From contig OZ244136.1 of the NCBI GenBank assembly GCA_965215975.1, positions 1,358,418 through 1,422,417 on the forward strand: DNA of 64,000 nt. Direction: 5' to 3'. Both the position numbers and the translations under genes were made by a program. The stretch's first letter is position 1. Each line of letters begins with the position of its first letter. Shown in pieces: positions 1 through 64,000 of the stretch. The stretch comes from Dehalococcoidia bacterium. GTDB taxonomy: Bacteria > Chloroflexota > Dehalococcoidia > Lucifugimonadales > UBA3495. The notes beneath the pieces are model-generated. The model had not been told where the DNA came from. It saw only the letters and a program-made list of their open reading frames with translations, and made no database searches.

Positions 1-1154
1 AGATCAGCACAATCATCTGGGTGGAGCCCGATGCGATAGTACGGGTCTTTCCTGACGTGGTGCTTCCCAACCAGCGCATCAATGTGGAGGGCCTTGGCTT
101 CACTCATCGTGACGACCTCGGCGAGATAGCCTCGGTCAGCATCGGCGGCCATGTACTGCACCAGAATCGGATAAACCGCGGCGACGGGCCCAATCTTACG
201 AACTCGGACGGCTATTGGGTCGGGCCGGTCGACCTGCCCATAAACCGCGCCACCACTGTGCCTGGAATCCACATCTTGCGCGTCACTGATCTGAGCGGGC
301 GTGGCGGGTCGGTGAATGTCACCATTCCCCCGCGCGAAGTAACCGTCAGCCCCATTTGGGGCCGCCCCGGATCTATCGTCACAGTCTCTGGCACGGGGTT
401 CCCCGTTCGCAACGACAGCGTTTCCAATGTCAATTTGCAGATCTACTACGAGTTCTCCGAGGGTTACTCCGTGGCCTCTGCGGAAACGTACATTAACGGC
501 AACTTCTCCAAGGAGATAAGACTTCCCCTGAAGACCCCCGCTCCTTCTTCCAATGCCGTTCGGGTTGTTTTCGAGGATGAAGACGGTATCGAGGTCATTA
601 CGACGGCTCGGCACGAGGTGCCCGGCGCCACGGTGCAGTTGAGTCCCATAGCCGGCCCGCCAGGTACGCAAGTGACCCTTACCGGCACCGATTTCCGGCC
701 CTTTGTGCGGGTAACATCAGCCACCATCGGCCAGATTGACGTTGCCCCGGGGCAGTCGGCAACCGCGGACGCCCACGGGGAATTCTCCTTCACGTTTCTG
801 GCCCCCGGCATTGGCGTGGGACGTCAGACGGTCGAGGTTACCGTGGCGGGGGTAACGGCCAGCAGTCCCTTCGATATAACCCTGTCGGGGGTGGTTGCCG
901 GGAACCCGACGCCGGTGGCCGAAGCATTGGAAAGTCTGGGCGACAGCTTTGTTCGTTCCTTCCACTTCGACAACGACGCCAAGTCGTGGAGCTTTTACGA
1001 CCCGCTGTTCCCGGATGAGAGTGACCAGGACTACATGGTGGCCGGAGAAACCTATCTGGTTCTGGTTAGTGAGACGGTGGAGGCGATCCTTAACGGCGAG
1101 ACACGGCAATTGACTTGCCATCAGGGCAATTGCTGGAACCAGGTTGTCTGGTAA
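1..1154 (+). CDS. IPT/TIG-repeat extracytoplasmic protein, 5'-partial (frame 3 is open to the window edge), ending in an ~80-aa two-Cys C-terminal module
   Basis: Three IPT/TIG-like repeats (VRVFPDVVLPNQRINVEGLGFT; VTVSPIWGRPGSIVTVSGTGFP; VQLSPIAGPPGTQVTLTGTDFRP). No stop codon between nt 3 and the GTG at 21. The C-terminus LGDSFVRSFHF...CHQGNCWNQVVW matches the C-terminus of the 2617-3153 protein. Confidence 0.6.
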   Translation, partial: ISTIIWVEPDAIVRVFPDVVLPNQRINVEGLGFTHRDDLGEIASVSIGGHVLHQNRINRGDGPNLTNSDGYWVGPVDLPINRATTVPGIHILRVTDLSGRGGSVNVTIPPREVTVSPIWGRPGSIVTVSGTGFPVRNDSVSNVNLQIYYEFSEGYSVASAETYINGNFSKEIRLPLKTPAPSSNAVRVVFEDEDGIEVITTARHEVPGATVQLSPIAGPPGTQVTLTGTDFRPFVRVTSATIGQIDVAPGQSATADAHGEFSFTFLAPGIGVGRQTVEVTVAGVTASSPFDITLSGVVAGNPTPVAEALESLGDSFVRSFHFDNDAKSWSFYDPLFPDESDQDYMVAGETYLVLVSETVEAILNGETRQLTCHQGNCWNQVVW

Positions 1155-1274
1155 CACGGTGAGAGTCCGGGCCCGCTAGCTTCCGACTCTTCCTCTGCGC
1201 CAAGGAAAATGCCGTCTCTCGGCTAAAATGAGAAAGACGGCGGCGCTGGTTGTAATCCCGTTAACTTGATCCGG

Positions 1275-1919
1275 CTAATTGGCCCGTGCCCGAGGTTCCA
1301 GGACGGTAACCTGCATATTGGGAGGCAGGCTGCTCGTGGTAACCGTCAGGCTGCGCCGTGGCTGCACGTCGCTGCCGCCCATCAATTGCAGAAAAGCGTC
1401 CAGGTTGCCCAGGGGTTCCGTGGACCCGGGAATCTGGTAGTGCATGGGAATTACAATTTTGGGGTCCAGGTCCTGCATCAGTTGCAGAATACGCTCCAGG
1501 TCCAGGGTGCAGCCGCCGCCGGCCGGAGCCAGCAGTATATCTACCGGTTGCAACTCCTCCACCTGGTGCGTGGTCAGGGGCGTGGCGATGTCCCCCAGGT
1601 GGCACACATTGACGTTGTCCATCATTATGGTATAGGCCACGTTTCGTTCCCGCTGGTCCTGACCTTCCTTCAGGGTGGTCATCACTCCCCGGGCGGCAAT
1701 GCCCGAGTACTCATACTCGCCGGGAGAGTCGAATATCGTGGGTGAACCGCCCACCTCCAGCCGGTTGTTGTGGTTGGGGTGAGAGTTGCTGACCGTAACT
1801 ACGGTGGCAGTGCGGCTGTCCGGACGGAGACCGACGGAACCGGGGTAGGGATCTGTTACAACCACCAGGTCTTCGGAACGAAGTCGAAAGCAGGCATGGC
1901 CCATCCAGATAATTTCCAT
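1275..1919 (-). CDS. MBL-fold metal-dependent hydrolase (UPF0173-like)
   Basis: N-terminus MEIIWMGHACFRLRSEDLVVVTDPY and His-rich motifs (SNSHPNHNN, CHLGD) typical of beta-lactamase-fold hydrolases. Only a 2-nt gap to the upstream bioY-like gene on the same strand. Confidence 0.75.
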   Translation of the reverse strand: MEIIWMGHACFRLRSEDLVVVTDPYPGSVGLRPDSRTATVVTVSNSHPNHNNRLEVGGSPTIFDSPGEYEYSGIAARGVMTTLKEGQDQRERNVAYTIMMDNVNVCHLGDIATPLTTHQVEELQPVDILLAPAGGGCTLDLERILQLMQDLDPKIVIPMHYQIPGSTEPLGNLDAFLQLMGGSDVQPRRSLTVTTSSLPPNMQVTVLEPRARAN

Positions 1920-1921
1920 AG

Positions 1922-2557
1922 CTATTTATTGCGCCCCCTCACCAAATTCACCAACTCCCATGCGCCTGGCAGCAACAGGGATGCTGCCACCAGCTTGATC
2001 AAATCTCCGAGAATAAAGGGATACAGCCCCCACTTGAGGGTAGTCGACAGTATCTGGTCATCTGCCACCGAGGGGTCTATCCCCTGTACGAAAAGGGACA
2101 ACTGAATCAGGCCGGGAACATACAGCAAGACGTTGCCTGCCAGCATGGCCAGCAGAATCCACGGCTTGCGGTCCCAGCCTTTTTCCGCGAGCCAGCCCAC
2201 CACAAAGGCAGCTGGAATGAATCCAATGATGTAACCGCCGGACGACAGTCCCCAAACCAGTCCCGAGACGCCTCCGGCATAAAAAGGCAGCACACTGCCG
2301 GCCACCAGGTACAGGACCATGGCGCCGGCTCCGCGCCGGCTGCCCAGGGTGGCGCCCACCAGCAGCACGGCGAAGGTCTGGCCGGTAATGGGAACAGGGG
2401 TGAATCCCAAGGGTATTTTCACCTGGGCCAGCAGGGCCGTAAACAGGCAGCCTGCAATTACCAGCGCTGCGTCCCGTGCCAGTCGCTTCGTCCGGTCGCT
2501 GACGGGTAGAACGGCGTCGGCCAGCACCGGCCATGGTTGTTGTGCATTTGCGTTCAA
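1922..2557 (-). CDS. bioY: Biotin transporter S-component BioY
   Basis: Polytopic membrane protein with BioY-like motifs (VPITGQTFAVLLVGATLG; GGYIIGFIPAAFVVGWLAEKG; LAGNVLLYVPGLIQL). Confidence 0.8.
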   Translation of the reverse strand: MNANAQQPWPVLADAVLPVSDRTKRLARDAALVIAGCLFTALLAQVKIPLGFTPVPITGQTFAVLLVGATLGSRRGAGAMVLYLVAGSVLPFYAGGVSGLVWGLSSGGYIIGFIPAAFVVGWLAEKGWDRKPWILLAMLAGNVLLYVPGLIQLSLFVQGIDPSVADDQILSTTLKWGLYPFILGDLIKLVAASLLLPGAWELVNLVRGRNK

Positions 2558-2616
2558 TGGCTTTACCTAACACCAGAAATTGGGCTATTACCTGCTGCAT
2601 CAAGTCCGGCCAAGAG

Positions 2617-3153
2617 TCAGGGCCAGACTACCGTGTTCCAGCAATCGTCGTTGCTGCAGACCAGTTCCAGACGCTGCCCGTAAGTTTCTACGGTAATGGA
2701 TTCACTCACCAGAATCAAATAGGTCTGGCCGGAAACCATGGCCTTCAGCGAGCCTTCTTCGGGAACTTCGGGGTCGTAGTAGACCCAACTCTTGGTAGCG
2801 CCGACAAAGTGGAAAGCTCTGACAAACTTGTCTCCCAATGGCGCTACTGCCTCGGCTACCGGCGTTAACGTTGGCTGGTTGGAAAGGACTTCCCTGGTTG
2901 CTGTAGTTTCCTGCTCGGGCTGTGCCACATTGCCTGCCGTAGCTGACATTGCCCTGACCGGCGCCGAGCCCTGGGTAACTTGCAGGTCTGCCTGTTCGCT
3001 GCCGGGCCCTGCTGGGTAACTGTAGGTTGCCGGGTTTGGCATTGCCACGCCGGATGCGGTCGGTTGCATGTACACCGCCACGGCTGCAACAAGAGCAACC
3101 GCAAAAATCGCGCCCACCACTATCAGTGCGGCGACACTCTTTCCTTTTGCCAT
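2617..3153 (-). CDS. N-terminally membrane-anchored protein with the same C-terminal two-Cys module as the 1-1154 protein
   Basis: N-terminal TM helix (AALIVVGAIFAVALVAAVAVY) followed by a low-complexity linker. C-terminal 81 aa align gaplessly with 42/81 identities to the C-terminus of the IPT/TIG protein. Confidence 0.6.
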   Translation of the reverse strand: MAKGKSVAALIVVGAIFAVALVAAVAVYMQPTASGVAMPNPATYSYPAGPGSEQADLQVTQGSAPVRAMSATAGNVAQPEQETTATREVLSNQPTLTPVAEAVAPLGDKFVRAFHFVGATKSWVYYDPEVPEEGSLKAMVSGQTYLILVSESITVETYGQRLELVCSNDDCWNTVVWP

Positions 3154-3348
3154 CGTTGTTATTTCAATCCTGTCAAAGCCAACGGCAAGTATAAATTGCT
3201 ACGGCAAACGGGTCAACGCTTGACAGCAAATTTAGGCCCGTGCTAACGTCGCATTGAAGGTCGCTGCAATGTAGACCGTTTGGTTGGTAACCCCTGAATC
3301 CCGACACCCATTCGAAAGCGTATATTAGAGTAATACTCAGTTGGCTTC

Positions 3349-4395
3349 TTGGGGAATGCAATGCTTACCCATCGCGCTGGCAGCGTATTAAATATCCTGG
3401 TTAACGAATACATTAGCACCGCCAACCCTGTGGCGTCGGAAGAGATTGCCCGGCTTTCACCTACCAAGGTGAGTCCGGCCACGGTCCGTAACGCCATGTC
3501 CCTTCTTACCGAGGAGGGCTATATCTCCAGGCCCCATGTGTCTGCCGGCGCGGTCCCGTCAGACCGGGGATACCGTTACTACGTGGAAGCCCTGGAAGAG
3601 GTGCCGCCACTGCCCGACAGTGTGCAGCAGCAAATTCACCAGCACTTTGACCATGCCGATGCCGATCTTGCCGAACTGAGCCGCCGCTGCGCTCTCATTC
3701 TGTCGCGCATCGCCACCAACATGGCAATTGTCACGGTGCCGCAGTCCCGCTCGTCTCGGCTCAAGCACATCCAGCTGGTTTACCTGGATGAGGCCACCGC
3801 CCTGTTGATAATAGTCCTCCAGGAGGCCCGCCTGCTTCGGCGCCTGCTGCCCCTGGAAGAACCCACCGATCAGGACTCGCTGACCCAGGTAGCCAACTTC
3901 CTTAACGACCGCTTCAGTGGCCATAATCGCGCCGAGATAGCGGCTTCCCAAGGCGAACTTGGCCCCCTGGAAGAGCGGGTCAGGCAGAGCGCCCTGTCCC
4001 TGCTGCAGGAGGCTGAAACTTACTCCATACCCGAACACTACGTTGACGGCCTGCGCTGGTTGCTCAACCAGCCGGAGATGTCCCAGGGCAGCCAGGCCCG
4101 GGAACTGGTGGAACTGCTGGAGGAACAGGTTCTGCTGGGCAGCGTCTTGTCGGAGCAGCCCGATACGGGGGATATCGCCGTATTCATCGGCGGGGAAAAC
4201 TCGGACGAGCACCTGCGCCCCTTTGGCGTCATCCTGTGCCAGTACGGGATACCCCAGCAGGCCAGCGGCACTATCTGCGTCATTGGCCCCACCCGCATGA
4301 GCTACGCCGACACCATTAGCGGCGTAGGCTTTCTCTCTTCCCTGATGAGCCGTCTGGTGCTGGAACTCTACGGCGGCCGCGCCGGCAGCGGGTGA
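3349..4395 (+). CDS. hrcA: Heat-inducible transcription repressor HrcA
   Basis: N-terminal winged-helix region (RAGSVLNILVNEYISTANPVASEEIAR...VSPATVRNAMSLLTEEGYISRPHVSAG.VPSDRGYRYYV) and HrcA-type C-terminal domain. Alternative ATG start at 3361. Confidence 0.88.
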   Translation: MGNAMLTHRAGSVLNILVNEYISTANPVASEEIARLSPTKVSPATVRNAMSLLTEEGYISRPHVSAGAVPSDRGYRYYVEALEEVPPLPDSVQQQIHQHFDHADADLAELSRRCALILSRIATNMAIVTVPQSRSSRLKHIQLVYLDEATALLIIVLQEARLLRRLLPLEEPTDQDSLTQVANFLNDRFSGHNRAEIAASQGELGPLEERVRQSALSLLQEAETYSIPEHYVDGLRWLLNQPEMSQGSQARELVELLEEQVLLGSVLSEQPDTGDIAVFIGGENSDEHLRPFGVILCQYGIPQQASGTICVIGPTRMSYADTISGVGFLSSLMSRLVLELYGGRAGSG

Positions 4396-4432
4396 GGGGT
4401 GTGCCCAATAAAGACAGCAATTTACTGAAAAT

Positions 4433-4463
4433 GGGCGGGTATCATACCCGCCCTGTCTATTTT
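4433..4463 (+). terminator. Rho-independent terminator downstream of hrcA
   Basis: GGGCGGGTA-tca-TACCCGCCC stem (4433-4453) followed by tgtctATTTT. The outer arms CTGAAAAT/ATTTTCAG extend the palindrome, so it may act bidirectionally. Confidence 0.7.
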
Positions 4464-4551
4464 CAGAACTGGGTCGATAGTTTCCGGCCCCCCGCCAATT
4501 AGACACCCGTGTGATAAACTATTCCTAAAGACGTCATCAACCGAGTGCCCC

Positions 4552-6378
4552 ATGCCTGTAACCAACGAAGAAATAGCGGAACTCTTCGAGAGTATGGCGA
4601 CCCTTCTGGAAATGAAGGGCGATACCGTGTTCAAGATTCGTGCCTACCAGCGTGCCGCCCGTACCATCAGCCACCTTTCCTTCTCCCTGGAACAGGCAAT
4701 CAGGGACGACGTGGACCTGAAGAATATACCCGGCATTGGTAAGGCTATCAGCGAAAAGACCCAGGAGTACCTGGAAACCGGGCGGGTCAGGGCTTATGAA
4801 GAACTGATTGGCGAGTTGCCCGACGGTGTTCTTACGTTGATGACCATCCCCGGCATCGGCTCCAAGACGGCCATGCTGATAACCCAGGAACTGGGCATCA
4901 GCACTGTCGAAGGCATCGAAAAGGCCATCCACGAAGGCACCCTGGCGGCCCTGCCCCGCATGGGACAGCGCACTGCGGACAACATCCTCCGCCACATCCA
5001 GTCCATGCGCACCAAGGATGGCCGAACGCCCATCGGTCAGGCACTGGCTGTGGCCGAAGCAACCGTTTCCGCCCTGCGTGCTGAATGTCCCTACGTCGAG
5101 CAGCTTTATCCCGCCGGAAGCCTGCGTCGCTGGGAGGAGACCATCGGCGACATTGACCTGGTCGGTGTGGCTCCCGAGGACCTGCAGTCCGGCGTTGGCG
5201 ATGTCCTGGTTGAGTTGCCTTCGGTGCAGGAGGTGCTGGTCCATGGCCCCAGGAAGACCAGCGTCGTGCTGGAGGAGGGTATCCAGGTGGACCTGCGCCT
5301 GGGTGACGCCGACGCATTCGGCGCCATGCTCCAGTATTTCTCCGGCAGCCAGCAGCACAATATCCGCCTTCGCGAATATGCCAACCGCAGGGGCTTTTCC
5401 CTGAACGAGTACGGCATTACCAACCTGGCCTCAGGCGATGTGGCGCGCTTGCCCGATGAAGGCTCGTTTTACGAATACCTGGGCCTGCCCTACATTGCCC
5501 CGGAGTTGCGGATTGGACTGAACGAACTGGACGCGGCCCAGGCCGGCGCCCTCCCCAACCTGGTAACCGAGGCCGACTTGAAGGGCGACCTCCACCTGCA
5601 CAGTGAATGGAGCGACGGCCGAGACCCCATTGAGCGAATGATCGAAGCGGCGGTAGAGCAGGGCTATCAGTACATGGCCCTGACCGACCACTCTTCCGGC
5701 CGGGGCATTGCCAACGGCCTCTCCAACGAGCGGTTGGTGGAGCAGATGGGCATCCTTCGGGACCTTCAGTCCCAATACCCCATCACCATTCTCTGTGGCT
5801 CCGAAGTGGACATCCGCGCCGACGGCACCCTGGACTACCCCGACGAGCTGTTGGCCGAGCTGGACGTGGTGGTGGCATCGGTGCATTCGGCTATGGGCCA
5901 GGACAGCGACACCATGACCCAGCGTATCATCCGGGCCATGGAGCATCCCTCGGTGACCATAATTGGCCACGCCTCCACTCGCCTGTTGAGTCGTCGTCAG
6001 CCCGTTCAGTTCGACATCGAGGCCCTGCTGCGGGCCGCCAGGGAAACGGGTACGGCCATGGAGGTTAACTCTGCGCCCGAACGTATGGACTTGAAAGACA
6101 CCCACGCCCACCGCGCCCGGGAACTGGGCGTCCCGCTGGCCATCAACACCGATTCCCACCATTTCACCAGCCTGGGCCAGCGGCGCTTCGGAGTGGCCAT
6201 TGCCCGACGCGCCTGGTGCGAGTCCCGCCACATTCTGAACACCTTGCCCCTGGACCAGTTTCTTGCTTACATCCGCACCCCCAAGCCGCATCGGCTGGAG
6301 ATCTTCGAGTCCCGTACCGACTCCGCCGCAACCGTTACAACCTCCACCAGCTTTTCCAACCCGCCGGCAGCGCCATGA
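4552..6378 (+). CDS. polX: DNA polymerase/3'-5' exonuclease PolX (Pol beta-like domain + PHP domain)
   Basis: N-terminus NEEIAELFESMATLLEMKGDTVFKIRAYQRAARTI, HhH motifs (IPGIGKAISEK, IPGIGSKTA), nucleotidyltransferase GDIDLV, and PHP motifs DLHLHSEWSDG and ALTDHS. Confidence 0.9.
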   Translation: MPVTNEEIAELFESMATLLEMKGDTVFKIRAYQRAARTISHLSFSLEQAIRDDVDLKNIPGIGKAISEKTQEYLETGRVRAYEELIGELPDGVLTLMTIPGIGSKTAMLITQELGISTVEGIEKAIHEGTLAALPRMGQRTADNILRHIQSMRTKDGRTPIGQALAVAEATVSALRAECPYVEQLYPAGSLRRWEETIGDIDLVGVAPEDLQSGVGDVLVELPSVQEVLVHGPRKTSVVLEEGIQVDLRLGDADAFGAMLQYFSGSQQHNIRLREYANRRGFSLNEYGITNLASGDVARLPDEGSFYEYLGLPYIAPELRIGLNELDAAQAGALPNLVTEADLKGDLHLHSEWSDGRDPIERMIEAAVEQGYQYMALTDHSSGRGIANGLSNERLVEQMGILRDLQSQYPITILCGSEVDIRADGTLDYPDELLAELDVVVASVHSAMGQDSDTMTQRIIRAMEHPSVTIIGHASTRLLSRRQPVQFDIEALLRAARETGTAMEVNSAPERMDLKDTHAHRARELGVPLAINTDSHHFTSLGQRRFGVAIARRAWCESRHILNTLPLDQFLAYIRTPKPHRLEIFESRTDSAATVTTSTSFSNPPAAP

Positions 6379-7175
6379 CTCAAGACCCTCGGCATAGCAG
6401 CGTACCCGGAAACGCCCCACCTGGAGAAAGCAGCGGTTATGCCGAAGGTGCAGACAATGGCTCTTTCATCTTTGAAGGAACCACCGGCTTACTGGTAGAA
6501 ACTGCCCCCGAGGCTGTTATCCACCTTCGATTGGCGGTACGCTCCGGGGCGCCTTGGACGCGCTCCCTGCTGGAGGCCGTTGGGCTTTGGACTGCTCCCC
6601 AGGAGGTTTACCAGGACCGTACCTACCGCTACCTGGTTGCCGGTGAAGCCCTTGACTGGCTAACCCTGGCGGAACGTCTCTGCCCTGAAATTGAAGACTT
6701 TATCCCTCCCGTCGACCTGGAGCGACTATTGTTTGAGGGGGGCCTTCCGGAAGACGTTACCCCCGAGGAATTCAAAAACTGGATGGGTGGCAACAAGCAC
6801 CGGGCCTACCTCAATTACTGGTACGGCGTGGTGGTGGAGGAAGCCCTGCAGCAGGCGGTGGAGGACGATGTGCGCAAGCGGGAGAAGGCCCGTTGCTACC
6901 CCGACCACGAGGACATGGTGGAGGAGGCCTTTACTCACCTCTACGCCAAGCCCCGCGCCCAACTGTTGAAGGAATTTCGCAAAGAGGCGAAAATTGCCAG
7001 TCACGAACCCCTGTCCCTGGCCGACTGCAAGGAATTCACCTACTGGCTCTCCAAGCTCCGATTCAACCTCTGGGACCCCGCACGGGTCGCCAGCGACACC
7101 CGCAAGGGCATGCGCTACCTGAACCACCTGGAACAGGTCCCCGGGCCATTATTGGCCGAGGAAGTGGGGGTTTAG
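6375..7175 (+). CDS. Hypothetical protein, translationally coupled to polX
   Basis: The ATG at 6375 overlaps the polX TGA (ATGA at 6375-6378). The track ORF start at 6216 would overlap polX by 160 nt. No family recognised. Confidence 0.55.
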   Translation: MTQDPRHSSVPGNAPPGESSGYAEGADNGSFIFEGTTGLLVETAPEAVIHLRLAVRSGAPWTRSLLEAVGLWTAPQEVYQDRTYRYLVAGEALDWLTLAERLCPEIEDFIPPVDLERLLFEGGLPEDVTPEEFKNWMGGNKHRAYLNYWYGVVVEEALQQAVEDDVRKREKARCYPDHEDMVEEAFTHLYAKPRAQLLKEFRKEAKIASHEPLSLADCKEFTYWLSKLRFNLWDPARVASDTRKGMRYLNHLEQVPGPLLAEEVGV

Positions 7176-7419
7176 GCGGGTCTTAGTGTGGTTCGGGATT
7201 CCGACCTTGTCATTCGGTATTCCTCAAGAGTACGACTACACCAGACTTGGCTGCCCAAGGGACAGGCAGGTTGGCGGGCGCCATTCCTCAGGAGTAAAAC
7301 CGCCTGGTTCAGTCTTCCAGGCACGGTCACGGCGACGGTCAATCACCTTTTATGCTCCCTTGCCAGTCCCTCGACGGTAGAGGTTCCTGATATTCCCACC
7401 ATCTCTCTCCCCCAACGTA

Positions 7420-7448
7420 TTGAAAACCCTGCCCTTCCCGTCTAAAAT
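7420..7448 (+). promoter_or_regulatory. Candidate sigma70-type promoter for rpsA
   Basis: TTGAAA (7420-7425), 17-nt spacer, TAAAAT (7443-7448), about 100 nt upstream of the rpsA start. Confidence 0.45.
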
Positions 7449-7551
7449 CTGCTGGGCCCAGTTGGATTTAGATCGGAAAAATTTAACGAACGGGGTGACC
7501 CTGGGTTAAGCGCAAAGTCCCCTTCCAACTGCGGCAGGAGTAAACCCCAGA

Positions 7552-8661
7552 ATGGTAAGCAGCGATATGGTAAGCAGCGAAAACGATAACATCTTGACTA
7601 TGGCAGATTTCTCTGAGCAGGACTTATCCCCTCGGAGATACCAACGCGGCGAAGTCGTAGCGGGTGAAGTGGTGCGGGTGGATGACGACGGCATCGTAGT
7701 CAGCATCGGCCTCAAGACCGAGGGCATTGTCCCTCCCCATGAGATGAGGACTTTGGATCAAGAGGATAAAGAACAGTTGCATCCCGGGGATACTGTAATG
7801 GTAACGGTGAAGGGCGGCCGGGGCCCCGGCGATATGGCCCTCCTGTCTCTCGACCAGGCCAAGGAGGAACAGGGCTGGGTGGAACTGTTGACGCATTCCA
7901 AAGACGGAACCACGATAACTGCCCGGATGATGGACCAGAACCGGGGCGGCGTCGTGGTCAACTTCATGGGCATAAGGGGCTTTGTGCCCTTTTCCCAGTT
8001 GGCTCCGGTGCCCAGCGAATCCCGTGAGCAGGCCATTTCCGAGCGCATGGGGCAGGAATACCCCTTCCACATACTTGAAGTGGACCAGGGCAGGGAACGG
8101 CTGGTCCTCTCCGAACGCGCCATCTGGCAGAAGCTGCAGGACGAAGTACGGGACCAGTTCATAGCCGAACTGGAAGAGGGCAGCCGCGTCACCGGCAAGG
8201 TTACCTCCATCCGCGGCTTTGGCGCCTTCGTGAACCTTGGCAAGGCCGAGGGGTTGGTGCATATCTCCGAGCTGTCCTGGGCTCGCGTAAAAGGGCCGGA
8301 AGAAGTCGTAAGCGTGGGACAGGAGTTGGAAGTCCAGGTCTTGAAAGTGGACCCGGAAAGCAAGCGCATCAGCCTGAGTTTGAAGCGCACCTTGCCCGAA
8401 CCCTGGGAGAGTGTGCCCGAACGCTACAACGTGGGCGAGATTGTAGACGGCACGGTAACTCGCCTGGCTGACTTCGGCGCCTTTGTCCGGCTGGAAGACT
8501 GGGTCGAGGGTCTGGTTCATATCTCCGAACTCTCCCCCCGACAGGTCAAGAACCCCAGCGAGTGCGTGTACGTCAACCAGCAGGTACGGGTGATGATTCT
8601 GGACATCGACCCGGAAAAGCGGCGCATCAGCCTAAGCTATAAGAAGGCATTTGGGATGTAG
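7552..8661 (+). CDS. rpsA: 30S ribosomal protein S1 (four S1 domains)
   Basis: Four S1/OB repeats (GEVVAGEVVRVDDDGIVVSIG; RGGVVVNFMGIRGFVPFSQL; GSRVTGKVTSIRGFGAFVNLGKAEGLVHISEL; GEIVDGTVTRLADFGAFVRLEDWVEGLVHISEL). Start is uncertain (in-frame ATGs at 7552, 7567 and 7600). Confidence 0.88.
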   Translation: MVSSDMVSSENDNILTMADFSEQDLSPRRYQRGEVVAGEVVRVDDDGIVVSIGLKTEGIVPPHEMRTLDQEDKEQLHPGDTVMVTVKGGRGPGDMALLSLDQAKEEQGWVELLTHSKDGTTITARMMDQNRGGVVVNFMGIRGFVPFSQLAPVPSESREQAISERMGQEYPFHILEVDQGRERLVLSERAIWQKLQDEVRDQFIAELEEGSRVTGKVTSIRGFGAFVNLGKAEGLVHISELSWARVKGPEEVVSVGQELEVQVLKVDPESKRISLSLKRTLPEPWESVPERYNVGEIVDGTVTRLADFGAFVRLEDWVEGLVHISELSPRQVKNPSECVYVNQQVRVMILDIDPEKRRISLSYKKAFGM

Positions 8662-8666
8662 AGACT

Positions 8667-9449
8667 ATGGTAGCCGAGGACGCGGAACAGACTCCCGAAG
8701 CACAACCTGCCGAAAACGGTGAGGGTTCGACTCAGGACGCGGAAAACCAGCCAGCCCCCCAGGAACTGGGTCGGGTGGAAAGACCTCCGGCTGATCAGTT
8801 CCGGGGCAAGCGCCGCCTGTTGTTGGTGCCCTTAATGTTCGCCCCTCCGGCGGACCCGGAAGGGGAAGAGTCCGAGGGCCAGGCCATCTACCAAAGGTAC
8901 TCGGAACAGGTCCGTACCCAGATTGACGCGCTCGCCGCCGGTTTGGGTGGACTGCACCGCATCTACCACGAAAGCCTGGTGGAAGGCGGTGAGGAGGGGC
9001 TGTCCTACCTGCAAATGGCCGACCGCCAAGCCCACGCGATGATCCAGCTACAGTGCCAGGCCGGGGCCACCCTGGAGGCCACCGAGAGCATCGACCTGTT
9101 GCTGGAAACCATGGACTTGCAACGCTGCCTTATGATCCCCCTTGCCAGCGAAGTGGTTGCGACCCAATTGCAGGAATGGCTGGCCAACAGCACCCACAAC
9201 CGCTACGAGCACATCGCTCAGCAAATCGACCAGACCCTCCAGCCCGACGAAACGGGCCTGCTGCTAATCAACGAACGCCACCAGGTCCAGTTCCCCACCG
9301 ACATAGAGGTCTTCTACATAGCCCCGCCGGCCCTGGACGAATACCGCCGCTGGGTCCAGAACTGGGCCGCGAGGCAGCAAAGGGCCGCGGAAGAGGGGAT
9401 GGCGCAAGGGGAGGGGGCTGATGAGCATGGGTCGGAGGAAAGCGGCTAG
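8667..9449 (+). CDS. Hypothetical acidic protein
   Basis: Coding-like ORF 5 nt after rpsA with high-GC codon usage like its neighbours. No family recognised. Confidence 0.5.
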   Translation: MVAEDAEQTPEAQPAENGEGSTQDAENQPAPQELGRVERPPADQFRGKRRLLLVPLMFAPPADPEGEESEGQAIYQRYSEQVRTQIDALAAGLGGLHRIYHESLVEGGEEGLSYLQMADRQAHAMIQLQCQAGATLEATESIDLLLETMDLQRCLMIPLASEVVATQLQEWLANSTHNRYEHIAQQIDQTLQPDETGLLLINERHQVQFPTDIEVFYIAPPALDEYRRWVQNWAARQQRAAEEGMAQGEGADEHGSEESG

Positions 9450-10072
9450 AGGTTTCTGAGGAACTGGGTCAAGTCGGCGAATGCTGGGCGGTTCCAGGGA
9501 ATGTATCCACGTTGAGCAGCTTCTCCTAACCGCAATTCCGGGTCTTGCCGCGACGCCAAAAAAGCATGGATGCGGGCTTTGTCACCGTCCTTGGGGCCAC
9601 TCCCTGTCCTGTCTTTGACACACTGCAGGAATTCTTCAACACAGGACATGGCCGGTTCGTCGACCAGGGCGGAAAGGCACAACTTCTCTAGGGCGCCGCT
9701 GCTGGCATTGTCGGGCATTATGAAGACGGAAATTTTGGGAGGTCCATCCTCAGGAGTCATAGACCGACTCGGCACAGGCAGTCCAGAGTTCCGTAAGTTG
9801 TTCTGGACGCTTTGCATGGCAGAACGGGCACTTTCGTCAGCGTCCCTTACTATGCCAATGGATTGGACTTGTGGAAAGTCAACGAGGCCTGTTAAGGCCA
9901 GCAGGTAACTGCGCAGATTGTCCTTTCCTTCGTAATCCCTGACCTGTATGTCACCAGCTTGGAGTCGTCTTAAAAAGGCGCTGAAGAAAAGTACCTCCTC
10001 TCGTCCTTCAACAAGTAATTGCCTGCTGCTCTGGACGGTAGGCATTTCCCGTGATTGGCCCCACTGCACCAT
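9446..10072 (-). CDS. Small Toprim-like protein (DUF3226/DUF4276-like), partner of the upstream ATPase
   Basis: LLVEGREE near the N-terminus (Toprim-type conserved Glu) and GIVRDADES (DxD-like acidic cluster). The start ATG shares one base with the ATPase TAA (TAATG at 10070-10074). Confidence 0.6.
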   Translation of the reverse strand: MVQWGQSREMPTVQSSRQLLVEGREEVLFFSAFLRRLQAGDIQVRDYEGKDNLRSYLLALTGLVDFPQVQSIGIVRDADESARSAMQSVQNNLRNSGLPVPSRSMTPEDGPPKISVFIMPDNASSGALEKLCLSALVDEPAMSCVEEFLQCVKDRTGSGPKDGDKARIHAFLASRQDPELRLGEAAQRGYIPWNRPAFADLTQFLRNL

Positions 10073-11172
10073 TAGATTACGTCCATATTGAACTTGTACG
10101 CGGCCCCAATACGTTCCTTGTCAAACTTCACCGACCTGTACTTGCCTTCCCCGTTTCGCTCAATGCGGAACAGCCGCAGTTCATCCTCTTCTTCTGATTC
10201 AAAGGCCCGGTGCGCCGCCCCAATGCACTCGTAGCTGTGGGTAGTGGCAAACAACTGCACGTCATAGCTGCGGGCAAATATGCCGACGGCCTTCCAAACT
10301 CTTTCCATTACCGAGTGGTGGATGCCGTTTTCTATCTCGTCCACCAGCGTCATCCCGCCTGGGCAGGTGGCTATGGCCAATGACAATGAAAGTATCCGAG
10401 ACATGCCATCGCCCAGAAGTTGAATAGGGATTAGTCTTCCCATCCCAACATCGGCATAGATGCTTGGAGCTTGTCTGGCGGAAATTACCGCCAGCCTGGA
10501 CAGTTGCGGTTCAATGCTTTGCAAGATTTCCAGAACGCCTTCTTGTTGACCATTGATTTCCAACTGACTGTACCGCGCAGCGTCCTCAGAGCTACTCATG
10601 GTATTTCTGGCGGCCAGAAAAATGCTGTTTTCGTGATGGGGGCGAAGTTGCTGAGTCTTCTCCATTCCAAGGGCAGATACCCCCGGTCCGACGACACGTT
10701 CGACTAGCCAGCCGCTAGAAGCCAATTGCTCTCCTGAATCGTGAAGGTATTCAAATGCTAACTGATTGCTATATTGGCCAACCACCGAAGAACTTTGTCG
10801 CAAGCCAAGTTGTTCCTGACCAGTAGCGGGCAAGGGAACTTGAAACGTTGGCCTGTCTTTAAGAGTAATCTTTAGCCTGCGCTCGCTAGACCCCCAATTT
10901 CCCTTTGAAGACAGTTCTATCACTGAGGAACGGTCAAACCCTCGGAACAAATCTCCCATGAAAGTGTCTATGTCGCCTGTATCAATGCCTCTGAATGCTC
11001 CCACACGAGCACATAACTCAGGGTTCACTGCCCCGTGGTGTACCCACAACGCCTCCAGCAGCGCCGTCTTTCCCACGTTGTTTTTGCCGGCAATCAGGTT
11101 TATTCGGCCAATGCCTTCCACGGTCAACTCGTCAAAGCACCGGAAGTTCTTGATGCTGAAGCTGCGGTACAT
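10072..11172 (-). CDS. ABC-type AAA ATPase (AAA_21/AAA_15-like, OLD/PARIS AriA-like)
   Basis: MYRSFSIKNFRCFDEL N-terminus, Walker A GKNNVGKT, signature-like LGDGMSRIL, Walker B MTLVDEIENGIH, H-loop TTHS. RBS AGGAGCGGAG upstream. Confidence 0.8.
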   Translation of the reverse strand: MYRSFSIKNFRCFDELTVEGIGRINLIAGKNNVGKTALLEALWVHHGAVNPELCARVGAFRGIDTGDIDTFMGDLFRGFDRSSVIELSSKGNWGSSERRLKITLKDRPTFQVPLPATGQEQLGLRQSSSVVGQYSNQLAFEYLHDSGEQLASSGWLVERVVGPGVSALGMEKTQQLRPHHENSIFLAARNTMSSSEDAARYSQLEINGQQEGVLEILQSIEPQLSRLAVISARQAPSIYADVGMGRLIPIQLLGDGMSRILSLSLAIATCPGGMTLVDEIENGIHHSVMERVWKAVGIFARSYDVQLFATTHSYECIGAAHRAFESEEEDELRLFRIERNGEGKYRSVKFDKERIGAAYKFNMDVI

Positions 11173-11382
11173 AATCTCCGCTCCTAACCCCTTGGCCAGC
11201 TATTGTGGTTGATTCCTGGAGCGCCTGAATTTCTGACCATAGTTTAACATTGTGGACATTTCCCCCAATAGACGCCCCCCCGCCGCAATGGTATATTTTC
11301 GTTACCACATTACGAATCAGGGCCAAGCCGTAACGGATTCAATTAACCCCATTTGCAATCAGCTGTACCAGGGAGAGTTTTT

Positions 11383-14088
11383 ATGACCTCCAGCGCCCCC
11401 GCCGACATACCCCGGGCCTATGACCCTGCCTCCGTGGAGCAGCGTACCTACCAGCAGTGGCTCGACAACGGCTACTTTACACCTGAAATACGCCCGGGCC
11501 GCCAGCCCTTTGTCATCATCATGCCGCCCCCCAACGTCACCGGCGAACTGCACCTGGGCCACGCCCTCACCGCTTCCATCGAGGACGCCCTGACCCGCTG
11601 GCGCCGGATGTGCGGCTACGATACCCTGTGGCTCCCCGGAAAGGACCACGCCGGCATTGCAACCCAGTGGGTAGTTGAGCGACTGCTGGCGGAGGAGGGC
11701 ACCAACCGCCACGAACTGGGCCGCGAGAAATTTCAGGAACGGGTATGGGAGTGGGTCGCCCGCTACGGCAACACCATCGACGAGCAGCACAAGCGCCTGG
11801 GCACCTCCTGCGACTGGTCCCGCCTCCGTTTCACCCTGGACCCCGGTCCTGCCAAAGCGGTGCGCACCACCTTTGTCAACCTGTACAAAAAGGGCCTGAT
11901 CTACCGCCACGAGCGCATCATTAACTGGTGCCCCCGCTGCGCCACCGCCCTGTCCGACCTGGAAGTGGAATACCAGGAACAGGACGGCAAGCTTTACTAC
12001 ATCCGCTACCCCCTGGCTGACGGCAGCGGCCACATTACCGTCGCCACCACCCGCCCCGAGTCCATGCTGGGTGATACCGGCGTGGCGGTGCACCCCGAGG
12101 ACCCCCGCTACGCCGCCCACGTCGGCCAGCAGGCCATGCTGCCTATCATGGACCGGTCCATCCCCATCGTTGGCGACGAGGCAATTGAGCAGGAGTTCGG
12201 CACCGGCGCCCTGAAGGTAACCCCCGGCCACGATGTAACCGACTTCGAGATCGGCGAGCGCCACGGGCTGGAAATCATCAACGTCATCGGCTTTGACGGC
12301 AACATGACTGACCTGGCCGGCAAGTACGAGGGCATGGAGCGGTTCGACACCCGCCGCGCCGTGGCCGAGGAACTGGACGGCCTGGGCCTTCTGGAAAAGG
12401 TGGAGGACTACCGCCACTCGGTGGGCCATTGCCAGCGCTGCGACTCGGTGGTCGAACCCCTGATCAGCCTGCAGTGGTTCCTGAATGTGGGCAGCCACCG
12501 GGACCCCGACAGCATCGCCGGCCGCGCCCACGCCGCCGTGGCAAACGGCGACATCAGCATCGTCCCCGACCGCTTCGGGCGGGTCTACCTCAACTGGCTG
12601 GAGAACATCCGCGACTGGTGCATCAGCCGGCAGCTTTGGTGGGGCCACCGCATACCCGTCTGGTACTGCGACGAATGCAACGAAATCATCGCTTCGGTGG
12701 ACGACCCCAACGCCTGCCCCACCTGCAACTCCGAGGGACTGCGACAGGATGAGGACGTGCTGGACACCTGGTTCAGTTCCGGCCTCTGGCCCCATTCCAC
12801 CCTGGGCTGGCCCGACAATACCGAGGACTTTAACTACTTCTATCCCACGGCCGTCATGGAAACGGGGTACGACATCCTCTTCTTCTGGGTGGCCCGCATG
12901 ATCATGATGGGCATCGAGAATACCGGAGATATTCCCTTCCGCACCGTGTACCTCCACGGCCTGATTCGCGACGCCAACGGCGACAAGATGAGCAAGACCC
13001 GGGGCAATACCATGGACCCCCTGGAACTCATCGACCGCTACGGCACCGACGCCCTCCGCTTTGCCCTGTCCACCGGCACCGCCCCGGGCAACGACCTGCG
13101 CATCACCGAAGGCAAGCTGGAGGCGGCCCGCAACTTCGCCAACAAAGTGTGGAACGCCGCGCGCTTCGTCATCACCTCTTTTGAAGAACAGTCGCAGGGA
13201 CAGGACGACCTGGCCGGCTGGCGCGAACTGCCCAACCTGGAGCACCGGGAAGACCGCTGGATAATCAGCCTGCTGGACCGCGTCACTGCCGACGTCAACA
13301 ACTCCCTGTCCACCTTTGAACTGGGCGAAGCCCAGCAAAAGCTCTACGATTTCATCTGGAATGATTTCTGCGACTGGTACATCGAGATGGCCAAGGTTCG
13401 CATGCGTTCCGGCGCTGGTCCCTCTCCCCGGCCAGTGCTGGCCCACGTCCTGGAGCGAACCCTGCGCCTGCTGCATCCCTTCATGCCCTTCATCACCGAG
13501 GAAATCTGGCGGAACCTTACCTCCCGCCTGCCCGAAGAGGGTGTCTTGGCCTCCTCCATCATGATTGCCGACTACCCCGTGGCCGAGTCCCCTCGCCACG
13601 ACCGGCAGGCAGAGGAGGAAATCTCCCTGGTGATGCAGACCATCCGGGCCGTCCGCAACACCCGCGCCCAGTTGCGGATCCCCGCCAACCAGCGGCTGGA
13701 GGCCCAAGTGGAGGCCAACGGTCTCCGAGGGGCGATGGAAGAGGAGGCCGAGGTAATCCGCACCCTGTCTAGGGTGGAACCCCTCAGCATAACTGCTGGC
13801 GCTCCGGATGCCGCCGACCAGACCCGGGGCGTCACCCTGGTGGTCAATCCCCTGGTGGTCCGCCTGCCCCTGGAGGGTGTGGTGGATCTGGCCGCCGAGC
13901 AGGGCCGCCTGCAGGAAGAGTTGGCCAACTGTCAGCGGGAACTGGAGCGCAAAGAGAAGCTGGTCAACAACCCCAACTTCCGTGCCAAGGCCCGCCCCGA
14001 CGTGGTGGAAACCGAAGAAGACCGCCTCCGCAACCTCCAGGAACAACAACAGCGCCTGGGCGAAATTATTGCCCAGCTAGGGGTCTAA
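11383..14088 (+). CDS. valS: Valine--tRNA ligase
   Basis: Class I HIGH motif (GELHLGHAL), KMSKS motif (DKMSKTRGN), C-terminal coiled coil. The ATG at 11383 follows GGGAGAG; the TTG at 11353 is less likely. Confidence 0.95.
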   Translation: MTSSAPADIPRAYDPASVEQRTYQQWLDNGYFTPEIRPGRQPFVIIMPPPNVTGELHLGHALTASIEDALTRWRRMCGYDTLWLPGKDHAGIATQWVVERLLAEEGTNRHELGREKFQERVWEWVARYGNTIDEQHKRLGTSCDWSRLRFTLDPGPAKAVRTTFVNLYKKGLIYRHERIINWCPRCATALSDLEVEYQEQDGKLYYIRYPLADGSGHITVATTRPESMLGDTGVAVHPEDPRYAAHVGQQAMLPIMDRSIPIVGDEAIEQEFGTGALKVTPGHDVTDFEIGERHGLEIINVIGFDGNMTDLAGKYEGMERFDTRRAVAEELDGLGLLEKVEDYRHSVGHCQRCDSVVEPLISLQWFLNVGSHRDPDSIAGRAHAAVANGDISIVPDRFGRVYLNWLENIRDWCISRQLWWGHRIPVWYCDECNEIIASVDDPNACPTCNSEGLRQDEDVLDTWFSSGLWPHSTLGWPDNTEDFNYFYPTAVMETGYDILFFWVARMIMMGIENTGDIPFRTVYLHGLIRDANGDKMSKTRGNTMDPLELIDRYGTDALRFALSTGTAPGNDLRITEGKLEAARNFANKVWNAARFVITSFEEQSQGQDDLAGWRELPNLEHREDRWIISLLDRVTADVNNSLSTFELGEAQQKLYDFIWNDFCDWYIEMAKVRMRSGAGPSPRPVLAHVLERTLRLLHPFMPFITEEIWRNLTSRLPEEGVLASSIMIADYPVAESPRHDRQAEEEISLVMQTIRAVRNTRAQLRIPANQRLEAQVEANGLRGAMEEEAEVIRTLSRVEPLSITAGAPDAADQTRGVTLVVNPLVVRLPLEGVVDLAAEQGRLQEELANCQRELERKEKLVNNPNFRAKARPDVVETEEDRLRNLQEQQQRLGEIIAQLGV

Positions 14089-14274
14089 AGGCTTTTCCAA
14101 TCCACGAATGGTCACTTATAGACCTTCAGTGTCGACGGGCCTGGCAAGCTTCGAGGTTGAAGCGAAAGCCGGGCCCCTATAGTTCTCAAGCCGCCATCCT
14201 TGTGGCAAGCTGACTGAAATGATCGGAACGGCAGGGTAGAGTGGTTCGGCGAAGACTCGTCTACCATTGTCCGT

Positions 14275-14688
14275 TTAGTAATATTCAGGATTCTCAACCC
14301 ATTCCTCTTCGTCCTCGTCTTCATCAATTTCCTCTCCTGCCGCCAGCTTGTCAGCCAGCCATGCCGCCGTAATGATTGCCTCGGGGTACTCTCCGTTATC
14401 CAGTAACTCGGTCACGATATCGCAATCGGCTACGTAGAGGGCTATGTCCATGTCCCCGGCATAGCGTTCGAGTGCAGCCTCGAAAGCCCACATACCGGCC
14501 AACCGGCGGAGCTCATCCTCCTTGCTCTTTGTCCCGGGGCAGACGGTGGGTTCGTCAACAAATGGCGAGTGCGGGGCATCGTACACGTTCCAATCCATGC
14601 CATACCTGGCTGTGACTTCGGCTGAATCCTTCCTGTAAGCATCCTTTTTGGCTTCTGAATTGTGCTTGCGGTCTTTCTTGTGTCCCAT
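14275..14688 (-). CDS. Hypothetical protein with basic N-terminus and strongly acidic C-terminus
   Basis: 137-aa ORF in a low-GC intergenic island (27/60 G+C in nt 14281-14340). Ends ...GEEIDEDEDEEEWVENPEYY. No family recognised. Confidence 0.4.
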   Translation of the reverse strand: MGHKKDRKHNSEAKKDAYRKDSAEVTARYGMDWNVYDAPHSPFVDEPTVCPGTKSKEDELRRLAGMWAFEAALERYAGDMDIALYVADCDIVTELLDNGEYPEAIITAAWLADKLAAGEEIDEDEDEEEWVENPEYY

Positions 14689-14977
14689 TACCTTGACCTC
14701 CTGTGAAGCAATTCTGGGGCAAACAAAGAGGTTCTTCTCCCCTTGGCCCTATGGCAGTGCCAGGAGACAAGCGGCGGCTCTTCGATTGCTGTTGACACTG
14801 TATTACCTGTGCGAAGAGCAATTGTTGGGCATTTCAGCAACTTTCTTGTTCTCTTAATGCCCCTTCAGAAAGAGTGCTCATCGTCTATCAGACTCTGTCC
14901 TTTATTTGGCTGGAAGGTAGTGCAATAATGGGACATTGCATACAGCCGGACACTCACCTTATTTGGGAAGCAAATTA

Positions 14978-15832
14978 ATGAACACTGCTCTCGGCATCAT
15001 CGGCTACCCCATTGGCCACTCCATGTCGCCCGTGTTTCAGCAGGCGGCGCTGAACGCCTGCGGCGTTGATGCCCAATACGTGGCCTACCAGGTGCCCCCC
15101 GGCGAGGTGGGCGAGTTCGTCAACGGATTGCGCCAGCCCGGAATAATGGGCATTAACGTAACTGTCCCTCACAAAGAGGCGGTCATACCATTCCTGGACG
15201 AGATTGACGACTGGGCCACCGAGGCCGGCGCCGTCAACACCATCGTCAACCGGCAGGGGCGCCTCACCGGCCACAACACCGACGGCTACGGCTTCCTGCG
15301 GGCCTTGAGGGAAGGTGCCGACTTTGAGCCTCAGGGCCGCCGTACCCTTATCCTGGGGGCTGGCGGCGCGGCCCGGGGCGTGGTACTGGCCCTGGCCCGC
15401 GAGGGGGTCGGCGACCTCACCATCGCCAACCGCACCCCGGAGCGGGCGGAAAGCCTGGCCCAACTGGCCCGGGGTCGGGGCATAACGGCCGAGGCCATTC
15501 CCCTATCCGGCCCGGACTTGGCCCAGGCATCGGCCACTGCCGAACTAATCGTCAACTGCACCACCATCGGCATGACCCATGGCCCCGGTGAGGACGAGAC
15601 ACCCCTGCCCGGCGCTGCCATCCCCTCTACGTCCTTGGTCTATGACCTGGTGTATAATCCCCTCGAAACCCGGCTGCTGCGCGAGGCGGCCCAGGCCGGT
15701 GCGAAAACCTTGGGAGGCATCCAGATGCTGGTATACCAGGGCGCCGCGTCCTTCGAAATGTGGTTGGAACGGCCTGCGCCGGTGCCGGTAATGCTGGAAG
15801 CGGCAACCCAAGCCATGCAATCCAGAAGCTGA
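14978..15832 (+). CDS. aroE: Shikimate dehydrogenase
   Basis: GIIGYPIGHSMSPVFQ, NVTVPHKE, GHNTDGYGF and GAGGAARGV motifs. The ATG at 14978 gives the canonical N-terminus. Confidence 0.9.
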   Translation: MNTALGIIGYPIGHSMSPVFQQAALNACGVDAQYVAYQVPPGEVGEFVNGLRQPGIMGINVTVPHKEAVIPFLDEIDDWATEAGAVNTIVNRQGRLTGHNTDGYGFLRALREGADFEPQGRRTLILGAGGAARGVVLALAREGVGDLTIANRTPERAESLAQLARGRGITAEAIPLSGPDLAQASATAELIVNCTTIGMTHGPGEDETPLPGAAIPSTSLVYDLVYNPLETRLLREAAQAGAKTLGGIQMLVYQGAASFEMWLERPAPVPVMLEAATQAMQSRS

Positions 15833-15927
15833 GGAACGGGCTATCTTTCCTGGTTATTCGGCTGCCTCTGCGAACTTGAACCGCAGAGGCCTAATTTTAC
15901 TCAAAGACAGTGAAGAGGTAATTGAAG

Positions 15928-17118
15928 ATGATTCGGTGGTTTACGGCAGGCGAGTCCCACGGCCAGGGCCTGATGATAATCATGGAGGGCGTCCCCGCGG
16001 CCCTGCCCATCAGCGAGGAGTACATCGGCACCCAGTTGGCCCGACGGCAACGCGGCTACGGTCGGGGTGGCCGCCAGCTAATTGAGCAGGACTGGGCCCA
16101 CATCATGACCGGTGTCCGCCATGGCCTCACCCTGGGCAGTCCCATCGGGATGACCGTTGAGAACAAGGACTGGGCCAACTGGACCGAGGCCATGGCCGTC
16201 GAATACATCGAAAATCCCTCCCAGGAAGGCCGCAACCGCCGCGTAACCCGCATCCGCCCCGGCCACGCCGACCTGCCCGGCACCATGAAGTACGGCTTCT
16301 CCGATGTCCGCAACGTGCTGGAGCGGTCCAGCGCCCGTGAGACCGCCGCCAGGGTAGCTGCCGGCGCCATCGCCATGCGTCTCCTGGAAGAGTTCGGCAT
16401 CAAGTTTCACAGCCACGTCATTTCCATCGGCGGGGTGTGGGCCAACACGCCCGACACCCACGATGCCATAGACTGGGACGCCGTGGAAGAGTCGCCGGTG
16501 CGCTGCGCCGACCCCGAAGCCGCCCAGAAGATGGTTGCCGAGATTGACGCAGCCCGGGACGCCGGCGATACCGTGGGGGGCACCGTTGAAGTCATAGCCG
16601 AAAACGTCCCCATCGGCCTCGGCTCCCATGCCCACTGGGACCGGAAGATTGACGGGCTCATCGCCCAGGCCCTCATGTCCATAAACGCGGTGAAGGACGT
16701 ATCCATCGGCCCCGGCTGGGAGGTTGTCAACAAGCGCGGTTCCGAGGTCCACGATGTTATCGAGCCGGTAACCGACCCCGACAACCCCTGGCAGCGCAAG
16801 ACCAACCGGGCCGGCGGCACCGAGGGCGGCATGACCGACGGCATGCCCCTGGTTGCCCGCTTCGGCATCAAGCCCATCGCCACCCTGCACAACCCCCTGC
16901 CCTCGGTGGACCTGGACACCGGCGAACCGGTGCAGGCCCACTTCGAACGCTCCGACGTCTGCCAGGCGCCCCCGGCCGGTGTAATCGGCGAGGCCATGGT
17001 GGCCCTGGTGCTGGCCGCCGCCTTCATGGAAAAGTTCGGCGGCGACTCCATCCCCGAAACCCGCCGCAACTACGAGGGGTATATGAAGACTGTGGGGCCG
17101 AGGAAGATTTATAGGTAG
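15928..17118 (+). CDS. aroC: Chorismate synthase
   Basis: MIRWFTAGESHGQGL, RPGHADL and GGTEGGMTDG motifs. Adjacent to aroE. Confidence 0.93.
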   Translation: MIRWFTAGESHGQGLMIIMEGVPAALPISEEYIGTQLARRQRGYGRGGRQLIEQDWAHIMTGVRHGLTLGSPIGMTVENKDWANWTEAMAVEYIENPSQEGRNRRVTRIRPGHADLPGTMKYGFSDVRNVLERSSARETAARVAAGAIAMRLLEEFGIKFHSHVISIGGVWANTPDTHDAIDWDAVEESPVRCADPEAAQKMVAEIDAARDAGDTVGGTVEVIAENVPIGLGSHAHWDRKIDGLIAQALMSINAVKDVSIGPGWEVVNKRGSEVHDVIEPVTDPDNPWQRKTNRAGGTEGGMTDGMPLVARFGIKPIATLHNPLPSVDLDTGEPVQAHFERSDVCQAPPAGVIGEAMVALVLAAAFMEKFGGDSIPETRRNYEGYMKTVGPRKIYR

Positions 17119-17152
17119 CGGTTGTACCCTACGGAGACGCGGAGAGGCTGGT

Positions 17153-18250
17153 ATGGCAATTTACAAGATGGTGGGTGACAAGGAGCGGCTGGAAGAAGTA
17201 GCACCAACTTCTTTTGGACACGAGGGGATTTTGGGGCGTACAGACCTACAGCGCATTCTTCGTGACCAGCCGGAAGTGTTGGAAGAAGGCCTATTTATTC
17301 TTTCAGAGGAGTTCTCCGGCTGGCACGGCTCAGGACGGAAAATCGACTTGCTGAGCTTGGACTCAAGCGGTCGTCTTGTAGTAATTGAGCTAAAGCGAAC
17401 TGCGACTGCCGACCACGCTGAGCTACAGGCTCTCCGGTACGCCGCCATGGTGTCCGTACTTACTTCCGAGGATATTGTTGAAGCCCACCGAGCCTATTTG
17501 AACAAGTGGGGCATGGAGGGAGATGCTGAAGAACGCATCCAGAAGCACTTGTCGGGTACCGATTTTGACGAGATTTATACCGAAACGCCCCGCATCGTAC
17601 TGGTGTCAGAAGGGTTCTCCAAAGAGTTAACCACCTGTGTCCTGTGGTTGAATGAAACCGGTCTTGATATTACTTGTGTGCAGTTGCGGCCCTATCTTAA
17701 TGGCTCGGAGTTGCTCCTCGAATCCAGTCAGGTGATTCCAGTACCAGGAACAGAGGAACTGTTGGTGCAAGCTCAAGGGAAAAGGAGCGAAACAAGGGAA
17801 CAACGTTCTTCTCCGAGCAAACCTGTTCCGGGTGGTGAGGTCTTCGAGGAACATATTCAGGACGCCAGTCCAGAGTTTCAACCAGAATTGGAACGCCTCT
17901 ACAGTTGGGCAGTTAGCTTGAGGGATAACGAGTTGGCGACCCTCGTATCCAATCGAGGAAAGTCCCGTACTACATTAGGCGTAATCGTTTTGGGTAAAGG
18001 AAGGAGAGTGACAATCTGGAATGATCCCAGTGGTCCCTCGATTACTTTTGACCGGAGCATGTTTGAGGAACTTGCTCCTAAAGCATCGAAATTGTTGGAT
18101 CGGCAGTTGGATCGTGAAAACTCACGTCTGAGTGGCCTTGGCAATGTTTATGTAAAGAGTCCTATATCTGGCGAACTCCTGGCCGCCCTCACCGAAGCCT
18201 ACCGCGAAGCCAACGGCCTCCTTGCGGACAACGAGCAGCCCGAGGCCTAG
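17153..18250 (+). CDS. NucS/DUF91-like PD-(D/E)xK nuclease-domain protein with an uncharacterised C-terminal half
   Basis: GRKIDLLSLDSSGRLVVIELKR (D...ExK) followed by LQALRYAAMV (QxxxY-like), as in RecB/NucS-type nuclease cores. Lower GC than neighbours (28/60 in nt 17941-18000). Confidence 0.6.
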   Translation: MAIYKMVGDKERLEEVAPTSFGHEGILGRTDLQRILRDQPEVLEEGLFILSEEFSGWHGSGRKIDLLSLDSSGRLVVIELKRTATADHAELQALRYAAMVSVLTSEDIVEAHRAYLNKWGMEGDAEERIQKHLSGTDFDEIYTETPRIVLVSEGFSKELTTCVLWLNETGLDITCVQLRPYLNGSELLLESSQVIPVPGTEELLVQAQGKRSETREQRSSPSKPVPGGEVFEEHIQDASPEFQPELERLYSWAVSLRDNELATLVSNRGKSRTTLGVIVLGKGRRVTIWNDPSGPSITFDRSMFEELAPKASKLLDRQLDRENSRLSGLGNVYVKSPISGELLAALTEAYREANGLLADNEQPEA

Positions 18251-18297
18251 CAGGGGCATGTGTTAAAATACCCCCAAACCATATCCAGGAAACTTCT

Positions 18298-18843
18298 ATG
18301 ACTCTGCCTCTGAATACAGCTCCCGGTCCCTTACCCGACGAAGAATCGGAACGCCACGCCATGATAAGCCACGATTTTCTGGTCAAGGCGCGGCAAGAAC
18401 TGGAGAATGGCGACCTGCTCCAGGCCTCTGAAAAGGCTTGGGGCACTACCGCCCACGCCATCAAGGCCGTCGCCGAAAAGCGTCGGTGGTTCAGCGAGGC
18501 CGATTGGAAGTTGCGAAGGGCAGTTTTAATAGTAGAGGACGAGCTTGGTGATCCCTCTATTATGGGTTCTTATTCAGTGGCTCGAGTGGCCCATTTTAAC
18601 TTCTATCTTCACGAGTACACTGCACGTGAAGTCGAACGTGCTATTGAAGCGGCGGAAGACTTCATTGCTCGATTAGAACCAGTTCTGGCGTCTGACTATG
18701 TTTCGCCCTTTGTCAGCGATTCAGTAGAAGCCAGTATTCGTTCCCTGGAACAGCCAACCAGTGACCCCGATCGGGACAGGCTGGATAACGGGCGCCCACC
18801 TATGGAACAACGCCCTCCCGCCGTTGCCCCACAGCAGACATAA
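18298..18843 (+). CDS. PaREP1-like helical protein
   Basis: FLVKARQELENGDLLQASEKAWGTTAHAIKAVAEKRRW...VAHFNFYLHEY resembles the archaeal PaREP1/PaREP8 family as I recall it. Lies 47 nt downstream of the NucS-like gene. Confidence 0.5.
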   Translation: MTLPLNTAPGPLPDEESERHAMISHDFLVKARQELENGDLLQASEKAWGTTAHAIKAVAEKRRWFSEADWKLRRAVLIVEDELGDPSIMGSYSVARVAHFNFYLHEYTAREVERAIEAAEDFIARLEPVLASDYVSPFVSDSVEASIRSLEQPTSDPDRDRLDNGRPPMEQRPPAVAPQQT

Positions 18844-18854
18844 GGACCACCACC

Positions 18855-19736
18855 GTGAAAATACGTGAAATTCTCCAGCAAAAACGCACCGTCTCCTGCG
18901 AGTTCTTCCCACCCAGGGAAGAGGAGGGGATTCCCGCCGTTTTTCGCGCCATTGACCGGGTTGGAGCCTTCAACCCCGACTTCGTATCTGTTACCTACGG
19001 CGCCGGTGGCTCCACCCGCGCCTTCACCGAACGCATTACCATGCAGGTGAAGCAGGAAACCGACCTTGAGGTTATGGCCCACCTGACCTGCGTGGCCCAG
19101 ACCCGCGAAGAGGTAAACGAGGTTCTTGGCCGCCTGGACGAGGCCGGTGTCGAAAACGTCATTGCCCTGCGCGGTGACCCGCCCCGGGGCCAGGAAGATT
19201 TCGTTCCGACTGAAGGCGGCTTTGGTCATGCCACTGAACTGATCGACCACATCCGGTCCAACTTCGACTTTGGCCTGGCCGCCGCCTGCTATCCCGAAGG
19301 CCACACCGAGTCCCCTGACCTGGACTGGGATATTCGTTTTGCTCGAGAAAAAGTGGACCGGGGGGCCGACTTCCTGATAACCCAGCTTTTCTACGATAAT
19401 CGTTACTTCTTCGAGTTTATGGAGCGGGCGCAAAAGGCCGGTATAGACGTTCCTGTCATCCCCGGGGTGCTGCCCATTCTCAACACGGCCCAGATACGTC
19501 GCTTTACCTCCCTATGCGGCGCTTCCATTCCACCGGAACTGGACAGCAAGCTGGAAGTGTATGCCGAGGACGACAATGCGGTGCGGGAATTGGGCGTGGA
19601 ATTCGCCTCCCGGCAGGTGGAAGAGCTATGGGAGAATGGGGTGCCGGGTATCCACTTCTACGTCCTCAATCGCAGCTACTCAGTGTCCCGGATCCTGGCC
19701 AATTTGAACCTGCCCGGCCACGCCGCTCCCGACTAG
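18855..19736 (+). CDS. metF: Methylenetetrahydrofolate reductase
   Basis: SCEFFPPR, VSVTYGAGGSTR, IALRGDPP and DFLITQLFYD motifs. GTG start. Confidence 0.9.
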   Translation: MKIREILQQKRTVSCEFFPPREEEGIPAVFRAIDRVGAFNPDFVSVTYGAGGSTRAFTERITMQVKQETDLEVMAHLTCVAQTREEVNEVLGRLDEAGVENVIALRGDPPRGQEDFVPTEGGFGHATELIDHIRSNFDFGLAAACYPEGHTESPDLDWDIRFAREKVDRGADFLITQLFYDNRYFFEFMERAQKAGIDVPVIPGVLPILNTAQIRRFTSLCGASIPPELDSKLEVYAEDDNAVRELGVEFASRQVEELWENGVPGIHFYVLNRSYSVSRILANLNLPGHAAPD

Positions 19737-19833
19737 TCCAGCTTTCGGGTTAACAACTCCTTTTCATTGCGGATTGGGTAAGTCTGGTTCCCCTCGTCCT
19801 CTGGGTGAGGACCGGGGGTGAGGGTATAAGACG

Positions 19834-20283
19834 ATGACCCAACTGACCACCGGCGTTGATATCATCGAGATACCCCGCATTGCGAGGGTGCTTGAGCAGT
19901 ACGGCCAGCGTTTCTTGCGCCGTATATTCACCCCCGGCGAGATAGAGTACTGCCGCGAACGCCCCCCCAACCTGGCCGCTCGCTTCGCCTCCAAGGAAGC
20001 CACCATGAAGGCCCTGGGCACCGGAGTTCGGGGCGTGGCCTGGAAGGACATTGAAGTCGTTCGGGCCCCCAGCGGCGCCCCGTCAATTGTGCTTCATGGC
20101 CGCGCCAAAGCCCGCGCCGAAAGGCTGGGCGTCCAGGAAATCTCCCTTAGCATTTCCCACTCCCGCGAGTACGCCGTTGCCTTCGTGGTAACCCAGTGCG
20201 ACTCGTCCCCTCAACTTGAATCTGCACCGCCGAGCGACGAGCAATCTTCCCCCCTCTCCCGTGGGGAGAGGGGCCCGGCGTGA
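19834..20283 (+). CDS. acpS: Holo-[acyl-carrier-protein] synthase with a ~25-aa repeat-derived C-terminal tail
   Basis: GVDIIEIPRI and FASKEATMKALG motifs. The last codons (SSPLSRGERGPA) are encoded by the hairpin at 20251-20273. Confidence 0.88.
   Translation: MTQLTTGVDIIEIPRIARVLEQYGQRFLRRIFTPGEIEYCRERPPNLAARFASKEATMKALGTGVRGVAWKDIEVVRAPSGAPSIVLHGRAKARAERLGVQEISLSISHSREYAVAFVVTQCDSSPQLESAPPSDEQSSPLSRGERGPA
20251..20273. repeat. REP-like GC hairpin (PLSRGERG class) at the acpS/nnr junction
   Basis: CCCCTCTCCC-gtg-GGGAGAGGGG perfect 10-bp stem. A related weaker hairpin GTCCTC-tgggt-GAGGAC followed by cGGGGGTGAGGG lies upstream of acpS at 19796-19824. Confidence 0.6.
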
Positions 20284-20289
20284 AGGGCA

Positions 20290-21891
20290 GTGTCCGCCAA
20301 CCTGAAAGTGGTAACCGCTGCCCAGATGACCGCCTTGGAGCAGGAATCGGAGCGGCAGGGCACCAGCACCGACACCCTCATGGAGAACGCCGGCCTGGCG
20401 GTAGCCCTGGAAGCCCGCCAGCGAATGGGCGGCGTGGCTGGCGCCGGGGTAGTGGTCCTCGTTGGTCCCGGCAACAACGGCGCCGACGGCCTGGTGGTGG
20501 CCCGGCACCTGCGCCGGTGGGGTGCGGAGGTTACCGCCTGCCTGCTGACCAGTCGTCCTGACCCCGACCCCAAGGCTGATCTGGCTCGCAGTTATGGCGT
20601 GTCCGTACTGGCTTTGGGCGAAGATACAGAGGTCGAATTTCTTGACGGCCTCCTCGCTCGCAGCCGCCTGGTCATAGACGCCATACTGGGCACCGGCCGT
20701 TCCCGCCCCTTGCAGGGACTGGTGCGGGAAGTTCTGTTGCGGGTGGCCGCTACTCGCAAGCGTAGTCGCCGTCCCTTGCTGCTGGCCCTCGACTTGCCCA
20801 CCGGGCTGAATGCCGACACCGGCGCCGTAGACGACGCTACTCCCGTCATGGACGCCACCCTGGCCCTCGGCTTTCCCAAGGCCGGGCTGCTGGCCTTTCC
20901 CGGCGCCGAGCGGGTGGGGGAACTGGTGACCCTGGATATTGGCTTGCCCGATGGTGTGGGCCAGGATGATATTTCCCTGGAACTATTGACTGTCGATTGG
21001 GTCAGTTCTCAGATACCACCACGCCCGTTGGACTCCCACAAGGGCACCTACGGCCATCTGCTGGTGGTGGCCGGTTCCCGCAACTTTGTGGGAGCGGCGT
21101 GCCTGGTGGCCCGGGCAGCCCACCGCGCCGGAGCCGGGCTGGTAACCCTGGCCACGCCGGAAAGCGTCTATCCCATCGTGGCCTCCCAGCTTACCGAGAC
21201 CATACACTTGCCCCTGCCCGAGGACGCCGAGGGCCGGGTGCATGCCGACGCTGCCCAGGTTATCCATGAAGGCCTGACCCGTTACGATGCGCTGGCCGTG
21301 GGCAGTGGCTTGGGCCAGTCCGAAAATACCCTGGCGTTTATCGAAGGGCTGCTTGTGGACGGACCGGTTTCAACCATCCCTACCCTGGTGGACGCCGACG
21401 GCCTGAACAACCTGGCCCGTCTGCCCGACTGGTGGCAACGACGCTCCGGCCCGCTGGTTCTGACTCCCCATCCCGGCGAAATGGCTACTCTTACCGGCCT
21501 CTCCACGCTGGAGGTGCAGCGGGACCGCGCAGCAATGGCCCGGCAGTGGGCCACCCAATGGCAGGCCGTGGTCGTACTGAAAGGTGCCTTTACCGCTGTA
21601 GCTGAGCCGTCAGTACCCTCAACCAATGGAGAGCAGTATGAAGGGTTGGTGCGTTTATCCCCTTTTGCCAACCCCGGCCTGGCCTCCGGAGGCACCGGAG
21701 ATGTGCTGACCGGCATTATCGGCAGCTTGCTGGCTCAAGGTTTGGCTCCCTTCGATGCTTCCGGTTGCGGCGTGTACCTGCACGGTCAGGCGGCGGCAGC
21801 CGTCACCTCCGCACAGGGCCCCGTCGGCCTGCTGGCCTCGGAAGTGTCTGAAGCCTTGCCGCTGACCATCAATTCCCTCCGGCCAGGCTGA
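20290..21891 (+). CDS. nnr: Bifunctional NAD(P)H-hydrate repair enzyme (epimerase + ADP-dependent dehydratase)
   Basis: YjeF_N motif GPGNNGADGLVVARHL; C-terminal kinase-like HKGTYGHLLVVAGS and GGTGDVLTGIIGSLLAQG. Confidence 0.9.
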   Translation: MSANLKVVTAAQMTALEQESERQGTSTDTLMENAGLAVALEARQRMGGVAGAGVVVLVGPGNNGADGLVVARHLRRWGAEVTACLLTSRPDPDPKADLARSYGVSVLALGEDTEVEFLDGLLARSRLVIDAILGTGRSRPLQGLVREVLLRVAATRKRSRRPLLLALDLPTGLNADTGAVDDATPVMDATLALGFPKAGLLAFPGAERVGELVTLDIGLPDGVGQDDISLELLTVDWVSSQIPPRPLDSHKGTYGHLLVVAGSRNFVGAACLVARAAHRAGAGLVTLATPESVYPIVASQLTETIHLPLPEDAEGRVHADAAQVIHEGLTRYDALAVGSGLGQSENTLAFIEGLLVDGPVSTIPTLVDADGLNNLARLPDWWQRRSGPLVLTPHPGEMATLTGLSTLEVQRDRAAMARQWATQWQAVVVLKGAFTAVAEPSVPSTNGEQYEGLVRLSPFANPGLASGGTGDVLTGIIGSLLAQGLAPFDASGCGVYLHGQAAAAVTSAQGPVGLLASEVSEALPLTINSLRPG

Positions 21892-22161
21892 ACGCAGTCA
21901 ACCTTTCTGCTCACCAGAGTGCGCTCCGGGTATAGGTGCAATGCCCGCTACAATGCTACGTTTGGGGCTGCGTTTGGAGGCACTCCAGCCGGCTGCCTGT
22001 GCACATAATCCCAAAATGCCCGAAACTGGTATCCGGGACGGCTGTTGACCGGGAGCCTTATGTTATACTCTAAATACATCCTCAGCTACAAAGTTGTGTC
22101 TGAACGCAGCGTCCGCCCACCTCCGGCGGCCGTTTAAGTACGGAAAGTGTGAGGGGGTGTC

Positions 22162-23085
22162 ATGCCTCTGGAAAAATTCCTCGAAGATCTTGCCGACCCG
22201 TCAGTCCCCCTGATTAACTCCGACTTCATCGAGATCTCCGACCTGTCGCCGGCCGAGTTGGGCGTCTTCGCCCGCTCCTGGTTCCGGCTTTCCCAGGTAC
22301 GGAAGCGAGCCATAATCGCCACCATGGTTGAGCTGGCCGAGGACAGCGCGGAGCTCGACTTCTGTACAGTCTTCAAGATGTGCCTCAAAGACGACGATGA
22401 ATGGGTTCTCGAAAAGGCCATCGATGGACTGTGGGAATACGAAGACCGGTCTGTCCTGTCGGGGTTGATCCAGGTATTGACTTCCGACCGGGGGCCGGAC
22501 GTGCGCGCCGCCGCCGCCGCCGCCCTGGGTAAATTCTGCGTCCTGGCCCAGGAGGGACACCTGCTTCCAGGGGACGTAAGCAACATCCGCGATACTCTTA
22601 TGGCCCTCCTGCATGACACGGATGAAAGCCTGGAAGTCCGCCGCCGCAGCCTGGAAGCAGTGGCGCCCTTCAACACGCCCGACATCCGTGACTACGTTTG
22701 CTGGGCTTACCAGACCGAGGACTTGATGCTAAAGTCCAGCGCCATATTTGCCATGGGCCGCACCGGCGACGTTAGCTGGCTCCCCACGCTCATTGAAGAA
22801 CTGGACAACCAGGAACCGGCCCTCCGCTACGAGACGGCCAATGCCTGCGGCGACCTCGGCGAGGAGGATGTGGTTCCCCACTTGATAGGCTTGTTGGAAG
22901 ACGACGACTTCGATGTGCAGGTAGCGTGCCTTAACGCCCTGGGGAAAATAGGCGGCCCTCTGGCCAAGGGGGCGCTGCTGCGCTGCATAGAGGAGGGAGA
23001 CGTATCTCTGGAAGAGGCGGCACTGGCCGCCCTCGATAACGTGGTGTTCCTGGAAGACCCCATGGCCTTCGCCCCGGAAGTTTAG
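22162..23085 (+). CDS. HEAT-repeat (PBS-lyase-like) protein
   Basis: Repeated HEAT-like units (DVRAAAAAALG; LEVRRRSLEAV; ALRYETANACGDLG; DVQVACLNALGKIG). Confidence 0.7.
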   Translation: MPLEKFLEDLADPSVPLINSDFIEISDLSPAELGVFARSWFRLSQVRKRAIIATMVELAEDSAELDFCTVFKMCLKDDDEWVLEKAIDGLWEYEDRSVLSGLIQVLTSDRGPDVRAAAAAALGKFCVLAQEGHLLPGDVSNIRDTLMALLHDTDESLEVRRRSLEAVAPFNTPDIRDYVCWAYQTEDLMLKSSAIFAMGRTGDVSWLPTLIEELDNQEPALRYETANACGDLGEEDVVPHLIGLLEDDDFDVQVACLNALGKIGGPLAKGALLRCIEEGDVSLEEAALAALDNVVFLEDPMAFAPEV

Positions 23086-23164
23086 CCGGCGCTCTTCCTT
23101 CCGGTGCCAGCTTCAGCAGTTCACCTGCGGGCGTAAAGTAATTGGGCATCCGCTCATCCAGAGC

Positions 23165-23731
23165 TTGTCGAAAGACTCCCGCAAGGAAAGGCACAAAACC
23201 TTGTTCCAACTCTCCCACGAACAAGCCCGGCTTCTGGCATCAGCGCCCGTCGGCCACCTCTCCACCGCCAGCAAGTCTGGCGCCCCCCACGTAATACCGG
23301 TATGCTTTGCCCTGGACCCTCAGGCAGAGGAGAGCCCAATCTACATCGTCCTGGACCAGAAACCCAAGCGGGCTGCACTAACCCGCCTGCGCCGTGTCCG
23401 CAACATCCTGGAAAACCCCCGGGTTGCCCTGGTGGTGGACCACTACGACGCCGACTGGACCCACCTCTGGTACATCCTGTTAACGGGTAGAGCGGAACTG
23501 TTGGAATTGGACGACCCTGTGGAAAACGAAAATGATGAGGCAGAGAACCTGTCCGTTCATCCTGCGCCTGTCGAAAGACGCAACGCAATCGACGAACGCC
23601 GCCACGCCATCCAACTCCTCCGCCAGAAATACCCCCAATACCGGGAAATGGACATCGACTATAACCCGGTAATCAAGATTACCCCACAGCGGGTAGTTGC
23701 CTGGTCTTATACACCCGAATCCACTCCATAG
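23165..23731 (+). CDS. PPOX-class (pyridoxamine 5'-phosphate oxidase-like), probably F420-dependent, oxidoreductase
   Basis: LSHEQARLLASAPVGHLSTASKSGAPHVIPVCFAL...LRRVRNILENPRVALVVDHYDADWTHLWYILLTGRAELL. Start is uncertain: the TTG at 23165 lies inside a repeat copy, and an in-frame TTG at 23201 is the alternative. Confidence 0.7.
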   Translation: MSKDSRKERHKTLFQLSHEQARLLASAPVGHLSTASKSGAPHVIPVCFALDPQAEESPIYIVLDQKPKRAALTRLRRVRNILENPRVALVVDHYDADWTHLWYILLTGRAELLELDDPVENENDEAENLSVHPAPVERRNAIDERRHAIQLLRQKYPQYREMDIDYNPVIKITPQRVVAWSYTPESTP

Positions 23732-23771
23732 CCTCCTGCCAACCCTTCCCTACTGTGTTAAATTACCTCCC

Positions 23772-24227
23772 ATGACGTACACGTGGGACAAGGCCACAGT
23801 CGGCGACACCGCGTCGCCGCATACCGTTGAAGTAACTGACGAGCAGATTGCCGCCTATTGTCGAGCGGCCCGTTACGAGAACCTGGTCTACACCAACCAG
23901 CCAGCCGCCCGGGAAACCGGACTTCCCGGCATCGTCGCCCCGCCGGCCATGGTCCTGTCTTTCGCCCAACCCCAATTGGTCGAAGTGGCCGCCGCGCGGG
24001 ACTGTTCCCTGCCCGCCGACCTTTCCCGTAACCCTACCGGCATCGCCATTCGCTTCCAGGGAGTCCTGGTAACCCCCAACGACACCATTACCGCCCAAAC
24101 CCAACTTACCGCCAAGCACGAAAAGGAGGGCAGCCGGTACCTGACCTTCACCGTAACTGCCCACAACCAGGAGGGGGTGTTGGTCGCGGAGTATGACGTG
24201 GAGTACTTGTGGGAAGCTGATGGGTAG
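23772..24227 (+). CDS. MaoC-like/hotdog-fold dehydratase-domain protein
   Basis: ~150-aa protein with a hotdog-like pattern (ITAQTQLTAKHEKEGSRYLTFTVTAHNQEGVLVAEYDVEYLW). The internal ATG at 23772 is preferred over the track start 23697, which overlaps the previous gene. Confidence 0.55.
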   Translation: MTYTWDKATVGDTASPHTVEVTDEQIAAYCRAARYENLVYTNQPAARETGLPGIVAPPAMVLSFAQPQLVEVAAARDCSLPADLSRNPTGIAIRFQGVLVTPNDTITAQTQLTAKHEKEGSRYLTFTVTAHNQEGVLVAEYDVEYLWEADG

Positions 24228-24275
24228 GTCAAGTGTGGTTACTGCTTCAGAATTGCCCATACTTGAGGAATGCCG

Positions 24276-24548
24276 ATGCGTTGGACATGGGATCCGGAAA
24301 AGGACAGAGAAAATTGGCGAAAGCATCAAGTAGGGTTCGAAACCGTACAATTGGTTTTCCTGGATCCATTTATGCTCATGCAGGAAGATGTCTTCCCAGA
24401 TGAACAATGATGGCGTTCATTGGGTAGCATTGAGGGGGAAGTATTTCTGGTGGTCCACACTTGGCCAGGGTCAAAGGAGGAATCAGGACGAATAATAACC
24501 GCTCGTAAGGCCACTCCCAATGAAAGAGGAATTTATGAAGAGGGCTAG
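24276..24548 (+). pseudogene. brnT: BrnT-family (DUF497) toxin with an in-frame TGA at 24408-24410
   Basis: Hand translation gives MRWTWDPEKDRENWRKHQVGFETVQLVFLDPFMLMQEDVFPDEQ*WRSLGSIEGEVFLVVHTWPGSKEESGRIITARKATPNERGIYEEG. Both halves match the BrnT pattern (WD..K...N..KH.v.F......F.DP.....E.RW...G...VV......IRIISARKAT..ER..YE). The stop sits where Arg (CGA) is expected. Confidence 0.75.
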
Positions 24549-24855
24549 CATGCGATTCACCGACAACCAAGAAGAGGATCTCGAAGCAATAAGAAACCTT
24601 CCTGATGACGCGATAGACACCTCCGACGCTCCTGAAATACTCGACTGGGACAAGGCTAAACGCGGACTCCTGTACCGGCCAGTCAAGCAGGAAGTGATTC
24701 TTTCTTTGGATAAGTACGTCATAGAATGGTTCGAGTCAGCCGACTCTGACCCGGAGAAGCGGCACGAAACCATCAACAAGGTCCTGATGGAACATATCAG
24801 AGATTGCGAGTTTCCCGCCAACAAGGGAAGCAAAGAAGCATCAGGTACCGATTAG
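24520..24855 (+). CDS. brnA: BrnA-family antitoxin
   Basis: DDAIDTSDAPEILDWDKAKRGLLYRPVKQEVILSLDKYVIEWFES...INKVLMEHI matches the BrnA pattern. Overlaps the 3' end of brnT. An alternative ATG lies at 24535. Confidence 0.8.
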   Translation: MKEEFMKRASMRFTDNQEEDLEAIRNLPDDAIDTSDAPEILDWDKAKRGLLYRPVKQEVILSLDKYVIEWFESADSDPEKRHETINKVLMEHIRDCEFPANKGSKEASGTD

Positions 24856-25081
24856 TCGATATCCTCTCCTTTGCTGTCCAAAGTGTTCTTGTCCTCTTAG
24901 TAATGCCTCCGCGTACTTCCGCGTCTCTTCTGGCCACCACGGTGAAAGATCCTCCCGATGCCGTTGCTCCAAGTTTGACTTGCCATTTGGCACCTTGGCC
25001 CGAGACGGGTAATATGGTGGGCATTAAGTCCGAACTAAGCCACTTTGCAGGCAACATTCTCAACGGGAGGAACAAACCACC

Positions 25082-26731
25082 ATGGACGGCATTACCGCAA
25101 TAGCCAACGTACTTAAGCTGGAGGGGGTGGACTTCATCGGCTGCATGCCCTCCAATCCCCTCATCGAAGCCGCTGCCATCGCCGGCATCCGGCCCATCGT
25201 CTTCCGCCAGGAACGCACCGGCGTGCATATGGCCGACGGCTTTTCCCGCATTAATAACGGCAAGCGCACCGGCATTTTCCTGATGCAGGCCGGCCCCGGC
25301 GCGGAAAACGCCTTCGGTGGCGTCGCCCAGGCCTACGCCGACTCGGTGCCCATTCTGCTCCTTCCGGCCGGCGCGGCCAGGCACCGGCAGGGCATCGACC
25401 CGGTATTCAGCCCCACCCGCAGCTACGAAAGCATCACCAAGTGGACGGCCCAGATTAACTACGCTGACCGCGTCCCCGAATTGATGCGCCAGGCCTTTAC
25501 CAAGCTGCGCTCCGGCAAGCCAGGTCCCGTGCTCCTGGAAATGCCCGGTGACCTCATCTCCGAGGAAATCGGTGAGGAGCAGTTCGACTACGAACCACCC
25601 CAGGTCTTGCGCTCCGCCGGCGACCCCGAAGCCGTTGCCCGGGCTGCTCGCGCCCTGCTTTCCGCCCAGCGGCCCGTCATCACCGCCGGCCAGGGAGTGC
25701 TCTACGCCGAGGCTACCGACCAACTGGTGGAGTTGGCCGAGTTCCTGCAAATACCCGTAATGACCACCCTGGAAGGCAAGAGCGCCTTTCCCGAGAACCA
25801 TCCCCTGTCCCTGGGCATCGGGGGATCCAGCCAGACCGGCCAGGTCCACCGCTTCCTCACCGGCGCCGACACGGTGTTCGCCGCTGGCGCCAGCATGATC
25901 AAGAGCAACTTTACCGCTCCCCTCCCGCTGGGCAAGACTCTCATCCATACCACCAACGCCGACGCTGACATCAACAAGGACTACAAGGCCGACTATCCGG
26001 TGGTGGGCGACGCCAGGTTGGTGCTGGGCCAGTTCCTTGAGGAGATAAAACGGCAGTCCGGCGGCCAGGCCCGTCCCGCCAACCAGGAGTTGATCGACGA
26101 AATCAAGGCTTCCCGCCAGGAGTGGCTGGACCAGTGGCTGCCTCGCCTGACTTCCGACGAGGTGCCCCTGAACCCCTACCGGGTGATCTGGGAAATAATG
26201 CACACTGTGGACTTGAACAACACCATCGTTACCCACGAATCGGGCAGCCCCCGCGAGCAGGTCTCGCCCTTCTGGGAGGCCCGCGCCCCCCGCAGCTTCA
26301 TCGGCTGGGGCAAGTCTACCCAGCTGGGCTACAGCCTGGGCCTGGCCATGGGCGCCAAGCTGGCCGCCCCGGAGAAGCTGGTTATCAACTTCATGGGCGA
26401 CACTGCCTTCGGTATGGTGGGCCTGGACGTAGAGACGGCGGTTCGGGAGCGTATACCCATCACCACCGTGGTCCTGAACAACAGCACCATGGCCATCTAC
26501 GCCGACAGCCGCATTCCCACCGCCGTGGCCCGCTACAACATCAAGCAGACTGGCGGCAATTACGCCGACATGTCCCGGGCCATGGGCGCCTACGCCGAGC
26601 GCATCACCGAACCCGACGAAATTGCGCCGGCCATGCGCCGCGTCCAGGAACGCAACGAGGCCGGCGAGTTTGCCCTGTTGGAGTTCATCACCAAGGAGGA
26701 GGGAGCCTACTCCAAGTACCAGTTCGTGTAG
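25082..26731 (+). CDS. Thiamine-pyrophosphate-dependent enzyme (acetolactate synthase/sulfoacetaldehyde acetyltransferase-like)
   Basis: N-terminal Pyr domain (GVDFIGCMPSNPLIEAA...GPGAENAFGGVAQAYADSVPILLL) and C-terminal TPP-binding motif (FMGDTAFGM...VVLNNS). Confidence 0.85.
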   Translation: MDGITAIANVLKLEGVDFIGCMPSNPLIEAAAIAGIRPIVFRQERTGVHMADGFSRINNGKRTGIFLMQAGPGAENAFGGVAQAYADSVPILLLPAGAARHRQGIDPVFSPTRSYESITKWTAQINYADRVPELMRQAFTKLRSGKPGPVLLEMPGDLISEEIGEEQFDYEPPQVLRSAGDPEAVARAARALLSAQRPVITAGQGVLYAEATDQLVELAEFLQIPVMTTLEGKSAFPENHPLSLGIGGSSQTGQVHRFLTGADTVFAAGASMIKSNFTAPLPLGKTLIHTTNADADINKDYKADYPVVGDARLVLGQFLEEIKRQSGGQARPANQELIDEIKASRQEWLDQWLPRLTSDEVPLNPYRVIWEIMHTVDLNNTIVTHESGSPREQVSPFWEARAPRSFIGWGKSTQLGYSLGLAMGAKLAAPEKLVINFMGDTAFGMVGLDVETAVRERIPITTVVLNNSTMAIYADSRIPTAVARYNIKQTGGNYADMSRAMGAYAERITEPDEIAPAMRRVQERNEAGEFALLEFITKEEGAYSKYQFV

Positions 26732-26766
26732 CTTTCTCGATCCACGAAGGACACGACAGTCCAATG

Positions 26767-26885
26767 TTGTCATTCTGAGGAGCGCAGCGACGAAGAATCC
26801 CAACCGTCACTTGGCAGACATCGTGCGCACTGGCAACCACGTAAAAGTCCACAGTTGGGATTCTTCTCTTCGTTCAGAATGACAA
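26767..26885. repeat. Long imperfect inverted repeat (REP-like, 'cattctga...gaagaatc' class)
   Basis: Left arm TTGTCATTCTGA-ggagcgcagcgac-GAAGAATCCCAAC (26767-26804) and right arm GTTGGGATTCTTC-tcttcgt-TCAGAATGACAA (26854-26885). The outer 12 nt and inner 13 nt are perfectly complementary, separated by a 49-nt spacer. Confidence 0.75.
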
Positions 26886-26993
26886 TGGGGTTGAGAGGGG
26901 CCGGGAAAGGGAGGGTAACTGACACTTGCCCATTGCGTGTGCAACTCCGCCCGCCCCACAATGTCCCGGCGCAACCGGCGCAGGGAGACACCG

Positions 26994-27752
26994 ATGGTCA
27001 TCATAGTTGCACCGGACACCGTTCCAGTTCAGGTCGAGGCGGACCCGTCACTCTCAACCAACTATCAGCCTAAAATCCGGGACATGCCCCAGGGTGAGCG
27101 GCCCCGCGAACGGCTTCGGGACTACGGCCCCCGCTACCTCAGCAACGCCGAGCTTATCGCCATCCTGCTGCGCACCGGCATCCAGGGGGAGAATGTGCTG
27201 GCTATGTCCAACCGCCTGCTCAGCCGTTTCGGCGGGCTGGACGGCCTGGGCCGCAGTACCTTCGCCGAGTTGTGCGCTGAACGGGGACTCAGCGAGGCCA
27301 AGGCCAGCCAGCTTATGGCCGCCCTGGAGTTGGGCCGCCGCTTCATTTCCCTGGCTCCCCAGGACCGGGCGCAGATAAACTCGCCCCAGGATGTGGCTAA
27401 CCTGCTGCAAGCTGAAATGGCTTCGTTGGAGCAGGAACATCTGAGGGTGCTGCTGCTCAACACCAAGAACCAGGTGCTCAGCACTGTTGAGGTCTACGTG
27501 GGCAACGTCAACAGTTCCATCGTTCGTCCTTCGGAAGTGTTCCGGCCGGCGGTGCGCGACAATGCTCCGTCAAGCATCGTGGCCCACAACCACCCCTCCG
27601 GCGACCCTACACCCAGCCCGGAAGATGTCAGCATCACCCGCGAGCTTGTATCCGCCGGCAAGCTGCTGGGAATAGACCTGCTGGACCACCTGGTGATCGG
27701 CAGCGGCGGCCGCTACGTCAGCCTCAACGAACGCAAGCTGGGGTTTGAGTAA
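26994..27752 (+). CDS. radC: RadC-family JAB-domain protein (UPF0758)
   Basis: ERPRERLRDYGPRYLSNAELIAILLRTG N-terminal HhH region and JAMM motif HNHPSGDPTPSPED. Start is uncertain (26937 or 26994). Confidence 0.88.
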   Translation: MVIIVAPDTVPVQVEADPSLSTNYQPKIRDMPQGERPRERLRDYGPRYLSNAELIAILLRTGIQGENVLAMSNRLLSRFGGLDGLGRSTFAELCAERGLSEAKASQLMAALELGRRFISLAPQDRAQINSPQDVANLLQAEMASLEQEHLRVLLLNTKNQVLSTVEVYVGNVNSSIVRPSEVFRPAVRDNAPSSIVAHNHPSGDPTPSPEDVSITRELVSAGKLLGIDLLDHLVIGSGGRYVSLNERKLGFE

Positions 27753-27767
27753 TGTAGGGTAGCGCCG

Positions 27768-27835
27768 GACCCCCCATCCTGAGCCTGTCAAGGATGCCCG
27801 CCGAAAAGAAGAATGGCTCGACGAGTTCACCATGA
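27768..27835. repeat. Diverged palindromic REP-like element between convergent genes
   Basis: CATCCTGAGCCTGTCAAGGAT (27775-27795) belongs to the same word family as the 23-mers at 23154 and 23557. Its partner half ...GGCTCGACGAGTTCACCATGAGCGG is an imperfect reverse complement (about 12/18 by hand). Confidence 0.4.
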
Positions 27836-27842
27836 GCGGACT

Positions 27843-28220
27843 CTATTCCGTAGGCCTTAGTTGCTGCACTCTCAGGGATATACCGTAAGCAAGACCAATT
27901 ATGGGCACCACCGCAAACAGCAGGGACAGACCCGCTTCCCATCCCATGGGCTCCTGCCGAATCTCCAGAAAGGCGCCCAGGTCTCCTGCCACGCTGACCG
28001 CCAGCAAAATGCCAATAATGTTCCTGGTCAGCCAGCGGTCCAGGGTTTCCGGTTTCAGCAGCATTACCAACAGTGCGGCAGCGGCGGCCGGATGCACAAT
28101 TATCAGCATCAGGCGTTCCCAGGGACTGACGGTATCGTAGGCGCCGACAAAGCCGGTAGAGAAGGCCAATACCAGGTGGAGGATAGCCAGGGCAAGCACG
28201 ACATATCCGACGATCTTCAT
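27843..28220 (-). CDS. Small integral membrane protein (about 4 TM helices)
   Basis: 125-aa hydrophobic ORF (IVGYVVLALAILHLVLAF; LMLIIVHPAAAAALLVMLL; IIGILLAVSVAGDLGAF; LSLLFAVVPIIGLAYGI). Confidence 0.6.
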   Translation of the reverse strand: MKIVGYVVLALAILHLVLAFSTGFVGAYDTVSPWERLMLIIVHPAAAAALLVMLLKPETLDRWLTRNIIGILLAVSVAGDLGAFLEIRQEPMGWEAGLSLLFAVVPIIGLAYGISLRVQQLRPTE

Positions 28221-28321
28221 CGTTGCTAACTCCTCTTGCGAGGCATGATTGTCGGCTAGAATAGTTGCCTCATCCGAATGTTGTCAAAGCCGTCGCAACG
28301 CCTTATTTTCGATCAGTCTAA

Positions 28322-28681
28322 ATGAAGAGATTCAAGATGAAGGAGATCACCATGTCCTATTTCAAATATTCCCAGGGAAGAGAGACCAAAGAACTGGCCC
28401 CCGGCGCCCGGACCCGCACCTACTGGGGCGATAACATGCTCCTGTCCTTGGTGGAGATTGACGCCAATTCCCTTGTACCGCTACATACCCACCCCCACGA
28501 GCAGGGAGGTATTGTCGTCGAAGGGGAAATGGAAATGGGCATCGGCGGCGAGGTCAAGGTGCTAAAGGTGGGCGATATGTACATCATCCCCGGCGGCGTG
28601 GAACACTACGCCAAGGGCCTCGACCAGCCCTGCAGGGCCCTGGATGTTTTCAGCCCGGTACGCGAGGAGTTCAAGTACTGA
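28322..28681 (+). CDS. Cupin-domain protein
   Basis: Cupin metal motifs LHTHPHEQGGIVVEGEMEM and GDMYIIPGGVEHYA. Alternative starts at 28337 and 28352. Confidence 0.8.
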   Translation: MKRFKMKEITMSYFKYSQGRETKELAPGARTRTYWGDNMLLSLVEIDANSLVPLHTHPHEQGGIVVEGEMEMGIGGEVKVLKVGDMYIIPGGVEHYAKGLDQPCRALDVFSPVREEFKY

Positions 28682-28699
28682 TACAGGGGCGGAACGGAA

Positions 28700-28739
28700 A
28701 ACGGAGCGCGGACAGTCATGTCGCGCTCCGTTATTTTTC
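28700..28739 (+). terminator. Rho-independent terminator after the cupin gene
   Basis: AACGGAGCGCG (28700-28710) pairs with CGCGCTCCGTT (28722-28732), followed by ATTTTTCC. Confidence 0.75.
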
Positions 28740-28775
28740 CGACGGTGACCTCAGGTTAGACAGGGGTTCACCCTC

Positions 28776-30323
28776 CTATCTCCCCTCCTTAATATAGTCC
28801 GATACCTTCTCGGCAATCATCAGCGTGGTGGCGTTGGTGTTGGCCCGGATGCAGTCGGGCATCACTGAGGCGTCGGCTACCCGCAGGCCCTCAACGCCCC
28901 TCACGCGCAGGAACTGGTCCACCACTGCCATGGGGTCCGAGTCCGGGCCCATCTTGCAGGTGCCCGATACGTGGTGGGAGGTGCCCGAGTTGTGCCGGAG
29001 CCAGTCGTTCAGCAACTCGTCAGAAGTCAACTCCTCGTCGGTGGGCATGATGCGCTCCAGCAGCAGGTCGGAGAAGTAAGGCTGCTCGGCAACCCGCACC
29101 CCCAGCCGGATGGCCTCACGCATCCGCCGCAGGTCTTCCTCTTCCTGGTAGTAGTTGTAGTTCAGCCTCGGTTGTACGTGGGGGTCGGCCGACTGCAGGG
29201 TCAACTCCCCCTTGCCCAGGGCCAACTGCAGGCTGGCGCTCATGCCGATGTAGTTAAGATCGTCGTTGATTTCCACCTGCGCGGGACGGTGCTCACTGGT
29301 CATCAGCATGGGACTTAGCTGCATGTCGTTGCGCAGGTCCGAGCCCTCAACGGTATAGCGCAGCCCCACCTGGATCACCGGCGCTTGCACGTCAGGCTTC
29401 TCCCCAGTTGCCATGTAAAGGACGGCGGCCGAGGGATGGTCCCGCAGGTTCTGGCCCACGCCGGGCAGGTCCTGCACCACGTCGATTCCGAAGCTGCTGA
29501 TGTGTTCGGCTGGACCCACCCCGGACAGCATCAGCAACTGGGGCGACCCAATGGCTCCGCTGCTCACCACAATCTGCTCGCCTTCCACCGTGAAGACCTC
29601 TCCCCCGCTCTCGGCCTCTACCCCCACGGCCCGCTTGCCCTCAAACAGAATCCGGCGGGCGGTAACCCCGCTCCTGACGGTCAGGTTCAAGCGGTGGCGG
29701 GCCTGTTCCAGGTAGGTCAGGGACATGCTCATCCGCACGCCGTCTATGGTGTTGCGGGCACGAGGCGATATGCCGGTGGACTCGGGGTGGTTCTGGTCCT
29801 CGTCTATGCGAAAGCCGAGGTCGACGCAGGCCCGCTCGAAGGCCTGGGCATGGGGCATCCACTCGCTGCGGGGCGAGCGGCGCACCGGCACCGGCCCGCT
29901 GGTGCCGTGGAAGTCATCGCCCCCGAAGTCCTGGTCCGTCTCCAGCTTGTTGAAGTAGGGAAGCACGCCGGTGAAACTCCACTCGTCGTTGCCCCACTCG
30001 GCCCACCGGTCATAGTCCTCGGGGATGCCCCGGAACATAACCTGCCCGTTTACCGCGCTGGAGCCGCCGGTGGCCTTGCCTCGGGGGATGATCAGTTCCC
30101 CCTGCTCCGGCGTTATTTGGGCGGTGTAGCCCCAGTTGTGGGGGCCGTATGCGGACAGCCAGACGTTGTTGCCCTGCTTCAGGTCTTCGGGTAGGGTTTC
30201 GAAGTCTGGGTAGTCGGGCCCGGCCTCCAGCAGCAGGACCGAACGTTCGGGGTCTTCGGACAGGCGGGTGGCGATGGCGCAACCTGCCGAGCCTCCACCT
30301 ACCACAATGACGTCGTACTTCAT
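28776..30323 (-). CDS. GMC-family FAD-dependent oxidoreductase (choline dehydrogenase-like)
   Basis: MKYDVIVVGGGSAGCAIATRLSE Rossmann motif at the internal ATG (30323), preceded by GGAGG. C-terminal GMC pattern HHVSGTCKMG. The track start at 30449 adds 42 unlikely residues. Confidence 0.9.
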   Translation of the reverse strand: MKYDVIVVGGGSAGCAIATRLSEDPERSVLLLEAGPDYPDFETLPEDLKQGNNVWLSAYGPHNWGYTAQITPEQGELIIPRGKATGGSSAVNGQVMFRGIPEDYDRWAEWGNDEWSFTGVLPYFNKLETDQDFGGDDFHGTSGPVPVRRSPRSEWMPHAQAFERACVDLGFRIDEDQNHPESTGISPRARNTIDGVRMSMSLTYLEQARHRLNLTVRSGVTARRILFEGKRAVGVEAESGGEVFTVEGEQIVVSSGAIGSPQLLMLSGVGPAEHISSFGIDVVQDLPGVGQNLRDHPSAAVLYMATGEKPDVQAPVIQVGLRYTVEGSDLRNDMQLSPMLMTSEHRPAQVEINDDLNYIGMSASLQLALGKGELTLQSADPHVQPRLNYNYYQEEEDLRRMREAIRLGVRVAEQPYFSDLLLERIMPTDEELTSDELLNDWLRHNSGTSHHVSGTCKMGPDSDPMAVVDQFLRVRGVEGLRVADASVMPDCIRANTNATTLMIAEKVSDYIKEGR

Positions 30324-30545
30324 GATCAACCTCCAAGGCTTCCGCAGTTCAAAAGGGCCTTCAAAGATGGAATGGCTATTTGCCCCAATGATAATACAAA
30401 CCCGGTGAGGGCGCACGGTGGATGTGCCAACTGAGAACAGGGCAACCACAAAGGTTGCCCTGTCTTTAATCCGTTAAGGAGTGCACGGCAGATAGTCGGT
30501 ATTCGGGGCTGCTCACCCGTAGAAACCGGCACTAACGAGTTTGGG

Positions 30546-32174
30546 CTAAAAGCCTATGGCGCAACCGTCCTTGCGGGGTTCGGATCCGGCCCATAGCACC
30601 CCCGTCTCCGGGTTGCGCTGGATGACCTGCCCGCCGCCCATGCCGACCCGGGCGTGGCCTTGTATCATCTCCAGGCGGTGGCCCAGGCCCTTCAGCCCGC
30701 CAATGACCTCCGGCGCCAGCCCTTCCTCTATTATCGTGGTGTCGCCGATGACCTGGAAGCGCAGCGCGTTCAAAGCCGCCTGGGGCTCCATGTCGAAGTC
30801 CGTCATGTTGCACATCACCTGCAGGTGGGCCTGTGGCTGCATGAATCCGCCCATCACTCCGTAACACAGGTATAGCTCATTGTCCCTGGTGGCCATGGCC
30901 GGAATGATGGTGTGGTATGGTCGCTTGCCACCCTCCAGCGCGTTGGGGTGGTCGGGCTCCAGGGAGAAGAGGGCCGCCCGGTTCTGCAGTACTATCCCTG
31001 TGCCCGGCACCACCAGCCCGCTGCCGAAGTTGATGTACACGCTGTTTATAAAGGAACAGGCGTTGCCCTGGCCGTCCACCACGCTGACGTACACCGTATC
31101 CCCTCCTGGACCTGCGCTGTTGCCAAAGCCCGTAATGTCGCCGTGAGCGGCATGGGCCATGGCCCGCTCCGGATCGATCGACTCCCGGCGTCTGGCGGCG
31201 TAGGCCTTGTCTGTTAGCTCCGTTATGGGCACGTCGGCCATGCGCGGGTCGGCCACGTACCGGTAGGCGTCGGCGAAGGAAAGTCGCATGGCCTCGATCA
31301 GGTGGTGGTAGGTGTTGACCGTCTGCGGGCCCATGCCCCTGATGTCAAACCCCTCGACGATGTTCATCGCCTCCAGGGCCGCTATCCCCTGGCCGTTGGG
31401 CGGGCACTCCCAGCACGTAATCCCCCGGTAGTCGGTGCTGATCGCCTCGTCCCAGTCCGACTTGTGGGACTCCAGGTCCTCGGTGGTGATCCACCCGCCC
31501 TGTTCCTGGACAAAGCTGGCAATCTTCTCCGCAATCTCCCCGTGGTAAAAGGCCTTGGAACCGCCCTCGGCCACCGCGCTCAATGTCTTGCCCAGCGTCG
31601 GCAGCTTCATCACCTCCCCCTGGCGCGGCGGACGCCCGTTCAGCAGCATCTCCTGCCCCGAAGGCAGCGCCGACAGTCGCGGCCCCTGCCCCGACCATTG
31701 GTAGGCGATGTAGTCGCTGACCGGAAACCCCTCCTCGGCGTACCGGATGGCCGGCTTCAGCACCTCCGCCAGCGGCATCGTCCCGTGGGCCTCCAGTATC
31801 GTCTCCCACCCGTGGACGGTGCCGGGGATGGACACGGATTGGGGCCCCTCCTGCGGCATCCGGTAGTGGCCGGCGGCGTTCAACTCCTCAATGGACGCTG
31901 CTCCCGGCGCCCGCCCGCTACCGTTCAGGGCGTGTACCTTCTTCTCGTTGTCCTTCCAGACCAGCGCAAACATGTCCCCGCCCACGCCGGTGGACTCGGG
32001 TTCAACCACGTTCAGAACGGCGGCGGCAGCCACCGCTGCGTCCACGGCGTTGCCCCCATTAATAAGAATCTGCAACCCGGCCTGCGCCGCCAGGGGCTGG
32101 CTGGTGGCCACCATGCCGTTCATCGCCAGCACCGGCGACCGTCTCGAGTCAAAGAACATTGCCTCTCCTATCAC
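30546..32174 (-). CDS. ggt: Gamma-glutamyltransferase family protein
   Basis: GGNAVDAAVAAAAVLNVVEPESTGVGGD N-terminal motif and the autoprocessing-site region GGKRPYHTIIPAM. Confidence 0.88.
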   Translation of the reverse strand: MIGEAMFFDSRRSPVLAMNGMVATSQPLAAQAGLQILINGGNAVDAAVAAAAVLNVVEPESTGVGGDMFALVWKDNEKKVHALNGSGRAPGAASIEELNAAGHYRMPQEGPQSVSIPGTVHGWETILEAHGTMPLAEVLKPAIRYAEEGFPVSDYIAYQWSGQGPRLSALPSGQEMLLNGRPPRQGEVMKLPTLGKTLSAVAEGGSKAFYHGEIAEKIASFVQEQGGWITTEDLESHKSDWDEAISTDYRGITCWECPPNGQGIAALEAMNIVEGFDIRGMGPQTVNTYHHLIEAMRLSFADAYRYVADPRMADVPITELTDKAYAARRRESIDPERAMAHAAHGDITGFGNSAGPGGDTVYVSVVDGQGNACSFINSVYINFGSGLVVPGTGIVLQNRAALFSLEPDHPNALEGGKRPYHTIIPAMATRDNELYLCYGVMGGFMQPQAHLQVMCNMTDFDMEPQAALNALRFQVIGDTTIIEEGLAPEVIGGLKGLGHRLEMIQGHARVGMGGGQVIQRNPETGVLWAGSEPRKDGCAIGF

Positions 32175-32692
32175 GAGCCAAGAATCAGGAACCGGGCCCC
32201 GAGCTCATAGTCTTCTTGCGGCGGGGCCAGTGGATGAAGTACTTGTATGCTGGGGAACGGCTGGCCGTGATGCGAGGAGTATTGTAGCACCGGTGGTGAT
32301 TGGTGGGTATTCCTCCACCATCTCTAGTACTAAAGTCGCAGATATATCTCGGTAGAATGGGGCTACGTTAGCAGGTGGTTGAGGTGAGCCGCTGGCTCCC
32401 GAACCCGGGCCTTGGCGCACCGGCGGTGGGTCTGCGTGCGGTAGTACCGGTATGCATGGTCCCTCAGTTCTGTGAGCAGCTAGGCCACATCAATCGATAC
32501 AAAATTGGAGTTACACGACAGTGTTGAAGCTCAATCCGGGCGAGTGGCCGTGCCGCGGGGTAAGTCGCGCAATTGTCAGGGTTTAGGGTCAATGGCTTTA
32601 GCTCTTATGAGAGACAGTGATTTGAGGTGGTAAGAATTCTTCGGTATTTGCTGAAGGACCGCCGGGCCTGATACCTCAGGAATTCACTGTGG

Positions 32693-32730
32693 AAGCGGCT
32701 GGACAGGCATCGTCCAGCCGCTTTTAATTT
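32693..32730 (+). terminator. Strong orphan rho-independent terminator in a gene-less region
   Basis: Perfect 12-bp stem AAGCGGCTGGAC (32693-32704) / GTCCAGCCGCTT (32712-32723), 7-nt loop, then TTAATTT. No ORF of 60 aa or more ends upstream of it on the + strand. Confidence 0.7.
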
Positions 32731-33152
32731 GCCCGTTAGTTTCTCCACTTCCCCCACGTCCCTGTACCAGCAGTTGATGGACGTTCTCTTGCGCCGCGTC
32801 CAATTGGACTAGAAGGACTCGAAGAGCACTTGTCGAGGGACGTTTCGCCGTGCTGCCAGGAAGCGCCAGGTAATTGGTTCTGTGAGAAGACGTCCTGGCC
32901 TGCGACTAGGGAAGGGGCGTGAGAAAGAGAATTGCCGGTACAGCGATAGGTGGGCTTCACCATAGAAGTGGGAAACTGGCCCACTTAACTCTATGGCTAT
33001 AAGCGAATTCACGGGTATTTCCGACGTTCATCCCTGCCGCCCGCCTTGTGTCTACTTGCCAACTTCCTGGTTGGCCTTTAATTTATTAGCCACCCCCTGC
33101 CCCACGGGGCCGGGGGACGGTGACTGCTCATTCCCAGTGAGGGAGTTTCCTT

Positions 33153-34151
33153 GTGGTGGCTGGTGACCGAGCTGGATTTCCCCTGGGCGTGGATAGACCG
33201 GCGGGGGTCGACGCTTTTCTTGAGGCCTCGGCTCCGGCCGATGTGGCCCAGGGTGTTGCGCCCCTCTGCCGATCTCACGTTGTCACGCTGCTGGAACTGT
33301 CTTCTTCGTGTTCCGGCCGCCTCAACCTGTCGGGACGGAACCTCCTCTCAGCCGACCTGTCAGGTCTCAACCTGCTGGAGGTGGACCTGTCCGGGGCCGA
33401 CCTGGGCCATGCCGACCTGCGCAACGCCGACCTCTTCGGGGCCGATCTCTCCGGCGCCGACCTTTTCCGGGCCGATCTCAGGGGCGCCTTCCTGGTCCGG
33501 TGCAACCTGGACGGCGCTTTTCTTCTGGCCGTCCGGCTTGACGAGCATACGGACCTGGCCGATGTGTCCTGGGGCCGGCATAACCAGTCGGAATGGGAGC
33601 GCTTGGGCATGCTGGACAACGCCCGGGCGCTGTACCGCCAGCTCTTTGTCTGGCACCGGAGCCGGGGATACGGAGACCTGGCCGGGGTGTTCCTCTACCG
33701 GGACTGGCTCTGCCGCACCCGGCAGATGCGGGAGGCGGTGGCCCAGGGCTGGAGCTGGCGCCGGCCCTGGCGGGTGGGCCGCCTGGGCCGCCTGGATTGG
33801 TGGCAGTCCCTTGGCAAATTCCTGATACTGGCCGGGTTCGAGGCCGCGTTTGGCTACGGCGAGCGCCCCTTCCGGATCTGCCTGTTCGCGGCCACGGTGG
33901 TTGTGCTCTTCGCCCTGATCTTTTTTGTTTGCCCGGGTGGCTTTGAGGGCGCCTGGACCCTGGGCAACGTTTCCAGCCATCTCATGGATTGCTTCTACTT
34001 TTCCCTCGTTTCCTTCACGACCCTGGGTTATGGTGGCTGGGTGGAACCCCCGGGCCTGGTGGCTGGGGACCTGGGCGCTGTCGAGTCCTTTATCGGGCTG
34101 TTTGTGACGGCGATGTTCCTGGTGACCTTTACCAGGCGTTGGACCCGCTGA
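33153..34151 (+). CDS. Pentapeptide-repeat domain fused to a 2-TM potassium-channel pore
   Basis: Pentapeptide repeats (ADLSGLNLLEVDLSGADLGHADLRNADLFGADLSGADLFRADLRGAFL). Pore region FYFSLVSFTTLGYGG (TxGYG filter) flanked by two TM helices. GTG start 8 nt after GAGGGAG. Confidence 0.8.
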   Translation: MVAGDRAGFPLGVDRPAGVDAFLEASAPADVAQGVAPLCRSHVVTLLELSSSCSGRLNLSGRNLLSADLSGLNLLEVDLSGADLGHADLRNADLFGADLSGADLFRADLRGAFLVRCNLDGAFLLAVRLDEHTDLADVSWGRHNQSEWERLGMLDNARALYRQLFVWHRSRGYGDLAGVFLYRDWLCRTRQMREAVAQGWSWRRPWRVGRLGRLDWWQSLGKFLILAGFEAAFGYGERPFRICLFAATVVVLFALIFFVCPGGFEGAWTLGNVSSHLMDCFYFSLVSFTTLGYGGWVEPPGLVAGDLGAVESFIGLFVTAMFLVTFTRRWTR

Positions 34152-34408
34152 ATTTTCCGTCAGATCCTCAGGTTTCCTTGGCTCTTTCCGGCCCCTGCTG
34201 GTCGGCGTCGACTGGCTGCGCGGTTCGGGAGCGCCGGCTTGCCAGCCTTTTCGGTGCCCAGGAGGCTGAAGATGGTGGAGAGACGCAATCGCCTGGTACA
34301 GGGAAATCTGGAGTAGGGAGATGCATTGCCTGCGCTCCGTGCCCCCGGCTCCCGTGCAGGAATGAGGTGGACCCCTTTATTGTGACAGGATCAAGGTGGA
34401 ATTAAGCG

Positions 34409-35130
34409 TGAGTCCCGCTGCCCCTGGCAATGATACCAACACCCCTTCCGGTGGGCCTTCAGTCACCTTTGATCTATTCCCCGGGGCATTCCTGGCCTGG
34501 TGGGACACCTCGGCCGGGGTCCGCTAGGTCAGGGCCTGATGGGGCCTCTGGTCGTTGTAGAACCGGAAGTAGGCGCCCAGTTCCCTCCTGGCTTCCCTGG
34601 CGTTGGCATAGGCTTTCAGGTACACCTCCTCGTACTTCACGGTGCGCCACTAACGCTCCACGAAGGTGTTGTCGTAGTACCGGCCCTTCCGTCCATGCTG
34701 ATCTTCACCCCGTGTTCCTGCAGTACCTGAGTGAATTCCAGGCTGGTGAATTGACTCCCCGGCCTTAACTGGGGCAGGCTCTGGTCGGTGTTGAAGACCT
34801 CTGGCTGGCCTTGCCCCAGCGCATCCCTCAAGGCGTCGACGCAGAAGTCGGCCTCCAGGGTGTTAGACAATAGCCAGGCCACCACCCACTTGCTGTGTCA
34901 GTCCATGATGGCCACCAGGTAGAGGAACCCCCCGGGCCATGGGCAAGTAGGTGATGTCGGCCGCCCTGCCTGAATCTGTCTGGGATGAACCTGGTACCTG
35001 GCCGCCAGTTGGGCCACCGTCTCCTCCCCCTTCACCGCCTCCAGGGCCACCTTGGCCTTGACGTCCGGACTGTGCTTTCTCCGTTGTTTCGACATTTGCC
35101 ACTCCTCCCTGGCAGCGACGGCTGCCCTCA
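34409..35130 (-). mobile_element. Internally deleted, frameshifted IS3-family remnant
   Basis: OrfA N-terminus MSKQRRKHSPDVKAKVALEAVKGEETVAQLAARYQVHP (from 35095) is fused directly to orfB fragments (DITYLPMARG / FLYLVAIMD / SNTLEADFCVDALRDALGQGQPEVFNTDQ..SQFTSLEFTQVLQEHGVKISMDGR / RTVKYEEVYLKAYANAREARRELGAYFRFYNDQRPHQALT). Candidate imperfect terminal IRs TGAGTCCCGCTGCCCCTGGCA (34409) and TGAGGGCAGCCGTCGCTGCCA (reverse complement, ending 35130) match at 14/21. Confidence 0.65.
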
Positions 35131-35151
35131 GTTTAGGAGCAGGACTCTCGC

Positions 35152-36304
35152 CTAAACCAAAGCCAAGGTGGGATGTGCATTTGCCGGGTGATGGGGATCG
35201 GGTCGGGAGTCTTGCAGGAGTGCTTCGGCCCTTGACTGCAGTACCGTCCGGCAGCGGCGCCTAACCTCGTCTCTCCGGCTGGCCAGACCGGCCAGGAAGT
35301 TGCCGACCCTCTCCTGCACCGCAGCCCTGCTCCCCAGGCAGAGATTGCCGGTGGCCTCCCTCTGGTCCAGCCCCAGATGGCCTCATCGGCGTTGAAGTCC
35401 GGGCTGTACCCCGGCAGGTTCACCAACCGCAGGTCAAGTCCGGGCGTCCGCAGATATTCCCGCACCGCCTCGCCACGATGGGCCGGCGCGTTGTCCCAGA
35501 TGACCCGCATCGGCCCCGGATGCCTTTCTCTCAGTTGTTCCAGGAAGGCAACCGAGGTCCCACTGTTGCTGTTGCCCTCCAGTTCCATCCATTCCACCTC
35601 GCCCGTCTCCAGGCACACCGCCGAATAGTAGCTGGCCTTCTCCCCATACCGCGGGCTGGTCGAGTCCACCAAAGCAGGTCTGCCTTTGAGCACCCACTTG
35701 CCCCGCAGTTCCGCATCGGCCCGGAAGTGGGCCTCATCAGCAAAGAATATTCTGGCTTCCTTCCGACCAGCCTACTCCCTCAGAGCGGCGTACTCCGCCA
35801 CGAAAGCCTCCCGCTTCGCCTCATCCGCCTTGAGCAGGCGTTTCTTGGGCCGCTTGAAGGCAAACCCCAGCCGGTGCAGCCAGTTCACACAACTGCTTCG
35901 GCTCAACCCAGTGCCGAACCGGTCCCCGGCAAACTGCCGCACCACCTTCCAATACCAGTTGGCCAGATCAATGCCCGAGGCGCCGGGCGGTTCCTGTACC
36001 GCTGCCTTCAACTCCTCCTGCTGCGCTTGGTCAAGGGCGGGCGGGAACCGCCGGTCTGCTCAAATATCAGGGCTGCAGGCCCTCCCTCCCCGAAGGCCGA
36101 CGCCCAACGGCCAATAGTGTGGGGATCCCTTTCCAGAGCCTCCGCCGTGGCCGCTGCCGTCCAGCCCTGGGCCAGCAGCAGCAAGGCGTACCACCGCTCC
36201 CGCTCCCTGGGTGTGGGCGCCAAAATCATCCGCCGCCGCAAGTCCTTGATTTCCATCTGCCACTGTTCCAGACACCGGTCTATCTCCCTCACGCCCATCA
36301 CCAA
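35152..36304 (-). pseudogene. IS630-family transposase broken into at least 3 frames
   Basis: HTH part (36304-36008: ...ILAPTPRERERWYALLLLAQGWTAAATAEALERDPHTIGRW), second HTH part (36011-35772) and DDE part (35693-: RVIWDNAPAHRGEAVREYL...LPGYSPDFNADEAIWGW). After WGWTR a 1-nt shift restores EATGNLCLGSRAAVQERVGNFLAGLASRRDEV...HPTLALV, which then stops at a TAG inside the terminal IR. Confidence 0.7.
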
Positions 36305-36390
36305 CCCCTCCCAACTCCCGACACCAGCTAACCAGGTTCCTTCACAAATTTACCCCTTCCCACTGCGCATCTCACCTTGGCTTTGGTTTA
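35153..36390 (-). mobile_element. IS630-family insertion sequence with TA target duplications
   Basis: Perfect 19-nt inverted repeats CTAAACCAAAGCCAAGGTG (35152-35170) and CACCTTGGCTTTGGTTTAG (36373-36391), i.e. AACCAAAG... termini flanked by TA at 35153-35154 and 36389-36390. Encodes HTH and DDE_3 transposase fragments. Confidence 0.8.
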
Positions 36391-36670
36391 GATGTCCTGA
36401 TATACCGGGCAGGCTCTGCCCCTCCTTTAAGAAAACCACAAGGAGGTAACTGCAAGAAGAATCTTCCAGAGATCGAGCCAAAGCACATACGCGCTAAACA
36501 AGGAAACATGATGAATTTCCCCCGATTATCAAGACGAGCCCTACTACCAGTAGCCGTAGCTCTGCTCCTAGAAGTCTGGCCGGGAACCCCGATTCTCCCC
36601 AACCCGCCGTTTTCTTAACGTCGATTGTCGATGTAACAGTGGGTTCTTGACACGTATTATATACATTACC

Positions 36671-37810
36671 ATGCCGTATAAGACTGGAATACGTCTGCTG
36701 GGCGTAGCGCGAAATCCGGCCAATGGCTTTCCGGCCAGACTTCTAGCAAGCATTCTGACGGCCTGCGGCCCATCGGCTGAATATCACGAAGGACAAACCC
36801 TCGCCCAACAAGCCCAGCAGGAGGATGCCACACCAGAGCCATGCGACCGAACTGAAGGGACATACTCCAGACTTGACGAGACCCTGGTTGACCTCGTGGG
36901 TCAGTATGAACGATGCGAGAAGACAGAGGAAGAAGCAGCGGCCATGGCGCCAGAGCATCACGGCAACATGGTGCTGGCGCAGACGGACGTGACTGGCGAC
37001 GTCAACGTCGTCGACGGCTGGCTGGAGGCCCAGGGCGCCGGACCAAAGGTCACCATCGACTATACCCCACCCAACATCACGAGTTTCGTCCGCGTCACTT
37101 TGCTAGGGGAGCTCGCTGCACAAACAGGTGTCAGCCAAGTAACCGCCGTACCCACATCCCACCTTGCGGAAGCTGAGCCTGCTCCGCCCGGGCTGGTCCC
37201 AGCAAGGGCAAGGAGCGAAGATGACGAACCGGAAGTACCTTGGTGGATCAACGGTTACCGATATCCTGGTTCCTATCTGAAGCTTAAAGACGGACTGCCG
37301 GACATAGCGGGAGCTTATGCGAAAGGTACACTTGACCTGGACCAGCTAAGCGAGAATCGAGGCGTAGGTTGCTTCATCAAAGGAGACAAGGTGTGGTTAG
37401 AACTGCACATCTCCGATGAAGAAGAAGTCAAAACCAGGGTAATGGACTGGCTAAACGAGATAAACGCTGACTTCGAGCGCAACTTCTTTTTGCGGACATT
37501 TCCGGGTGAAATTGTAATACCCGCGACCGTACCCATATCCCGACTGGAAGACGTAGAAACGCACCCAGACGTTACACAAGCCAGCCAAGGGCTGTGTGGG
37601 GGAATGTCACCCACCACGGAACCCACCGGCAACTGGCAGCGGAACTTGCCGAACCTGCTACCAGCCAGCAGATTCGGCACAGTTGTGACTCAAGGAGTAA
37701 GGATTCACAACGCCGACGAATGGCACACCAATACTCCGACACAGTATCGGGCCAATGGCGTGAAAATCGGCATCATCGACAACGGTTTCAAGGGGCTTGC
37801 CGACAAATAG
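36671..37810 (+). CDS. Putative lipoprotein with repeated ~60-aa modules, ending in a truncated subtilase-like N-terminal motif
   Basis: Signal and lipobox MPYKTGIRLLGVARNPANGFPARLLASILTAC. Two similar modules (NMVLAQTDVTGDVNVVDGWLEAQ...; KVWLELHISDEEEVKTRVMDWLNEIN...). Terminates at a TAG right after NGVKIGIIDNGFKGLADK, which looks like a peptidase S8 Asp-box. Confidence 0.45.
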   Translation: MPYKTGIRLLGVARNPANGFPARLLASILTACGPSAEYHEGQTLAQQAQQEDATPEPCDRTEGTYSRLDETLVDLVGQYERCEKTEEEAAAMAPEHHGNMVLAQTDVTGDVNVVDGWLEAQGAGPKVTIDYTPPNITSFVRVTLLGELAAQTGVSQVTAVPTSHLAEAEPAPPGLVPARARSEDDEPEVPWWINGYRYPGSYLKLKDGLPDIAGAYAKGTLDLDQLSENRGVGCFIKGDKVWLELHISDEEEVKTRVMDWLNEINADFERNFFLRTFPGEIVIPATVPISRLEDVETHPDVTQASQGLCGGMSPTTEPTGNWQRNLPNLLPASRFGTVVTQGVRIHNADEWHTNTPTQYRANGVKIGIIDNGFKGLADK

Positions 37811-38354
37811 AGAGCAGGAGAACTGCCCGATAACACGTCCAGCGAGACCTATGTCCGTGCAAAGTGTTACAACAACGAGCCCCAGGAACTGCCAACCGTG
37901 GTCGCTCAGCAAGAAGAAGAGGAGCCCACCCCGGAACCCGAGGCTACCCCCCGTGCCCGACCGTCAAAAATACCGGAATATGAGGTTTGGCCTGCGGGAG
38001 ATAGTAATTGCAGCGGAGAAAGCAGCAACTGAGAGGGAATCGTCGGATGGAACCAAGTCGACAGAATCCGACGAAGAAGCAATCTTGGTGACAGTGAGAC
38101 TTGACCCCTCGGTAGAGAACGCGGGGAAGACAGTCTCAGACTGGTTTAATGCAAGGAGTATTCACCACCTGACGCATGAAGCCTTGGTCTATGGGGCCGT
38201 CCAGCCCTCTTTGCTGGGGCCACTGTCCCTTATGGACGCCGTGCAATCTATTGATATACCGCTCCCGTTGGTGGAGCCCGGGCCGCCGCCGGGCACCGGT
38301 CCAGACTATGGCCCGTACTTTGACGACGGGTCCCAAACCGAGTCTCAACCATAA
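37797..38354 (+). pseudogene. Gene fragment carrying a third copy of the module, ending 1 nt before the IS1182-like element
   Basis: AILVTVRLDPSVENAGKTVSDWFNARSI...AVQPSLLGPLSLMDAVQSIDIP resembles the modules of the preceding ORF but is in a different frame. The N-terminal part is low-complexity. The TAA at 38352-38354 abuts the IS terminal repeat at 38356. Confidence 0.3.
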
Positions 38355-38355
38355 C

Positions 38356-39892
38356 CTAGCAGGCTGTCCGGGGATTATCTTGAGGCGGCCATCGGGGGAC
38401 GGCGCAGGTTGGTGAATGGCGGCAGGTTCAAGGATGACTTGACGCTGGCCAACAGGGAAGTAGTCCCGCTGGCTGGCGCGGGACCCGGTTCCCCCCCTTT
38501 GGCGGGGAAACCGGCGCCGAACCGGAACAACTTCAGCAGGTTGTGGCCGGTGCAGATGAGCGACCACTCTCCGTTGACCTTCTCCAGTCCCCGCAACAGG
38601 AACTGCCGGAAGCCCCGGCACTGCTTGATCTGGCCGAAGACCGGTTCCACCGTCTCCATCCTGAGGGCGTAGCGCTGTCGGCCCCGTTTGGTCTGCAGCT
38701 TGCGGCGCATCCGGTCTCGGGGAGAGAGATCCCTGGGTATGCGGCCACGGGGCGACGGTGGGGGCACCCAGCCGTGGCGGGTCTTTTCCGGCGCCACAAA
38801 GGGGTCCACTCCCAGGATGCAGAGTTCCTCCACCGCTTTCGCCGAGTAATACCCAGCGTCGGCGGACACTTCTTTCGGCACCGCGCCCACGTTGCTGATG
38901 GTCTCCTCAATCATTGTCGCGGCCTGACCCTTGTCCGAGGGCTGGTTGGTAGCCCGGGCCGCCACAATCACCTGATGCTCATGGTCCACCACCGCCTGGC
39001 AGTTGCAGGACTGCTGGAAGTCCCGTCCCCCGGGCCCAGGCATGATCCTGGAGTCAGGGTCGGTGAAGTTCCGCTGTGCCTTGTCGGCGGGTGTGCCTGG
39101 GTGCTGCTTACCCTCCGCTTCGGCCTGCTCCGCCTCCGCAAGAGCCTTGGCCTCCAGCGCCGCCCTGGCCTCCCGTATCTTCCGCAACCGGCCCTCCCGG
39201 AAGGACAACTCCTCCGGCAGTTCGTCGCCCCGTTTGTCCCGTCCGTACCGCCGGTCCTCCCCCTAGTCTACCTCCTGGGCCCTCCGCAGCAACTCATCAA
39301 CCTCCCCCTGCAACTGGGCCTCCTTCTCCTTCATCCGCCCGTAGCTCATCGCCTGGTGCTTCGATGCGTTGGCCCGGACCTTGGTACCGTCCGGCGCCAC
39401 GTGCCCCAGCTTCACCAGGCCGGCCTGCTGGCACAGGGCCAGCACCTGCAGGAACAGCCCCGACAGGGCTGCCAGGTGGTCCTTGCGGAAGTCCGAGATG
39501 GTGCGGAAGTCCGGGGTGTTGTTGGCCGCCAGCACCCGGAAGGCGATGTCCTCGTGGAGCCGCTGGGCCATGCGCCGGGACGATGCCACCCCGGTGCAGT
39601 AGCTATACAGCAGCACCTTCACCATCATCCGGGGATGGTAGGCCGGCCCGCCCCGGCTCTCCTGTTCATAGCGCTCCGTGATCTCCGCCAGATCCAACTG
39701 GTCCACCACGTCGGAAATGAAGTAGGCCAGGTGCTCCTCCGGCAGCCACTCCTGCAGGGCCGCTGGCAGCAGCAACTGCTGCTCTGGGTCATAGGGAAGG
39801 TAGGTTTTGCTCATTGCGGGGCCTCCGCGTGGGGGAGCCCCTCATCATACACCCGCTCTTTCGCTAAACCTGTTTCTCTGACAGACTGCTAG
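38356..39892 (-). mobile_element. IS1182-family (IS5-like) insertion sequence
   Basis: Terminal inverted repeats CTAGCAGGCTGTCCGGGG (38356-) and CTAGCAGTCTGTCAGAG (reverse complement of 39876-39892). About 1.54 kb with a single transposase frame. Confidence 0.7.
38375..39814 (-). pseudogene. IS1182-family transposase interrupted by an in-frame TAG (39263-39265)
   Basis: The N-terminal ORF (MSKTYLPYDPEQQLLLP...YHPRMMVKVLLYSYCTGVASSRRMAQRLHEDIAFRVLA) and the C-terminal ORF (...DPDSRIMPGPGGRDFQQSCNCQAVVD...ADAGYYS...CTGHNLLKL) are in the same frame: 39814-39208 = 606 = 3x202. One TAG separates them. Confidence 0.8.
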
Positions 39893-40359
39893 CCCTCCAC
39901 CTCGACGATCATTTCTATCTCTATGGGCATGCTGCCCGGAAGGGTGCTCATGCCCACGGCCGAGCGGGCGTGGTGCCCGCGTTCTCCGTAAAGACTGACC
40001 AGCAGGTCCGAGGCTCCGTTGGCCACCAGGGGCGTGTCCGTGAAGTCCGGGGCGGCGTTGACCATGCACAGCAACTTCACCACCCGCTTCACCTTGTCCA
40101 GGTCCCCGATCTCGCCCTTGAGATTGGACAGCAGGTTGAGCATCGTCAGCCGAGCGCAGTCGTACCCCTGCTCAATGGTAACCTCCGCCCCCAGCTTTCC
40201 CACGTGAAGGAAGCCGCCTCCTGGTAGTCCCGGGCCGGTTCCTGCGGTGTAAACCAGGTTGCCGGTACGTACCGCCGGAACAAAGTTGCCCACGGCGGAC
40301 CGGCGGGGTTCGGTTAGCTGGTAGCCCATTTCGTTCAGCTTTTTCTCGATTTCCGACAT
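39889..40359 (-). CDS. RidA/YjgF-family protein
   Basis: 156-aa protein with a RidA-like pattern (NLVYTAGTGP...ARSAVGMSTLPGSMPIEIEMIVEV). Confidence 0.8.
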   Translation of the reverse strand: MSEIEKKLNEMGYQLTEPRRSAVGNFVPAVRTGNLVYTAGTGPGLPGGGFLHVGKLGAEVTIEQGYDCARLTMLNLLSNLKGEIGDLDKVKRVVKLLCMVNAAPDFTDTPLVANGASDLLVSLYGERGHHARSAVGMSTLPGSMPIEIEMIVEVEG

Positions 40360-40430
40360 CTTTGTCTCCAGTCCTTAGGGATTGGCAGGATTGACTCGCC
40401 GGAGATGTGGCCTGGTAATCGGCCTGATTA

Positions 40431-41450
40431 TCAGGGAAGCTGGACAATGGAAATCCAGGCTGGCCGGTTGCCCAGGGGAGTGATCGCCACTCGGTTGAGT
40501 CGCCCAGTACCAGCGTCGATGCCGAAGGTTGCCATGTTCCCCGATTCAACTCCGGCGGAGTACAGGAACTTCTCTCCCGGGCCTACGGCCAGCGCGTTGG
40601 GAATGGGTTCGGCCTCGACAATGCCGTTGGCGCCAAGTTCTCCCGTGGCAGAGTCAACGGTGAAGCAGGCGATGCTGTTGTGGCCGCGGTTAGGGGCGTA
40701 AAGGAAACGTCCCGAGCCCGTCACCTGAATCTGGGAGCAGGAATTCCGCTCGGTAAAGTCTTCAGGAATGGTTGGAGCGGTCTGAAACTGGGACAGGGTC
40801 CCGTTGGCGGCGTCCAAACGATAGGCCCCAACGCTGCACCCCTGCTCGTTGGAGAAGTACAGGACATCCAGCGAGGGATGGAAGCAGAAATGCCGGGGCC
40901 CGTGGAATCCATCCGGCTCTACCTGGGCCGGGGAGTTGGGTTCTATCTGGCCGGTGTTTTCGTCGAACCGGAACTGGTAGATTTGGTTGGGGCCGTTTCC
41001 CGCGATATGGGGGACGAAGGCATACCTGTTGGTGGGGTCGGTCTGCATCGAATGGGCGCCGGTAGCAGTCTCCAGCCACACCACCGGGTCACCGCCCACA
41101 GAACCGTCGGCGCCGATGGGGTGGACGCCGACGTGGGCGCCCTGGTAATAGGACGACAGGACGTAACCGCCCTTTCGGTCGGTGGCGATAAAAGTAGGAT
41201 TGAACTGCAGGGCTACCATGCCGGTGCTGGATAGTTCTCCGTTGGACTGGTCAATGTCGTAGCTGATGAGCTGGGGGACTTCACGGCAGCCTACGTAGAG
41301 ATGGGCGCCGTCCGGACTCAAGGCCATGGTGAAGGGTCCGCCGGAAACGGTGAGGTCACGCTGGTGGGTCAGCGCTCCCGTGTCAGAGTCGATGGTGAAG
41401 GTGGAAATTTTGTCGTCTTCCTGAACGGCCACGTACATATAGTGGGGCAT
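40431..41450 (-). CDS. Lactonase-family 7-bladed beta-propeller protein (6-phosphogluconolactonase-like)
   Basis: MPHYMYVAVQEDDKISTFTIDSDTGALTH...PFTMALSPDGAHLYVG and repeated blade patterns typical of the Lactonase family. Confidence 0.8.
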   Translation of the reverse strand: MPHYMYVAVQEDDKISTFTIDSDTGALTHQRDLTVSGGPFTMALSPDGAHLYVGCREVPQLISYDIDQSNGELSSTGMVALQFNPTFIATDRKGGYVLSSYYQGAHVGVHPIGADGSVGGDPVVWLETATGAHSMQTDPTNRYAFVPHIAGNGPNQIYQFRFDENTGQIEPNSPAQVEPDGFHGPRHFCFHPSLDVLYFSNEQGCSVGAYRLDAANGTLSQFQTAPTIPEDFTERNSCSQIQVTGSGRFLYAPNRGHNSIACFTVDSATGELGANGIVEAEPIPNALAVGPGEKFLYSAGVESGNMATFGIDAGTGRLNRVAITPLGNRPAWISIVQLP

Positions 41451-41512
41451 CGTATCCTCTCCTTACCTGCAGTTGAATTGGGTGAATCCTGGTCTGGAGC
41501 TTCCAGTAGTGG

Positions 41513-42328
41513 TCAGGCAGTCGGCCACTGCGCCAGGAACTCGCGAATCCGGGCCACACACCAATCCGGATAGATGGCGTTGATTCCGTGGCCCAGGCCG
41601 GGATAAACCACCAGGCGGGAATTGGGCAGCTCATCGGCCATGAACTGCTGCTGGTCCAGAGTGGAAGTGGGCGACTCTTCGCCGGTCAGCAGCAGTGTGG
41701 GGGTTGACACTTCCTTGAGGTACGGGCGGAAGTCCAGCGTGTCCAGGTAAGCCTGGAGTTTGCGGCCAATGGACGGCGAAGTGCGGTCCATTTCGGCAAT
41801 ATACCACTCCTTCATACCCTCGGGCGCCGCCCGGGTGTCCAGTCGGTTGTCGATGGTGGCGGTGGACCAGGTCCCGACGCTCTGCCTCATGGCGGTTTGC
41901 CAGTCGCCCTCCGGGTCCGAGCGGCCCCGGCGGGGCAGGCGGCAAGGGGTGTTGCACAGGACCAGGGCCCGCACCCGATCCGGAAAGGCGTGGGCGAAGC
42001 TCAGCCCAAGAATGCCTCCGAAGGACTCCCCAACATAGACCACCTGGTCTATGTCCAGGCGGTCCAGGATGGCATTCAGGTCTGCCATGAAGGTATCCAG
42101 GGAAGGCTCGTAGGCTTCCTCTGCCATTGACGACTCGCCCATCCCCCGCAGGTCGGGGCGCAGAACACGAAACTCGCTGGACAGCAGGGGCACCCAGTTG
42201 TACCAGAATTTGCCACTCCGAGAGAAGCCGTGCTGCAACAGGATGGACGGCGCCTGCCGCCAAGGGTCGGTGAAATCGTCGTCGTAGAAGTGAAGCTCCA
42301 CCCCGGGAGACACATTCAAAGTCGCCAT
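41513..42328 (-). CDS. Alpha/beta-fold hydrolase
   Basis: HGFSRSG oxyanion region, nucleophile elbow VGESFGG, C-terminal GHGINA histidine region. Confidence 0.85.
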   Translation of the reverse strand: MATLNVSPGVELHFYDDDFTDPWRQAPSILLQHGFSRSGKFWYNWVPLLSSEFRVLRPDLRGMGESSMAEEAYEPSLDTFMADLNAILDRLDIDQVVYVGESFGGILGLSFAHAFPDRVRALVLCNTPCRLPRRGRSDPEGDWQTAMRQSVGTWSTATIDNRLDTRAAPEGMKEWYIAEMDRTSPSIGRKLQAYLDTLDFRPYLKEVSTPTLLLTGEESPTSTLDQQQFMADELPNSRLVVYPGLGHGINAIYPDWCVARIREFLAQWPTA

Positions 42329-42584
42329 GCCGCCTCCTGCTGGTTACGAGATATTCCTGTGCTGGCCGAATGAAAGTCCTGCAGGGTGTCTTCCAGCCGC
42401 CATGCCTGTGGCCGGACGGGCCTCCTCGGGGGGAATGTGCGTACCCTGCCGCCGTCGTGGACGGCAACCACAGGATAGCAGATGGGCAGTCAAACAAGTT
42501 CAGCGGGGCAAGGCTGCCGGGACCCTTACTGCTACCCGGATAGTTTATCGCGGGCGCCCCGCATGTACTCTACGGGTTGCCTTC

Positions 42585-43622
42585 TCAGTAGATGCCAGGA
42601 AGAATGCGGTACTTCACCCGTGCCTGGTACTCCTCCCACTTTTCGGCGCTGTATTTCTCGGCACAGTTCGCTTCGTCCAGCCGTTGGCGCCAGGTGAACA
42701 GCGAGACGATAAAGACAAAGTAGGTCCAGGCCCAGGGATTGGCGAAATAGCCGAATACAAGGCCGATGGAAAAGGAAAGGAACCCCTCGCCCAGGTAGTT
42801 AAAGTGGCGGGCGAACCCCCACAGGCCGCTGTACAGGATCTTGCGGTCGCCGGTCTCAATATACCTGGGCTCGATGATCCCCAGAAACTTGCGGTCGGGC
42901 CAGTGCTTGAAGGTGTACTTCTGCATGTTGGCGCCCCGGGAGATACCCCACCCTAGCAGGAACAGCGCAGCCGTTCCGATGAGCCAAACATAGGTCAAGG
43001 CCGGCGAAAAGCCGGGGTTGGGATAAGCCGCCATACCCCACAACGGCAGAATGTAAAGCCACCCGTAGACCACGAGGCCACCCCAAATCAACTTCATGCC
43101 GAGATGTTCGTGGATAAGGTCGTAGGTATATAGCTGGACGCGCTTAAAGATGAAGTAGTCCAGGACGTAGAAGGTAAGGAACCCGGCATAGAGGAAAACG
43201 CCCGGGTTGAAGTCAGCTCCAAAGCGTTCGTAGTGGTACGCGGCCCCGGACAGGGCGTTGAGCGACAGCATCGTCCCACCGACGACATACAAGTACATCT
43301 TCAAGTCGAAGCGCTCGTTGAAGAAGGGCAGTTCCAGGGCGCGCCTTTCCCAAAAGGCGATGAAGGGGTTCTTAATCTCGCCTTGCGGACGGCTGAACAC
43401 GGCCCAGAGTGAAAAGATGACGCAGAATACCGTTCCACCGGCGACCGCATAGATCGTGGACCGGTAGAACCAATCCCGCGGCAATCCGCCAACTTCGAAA
43501 GCCCACACTACCAGCGCGATGGCGAACACCAGGATGCCGTTCAGCTTGTAGTTGCGGGGTCCGCCAGTCTCGGGGTTGATGACATAACCGGTAACCCGCC
43601 TTCCCGGGAGGATGAACTGCAC
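42585..43622 (-). CDS. ERG4/ERG24-family sterol-reductase-like membrane protein
   Basis: Polytopic membrane protein whose C-terminus SGLWGFARHFNYLGEGFLSFSIGL...TWRQRLDEANCAEKYSAEKWEEYQARVKYRILPGIY matches the sterol C14/C24 reductase signature (RH.NY.GD...R...D...C..KYG..W..Y...V.YR..PGIY). Confidence 0.75.
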   Translation of the reverse strand: MQFILPGRRVTGYVINPETGGPRNYKLNGILVFAIALVVWAFEVGGLPRDWFYRSTIYAVAGGTVFCVIFSLWAVFSRPQGEIKNPFIAFWERRALELPFFNERFDLKMYLYVVGGTMLSLNALSGAAYHYERFGADFNPGVFLYAGFLTFYVLDYFIFKRVQLYTYDLIHEHLGMKLIWGGLVVYGWLYILPLWGMAAYPNPGFSPALTYVWLIGTAALFLLGWGISRGANMQKYTFKHWPDRKFLGIIEPRYIETGDRKILYSGLWGFARHFNYLGEGFLSFSIGLVFGYFANPWAWTYFVFIVSLFTWRQRLDEANCAEKYSAEKWEEYQARVKYRILPGIY

Positions 43623-44188
43623 CAGGAAAACGCGGCGAAGATTGCCAGGGGAGTGAGAAACCCAGCAATAGCTTCCGTCCCGGAAAGCTCGAAAAGGTGG
43701 CCAATACCCCTTCTTCCGGATTCACCGTCTTTATAATATGGAGACATTCAATAAATACTATGCAACAAGAGGTACGACAGAGTCAGCGCGCTCCCCATGG
43801 GCCGAAGCCGGTCTTCATTAAAGGGCCCGCAGCCCAGCCGTTCGAGGTCCCCTTACCCACGCGTTGCTCAGGCCAGGACCGACTGTCAAACGCTGGGCGT
43901 TACTTGCTTACCTACTCATACGCCCCTGCCTGTACACCTTTATTCCATTCGCATTGGCCCATCTAAGCGTGGCTCGATAGGAGAGATGCGCGGAACGAAT
44001 GGCAGGCCGTAAACGAACAGTTGGCGGTTCCAGATTGTCTGGATTATCGGTAGTCAAGATGGTGGGCCGTGGGGAACAAAAACAGCGCGCTCCGCTGTTT
44101 CCTTCCTCCGAATCGCATCACCCCCAGGTTATATGACCTGCAACGCAACTATACGTCCATGGCGATTAGTCCTGGTCAATTCACTAAA

Positions 44189-44217
44189 TTGACACTACCT
44201 TTGGGCGTATGTATAAT
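44189..44217 (+). promoter_or_regulatory. Consensus sigma70-type promoter upstream of the ABC importer operon
   Basis: TTGACA (44189-44194), exactly 17 nt, TATAAT (44212-44217). Implies a ~175-nt leader before the ATG at 44400. Confidence 0.6.
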
Positions 44218-44399
44218 CCGGCCAATTTCCTCGACAGCTATGCCCTCCCTTACAGATTATTATGGGTGGGGGCCGCTAGGCCTCGGATTAGTTTCTTACG
44301 CAAAAAACCATATTTGTCTAATACCAGCACTATTTATCCATAACATCTAGTGAATCCGACCTAGCAGTTGCATCAAACTCAAATGGAAAGGTGAGAAAC

Positions 44400-46175
44400 A
44401 TGAAGGTATCGTTGCTTCTTTTGGGATGTCTCTTCTGCCTGGCCTTGGTGGTAGCCTGTGGAGCCGCCGAGCCCCAGGTTATTGAGACGGTGGTGGAAAG
44501 GGAAGTGCCCGTCGAAGTGGAAGTTGAAACTATCCGCGAAGTACCGGTAGAAGTGGAAAAAGAGGTACGGGTGGAGGTAGAAAAAGAGGTAGAGCGAATA
44601 GTTATTGCCACCCCAACGCCGGTGCAGATACCGGAATCCGGAAGACTCCCGGGTAGAGTGGATCCTGTCGGTTCGATTATCTCGGTTAGTTCTTACCTGG
44701 GTTTCCAGGGTGTTGACACCAATATCGGGCAGGATAGCGCCACCAAGGTTTACTACGACGAAGTATTCGAATACGCCATTGGTCAAAACCCCGACGGAAC
44801 TTTGACCCCTGGTTTCGCCACCAAGTGGGAGGTATCCGAGGATCAACTGACCTGGACCTTCACCATCCGCGAGGGGATGAAGTTCCACAACGGCGCCGAC
44901 GTTACTCCGGAGGACGTTGCCTGGACCTGGACTCGGGCAATTGGGGAGGACTCCCTGGGCGGGTTCGCTTTGGAAGTAGGACCGCTGCTGAGTTCCGGCT
45001 TTGAAGTGGCGGGCAACACGGTCTCGGTTTCCACCATAGAACCCCAGTCCACGCTGCCGCTGTTCTTTGCTTCGGCATCTCCTCCCAGGTCCGTGGTCTT
45101 CCCGCAGGCCTACTTCGAGAGCATAGGCGGCATAGAAAACTTCCGCGAAGCCCCGATTGGGTCCGGCCCATACGTCTGGGAAGACCGGGTGCCCGGCCAG
45201 TATATCCAGTTCACTGCATTTGAAGACCATTACGAGAAGAACCCCGGATACAAGGTTCTGCAGATCTGGGACGTGGCCGAACTGAATACCCGCATGGCCA
45301 TGCTCAAGAGCGGCAACGCCGACCTGATTACGGCTTCTGTGCGCAGCGTTGAGGAACTGCAATCTGCTGATCTGCAAGTTCTCCAGTCGCCGGCCGCCAA
45401 CATATCGTGGATCTGGTACAACTACGCCTGGGTCCCTGGGCACCCCTTCAATGACAAGCGCGTCCGCGAAGCCATTTCCATCGCCATTGACCGGGAGGCG
45501 ATCGGCAATGGTCTTTACGCCGGCCAGACCACCCCGGCCTGCTGCTACTGGGTAGTGGAAGGCAACATTGGTTACCCCGGGGACGTGGAGCCCCACCCCT
45601 ACGACCCAGCGCGGGCCATGCAACTCATCCAGGAAGCCGGGTTTGAGGGATCTGAAATTGAAATCATGACCTTCTCCGGCGACGCAGATTTTGTTGACCA
45701 GCCTGGTCTGTCCGAGGCCATTGCCGGATACCTGGAGGCCATTGGTATCAGCACGTTCGTATCCGTCGTCGACGGCCCGGTCCTGCGGGAGACTTTCGAC
45801 AACGCCATCAAGACTACGGATGAAATAGAAGAGATCGTGAATGACCAGCCTCCTTACCAGATCGCGGTCCGGGGCAGCGACACTCGCATCCACTCCTACC
45901 GCGGCTCCCACATCTACTACCATTCTGAGGGTCGCCGGCAAATGATGCGCCTGCCCGACATTCTTGACCCCTTGCTGGATAAGGCAGGATCTTCCTTTGA
46001 CCTCCAGGACCAGCACGACGCGATGGCCGACTTCCACCGGCTACTCAGTCGGGACTTCTGGGCGGGTCCTCTGCTGGAGGCGGGGGCCGTGTTCGGGGCC
46101 AGCGACAAGGTTGGCTCTTGGACTCCCATCACTGGAAAGCCGTATCCCCACAACCACTGGACGATAAGGCCATAA
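44400..46175 (+). CDS. ABC transporter substrate-binding lipoprotein (family 5, peptide/nickel type)
   Basis: Lipoprotein signal MKVSLLLLGCLFCLALVVAC, a Glu/Val-rich linker, then an SBP_bac_5-like body. First gene of a 5-gene ABC operon. The GTG at 44391 is an alternative start. Confidence 0.85.
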   Translation: MKVSLLLLGCLFCLALVVACGAAEPQVIETVVEREVPVEVEVETIREVPVEVEKEVRVEVEKEVERIVIATPTPVQIPESGRLPGRVDPVGSIISVSSYLGFQGVDTNIGQDSATKVYYDEVFEYAIGQNPDGTLTPGFATKWEVSEDQLTWTFTIREGMKFHNGADVTPEDVAWTWTRAIGEDSLGGFALEVGPLLSSGFEVAGNTVSVSTIEPQSTLPLFFASASPPRSVVFPQAYFESIGGIENFREAPIGSGPYVWEDRVPGQYIQFTAFEDHYEKNPGYKVLQIWDVAELNTRMAMLKSGNADLITASVRSVEELQSADLQVLQSPAANISWIWYNYAWVPGHPFNDKRVREAISIAIDREAIGNGLYAGQTTPACCYWVVEGNIGYPGDVEPHPYDPARAMQLIQEAGFEGSEIEIMTFSGDADFVDQPGLSEAIAGYLEAIGISTFVSVVDGPVLRETFDNAIKTTDEIEEIVNDQPPYQIAVRGSDTRIHSYRGSHIYYHSEGRRQMMRLPDILDPLLDKAGSSFDLQDQHDAMADFHRLLSRDFWAGPLLEAGAVFGASDKVGSWTPITGKPYPHNHWTIRP

Positions 46176-46271
46176 GGGGTATCCGTCCACTGACGCAGAC
46201 CGCAATTGCGGGAATGGTCTGCCGGCGAAGTAGAAAGTTGCCGGCAGACCCTCCAATTTGAGGACTCCTCC

Positions 46272-47192
46272 ATGCTCAAGTACATCGGGTTTCGCCTCTT
46301 TCAGGCCCTGCTGGGTTTGTGGTTCATTGCAACCCTGGTGTTTATCCTATCCCGCTCCATCGGCGACCCGGCGGAGGTATTCACGGCCCGCAATTCGGGG
46401 GTGGATGCCCGGGAAATAATGGCCGCCAAGCTGGGGCTGGACAAGCCCCTTTACCAGCAGTACGCAAGGTACATCGGTCAACTGGTAAGGCTGGATTTGG
46501 GCGAGTCGGTCAGCAACGGCATTCCAGTCACCCAGATTCTGACGGAACGACTGCCGGCTACTTTCTCCCTGGGGCTGATTGCGCTGATTTTTGCCGTGGT
46601 ATTTTCTATTCCGCTGGGCGTGCTTGGCGCGGTTTATCGCGATTCCCCGGTCGACTGGTTGGCCAAGGTCCTGGCGTTTCTGGGTCAGTCCATGCCGCCC
46701 TTCTGGCTTGGCATTATGTTGATTATTCTGTTCGCCGTGGTCTGGGGACTGTTACCTCCGGCGGGCAAGGGTGGTTGGCAATCTTACGTGCTGCCCGGCT
46801 TTACCCTGGGCTGGGGTGTGATGGCTGGTATGGTGCGTTTGGTCCGTTCCAGCATGATGGATGTGCTGGATAGCGACTATGTAGCCATGGCGCGCGCCAA
46901 GGGCCTTCCGGAAGGGGTTGTAATTGGCAAGCACGCGTTGAGGAACGCCCTGTTGCCGGTGTTGACCTACAGCAGCCTGGTCCTCGGGGCCTTTATGAAT
47001 GGCTCAGTAGTTGTGGAGCAGGTTTATGCCTGGCCCGGCATTGGAACTTCGGCAGTGCAAAGCGTCGTGCGGCGAGACTTTCCGGTAATCCAGGGCGTCG
47101 TCATAGTTTTCGGCAGTTTCTTTATCCTTATCAATCTGTTTGTTGATATCCTGTACGCCGTTATAGATCCCCGAATAAAGTACACCCAGTAG
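46272..47192 (+). CDS. ABC transporter permease (DppB/OppB-like)
   Basis: MLKYIGFRLFQALLGLWFIATLVFIL N-terminus typical of the family, plus the EAA-like region DYVAMARAKGLPEGVVIGKHALRNALLPV. Confidence 0.9.
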   Translation: MLKYIGFRLFQALLGLWFIATLVFILSRSIGDPAEVFTARNSGVDAREIMAAKLGLDKPLYQQYARYIGQLVRLDLGESVSNGIPVTQILTERLPATFSLGLIALIFAVVFSIPLGVLGAVYRDSPVDWLAKVLAFLGQSMPPFWLGIMLIILFAVVWGLLPPAGKGGWQSYVLPGFTLGWGVMAGMVRLVRSSMMDVLDSDYVAMARAKGLPEGVVIGKHALRNALLPVLTYSSLVLGAFMNGSVVVEQVYAWPGIGTSAVQSVVRRDFPVIQGVVIVFGSFFILINLFVDILYAVIDPRIKYTQ

Positions 47193-47202
47193 CAGGGAAT
47201 CC

Positions 47203-48102
47203 ATGACCAACATTACTATGCAAACCACGGCCCCGTCTTCCGTGTGGGCTCTTCGTCTTCGCTCGGGACTTGACGGGTTGCGACGAGCGCCCAAGATTCC
47301 GGTGTCCGTTCTGGCCATCCTGCTGATTTTCGCCGCTTTTGGACAATGGATCGCTCCCTACAGCCCCGTGGCCGTTGATCTGTCCAACTCCTTCGCCCCT
47401 CCGGTATGGCATGAGGAAGGGACCTCTGCGAATTTACTGGGTACTGACAAGCTGGGCCGGGACATATTGAGCAGGTTGATCCGGGGATCCCGGGTTTCGC
47501 TTTCCCTGTCCTTGTTTGTAATCGGTCTTGGCGGGGGAGTGGGGGTATTACTGGGATTGGTATCCGGATACGCGGGCGGCAAAGTGGATGCCGTAATGCA
47601 GCGGGGCATCGAAGTAATTCTGGCGATGCCGACCATTCTGGTTGCCCTGGTACTGGTATTCGCCATCGGGCGCAGTTTCGAAAGCGTCATTCTTATTCTG
47701 TCGCCCTTCCTGGCTGCCCGGTTTGCTCGAATCGTTCGCGGCGAGACGTTAAGTGTTCGTGAGCGGGACTTCGTGTCTATAGCAAAAGTCATCGGGACCC
47801 CGGCCTGGATGATCATGCTCCGTCATATTTTGCCCAATGTGTTCAACACTGTCATTGTCCTTGCCACTCTGGAAGTGGGACACCTGATTCTGTTGGAGTC
47901 TTCGCTCAGTTTCCTGGGAGTTGGAGTGCCTCCCCCTCAACCGGCTTGGGGCCTGATGGTTGCCGATGGGAGAGAATTCCTGACTTCTGCTTACTGGATT
48001 ACGCTTTTCCCTGGCTTGTTCATTCTGGCGGCGGTGTTGTCAGTTAACCTGTTTGGAGACTGGCTGCGAGATACGTTGGATCCCAGGCGCCGGCAACTCT
48101 AG
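47203..48102 (+). CDS. ABC transporter permease (DppC/OppC-like)
   Basis: LLGTDKLGRDILSRLIRGSRVSL motif and EAA-like region DFVSIAKVIGTPAWMIMLRHILPNV. Confidence 0.9.
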   Translation: MTNITMQTTAPSSVWALRLRSGLDGLRRAPKIPVSVLAILLIFAAFGQWIAPYSPVAVDLSNSFAPPVWHEEGTSANLLGTDKLGRDILSRLIRGSRVSLSLSLFVIGLGGGVGVLLGLVSGYAGGKVDAVMQRGIEVILAMPTILVALVLVFAIGRSFESVILILSPFLAARFARIVRGETLSVRERDFVSIAKVIGTPAWMIMLRHILPNVFNTVIVLATLEVGHLILLESSLSFLGVGVPPPQPAWGLMVADGREFLTSAYWITLFPGLFILAAVLSVNLFGDWLRDTLDPRRRQL

Positions 48103-48127
48103 GTAATCGTCCCGAGCTTAGTGATAA

Positions 48128-49123
48128 ATGCAATACCAGGATACGGAAAAGGACCTGCTTCTCAGGGTTGAAGGGCTGAAGACCTACTTCTTCCAGCGTA
48201 ACGCTGTGTTGAAGGCGGTGGACGGGGTCAGCTTTACGGTTGGCCAGGGCGAAGCTGTGGGCTTGGTGGGTGAGTCGGGCAGCGGCAAGACGATGACCTG
48301 CCTTTCCCTGATGCGCCTGGTGCCGCAGCCGGGCGCCCGCATTGTCGGGGGAGAGATCTGGTTCAAAGGCGATAATCTCCTTGAATTGTCCGAGCATGAA
48401 ATGCGAGAGTACCGGGGTCATCGCATGGCCATAATCATGCAGGACCCGCAGACATCGCTGAACCCGGTGTATACCGTCGGCGAGCAAGTGGCCGAGCCGG
48501 TACGCCTTCATCTAAAGGAACGCGGGCAGCAAGCCATGGCGCGGGTCCTGGAATCCCTTCGGGCGGTCCGGATACCTCGTCCGGAGTTGCGGGTAGGACA
48601 ATATCCCCACCAGTTCAGCGGGGGCATGAGACAGCGGGTAGTGGCCGCCATGGGCCTTACTACCCAACCTGAGCTACTGATTGCCGACGAGCCCACCACC
48701 TCCCTGGACGTTACCATTCAAGCCCAGTTCCTGCGGTTAATACGAGAACTGCAGCAGGAAAGCGGCACCAGTGTCATCTGGGTTACTCACGACCTAGGAA
48801 TTGTCGCCCAGATGTGCGATCGCGTTAACGTAATGTATGCGGGCCGTATTGTTGAAAGCGGCAGAGTCAGGCAGATTTACAAGGAACCGCAACACCCCTA
48901 CACCAGGGCTCTTCTGGACTCGGTTCCCCTGATGGGCGCCAGACGGGACCAGCTGTACCAGATTGAAGGGCAGCCGCCTGATTTGCGTAGCATTCCCGAA
49001 GGCTGTCCCTTCTGGCCCCGCTGCCCGGAGGCCATGGACAAGTGCCGGGAGCAGTACCCACCCAGGACTTCCCTGGGCGGACAAGACTTTGTGCATTGCT
49101 GGCTAGCTGAGCCGGGAGGGTAG
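48128..49123 (+). CDS. ABC transporter ATP-binding protein (DppD/OppD-like)
   Basis: Walker A GESGSGKT, signature FSGGMRQRV, Walker B LLIADEPTTSLD, C-terminal oligopeptide-type extension with Cys residues. Confidence 0.92.
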   Translation: MQYQDTEKDLLLRVEGLKTYFFQRNAVLKAVDGVSFTVGQGEAVGLVGESGSGKTMTCLSLMRLVPQPGARIVGGEIWFKGDNLLELSEHEMREYRGHRMAIIMQDPQTSLNPVYTVGEQVAEPVRLHLKERGQQAMARVLESLRAVRIPRPELRVGQYPHQFSGGMRQRVVAAMGLTTQPELLIADEPTTSLDVTIQAQFLRLIRELQQESGTSVIWVTHDLGIVAQMCDRVNVMYAGRIVESGRVRQIYKEPQHPYTRALLDSVPLMGARRDQLYQIEGQPPDLRSIPEGCPFWPRCPEAMDKCREQYPPRTSLGGQDFVHCWLAEPGG

Positions 49124-49124
49124 T

Positions 49125-50108
49125 TTGGCCGACCAATTGCTGGAAGTCGAAGGGCTGGCGAAGCATTTTCGGGGCGGCGGTAACTGGATTAACCGTGGCG
49201 GGGATTCCATACGCGCAGTGGATGGCGTCAGCTTTTCCGTAGGAGAGGGCGAAACATTCGCCCTGGTGGGCGAGAGCGGCTGCGGAAAGACTACCGTAGC
49301 CAAGATGATTTTGCTCCTGGAACGCCCGACTTGGGGAACCATTAAATTCCAGGGAGAAGACGTCAGCCGCTTCAGGGGAAGCGGGTTGCGGGAATACAAA
49401 CGCCTGGTGCAGGCGGTGTTTCAGGACCCGTACAGTTCCCTCAACCCGCGAATGCAGGTTCTGGACATTATCGGTGAACCCCTGCGTGTCCACCAGAAGC
49501 TGCGCGGGCGAAACCTGCGTATGCGGGTGGGCGAACTGCTGGAAAACGTGGGACTGAATCCCGTGACGGCCACTTTCTTCCCTCACCAGTTTAGCGGAGG
49601 ACAGCGCCAGCGTATTGCCATTGCTCGCGCCCTGGCCCTCCGGCCTAACCTGATTGTGCTGGACGAGCCCGTTTCGGGCCTGGATGTTTCTATCAGGGCG
49701 CAGATTCTCAACTTGCTGGTGCAGCTGCAGCGCGACCTGGGCCTGAGCTACCTGCTCATATCCCACGATTTGGCCATCGTCGAGCACATGAGCCATAGGG
49801 TGGGCGTTATGTACGTGGGCAAGATGGTGGAACTGGCAACCAGGGATGAATTCTACGGAAATACCCTGCATCCTTACAGCAATGCGCTGCTTGCGTCCGT
49901 CCCCCAACCAGACCCGGACATCCCCATGGGGACTACCATAACTGGCGAAGTGGCCAGCCCCATCAATCCACCTAGCGGATGCCGGTTCCATACCCGTTGC
50001 CCGATTTACCTGGAGACAGACATGTGCCGCGAAGTGGAACCTGAATGGCGGGAAGTGCTCACCGACCATCTAACGGCCTGCCACAAGGTTGAGCCGGCGG
50101 TTGTCTGA
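49125..50108 (+). CDS. ABC transporter ATP-binding protein (DppF/OppF-like)
   Basis: Walker A GESGCGKT, signature FSGGQRQRIA, Walker B LIVLDEPVSGLD. TTG start 1 nt after the previous stop. Confidence 0.9.
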   Translation: MADQLLEVEGLAKHFRGGGNWINRGGDSIRAVDGVSFSVGEGETFALVGESGCGKTTVAKMILLLERPTWGTIKFQGEDVSRFRGSGLREYKRLVQAVFQDPYSSLNPRMQVLDIIGEPLRVHQKLRGRNLRMRVGELLENVGLNPVTATFFPHQFSGGQRQRIAIARALALRPNLIVLDEPVSGLDVSIRAQILNLLVQLQRDLGLSYLLISHDLAIVEHMSHRVGVMYVGKMVELATRDEFYGNTLHPYSNALLASVPQPDPDIPMGTTITGEVASPINPPSGCRFHTRCPIYLETDMCREVEPEWREVLTDHLTACHKVEPAVV

Positions 50109-50180
50109 CGCAAGGGACTTGCCCAATTCGGCAGAGGTTATGCTTGGCCCTCATCCTTCCAGCCTGCCAACAACAAAAAG

Positions 50181-50206
50181 AAACTGACCGCCGCGGCGGT
50201 CAGTTT
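50181..50206. terminator. Bidirectional terminator-like palindrome between convergent genes
   Basis: AAACTGACCGCCG/CGGCGGTCAGTTT perfect 26-nt palindrome, preceded by an A-run (CAACAAAAAG) and followed by TTTCCAATT. Confidence 0.65.
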
Positions 50207-50234
50207 CCAATTCCGTCTGCATTCAAGTCTCGAG

Positions 50235-51611
50235 TTACGCCACCAAGAAGGGCCGCAATTCCCGAACGCTGGGCAGGGTCTCCAGCCGGTTGATGGTATC
50301 AATCAACTCCTCGGACCTGGCCCGACCCAGTACCGGCTCCATCAAATCCAGAGCCTTTTCTCCTACCTCTTCGGTAGTCAGTGGATTCTCCGCGCGGCCT
50401 CGGAAGCTGGTAACCCGCTCGGTCAGATTCGCACCGTCCTTCGTAGTTACCTCAACAATGGCCTGGTAATCGGGCTGTGCGCCGCTGAGTTCCGGGTCGC
50501 CTATCAACGTAATCCTGGAGCGAACGTCCATCACATCCGGCTCCGTCATCCGCTCGAAGGAATGGGCAGCCTCAAAGGAAACTCTCCCATCGAGCAAGGC
50601 GATGGCGAAGATGTACTGCAGGTTGATATCGGGCATTTCCCGGTCATTTACGGTGTGGGCTCCGCTTTCAGGCAACCGGACGACGATCTTTTCCACGTCA
50701 GCGGCGTCGATGCCGTGCTTGGCCATAATCAGGGTCAGTCCCTCGGCCGGGGACTGGATGGGGAAGCCCACGCAGAACTTTTTGATATTGGTCAGCATCA
50801 CCTCGTATCGGCTCCCCAGTTCGGCCACCAACTCCTCTCCCTTGGCGTTATCCGCATAGGCCACCAGGAAATTGCCGTCGCCAGCGAAGGTATCGTACAC
50901 TCCGGTGAAGCCCATCTTGACCATCTCTGCAGCCATGACTCCATTGCGGGCGTTCATTCCACCGAAGATGAAGGCCTTTTCGATGTGCTCCACGTCCCTC
51001 GGATAAGTCATGATCCCCGAGGCCTGTTGGGCCCCGTAGGACAGCAGGTCGCGGTATTGCTCTTCCTTCAGGTCTGCCAGGCATCCCGCAGCCACCGTTG
51101 CACCTATAGTTCCGCCGATGCTGAATGGCAGGTGGTTCCGCGCCCGCATCTCTTCCCTGCCGAGAGCCTTGGTGGTTCGGCTGCCTATGTCATATCCCAG
51201 CACCACGGCCTTGATGAATTGGGACCCGTTTACGTTCTCGCGTTCTCCCATGGCCAGGGCGGCGGGCAATATCGCGCAGCCCGGGTGAATTCCAGCCGAA
51301 CCGTTGGAATCATCGGTTTCGTCGGCGTGGGCCATCATTCCGTTTGCGATGGCAGCGTTTACCGCCGAGACGACCCTGGAACTTCCCACCACTTGGGCTT
51401 CCTCTGGCCCCCCTTGCTGGTCTACGTACTCCCTCGCGAGAACCCCCGGTTTGAGAACAGACCCGGACACCATTGCTGCCAGGGTATCCAGAATATGATG
51501 CTTGGCTTTTGCCAACACGTTGGGAGGGAGTTCGGCGCCAAGGGCGCCCGAAAGATAGTGAATGAGTTCAGGGGTAATGCTGCTGTCATTGGACATTAAT
51601 ATGACCTCCAT
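50235..51611 (-). CDS. MmgE/PrpD-family protein (2-methylcitrate dehydratase-like)
   Basis: Family-typical N-terminal region (LPPNVLAKAKHHILDTLAAMVSG) and length of about 450 aa. An alternative ATG lies 5 codons downstream. Confidence 0.8.
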   Translation of the reverse strand: MEVILMSNDSSITPELIHYLSGALGAELPPNVLAKAKHHILDTLAAMVSGSVLKPGVLAREYVDQQGGPEEAQVVGSSRVVSAVNAAIANGMMAHADETDDSNGSAGIHPGCAILPAALAMGERENVNGSQFIKAVVLGYDIGSRTTKALGREEMRARNHLPFSIGGTIGATVAAGCLADLKEEQYRDLLSYGAQQASGIMTYPRDVEHIEKAFIFGGMNARNGVMAAEMVKMGFTGVYDTFAGDGNFLVAYADNAKGEELVAELGSRYEVMLTNIKKFCVGFPIQSPAEGLTLIMAKHGIDAADVEKIVVRLPESGAHTVNDREMPDINLQYIFAIALLDGRVSFEAAHSFERMTEPDVMDVRSRITLIGDPELSGAQPDYQAIVEVTTKDGANLTERVTSFRGRAENPLTTEEVGEKALDLMEPVLGRARSEELIDTINRLETLPSVRELRPFLVA

Positions 51612-52037
51612 TAACTTGTTATCAATAGTTTAAGGCGAGATAACAACTGAAGTCCGTTTCGGAATGGTCTGCATTCCTGCCACACAGTTTGCACGGTAAG
51701 ACGGAAGGGATGCAGCTCCAAATTCGGGCCGTTGGGTAGTCTAACTTAAGGTGGGAGTTGCCGCAACGGAACAAGTTCATCCCAGACGTTGCCAGTGCTG
51801 CCCGCTAAAGGATCGGCGAGTCGCCCACAGCTTCCGTTGCCCACAACCTTTTAGATAATGGTTAATATAGGTTATGCTCCTGACCACGGGTAAATAGTGG
51901 GTTGGTGAGGTTGAGTCCCTGGCACTTTCCCACACCCGCAGACGTAATTGGCGCTCTTAAGGAGGTGCCGTGGCGGTCTCAATCTCCAATTGGCTTGGTG
52001 ATCCAGACTCTTTCAAGATTCTGAACCATGGTGGCCC

Positions 52038-53330
52038 TTGGTAGCCACCATCAAGCGCCGGCTCCACTACGGTTGGGTGATCTTCGCCCTTACATTTTCC
52101 AACCTTACGGTAGAGGGTGGGTCCAAGAACGTCCAGAGCGTATTCTTGGTGGCCTTCCGGGACCATTTTCGCAGCAGCGTGGCCCTGACCTCCGCTGTCT
52201 TTTCCGCCTCGGGACTATTCGGGGCATTCATTGCCCCCTTTCTGGGCATATTCCTGGACCGTTACGGCCCCCGGGTTATGTTCCCCATCGCAGGATGTTT
52301 CATCCTTGTCGGTTGGCTGGCCAGCAGCTTCGTCAGCGATGTCTGGCAGTTGTTCATTTTCTACAGCATCGTCGCCACCGTGGGGCAGGTCGGCATTTCC
52401 TCCTTCTCCGCCACTGCGACCCTGGCCCCCTGGTTCCCCCGTTCCAGGGGCGTTGTCCTGGGCATGGCAGACGCGGGCAACCCGGCCGGCCAGGCTATTG
52501 TTGTTCCGCTGGCCCAGATAATTGTCTCAACCCTGGGGTGGCAATGGGCATTCCGGATTTTTGGCGTCGCCTTTTTCCTGGTGGTCGTCATTCCCAACTT
52601 GCTCTTCCAGAAGCGACCGCCCGGCAGCGGCAGGGAAGTTAACGTTGCTATGCCAGACGTCGCGGCGGAAGCCGGCGCCTCTGATGTGCTGGCGGAATCC
52701 CCACCCGAGCGTGAAACGCCGTCCCGGTCCCCTGCTGCCGAGGTGCTTCGAGAACCTGCCGTCTGGCTTCTGTTGGGCGCCCGGGCAATCAACTCAATAG
52801 GCAACCACATGATCATGGTCCACATCCTGGCCTTCCTCTTTCTGGCCGGTTATGGTGAAATCCAGGCGGCCCTGGCCATCGGTATCGCCGGTCTGCTGGG
52901 CATCGGCGGTCGTCCCGCTACCGGCCTCCTATCCGACATACTTGGCCGGGAGATTGTTTATACCTTCGGGATGACAATGTCCGTGGCCGCCGTGGTTCTG
53001 GTCCTCTTTTTCAGCGAAGGCGGGGCATGGTGGGTGCTGGTGTTTTTTGTGGCCCTGAACGGACTCAGCGACGGCATAAGCGGCCTGCTCATCGGGGCCA
53101 AGGCCGCCGACCTCTATCCGCCCCGGATGTTGGGCACGGTGATGGGCATGATGGAGGTAGGGCGTGGCATTGGCATCGGCCTCGGTCCGATTATGGCGGG
53201 CCTTCTCTTTGACCTGCAGGGTGACTACTTCCTGGCCTTCGTGATTTCCGCCGGATTAACCACCGCCTCCGTTTTCCTTATGTGGTCCGTCGCGCTGACC
53301 TCCCGCAGTCGCAACTCCTCGTCAGAGTAG
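52038..53330 (+). CDS. MFS transporter
   Basis: About 12 predicted TM segments with an MFS-like loop (LGIFLDRYGPRVMF). TTG start; the exact start is uncertain. Confidence 0.8.
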   Translation: MVATIKRRLHYGWVIFALTFSNLTVEGGSKNVQSVFLVAFRDHFRSSVALTSAVFSASGLFGAFIAPFLGIFLDRYGPRVMFPIAGCFILVGWLASSFVSDVWQLFIFYSIVATVGQVGISSFSATATLAPWFPRSRGVVLGMADAGNPAGQAIVVPLAQIIVSTLGWQWAFRIFGVAFFLVVVIPNLLFQKRPPGSGREVNVAMPDVAAEAGASDVLAESPPERETPSRSPAAEVLREPAVWLLLGARAINSIGNHMIMVHILAFLFLAGYGEIQAALAIGIAGLLGIGGRPATGLLSDILGREIVYTFGMTMSVAAVVLVLFFSEGGAWWVLVFFVALNGLSDGISGLLIGAKAADLYPPRMLGTVMGMMEVGRGIGIGLGPIMAGLLFDLQGDYFLAFVISAGLTTASVFLMWSVALTSRSRNSSSE

Positions 53331-53706
53331 GTCGCCTGGCACCCCTTCAGCTATCTCAGAAACTCATTGACATCGGGAAGTGGCAGTTCCGGAGCTTTCG
53401 AAGGGAATTTGGAAAGGGATTCCCAGGCCTTCGAACGACGCTGGAAAGTCCTGGTTTCCATGTGGCTATTAAGACATGGTAAATGGGGACAACGGGCAAG
53501 GTGTGTGCTGGCTGATTATGGCATAGATGACCTGTTAATGCTCGTCCAGCGAAGTGTTGGGGGGGACGTACAGGGCGGCCATCCCACTTCATTCTCAACC
53601 TTAATGCTGGACTATTGACCAGGAAAAGAACTGAAGAGAGGCCGCGCTCAGCGTGATATATATCAGGGATTTCCCTCGTCGGACAAAGCCTCCGGTCCTG
53701 TCAAAC

Positions 53707-54459
53707 TCAGGCGTCCTCCAATAGCGCCAGTTTTTCCTGGAAGAGAGCCATGGAGCGCTCTTCGGGGACGCCAATGAAGAACCTCATGCCCTGCACGTAC
53801 TCCAGAACTTCCCGGGGCAGCATGAGCAGGTTATTACGGGGACCGGTGTCCTTATAGAGATTGTTCATCCAGTCTTCCTGGCCGACGAAAAGGGCATCCT
53901 CCAGCACCACACGGTCCTGCCGCTCCAGGCTGTTTGCGACCATCCAACGGGAGAAGACGAAGGGCAAGCCGGTCCACGCCTGCCATTCTTCTCCCAGGTC
54001 GTAGCGGTGAGGGTAACCGCGGATGCCCCGCCGCCGTCGCAGGGACGGATTACCGGTCAGCAGCAGGGCGTCGTGGTCTGACTGCTCATCGACGAATGTT
54101 TCGGGGCGGACGTTGTACCTCTGCTCTAGCAACACCCGGAGCAGGTCCACCGAAGCGGCGTCGCTTGCGCCCAAGGCGATACGGCCGCCGTCCAGGGCTT
54201 CAATGGGTTTCTTTGTGTGCAGCATGCTGGTAGTGGCCCTGGACACCGACGCGACGCAGAACCCGTGAATCGTGGCGGCCTTTTCCGCCAGCCTTGATGT
54301 GTCCACCAGGGGCACAGGCCCAGCGTCAATTTCCCCTCGTTCCAGCGCCTCGGTCACGGCATTGGGATCCAAGTTCATCAGCTCAATTCCGCGACGCTCC
54401 ATGTCGTAATAAAACGCTTCACATTCCAGGTTGGGGATGCGGGCTACTTTGGTGGGCAT
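53707..54459 (-). CDS. MqnA/MqnD/SBP-family protein (chorismate dehydratase-like)
   Basis: EALERGEIDAGPVPLVD and YDLGEEWQAWTGLPFVFSRWMV resemble the MqnA pattern (DLGEEW..WTGLPFVFA.W). Confidence 0.55.
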   Translation of the reverse strand: MPTKVARIPNLECEAFYYDMERRGIELMNLDPNAVTEALERGEIDAGPVPLVDTSRLAEKAATIHGFCVASVSRATTSMLHTKKPIEALDGGRIALGASDAASVDLLRVLLEQRYNVRPETFVDEQSDHDALLLTGNPSLRRRRGIRGYPHRYDLGEEWQAWTGLPFVFSRWMVANSLERQDRVVLEDALFVGQEDWMNNLYKDTGPRNNLLMLPREVLEYVQGMRFFIGVPEERSMALFQEKLALLEDA

Positions 54460-54520
54460 GGCAAAGACAGGCTCCTGGCAGGTTCAATCGCCGGGAATGT
54501 TGCTGGAGGATATCATACAA

Positions 54521-54549
54521 GAAGGCCCCCGTGGTTTCCGGAGGCCTTC
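54521..54549 (-). terminator. Possible terminator hairpin downstream of the NHL gene
   Basis: GAAGGCC (54521-54527) pairs with GGCCTTC (54543-54549). On the minus strand it is followed by TTGTATGATA. The T-tract is weak. Confidence 0.35.
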
Positions 54550-54604
54550 CCAAGAGTTCGTACGCGATCGTATAGTACGCGGCCGTACCTTACGCGGTTC
54601 TTAC

Positions 54605-55636
54605 TTACAGCCGTGGCCCCATAAAGGTGGCGGGCTGTTTGCGGTATACCTGAATACGGTTGCGAGGACCCTCGCAGACGTACACGGCGTTGCTGTCGTC
54701 CACTGTGACACCGCTGGGGGCCCAGAAGTCTTTCTCCCGTTCCATTCCCTGCGCGCGGTCACGCTCACCCCACATCTCCGGGTTGGCGTCCAATTTGTCC
54801 TGGCCCCACTTGGAGACGGTGGCGTCGCCAGTCTTCAACGCTGCAAAGTTGCCGTCCGGGTCGAAGACCTGCAGGCGATTGTTCATCCAGTCGGCGACAT
54901 ATATGATGCCGTCCTGGTCCACGGCCACGTCGGTAGGGCGGTCTAGCTCGCCCTCGCCGGAGCCGGAGGAACCGAACTTCATCAGGAAGCTGCCGTCGGC
55001 GCTGAATTTCTGGATGCGGTCGTTGCGCCAGTCGGCGACGTAGATGTTGCCCCGCCCGTCGATGTCGATGCCCCAGGGCATATTGAGCTCGCCGTCGCCA
55101 TCGCCCAGGGTGCCGAACTGGGACAGGTATTGCCCGTCCCTGGTGAACTTCTGTACCCGGTGGTTCAAGCTGTCAACCACGAAGACGTTATCGTCCTGGT
55201 CAAAGACCATGCCGGCGGGATGGTTCAGCTCGCCGTCACCGCTGCCACTGCGCTCTTCCCACTTGCCTACGTACTCGCCGTCCCTGGTGAAGATGGATAT
55301 GCGGTTGAGCCACTCGTCGGAGACGAAGACGTTGCCGTCGCCGGCAATGGCCACGCATACCGGCCATACCAGGGAACCATCATCGAAGTTGTACTCGTGG
55401 GGCCCCTGCTGCGGGACGCCGCGGGCGAAGGCGTTGACGTACTCTTCATCCACGGTGCACACGGCAATGCGGGTGCCCTCGGGCCGGTACTCGGAAGAGC
55501 GGCACACTACGTACATCAGGTCGTCCTGGCCCCGGGCCAGGTGTATCGGGTAGGTAAAACCGGGTCCGAACTGCTCGCCACGCCCGATGGTATGGCTGTA
55601 TTGTAGCTGTACATGCGATATTCGGGTTGGAGTCAT
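54605..55636 (-). CDS. NHL-repeat beta-propeller protein
   Basis: Repeated NHL units (GELNHPAGMVFDQDDNVFVVDSLNHRVQKFTRDGQYLSQFG; GELNMPWGIDIDGRGNIYVADWRNDRIQKFSADGSFLMKFG; GELDRPTDVAVDQDGIIYVADWMNNRLQVFDPDG). The internal ATG at 55636 avoids overlap with the upstream gene. Confidence 0.85.
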   Translation of the reverse strand: MTPTRISHVQLQYSHTIGRGEQFGPGFTYPIHLARGQDDLMYVVCRSSEYRPEGTRIAVCTVDEEYVNAFARGVPQQGPHEYNFDDGSLVWPVCVAIAGDGNVFVSDEWLNRISIFTRDGEYVGKWEERSGSGDGELNHPAGMVFDQDDNVFVVDSLNHRVQKFTRDGQYLSQFGTLGDGDGELNMPWGIDIDGRGNIYVADWRNDRIQKFSADGSFLMKFGSSGSGEGELDRPTDVAVDQDGIIYVADWMNNRLQVFDPDGNFAALKTGDATVSKWGQDKLDANPEMWGERDRAQGMEREKDFWAPSGVTVDDSNAVYVCEGPRNRIQVYRKQPATFMGPRL

Positions 55637-55655
55637 ACAAACCTCACAGAGTTGA

Positions 55656-56789
55656 CTAAATAAACTCCATTTGCTCAAAGGCGCCGTTGACGATGGGGTT
55701 AGCGTCCAGGCCCATCCACTTCTCTATGAGGGTGGAGTAGATGCCCCGGAAGTCGTTGTTGAAGTGCAGGTCGCCCTCCAGCAGCTTATCGTCTTCCAGC
55801 GACGGGTATTCGCCGTAGAGGCCGCCCTTGACCGGGTCGCCCACCACGAAGGCCACCCCGCCCGAGCCGTGGTCGGTGCCGGACCCGTTGTCGTGGACCC
55901 GACGGCCAAACTCGGTGAAGACCAGCAGCACCACGTTGTCTGCGGCGTCGTGTTCCTTGAGGTCGTCATAGAAGTCGGCCACGGCGGCGGAAGTCTCATT
56001 CCACAGCCGGGTGTGGTTCATCAGTTCGCCGGCGTGGGTATCAAAGCTGTTGTACGGAGCGGTAGTGTAGAGCACCCGGGTGCCCAGGTTGGCCAGATGC
56101 ACCTGCGCGATGTTGCGCATGTACTGGGCCACGGTGTCGCCGCCGTACTCCACGCCGGACGAATACATGGCCGGGGCCGTGCTGAGAATATCGGCCCCTT
56201 CCAGGGCATCAAGGCCGGTCTGGGCGAAGTAGTCCAGCACCGGGCCCTGTCCCAGCATGGGAGAGTAAACCCGGGAAAACACGTCGAGAGCCTTGGACCG
56301 CTGCTCTTCAACTTCAATGCCGGTTAAAACACCGTAGGTCTCCAGATTGCCCACCGAGGCCACCGGAACACCGGGAGCGACCAGTGAGCGGGGCAGACCG
56401 CGACCAAAGTTGACGCCGGTCAGCACGTTTTCCTTACCGGGATCCAGGTCGCGAACGGCGCGGCCCAGCCAGCCTTCATCTCCCACCTTTTCCGGCTCGC
56501 AGGTATGCCAAATGTCCATAGAGCGGAAGTGGGAGCGGCTGGGTGAAGGGTAGCCCACACCCTGAATGATGGCGACCTTGCCCGCATCGTACAACCGCTT
56601 CATCGGCGCCATAGCCGGATTGAAGCCGATATAGTCGTTGATGGGCAATACCCTGTCGAGGTCAATTCTTACGTTGGGCCGGTTGTCCATGTACAGGGGG
56701 TCACCGTAAGGCACGATAGTGTTCAGGCCGTCGTTGCCCCCGGACAACTGGAGCACCACCAGCACCGGGTCTTTCTTGGTGGATGTCAT
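55656..56789 (-). CDS. DUF1501-domain (sulfatase/alkaline-phosphatase-fold) protein lacking a Tat signal
   Basis: VLVVLQLSGGNDGLNTIVPYGDP, SHFRSMDIWHT and FTEFGRRVHDNGSGTDHG motifs typical of DUF1501. The N-terminus begins directly at the mature domain. Confidence 0.8.
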   Translation of the reverse strand: MTSTKKDPVLVVLQLSGGNDGLNTIVPYGDPLYMDNRPNVRIDLDRVLPINDYIGFNPAMAPMKRLYDAGKVAIIQGVGYPSPSRSHFRSMDIWHTCEPEKVGDEGWLGRAVRDLDPGKENVLTGVNFGRGLPRSLVAPGVPVASVGNLETYGVLTGIEVEEQRSKALDVFSRVYSPMLGQGPVLDYFAQTGLDALEGADILSTAPAMYSSGVEYGGDTVAQYMRNIAQVHLANLGTRVLYTTAPYNSFDTHAGELMNHTRLWNETSAAVADFYDDLKEHDAADNVVLLVFTEFGRRVHDNGSGTDHGSGGVAFVVGDPVKGGLYGEYPSLEDDKLLEGDLHFNNDFRGIYSTLIEKWMGLDANPIVNGAFEQMEFI

Positions 56790-56803
56790 ATTTCCCCCTT
56801 ACG

Positions 56804-58210
56804 TTATGCGAATAGGTACTCGGTGGTCGACACAATGGACTGCAGCATCTGGCCGACCCTCGTTCCGAACTCTTCAGCGCCGGTATTGACCTCGCCTTCA
56901 CTGCGGGCCAGCTCCACCAACTCGTTGCGGGTCAGGTCGGCCAGCTCGTAGGCTCCCAGCAACTCCAGGCAGCCGTCCACCAGTCGCTCCGCCGAGATGG
57001 TGTCGCCCTCGGACCGTAGCCGGTTGATGATGGCCTGGACTCCGCGATGGCTGGTGTTGCCCACGGCGTCAGCGGTGAAGTTGATACGCTCTACCAGGGT
57101 GCCGCTGTCAATCCATTCACGGCCGGTGTGCCAGCCCTCTACCGTCGGCGGGTTCAGAAGGTCCTGGCCCATGTAACGTATGGACAGGGCCATGGCATTC
57201 AGGCCTGGTTTGGGCATTTCGAAGTCGCCGACCAGGCGCATGGTACCGACCACGGTCTCCGTGGGACTCTTGACCTTTGTGAAGCGGGAATCCTTGAAGA
57301 AATCGGCGTTGAACAGCACCCGCAGCATCGAGCGGATGTCGTAGTTGGAGCGGAAGTACTCGTCTTCCAGCATCTTGATGGCTTCCGGGTCCCGGGGCGG
57401 CGTGTCCTGCCAAGCCGGTACCTGGGGCTCATCGGCGACGAAGAAGTTGTAGAGGTGCCGGGCAATGAACCGGGCCGTGCCGGGCTGCCTGGCGATAATC
57501 CTGACTATGTCCTCGCCGTTCCAGTTGCCCGTCTCGCCCAGGAAAGTCTTGTCATCGTAATCGTGGTCAGACGGGTCGTAAATGAAAGCGGCCTCGTACT
57601 TGCCGTAGGGGTACCTGGGGATGGAGTTGGTCACTGTCCAGCCGGTGAAGGCACGGGCGCACTCCTTGACGTCTTCCTCAGAGTAATTGGCCTGTCCGTC
57701 CATGCCAACACCCAAGGAGAAGAGTTCCAGAAGCTCGCGGCCCCAGTTCTCGTTGATGGCGTCCTTGTGGCTCATGCAGTTGTCCAAATAGAACACCATG
57801 GCCGGGTCGTGCGCCAAACCCATCAGCAGGTCGGAGAAGTTGGCCATGCCCACGGTGCGGAACATGTCGAGTTCAATCTGCTGCTGCCGGGGGTATTCAC
57901 ACTTGGCGTGGCCAGTGCAGAAAATCTGGTGCCAGAAGAGGGCGATTTTTTCCTCCAGCGGACGCTTGGTGTTGATCATTCGGAAGGCCCATTCTTCCTG
58001 CTGGCCTTCAAGTCCTGCCTGAGAAACCCACTGTGGCTGATAGCGCATCAAAACGTCACGCTCGATCGCGGGCTGCGTGTCAGGATTCAGCAATTCCTCC
58101 ACAGTGGCTTCGTAGCCCTTGGCCGCACGGGCCTCCAGTTCCTCATACATCGCGCCAAAACCGGCACGGCGCATTAAGTGGGCCATTAATGCAATATCCT
58201 GGTTTGCCAT
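56804..58210 (-). CDS. DUF1800-domain protein
   Basis: HLMRRAGFGA N-terminal motif and WHQIFCTGHAKCE..., ELFSLGVG patterns typical of DUF1800. Usual partner of DUF1501. Confidence 0.8.
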   Translation of the reverse strand: MANQDIALMAHLMRRAGFGAMYEELEARAAKGYEATVEELLNPDTQPAIERDVLMRYQPQWVSQAGLEGQQEEWAFRMINTKRPLEEKIALFWHQIFCTGHAKCEYPRQQQIELDMFRTVGMANFSDLLMGLAHDPAMVFYLDNCMSHKDAINENWGRELLELFSLGVGMDGQANYSEEDVKECARAFTGWTVTNSIPRYPYGKYEAAFIYDPSDHDYDDKTFLGETGNWNGEDIVRIIARQPGTARFIARHLYNFFVADEPQVPAWQDTPPRDPEAIKMLEDEYFRSNYDIRSMLRVLFNADFFKDSRFTKVKSPTETVVGTMRLVGDFEMPKPGLNAMALSIRYMGQDLLNPPTVEGWHTGREWIDSGTLVERINFTADAVGNTSHRGVQAIINRLRSEGDTISAERLVDGCLELLGAYELADLTRNELVELARSEGEVNTGAEEFGTRVGQMLQSIVSTTEYLFA

Positions 58211-58829
58211 TCCAATCCTCCTAAATCCATCTACTTAGTAGGCCTCTGGCAACACCCTGTCTATTACGATTTCCGATGATATTTTATAAAAGGTAAAGAG
58301 ACTTAGTTCATTTTACCTTCTATATGATCAAGAAACTGAATGACAAGGCAGTAGCGTTGCAGGTTTAAGCATCATAATATGCTCAACCCTAAATCGCGTC
58401 AAGCTGGTGCCACATTTCACCTTGGGGAATCTTGACGGTTGTAGGAGAGCTTTGGAGCCCCCAGTGTCGGGGGCAAGCTTACTGGAGGGCTATTTGTAGT
58501 TAACTTGTCGAGACACGAAGCCCGGGTGCCCGATTAAGCTGACAAGTGTAGCGGTCGAACATCAGGAAACCAGATATAGTATTAGCGCGGAATGAAGGGC
58601 AAAGGTTGCTTCGTGTAGGCCTATCCGGCGGAGACAACTTAGTCGCTCTTTGGCGGTCACCGATCGGCCATCGCTTTGTCGAGCGAGGGGGCCCTGGAGC
58701 ATCTCTAAGGGCTATGACAACGCCAGGCTTTGGAGGCTTTGGCAGTGGGAGCAAACCTAAGGTCGGCACGCATGTTTCAGTGGAGGCCAGGGTGCCATAT
58801 CTTGAATCCGAACGGGACCGCTAAGTGTA

Positions 58830-58858
58830 TTGACTTTTCATAGACCCAAAGTTACATT
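58830..58858 (+). promoter_or_regulatory. Candidate sigma70-type promoter of the cox operon
   Basis: TTGACT (58830-58835), 17-nt spacer, TACATT (58853-58858), about 37 nt upstream of the coxM ATG at 58895, which follows GGAGGA. Confidence 0.5.
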
Positions 58859-58894
58859 CAGCAAGTCTACCTTCAGCCTGGAATGGAGGATCTT

Positions 58895-59758
58895 ATGATA
58901 CCGCCAAGATTCCAGTACCATGCCCCCACTACCCTGGACGAAGCCCTCTCCCTGCTTAACGACTATGGCCCCGAAGCCAAGGTACTGGCCGGCGGCCAAA
59001 GCTTGATCCCCCTGATGAAGCTCCAACTGGCAGCCCCGGCCCATATCGTGGACATCAATCGGATTCCCGGGCTGGCCGATGTCCGCGAAGAAAACGGCAA
59101 CCTTCACATTGGCTGTCTTACCCGGGAATCGGACCTGGATTCTTCGGATTTGGTCCGCTCCGGCTATCGCATTCTTCACGACACTACGTCTGTCATCGCC
59201 GACCCGCTGGTGCGGAACATGGCCACCGTCGGCGGTAATCTGGCCCACGGCGACCCGGCCAACGACCACCCGGCTACGATGGTAGCCTTGGGAGCCAGCG
59301 TTGTAGCCACCGGTTCGGGTGGCGAGCGCGTAATTCCGGTGGCCGACTTCTTTGAGGGGCCTCTGACCACCGCCTTGGCCCAGGGAGAAATCCTTACCGG
59401 CATCCGCGTGCCCACACCCCCGGCGGGGAGCGGCAACGCCTACCTCAAGCTGGAGCGCAAGGTTGGCGACTATGCCACAGCCGGCGTCGCCGTTGCCATC
59501 ACTATGTCCGGCGGCGTGTGCCAACAGGCCGGCATTGGCCTGACTAACGCGGGGCTCACGCCGGTAAAGGCGACTAGCGCCGAGACCTTCCTGGCCGGCA
59601 AGCAGTTGGACGACGATACGATTCGAGAGGCGTCGCGCTTGGCCGCTTCCGAAGCCCAGCCCATGGCGGACCTGCGAGGTTCCGAGGAGTATAAGCGGGA
59701 TATGGTACGCGTTCTGACCGGTCGGGCCCTTCGCCTGGCTTTGGAACGAGTCGTTTAG
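58895..59758 (+). CDS. coxM: Aerobic CO dehydrogenase medium (FAD-binding) subunit
   Basis: [21 protein letters not shown]...[17 protein letters not shown]-binding pattern. First gene in M-S-L order. Confidence 0.85.
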
Positions 59759-59787
59759 CGCTGGGAAGTCCCCGTCAGGAGATTAGC

Positions 59788-60291
59788 ATGACTACCGAAG
59801 CAAGTCAGCCACCCATGGTTCAAGTCAAAATTACCCTGAACGGCGAGGAGCGGGAAGCTTCCGTGGAACCCCGCCTCCTGCTGGTCCATCTTATCCGGGA
59901 AACGCTGAACCTTACCGGCACTCACATTGGTTGCGATACCACCCACTGCGGCGCCTGTACCGTCCTGCTGGATGGCCGGCCGGTGAAGTCCTGCACTATT
60001 TTTGCCGTCCAGGCCGACGGGCGCGACGTCAAGACAGTGGAGAGCCTGGCTGTCGGCGGCGCCCTTCATCCGATTCAGGAGGCGTTTACCGAGGAACACG
60101 GCCTCCAGTGCGGCTTCTGCACTCCGGGAATGATGCTGACCGGCGTCGCTTTTCTCGAGAGCAACCCCGACCCCACCGAGACTGAAATACGCCAGGCCAT
60201 CTCCGGCAACCTGTGCCGTTGTACCGGGTACGTCAACATCATCAAGGCCTACCAGTCCGCGGCTGCCAAGCTGCGCGAGAGAGGTGCGTAA
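59788..60291 (+). CDS. coxS: Aerobic CO dehydrogenase small ([2Fe-2S]) subunit
   Basis: Cys clusters [11 protein letters not shown] and CGFCTPGM...CRCTGY. Confidence 0.9.
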
Positions 60292-62655
<2,364 letters not shown>

Positions 62656-62690
62656 GCATTCCCTTAAGTTCGAGGGTTTCCGGAATAGCC

Positions 62691-62719
62691 GTAGGGGCGG
62701 GTTTCAAACCCGCCCCTAC
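62691..62719. repeat. REP-like GC hairpin (GLKPAPT class) between coxL and the xdhC-like gene
   Basis: GTAGGGGCGGG-tttcaaa-CCCGCCCCTAC perfect 11-bp stem with no T-tract. Its reverse translation gives the spurious VGAGLKPAPT peptide of track ORF 62468-62725. Confidence 0.7.
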
Positions 62720-62751
62720 CAACATCCTGCATTTGAAGAGTTTGGAAAGAA

Positions 62752-63741
62752 ATGTTTGACGACCTGCTGGAACAAGTCATAAAGCTGAAGGGCCAGGACA
62801 AGCCCTTTGTCCAAGCCACGGTGGTGGCTTGCCGTCCGCCCACGTCAGCCAAGCCGGGGGCGAAGGCCATTGTGCAAGCCGACGGCAGCTTCTATGGCTG
62901 GGTCGGCGGGAGTTGCGCCCAGCCCCTGGTGGTCCAGGAATCTCTCAAGGCCCTGGGCGACGGCCAGGCCCGGGTAGTCCTCCTTTCACCCAATCCGGAG
63001 GAAATGGACTTGGGACTGGAGGGCGTAGTCCCCATAGCCATGACCTGCCAGAGTGAAGGCACCCTGGCCATCTACCTGGAACCCTTCCTGCCCAAACCCC
63101 AACTGGTGGTCATTGGCAACTCGCCCATGGCCCGCAGCCTGGTGTCCCAGGGCAGCGGCCTGGGCTTCCGAGTCTCCGCCTGCGACCCGTCTGCCAGCCT
63201 GGATCTGTTCCCTATGGCGGACTCCCTGGTCGTGGACCTGGAGAGTATCAAGGGCGGCATCGGCCCAAAGAGTCACGTAGTAGTCGCGACCATGGGCCAC
63301 TACGACGAGGAAGCTCTTGAGGCCGTGGTGAATGGCCCGGCTGGCTACGTTGGCCTGGTTGCCAGCCCTCGGCGAGGCCGCGCGGTTATGGACTTCCTAA
63401 AAGGCAGAGGGATTCCCGCAGAAAGCCTGGAAAGAGTGAAATATCCGGCGGGACTGGACGTGGGGGCGGAAACTCCTGAAGAAATCGCCCTGAGCATCCT
63501 GACCGAAGTGGTACAGAAGATGCGGGCGGCGGGCGGCGGGATAACATTGGAGGCAGCGGAGACCGGAGCCGTGACTACGCCGACAACCGCGGTGGACCCT
63601 ATCTGCAAGATGACGGTCAACGCCACCGAAACCAGGTATCTAACCACTTACCAGGATGAGACTTATTACTTCTGCTGCCTGGGCTGTCTGACCGAGTTTG
63701 AGAAGGAGCCGGAGCGCTACTCCGGCCAGGCTGTCGGCTAG
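62752..63741 (+). CDS. XdhC/CoxF-family maturation protein fused to a C-terminal YHS (TRASH-like) metal-binding domain
   Basis: XdhC_CoxI N-domain (PFVQATVVACRPPTSAKPGAKAIVQADGSFYGWVGGSCAQ), Rossmann-like middle (LVVIGNSPMARSL), and C-terminal DPICKMTVNATETRYLTTYQDETYYFCCLGCLTEFEKEPERY (YHS pattern DP.C.M.V......Y.G..YYFC...C...F...PE.Y). Confidence 0.8.
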   Translation: MFDDLLEQVIKLKGQDKPFVQATVVACRPPTSAKPGAKAIVQADGSFYGWVGGSCAQPLVVQESLKALGDGQARVVLLSPNPEEMDLGLEGVVPIAMTCQSEGTLAIYLEPFLPKPQLVVIGNSPMARSLVSQGSGLGFRVSACDPSASLDLFPMADSLVVDLESIKGGIGPKSHVVVATMGHYDEEALEAVVNGPAGYVGLVASPRRGRAVMDFLKGRGIPAESLERVKYPAGLDVGAETPEEIALSILTEVVQKMRAAGGGITLEAAETGAVTTPTTAVDPICKMTVNATETRYLTTYQDETYYFCCLGCLTEFEKEPERYSGQAVG

Positions 63742-63746
63742 CCCAG

Positions 63747-64000
63747 CTACGCCTTCCCGTACCGGACCGCCACTAACTCCGCCAGGATGGACAGTGCCAA
63801 CTCCGCCGGTGTGCGGGAGCCTATGTCCAAGCCTATGGGCGCCCTTATCCGCTCCAGATCTGCCTCGGTAAACCCGTCCTCCAGCAGCTTCTTCCTGCGG
63901 GCCTCCTGGGTTACCCGGCTGCCTTGCGCGCCGATGTACCTGGCCTTGGAACGGAGGGCGCAGCCCAGGGCGGGGATGTCAAATTTGGGGTCGTGGGTCA
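63747..64000 (-). CDS. Second XdhC-family protein, 5'-partial (continues beyond the window)
   Basis: Hand translation of the minus strand gives ...THDPKFDIPALGCALRSKARYIGAQGSRVTQEARRKKLLEDGFTEADLERIRAPIGLDIGSRTPAELALSILAELVAVRYGKA*, the canonical XdhC C-terminal pattern. Not in the ORF track because no start lies in the window. Confidence 0.75.
   Translation of the reverse strand, partial: THDPKFDIPALGCALRSKARYIGAQGSRVTQEARRKKLLEDGFTEADLERIRAPIGLDIGSRTPAELALSILAELVAVRYGKA

Follow-up and report, generated by a model that had tools for sequence, protein, structure and literature searches.

The question raised by this locus is why two overlapping minus-strand genes, which together resemble an OLD nuclease cut in two, lie next to valS in a Dehalococcoidia bacterium, and whether they serve in defence, as a selfish element or in a housekeeping function. 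The analysis was carried out on the whole stretch of 64,000 nucleotides (hereafter the window) and on related loci in other genomes. Defence precedents built from the same two domains are AbiL (PMC13064643), PARIS (PMC11464382), HEC-01/04 (bioRxiv 10.1101/2024.01.29.577857) and OLD/Gabija. We propose that the locus is probably a conflict module of two translationally coupled genes, one for an ABC ATPase and one for a Toprim nuclease, i.e., an OLD nuclease split in two, of the PDC-M38 type with an AbiLi-like ATPase.

The upstream gene (10072..11172, minus strand, from the ORF list) encodes an ABC ATPase of 366 aa that is SMC/Rad50-head-like and of the AbiLi/PDC-M38A type. The second gene (9446..10072, minus strand, from the ORF list and profiles) encodes a stand-alone OLD-type Toprim protein of 208 aa assigned to DUF3226/PDC-M38B. 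The ATPase stop codon TAA and the ATG of the small gene have one base in common within TAATG (10070..10074, minus strand), a stop/start overlap of translational coupling. The 3' end of the DUF3226 gene runs 4 nt into a convergent gene of 260 aa, with CTAG (9446..9449) common to both stop codons; the same 4-nt overlap is found in a related genome, L087, whose DUF3226 allele is 57-59% identical. The neighbours of the minus-strand pair (an S1-domain gene, the 260-aa gene and valS) are all on the plus strand. The valS start is most likely the ATG at 11383-11385 (901 aa) rather than the TTG at 11353, and the divergent intergenic region from the ATPase start to this ATG (11173..11382) presumably contains the promoters. 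One sigma-70-like site was detected in it, on the plus strand at 11269-11297, a count not above chance, and an Rfam search of the region gave no match. Direct repeats and att-like sites were looked for at the borders of the locus and not found, and neither a GajB helicase partner nor a retron was found near the pair among the window ORFs. The two ORFs are not chance occurrences, since both have strong profile matches (AAA_21 5e-20, AAA_15 5e-18, DUF3226 5.7e-37). Their composition is foreign-looking: GC is 0.526 in the module vs 0.595 and 0.631 in the flanks, with the dip spanning the entire module (e.g., 29/60 at 10081-10140, vs 42/60 at 11521-11580 in valS), and GC3 is 0.58 vs 0.74-0.84 in the neighbours (0.16-0.26 lower). 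The ORFs, motifs, TAATG overlap, GC counts and strand layout given in a first-pass annotation, made from the sequence alone, were all reproduced exactly.

In Pfam the ATPase is matched by AAA_21 (5.3e-20) and AAA_15 (5.3e-18). Its best PADLOC profile is the PDC-M38A model PDLC04611 (7.5e-57), four more PDC-M38A models give 2.3e-39 to 7.8e-27, and the AbiLi model PDLC02336 gives 6.4e-53, with residues 1-364 aligned to profile positions 1-338 of 340. The AF2 model (pLDDT 81) has SMC heads, Rad50 heads and PtuA as its best Foldseek matches (E about 1e-13). Residues invariant among 40 homologues are present in the Walker A/P-loop GKNNVGKT (residues 29-36, 11065..11088; G29, N31, G34 and K35), the ABC signature-like motif LGDGMSRIL (residues 253-261, 10390..10416; G254 and G256), the Walker B/D-loop LVDEIENGIH (residues 276-285, 10318..10347; D278, E279, E281, N282 and G283) and the H-loop TTHS (residues 310-313, 10234..10245; T310, T311, H312 and S313), all on the minus strand. 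The region of residues about 41-200 (10573..11052, minus strand) is a hypervariable insert, predicted to be beta-rich, which may form a trigger-sensing surface; it was delimited by identity, entropy and AF2. Within clade 1 the mean pairwise identity of the ATPase is 0.28 at residues 91-200 vs 0.85 at residues 1-40 and 0.79 at residues 275-330, and column entropy reaches its maximum at residues 101-180. AF2 places strands at 85-186 (pLDDT below 50 at 113-133), and no coiled coil was predicted in the ATPase, the modelled insert being made of beta strands.

The small protein matches Pfam DUF3226 (PF11536) at full length (5.7e-37, 128 bits vs a gathering score of 27; residues 17-208 aligned to profile positions 2-206 of 208), and all 33 homologues examined match this family too. 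Two PDC-M38B profiles were also hit, PDLC04624 (7.9e-17, residues 13-193 aligned to positions 10-202 of its 220) and PDLC04623 (4.3e-15). The Toprim-like fold anticipated by the first-pass annotation was borne out by the AF2 model (pLDDT 93), in which a beta-alpha-beta-alpha-beta-alpha-beta order is followed by a helical bundle, strands 17-21, 42-46, 71-76 and 113-118 alternating with helices as in the Toprim topology. The top five PDB matches of the model in Foldseek are all OLD C-terminal regions (including 6NJX, 6NJW, 6NJV and 6NK8), at a moderate level (probability 0.99-1.0, TM 0.40-0.49, E 3.6e-4 to 6.6e-3). In this model the closest counterpart of the small protein would be the catalytic C-terminal part of the class 2 OLD nucleases. 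The Pfam profile OLD-like_TOPRIM gives a sub-threshold match (17.7 bits vs a cut-off of 23.2, E 0.0053), as it does in 31/33 homologues.

The acidic residues pointed out earlier are indeed conserved in the 33 homologues. E22 and G23 of the Toprim glutamate motif LLVEGREE (from residue 19; 9995..10018, minus strand) are invariant, as is D77 of the DxD motif IVRDADES (from residue 74; 9830..9853, minus strand), while D79 occurs in 90% or more of them. In the AF2 model E22 comes directly after strand 17-21 and D77xD79 after strand 71-76; an acidic residue is usual at E22 +3/+4 among homologues. On grounds of conservation and helix start, the invariant E129 in GALEKLCL (9674..9697, minus strand), located at the start of helix 128-135 where the helical part begins, is proposed as a metal-B ligand; the invariant K165 in DKARIH (9566..9583, minus strand) is proposed, from its conservation, as the equivalent of the OLD catalytic lysine. 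In Bp OLD, E400 and D455 are 55 residues apart, and the second metal site and catalytic Lys involve the helical-domain residues E404, T506, E508 and K562 (PMC6755086). The E-to-DxD spacing is 55 in both proteins, and the DxD-to-E spacing is 52 here and 53 in Bp OLD. By position and spacing rather than by superposition, E129 may correspond to E508 and K165 to K562, and E22, D77xD79, E129 and K165 are likely the OLD two-metal residues. All five, as well as G23, are retained in a Klebsiella plasmid homologue of only 25% identity (hhalign probability 99.4%), whose motifs read FVEGDDD, ILDADT, GAIEDL and KKAKV. Among the 150 best family representatives, 149 are stand-alone short proteins of 179-273 aa, the exception being 443 aa long with DUF3226 in two stretches, and none is long enough for an ATPase fusion.

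By profile, the pair would be a member of PDC-M38, a large catalogued PADLOC family of putative anti-phage systems, with an AbiLi-like ATPase. PDC-M38 is a PADLOC-DB v2 candidate (genes A and B) predicted via "guilt by embedding", and PDC candidates are nominated by their recurrence inside known defence systems (PMC12881386; bioRxiv 10.1101/2024.01.29.577857). Both window proteins match the profiles over most of their length and their genes adjoin in the same orientation and are coupled; the pair differs in lying alone among housekeeping or metabolic genes, in the window and at the sampled loci, embedding being a property of the discovery set and not a membership rule. Since both proteins match PDC-M38 and the ATPase matches AbiLi at full length, the earlier suggestion of an undescribed variant was overstated. 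No mention of DUF3226 or PDC-M38 as terms was found in searchable papers. [quoted passage not shown] The window ATPase is AbiLi-like from end to end, though AbiLi is about 450 aa (PMC13064643) compared with 366 aa; the partner here is from another Toprim family, DUF3226, instead of the RloB-like AbiLii. A full AbiL assignment was rejected, the AbiLii profile PDLC02338 giving a non-significant E of 0.024 (13 bits) and Pfam no RloB match.

The idea of a split OLD-like module, in which the ABC ATPase is accompanied by a second protein sized like the whole OLD catalytic region, was upheld. OLD nucleases (class 1, P2 Old and TsOLD; class 2, GajA, BpOLD and XccOLD) contain the same two modules with a similar total length (366 + 208 = 574 aa here); the Bp OLD catalytic region (residues 390-594) is 205 aa, equal in size to DUF3226, and the pattern of Glu, DxD, second Glu and Lys is alike, with near-identical spacing for the first three. 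In OLD the modules form one polypeptide, whereas here a stop codon separates them into two ORFs, and OLD has a helical dimerisation domain (PMC10568477) in contrast to the predicted beta-rich insert of the window ATPase. PARIS (AriA and AriB, "class 4 OLD") is a sensor-effector pair with toxin-antitoxin behaviour in which the trigger-facing regions of AriA are poorly conserved (PMC11464382); it likewise has its ABC ATPase and Toprim nuclease split into two genes and provides the best mechanistic template. As family membership, the label "PARIS-like" used in the first-pass annotation was not sustained: the small protein has no AriB/DUF4435 match, the ATPase insert is beta-rich with no coiled coil, and the PADLOC "AriA" matches are to models of 304 and 373 positions, the lengths of the generic Pfam AAA_21 and AAA_15. 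Of the Pfam families named for checking, AAA_21, AAA_15 and DUF3226 were matched, and DUF4435 and RloB had no match in the window proteins; DUF4435 matches were seen in 2/33 homologues with E of 0.023 or worse. AriA, at 53-55 kDa, contains a coiled coil and AriB is 35 kDa (PMC11464382), compared with about 41 and 23 kDa here, and AriA and AriB were absent from the top 50 Foldseek matches of either model. The same domain pairing is found in the Hma-embedded HEC-01 (ABC ATPase + Toprim) and HEC-04 (fused). The HEC Toprim metal site has also been aligned to Bp OLD 6NK8, and defence by HEC-04 requires Walker A and the E/D/D site (bioRxiv 10.1101/2024.01.29.577857); HEC-01 was later found to be protective in E. 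coli (PMC12881386). The HEC-01A match is weak (9.9e-10), there is no HEC-01B match and the genomic context is another one. The sole solved structure found by sequence profile is PDB 2P62 (PH0156 of Pyrococcus horikoshii; E 2e-4), an uncharacterised archaeal structural-genomics entry of 241 aa outside the model's top 50 Foldseek matches; its VEG (IIVEGKTDE) and RDxDE motifs mark it as a distant family member with a structure.

The first-pass annotation had suggested a survey of gene neighbourhoods for co-occurrence and for enrichment in defence islands. Co-occurrence was confirmed: an ATPase homologue is upstream of the DUF3226 gene in 77/80 genomes of about ten phyla, abutting in nearly all, with a 1-nt overlap in 60/89 loci tabulated and an overlap of 1-4 nt or a gap of at most 2 nt in 84/89. 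Enrichment of defence genes was not seen in 150 ORFs flanking about 40 loci, in which PADLOC matches were few and mostly generic; with crude gene calling and no matched control, this negative is a weak one. The common flanking families are of metabolic or housekeeping kinds, namely GT9, ureidoglycolate lyase, IGPD, CoA transferase, PrmA and FGGY. The GC content of the pair is below that of its flanks in 83/85 loci, with a mean deficit of 8.2 points. Across phyla its occurrence is patchy, and in other phyla and on Klebsiella plasmids the pair is in unrelated contexts. It is the chief annotated cargo of these plasmids (~4.2 kb, ColE1-type, typed ColRNAI), where it has the identical stop/start geometry and matches the same PDC-M38 profiles; 141 plasmid records had a match, and more than 130 isolates have such a carrier plasmid. 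A search of 50,697 phage records gave no homologue.

A pair kept at this exact position in all relatives would, by the first-pass annotation, be a conserved core locus and tell against a defence module. On this point the outcome is mixed. The position is indeed identical in 11/11 sampled close relatives, yet the pair is not a conserved core gene, given its divergent alleles, its decay in two lineages (L082 and L096) and its unrelated contexts elsewhere. Among the close relatives the ATPase alleles are 45-82% and the DUF3226 alleles 48-93% identical, vs 82-98% for ValS. Between genomes L007 and L087, ValS, S1 and AroE are 98%, 99% and 98% identical and the ATPase and DUF3226 protein 59% and 62%; the replaced blocks are mosaic with sharp boundaries and enclose a Walker B island of 99% identical DNA. 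The intergenic region 11173..11382 and the first ~100 nt of the ATPase gene are 98-99% identical in these two genomes, so the replaced block starts within the gene. A second Chloroflexota clade has the same pattern at another fixed site. New here are a fixed housekeeping site in two Chloroflexota clades that nevertheless carries alleles ~60% identical between flanks 98-99% identical, and mosaic replaced blocks with the ATPase insert as the most variable part. Genomes L013 and L014 are distinguished chiefly by the ATPase insert, and the insert block has been swapped between genomes in which ValS is 98% identical. The divergent alleles, sharp blocks, swapped and variable insert and like pattern of the second clade are read as an arms-race signature. 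The module is lost in L082, where only a 78-codon remnant is left without obvious replacement, and in L096 the DUF3226 gene has a 10-bp frameshift deletion next to an intact ATPase gene (56x coverage); L001/L099 possibly show decay as well. The low GC, the plasmid carriage and these losses are read as marks of an accessory, mobile module. In most independent metagenome contigs of the window's species, both ORFs are intact and 100% identical.

Under the proposed conflict module, the ATPase would form ATP-dependent head-to-head dimers or larger assemblies that bind the Toprim partner, and its hypervariable beta-rich insert would recognise an infection-derived trigger. ATP binding or hydrolysis might then release or activate the partner, a putative two-metal nuclease (E22, D77xD79, E129, K165) expected to cut nucleic acid, either DNA as in OLD and GajA or tRNA as in AriB, and thereby to stop phage replication or the infected cell.

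Mobile defence systems do not usually keep one site beside housekeeping genes throughout a clade, which counts against this explanation, as do neighbourhoods that are not defence islands, the lack of a homologue in the phage records and the moderate level of the OLD fold match. The stable place among the rpsA-like gene, valS and aroE is what a housekeeping function in repairing or recombining DNA, like that of RecF + RecR or SbcCD/Rad50-Mre11, would account for. A fold nearest to SMC and Rad50 heads, weak matches of the NCBIfam repair models (recF, Rad50, recN) to the ATPase N-terminus, a constant location across 11 related genomes, the other fixed site of the second clade and the housekeeping neighbours all agree with such a role. 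All those models are far under their cut-offs, however (e.g., recF 34.5 bits vs 172), and we know of no housekeeping genes with ~60% alleles inside 98-99% flanks. With the low GC3, the decay or frameshift in L082 and L096, small-plasmid carriage and patchy occurrence across phyla also against it, we regard a repair function as very unlikely. Still less credible is a leftover of some past insertion, now decaying and without present function; low GC, atypical codon usage and the decay in L082 and L096, possibly also in L001/L099, would fit, but the ORFs are intact in most contigs of the species, the ATPase and Toprim catalytic residues are invariant over dozens of homologues, where purifying selection is already evident, and the coupled stop/start geometry has been kept across phyla.

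A selfish addiction module of toxin-antitoxin type deserves more weight, though it too seems rather improbable. The Toprim protein would be the toxin and the ATPase its restraint, loss would kill the cell or plasmid-free segregants, and any phage defence would be incidental. The pair's role as chief cargo of small Klebsiella plasmids, its fixed chromosomal site across a clade and the fact that the sole well-supported natural knockout (L096) disrupts the gene of the putative toxin but not that of the ATPase are as expected from addiction, and PARIS does act as a toxin-antitoxin pair (PMC10802264; PMC13064643). Against it, the insert is swapped independently of the nuclease, a better fit to changing external triggers, and the entire module is gone in L082. 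The ColRNAI type of the carrier plasmids also speaks against it, these being high-copy replicons that have little need of post-segregational killing. Addiction and defence can coexist and are not mutually exclusive.

Within the favoured reading of a conflict module, the locus may, tentatively, be a resident "immune allele" site, i.e., a split-OLD system tied to a single housekeeping junction in two or more Chloroflexota lineages, with two cassettes swapped among co-existing strains. The ATPase insert would be the sensor cassette, and the effector cassette would consist of the ATPase tail together with the Toprim gene; both would be exchanged by homologous recombination in the flanks and the Walker-B core, which are conserved. 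If so, the population would keep a library of specificities at one locus, in contrast to the usual defence islands, which gain and lose whole systems.

The module consists of two minus-strand open reading frames, an ABC ATPase gene (10072..11172, 366 aa) and a DUF3226 gene (9446..10072, 208 aa), set among plus-strand neighbours, with an S1-domain gene and the gene of a 260-aa protein on one side and valS on the other. [quoted passage not shown] That reading is correct and the feature is real: the ATPase motifs it had listed were all found (residues 29, 253, 276 and 310), as were both motifs of the small protein (residues 19 and 74), the ATPase stop codon TAA and the start codon ATG of the small gene have one base in common, and its G+C counts of 29/60 in the pair and 42/60 in valS are exact. 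GC content is 0.526 across the whole module versus 0.60-0.63 in the flanks, and GC3 is 0.58 versus 0.74-0.84 in the neighbouring genes. Independent metagenome contigs of the same organism, a Dehalococcoidia-type Chloroflexota, carry an identical copy of the module at this site. Around the module, the Rfam scan found no RNA family, promoter and terminator scans gave counts not above those of shuffled sequence, and the repeat search found neither flanking repeats nor att sites and no marks of mobility. An 896-aa ORF antisense to valS (11359-14049, minus strand) is an artefact of the kind usually seen in coding sequence of high GC, not a gene.

The small protein is a full-length DUF3226 protein (Pfam, 5.7e-37) that also matches the PADLOC profile PDC-M38B (7.9e-17). 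In its predicted model (pLDDT 93), helices alternate with four strands and give way to a helical bundle, and the top five PDB fold matches are all class 2 OLD C-terminal catalytic regions (6NJX, 6NJW, 6NJV and 6NK8; probability 0.99-1.0, TM 0.40-0.49, E 3.6e-4 to 6.6e-3). An OLD-like_TOPRIM match, below threshold, was seen in 31 of 33 homologues, and among solved structures a profile search detected a single distant relative, PH0156 (2P62, E 2e-4), which has the VEG and RDxDE motifs in common. Comparison of the sequence with the PDB gave only noise (IpaH, E > 0.3), the viral structure library nothing significant, PHROGs no match, and NCBIfam no match above its cut-offs. Among the 33 homologues, E22, G23, D77, E129 and K165 are invariant and D79 is found in at least 90%. 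[quoted passage not shown] Judged by spacing rather than superposition, E129 and K165 would be the equivalents of E508 and K562, and the active-site hypothesis at residue level includes E22, D77, D79, E129 and K165. Three cysteines (C132, C144 and C151), also invariant in these 33 Chloroflexota-type homologues, may make up a structural or metal site specific to this clade; they were rejected as a catalytic or metal site of the whole family because a Klebsiella homologue is devoid of them.

The ATPase matches Pfam AAA_21 and AAA_15 and no NCBIfam model at its cut-off; among PADLOC profiles it scores best with PDC-M38A (7.5e-57), followed by AbiLi (6.4e-53), which it matches end to end. The AlphaFold model (pLDDT 81) has an ABC fold similar to the SMC/Rad50 head, in which residues ~85-186, between the N- and C-terminal halves, are predicted to form beta strands and no coiled coil; fold comparison of this model gave PtuA as the nearest defence relative. 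By profile the pair belongs to PADLOC PDC-M38, and what had been taken for a possibly undescribed variant is a new member of a catalogued candidate family. PDC candidates were nominated computationally, by their embedding in known systems (PMC12881386; bioRxiv 10.1101/2024.01.29.577857). The DUF3226/PDC-M38 branch is large, with 6,220 DUF3226 clusters at 50% identity (E up to 1e-3), yet it has candidate status only, and neither name is mentioned in the searchable literature. As regards AbiL, the ATPase matches AbiLi but the small protein has no significant AbiLii match (E 0.024), which rules out full membership. Membership in PARIS is ruled out by the lack of an AriB/DUF4435 match and of a coiled coil. 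The pair also lies outside the OLD family proper, being split and below the Pfam threshold, although the catalytic design is the same.

The two genes are closely linked at nearly all sampled loci. A genome scan yielded 80 loci in Dehalococcoidia, other Chloroflexota, Latescibacterota, Planctomycetota, Poribacteria, Cyanobacteria, Nitrospirae, Verrucomicrobia, Binatia and others, with an upstream ATPase homologue at 77 of them; of the other three loci, two are at contig ends and one is a decayed remnant. The ATPase and DUF3226 genes overlap by 1-4 nt or are separated by at most 2 nt in 84/89 locus rows, and module GC is below that of the flanks at 83/85 loci (by 8.2 points on average), irrespective of host GC. 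Among the best 150 representatives of the 6,220 clusters, 149 are short proteins that stand alone (179-273 aa), and an ATPase fusion would not fit into any of the 150. At two loci the genes, instead of overlapping, are separated by ~1.1 kb (L072:7812-10627) and 185 nt (L079:8688-10600); these gaps may be insertions or decay inside the operon.

The position of the module is fixed while its sequence is exchanged. The module adjoins valS in all 11 sampled close relatives (the window, L007-L015 and L087), and in eight of these it is bordered on the other side by the same 260-aa and S1 genes. The first-pass annotation had named occurrence at this exact position in all relatives, as a conserved core locus, among the findings that would refute its reading; the position is indeed constant, but the sequence is not core-like, since alleles have been swapped. 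Between L007 and L087, the flanking proteins are nearly identical (ValS 98%, S1 99%, AroE 98%, 260-aa protein 96%) and the module proteins are not (ATPase 59%, DUF3226 62%). DNA sliding-window identity resolved this difference into blocks: identity is 87-100% in the flanks, where most values exceed 95%, and 98-99% in the stretch formed by the intergenic region and roughly the first 100 nt of the ATPase gene; it falls to 42-74% over ATPase codons ~30-280, returns to 99% in the segment from Walker B to the H-loop, drops to 52-76% over the ATPase tail and the entire DUF3226 gene, and is 99% again in the gene beyond. L013 and L014 have 98% identical ValS and 93% identical DUF3226 proteins, and only 11-60% identity per 20 residues in the ATPase insert, while L008, L009 and L012 have ATPases 80-82% identical and DUF3226 proteins only 62-64% identical. 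Since the alleles have diverged this far and the flanks differ by 1-2%, the divergence did not arise in situ; recombination replaced the alleles, and did so in two blocks or more. Variability is greatest in the ATPase insert (mean identity 0.28 versus 0.79-0.85 in the nucleotide-binding segments), whose divergence shows no correlation with that of DUF3226. The same pattern, in milder form, is seen in a second clade of ten other Chloroflexota genomes (L023, L024, L028, L034, L037-L040, L045 and L090), with the module at ~8900-10600 between hisB (IGPD) and a GT9 glycosyltransferase gene: IGPD is 82-97% identical, the ATPase 52-83% and DUF3226 54-78%, with incongruent pairs. L008, L009 and L012 had suggested that the ATPase C-terminal tail co-varies with DUF3226 as a docking interface; the first clade shows a weak correlation (r 0.58, compared with 0.54 for the N-terminus) and the second none, and physical linkage suffices to explain it, so that no such interface is claimed.

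The locus is most likely an OLD-family nuclease divided into sensor and effector, with PARIS and HEC-04 as analogies for the proposed mechanism. In PARIS, AriB is kept inactive by AriA and freed when a phage protein is sensed, and the trigger-facing parts of AriA are poorly conserved (PMC11464382; PMC10802264); HEC-04 defence requires Walker A as well as the E/D/D site (bioRxiv 10.1101/2024.01.29.577857). The ATPase would likewise assemble with the Toprim protein, read a trigger through its variable insert and use ATP to license a two-metal nuclease, which would act on its target to arrest infection; domains, motifs, coupling, the pattern of variability and the accessory behaviour are shown by the data, and complex, trigger, target and phenotype are inferred. 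Against a defence reading speak the missing mobility marks, the silence of the literature and the sampled module neighbourhoods, which are not defence islands and have metabolic annotated contexts: the commonest Pfam families in 150 flanking ORFs are GT9, ureidoglycolate lyase, cytochrome P460, IGPD and CoA transferase, and the PADLOC matches among these crude gene calls, counted without a matched control, are few and mostly to generic protease or kinase models. A candidate defence system can stand alone at a fixed core-genome junction, a place not anticipated by searches that depend on defence islands.

Three other roles were weighed against the divided nuclease. A mainly addictive toxin-antitoxin role is unlikely, though it is the most credible of the three. 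A housekeeping role of the RecF/RecR kind is considered quite improbable; the module behaves as an accessory element and is dispensable. At L082 (ValS 92%), the last 78 codons of DUF3226 are left beside valS (L082:10028-10264) and the ATPase is gone; on the other side of that locus an 867-aa ORF stands in place of the 260-aa and S1 genes. That the window module is itself a dead remnant is very improbable indeed. In L096, a 1.03-Mb contig at 56x, a clean 10-bp deletion frameshifts DUF3226 (6895-7511, corresponding to window 9446-10072) and leaves the ATPase intact, the aligned DUF3226 gene being otherwise 100% identical; the putative nuclease may have been lost naturally here. The ATPase is in two ORFs of 193 and 175 aa in a long-read contig at 5x (L001:8900-10001, L099:7521-8622), probably as a result of a read error.

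Homologues of the pair were found in 141 plasmid records, mostly Klebsiella ColE1-type plasmids of ~4.2 kb (134 from Klebsiella and a few from E. coli, Salmonella, Raoultella and Plesiomonas), and in none of the phage records searched. The pair (437-2184 in NZ_CP024435.1, L095) is the main annotated cargo of these plasmids, the only other annotated genes being rop and an HTH gene. Its genes overlap by 1 nt, as in the window. At the sequence level its proteins are clear homologues of the window pair: the DUF3226 proteins align with an hhalign probability of 99.4%, the ATPases are 27% identical over the full length, the PDC-M38A, PDC-M38B and AbiLi profiles are matched as well, and E22, DxD, E129 and K165 are retained. 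The Klebsiella/E. coli homologue makes the family tractable, with ordinary coliphages usable. Near-identical genomes that differ in the ATPase insert alone or in the Toprim block alone amount to a natural mutagenesis series, an allele series that points to the part of the module that sets specificity; this replacement of alleles block by block at fixed housekeeping junctions and the Klebsiella plasmid homologue are what make the locus worth following up.

Some minor observations concern the surroundings and the range of the family. A 137-aa, strongly acidic ORF between valS and aroE (window 14275-14688, minus strand; GC 0.54, GC3 0.62) has no match in Pfam; it is present in those contigs with the identical module that extend this far and absent from L007-L015, and it resembles a second insert specific to the strain, beside the same housekeeping block. 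A 443-aa protein with two DUF3226 stretches (P0241) may have arisen by tandem duplication or by fusion. At L091:2640-4836, 3-5 kb upstream of the module, a second AAA_15/AAA_21 ATPase gene is followed by that of a D12-class methyltransferase. Several source MAGs among L007-L086 bear names associated with symbionts of marine sponges (Poribacteria, Ca. Paraprochloron terpiosi, Caldilineaceae and Latescibacterota), and the DUF3226 family may, to judge by these names, be enriched in that habitat. Six loci from Poribacteria and unclassified MAGs (L016, L017, L088, L089, L091 and L092) carry an FGGY sugar kinase gene directly downstream of the pair, a junction that may be a third recurrent insertion site.
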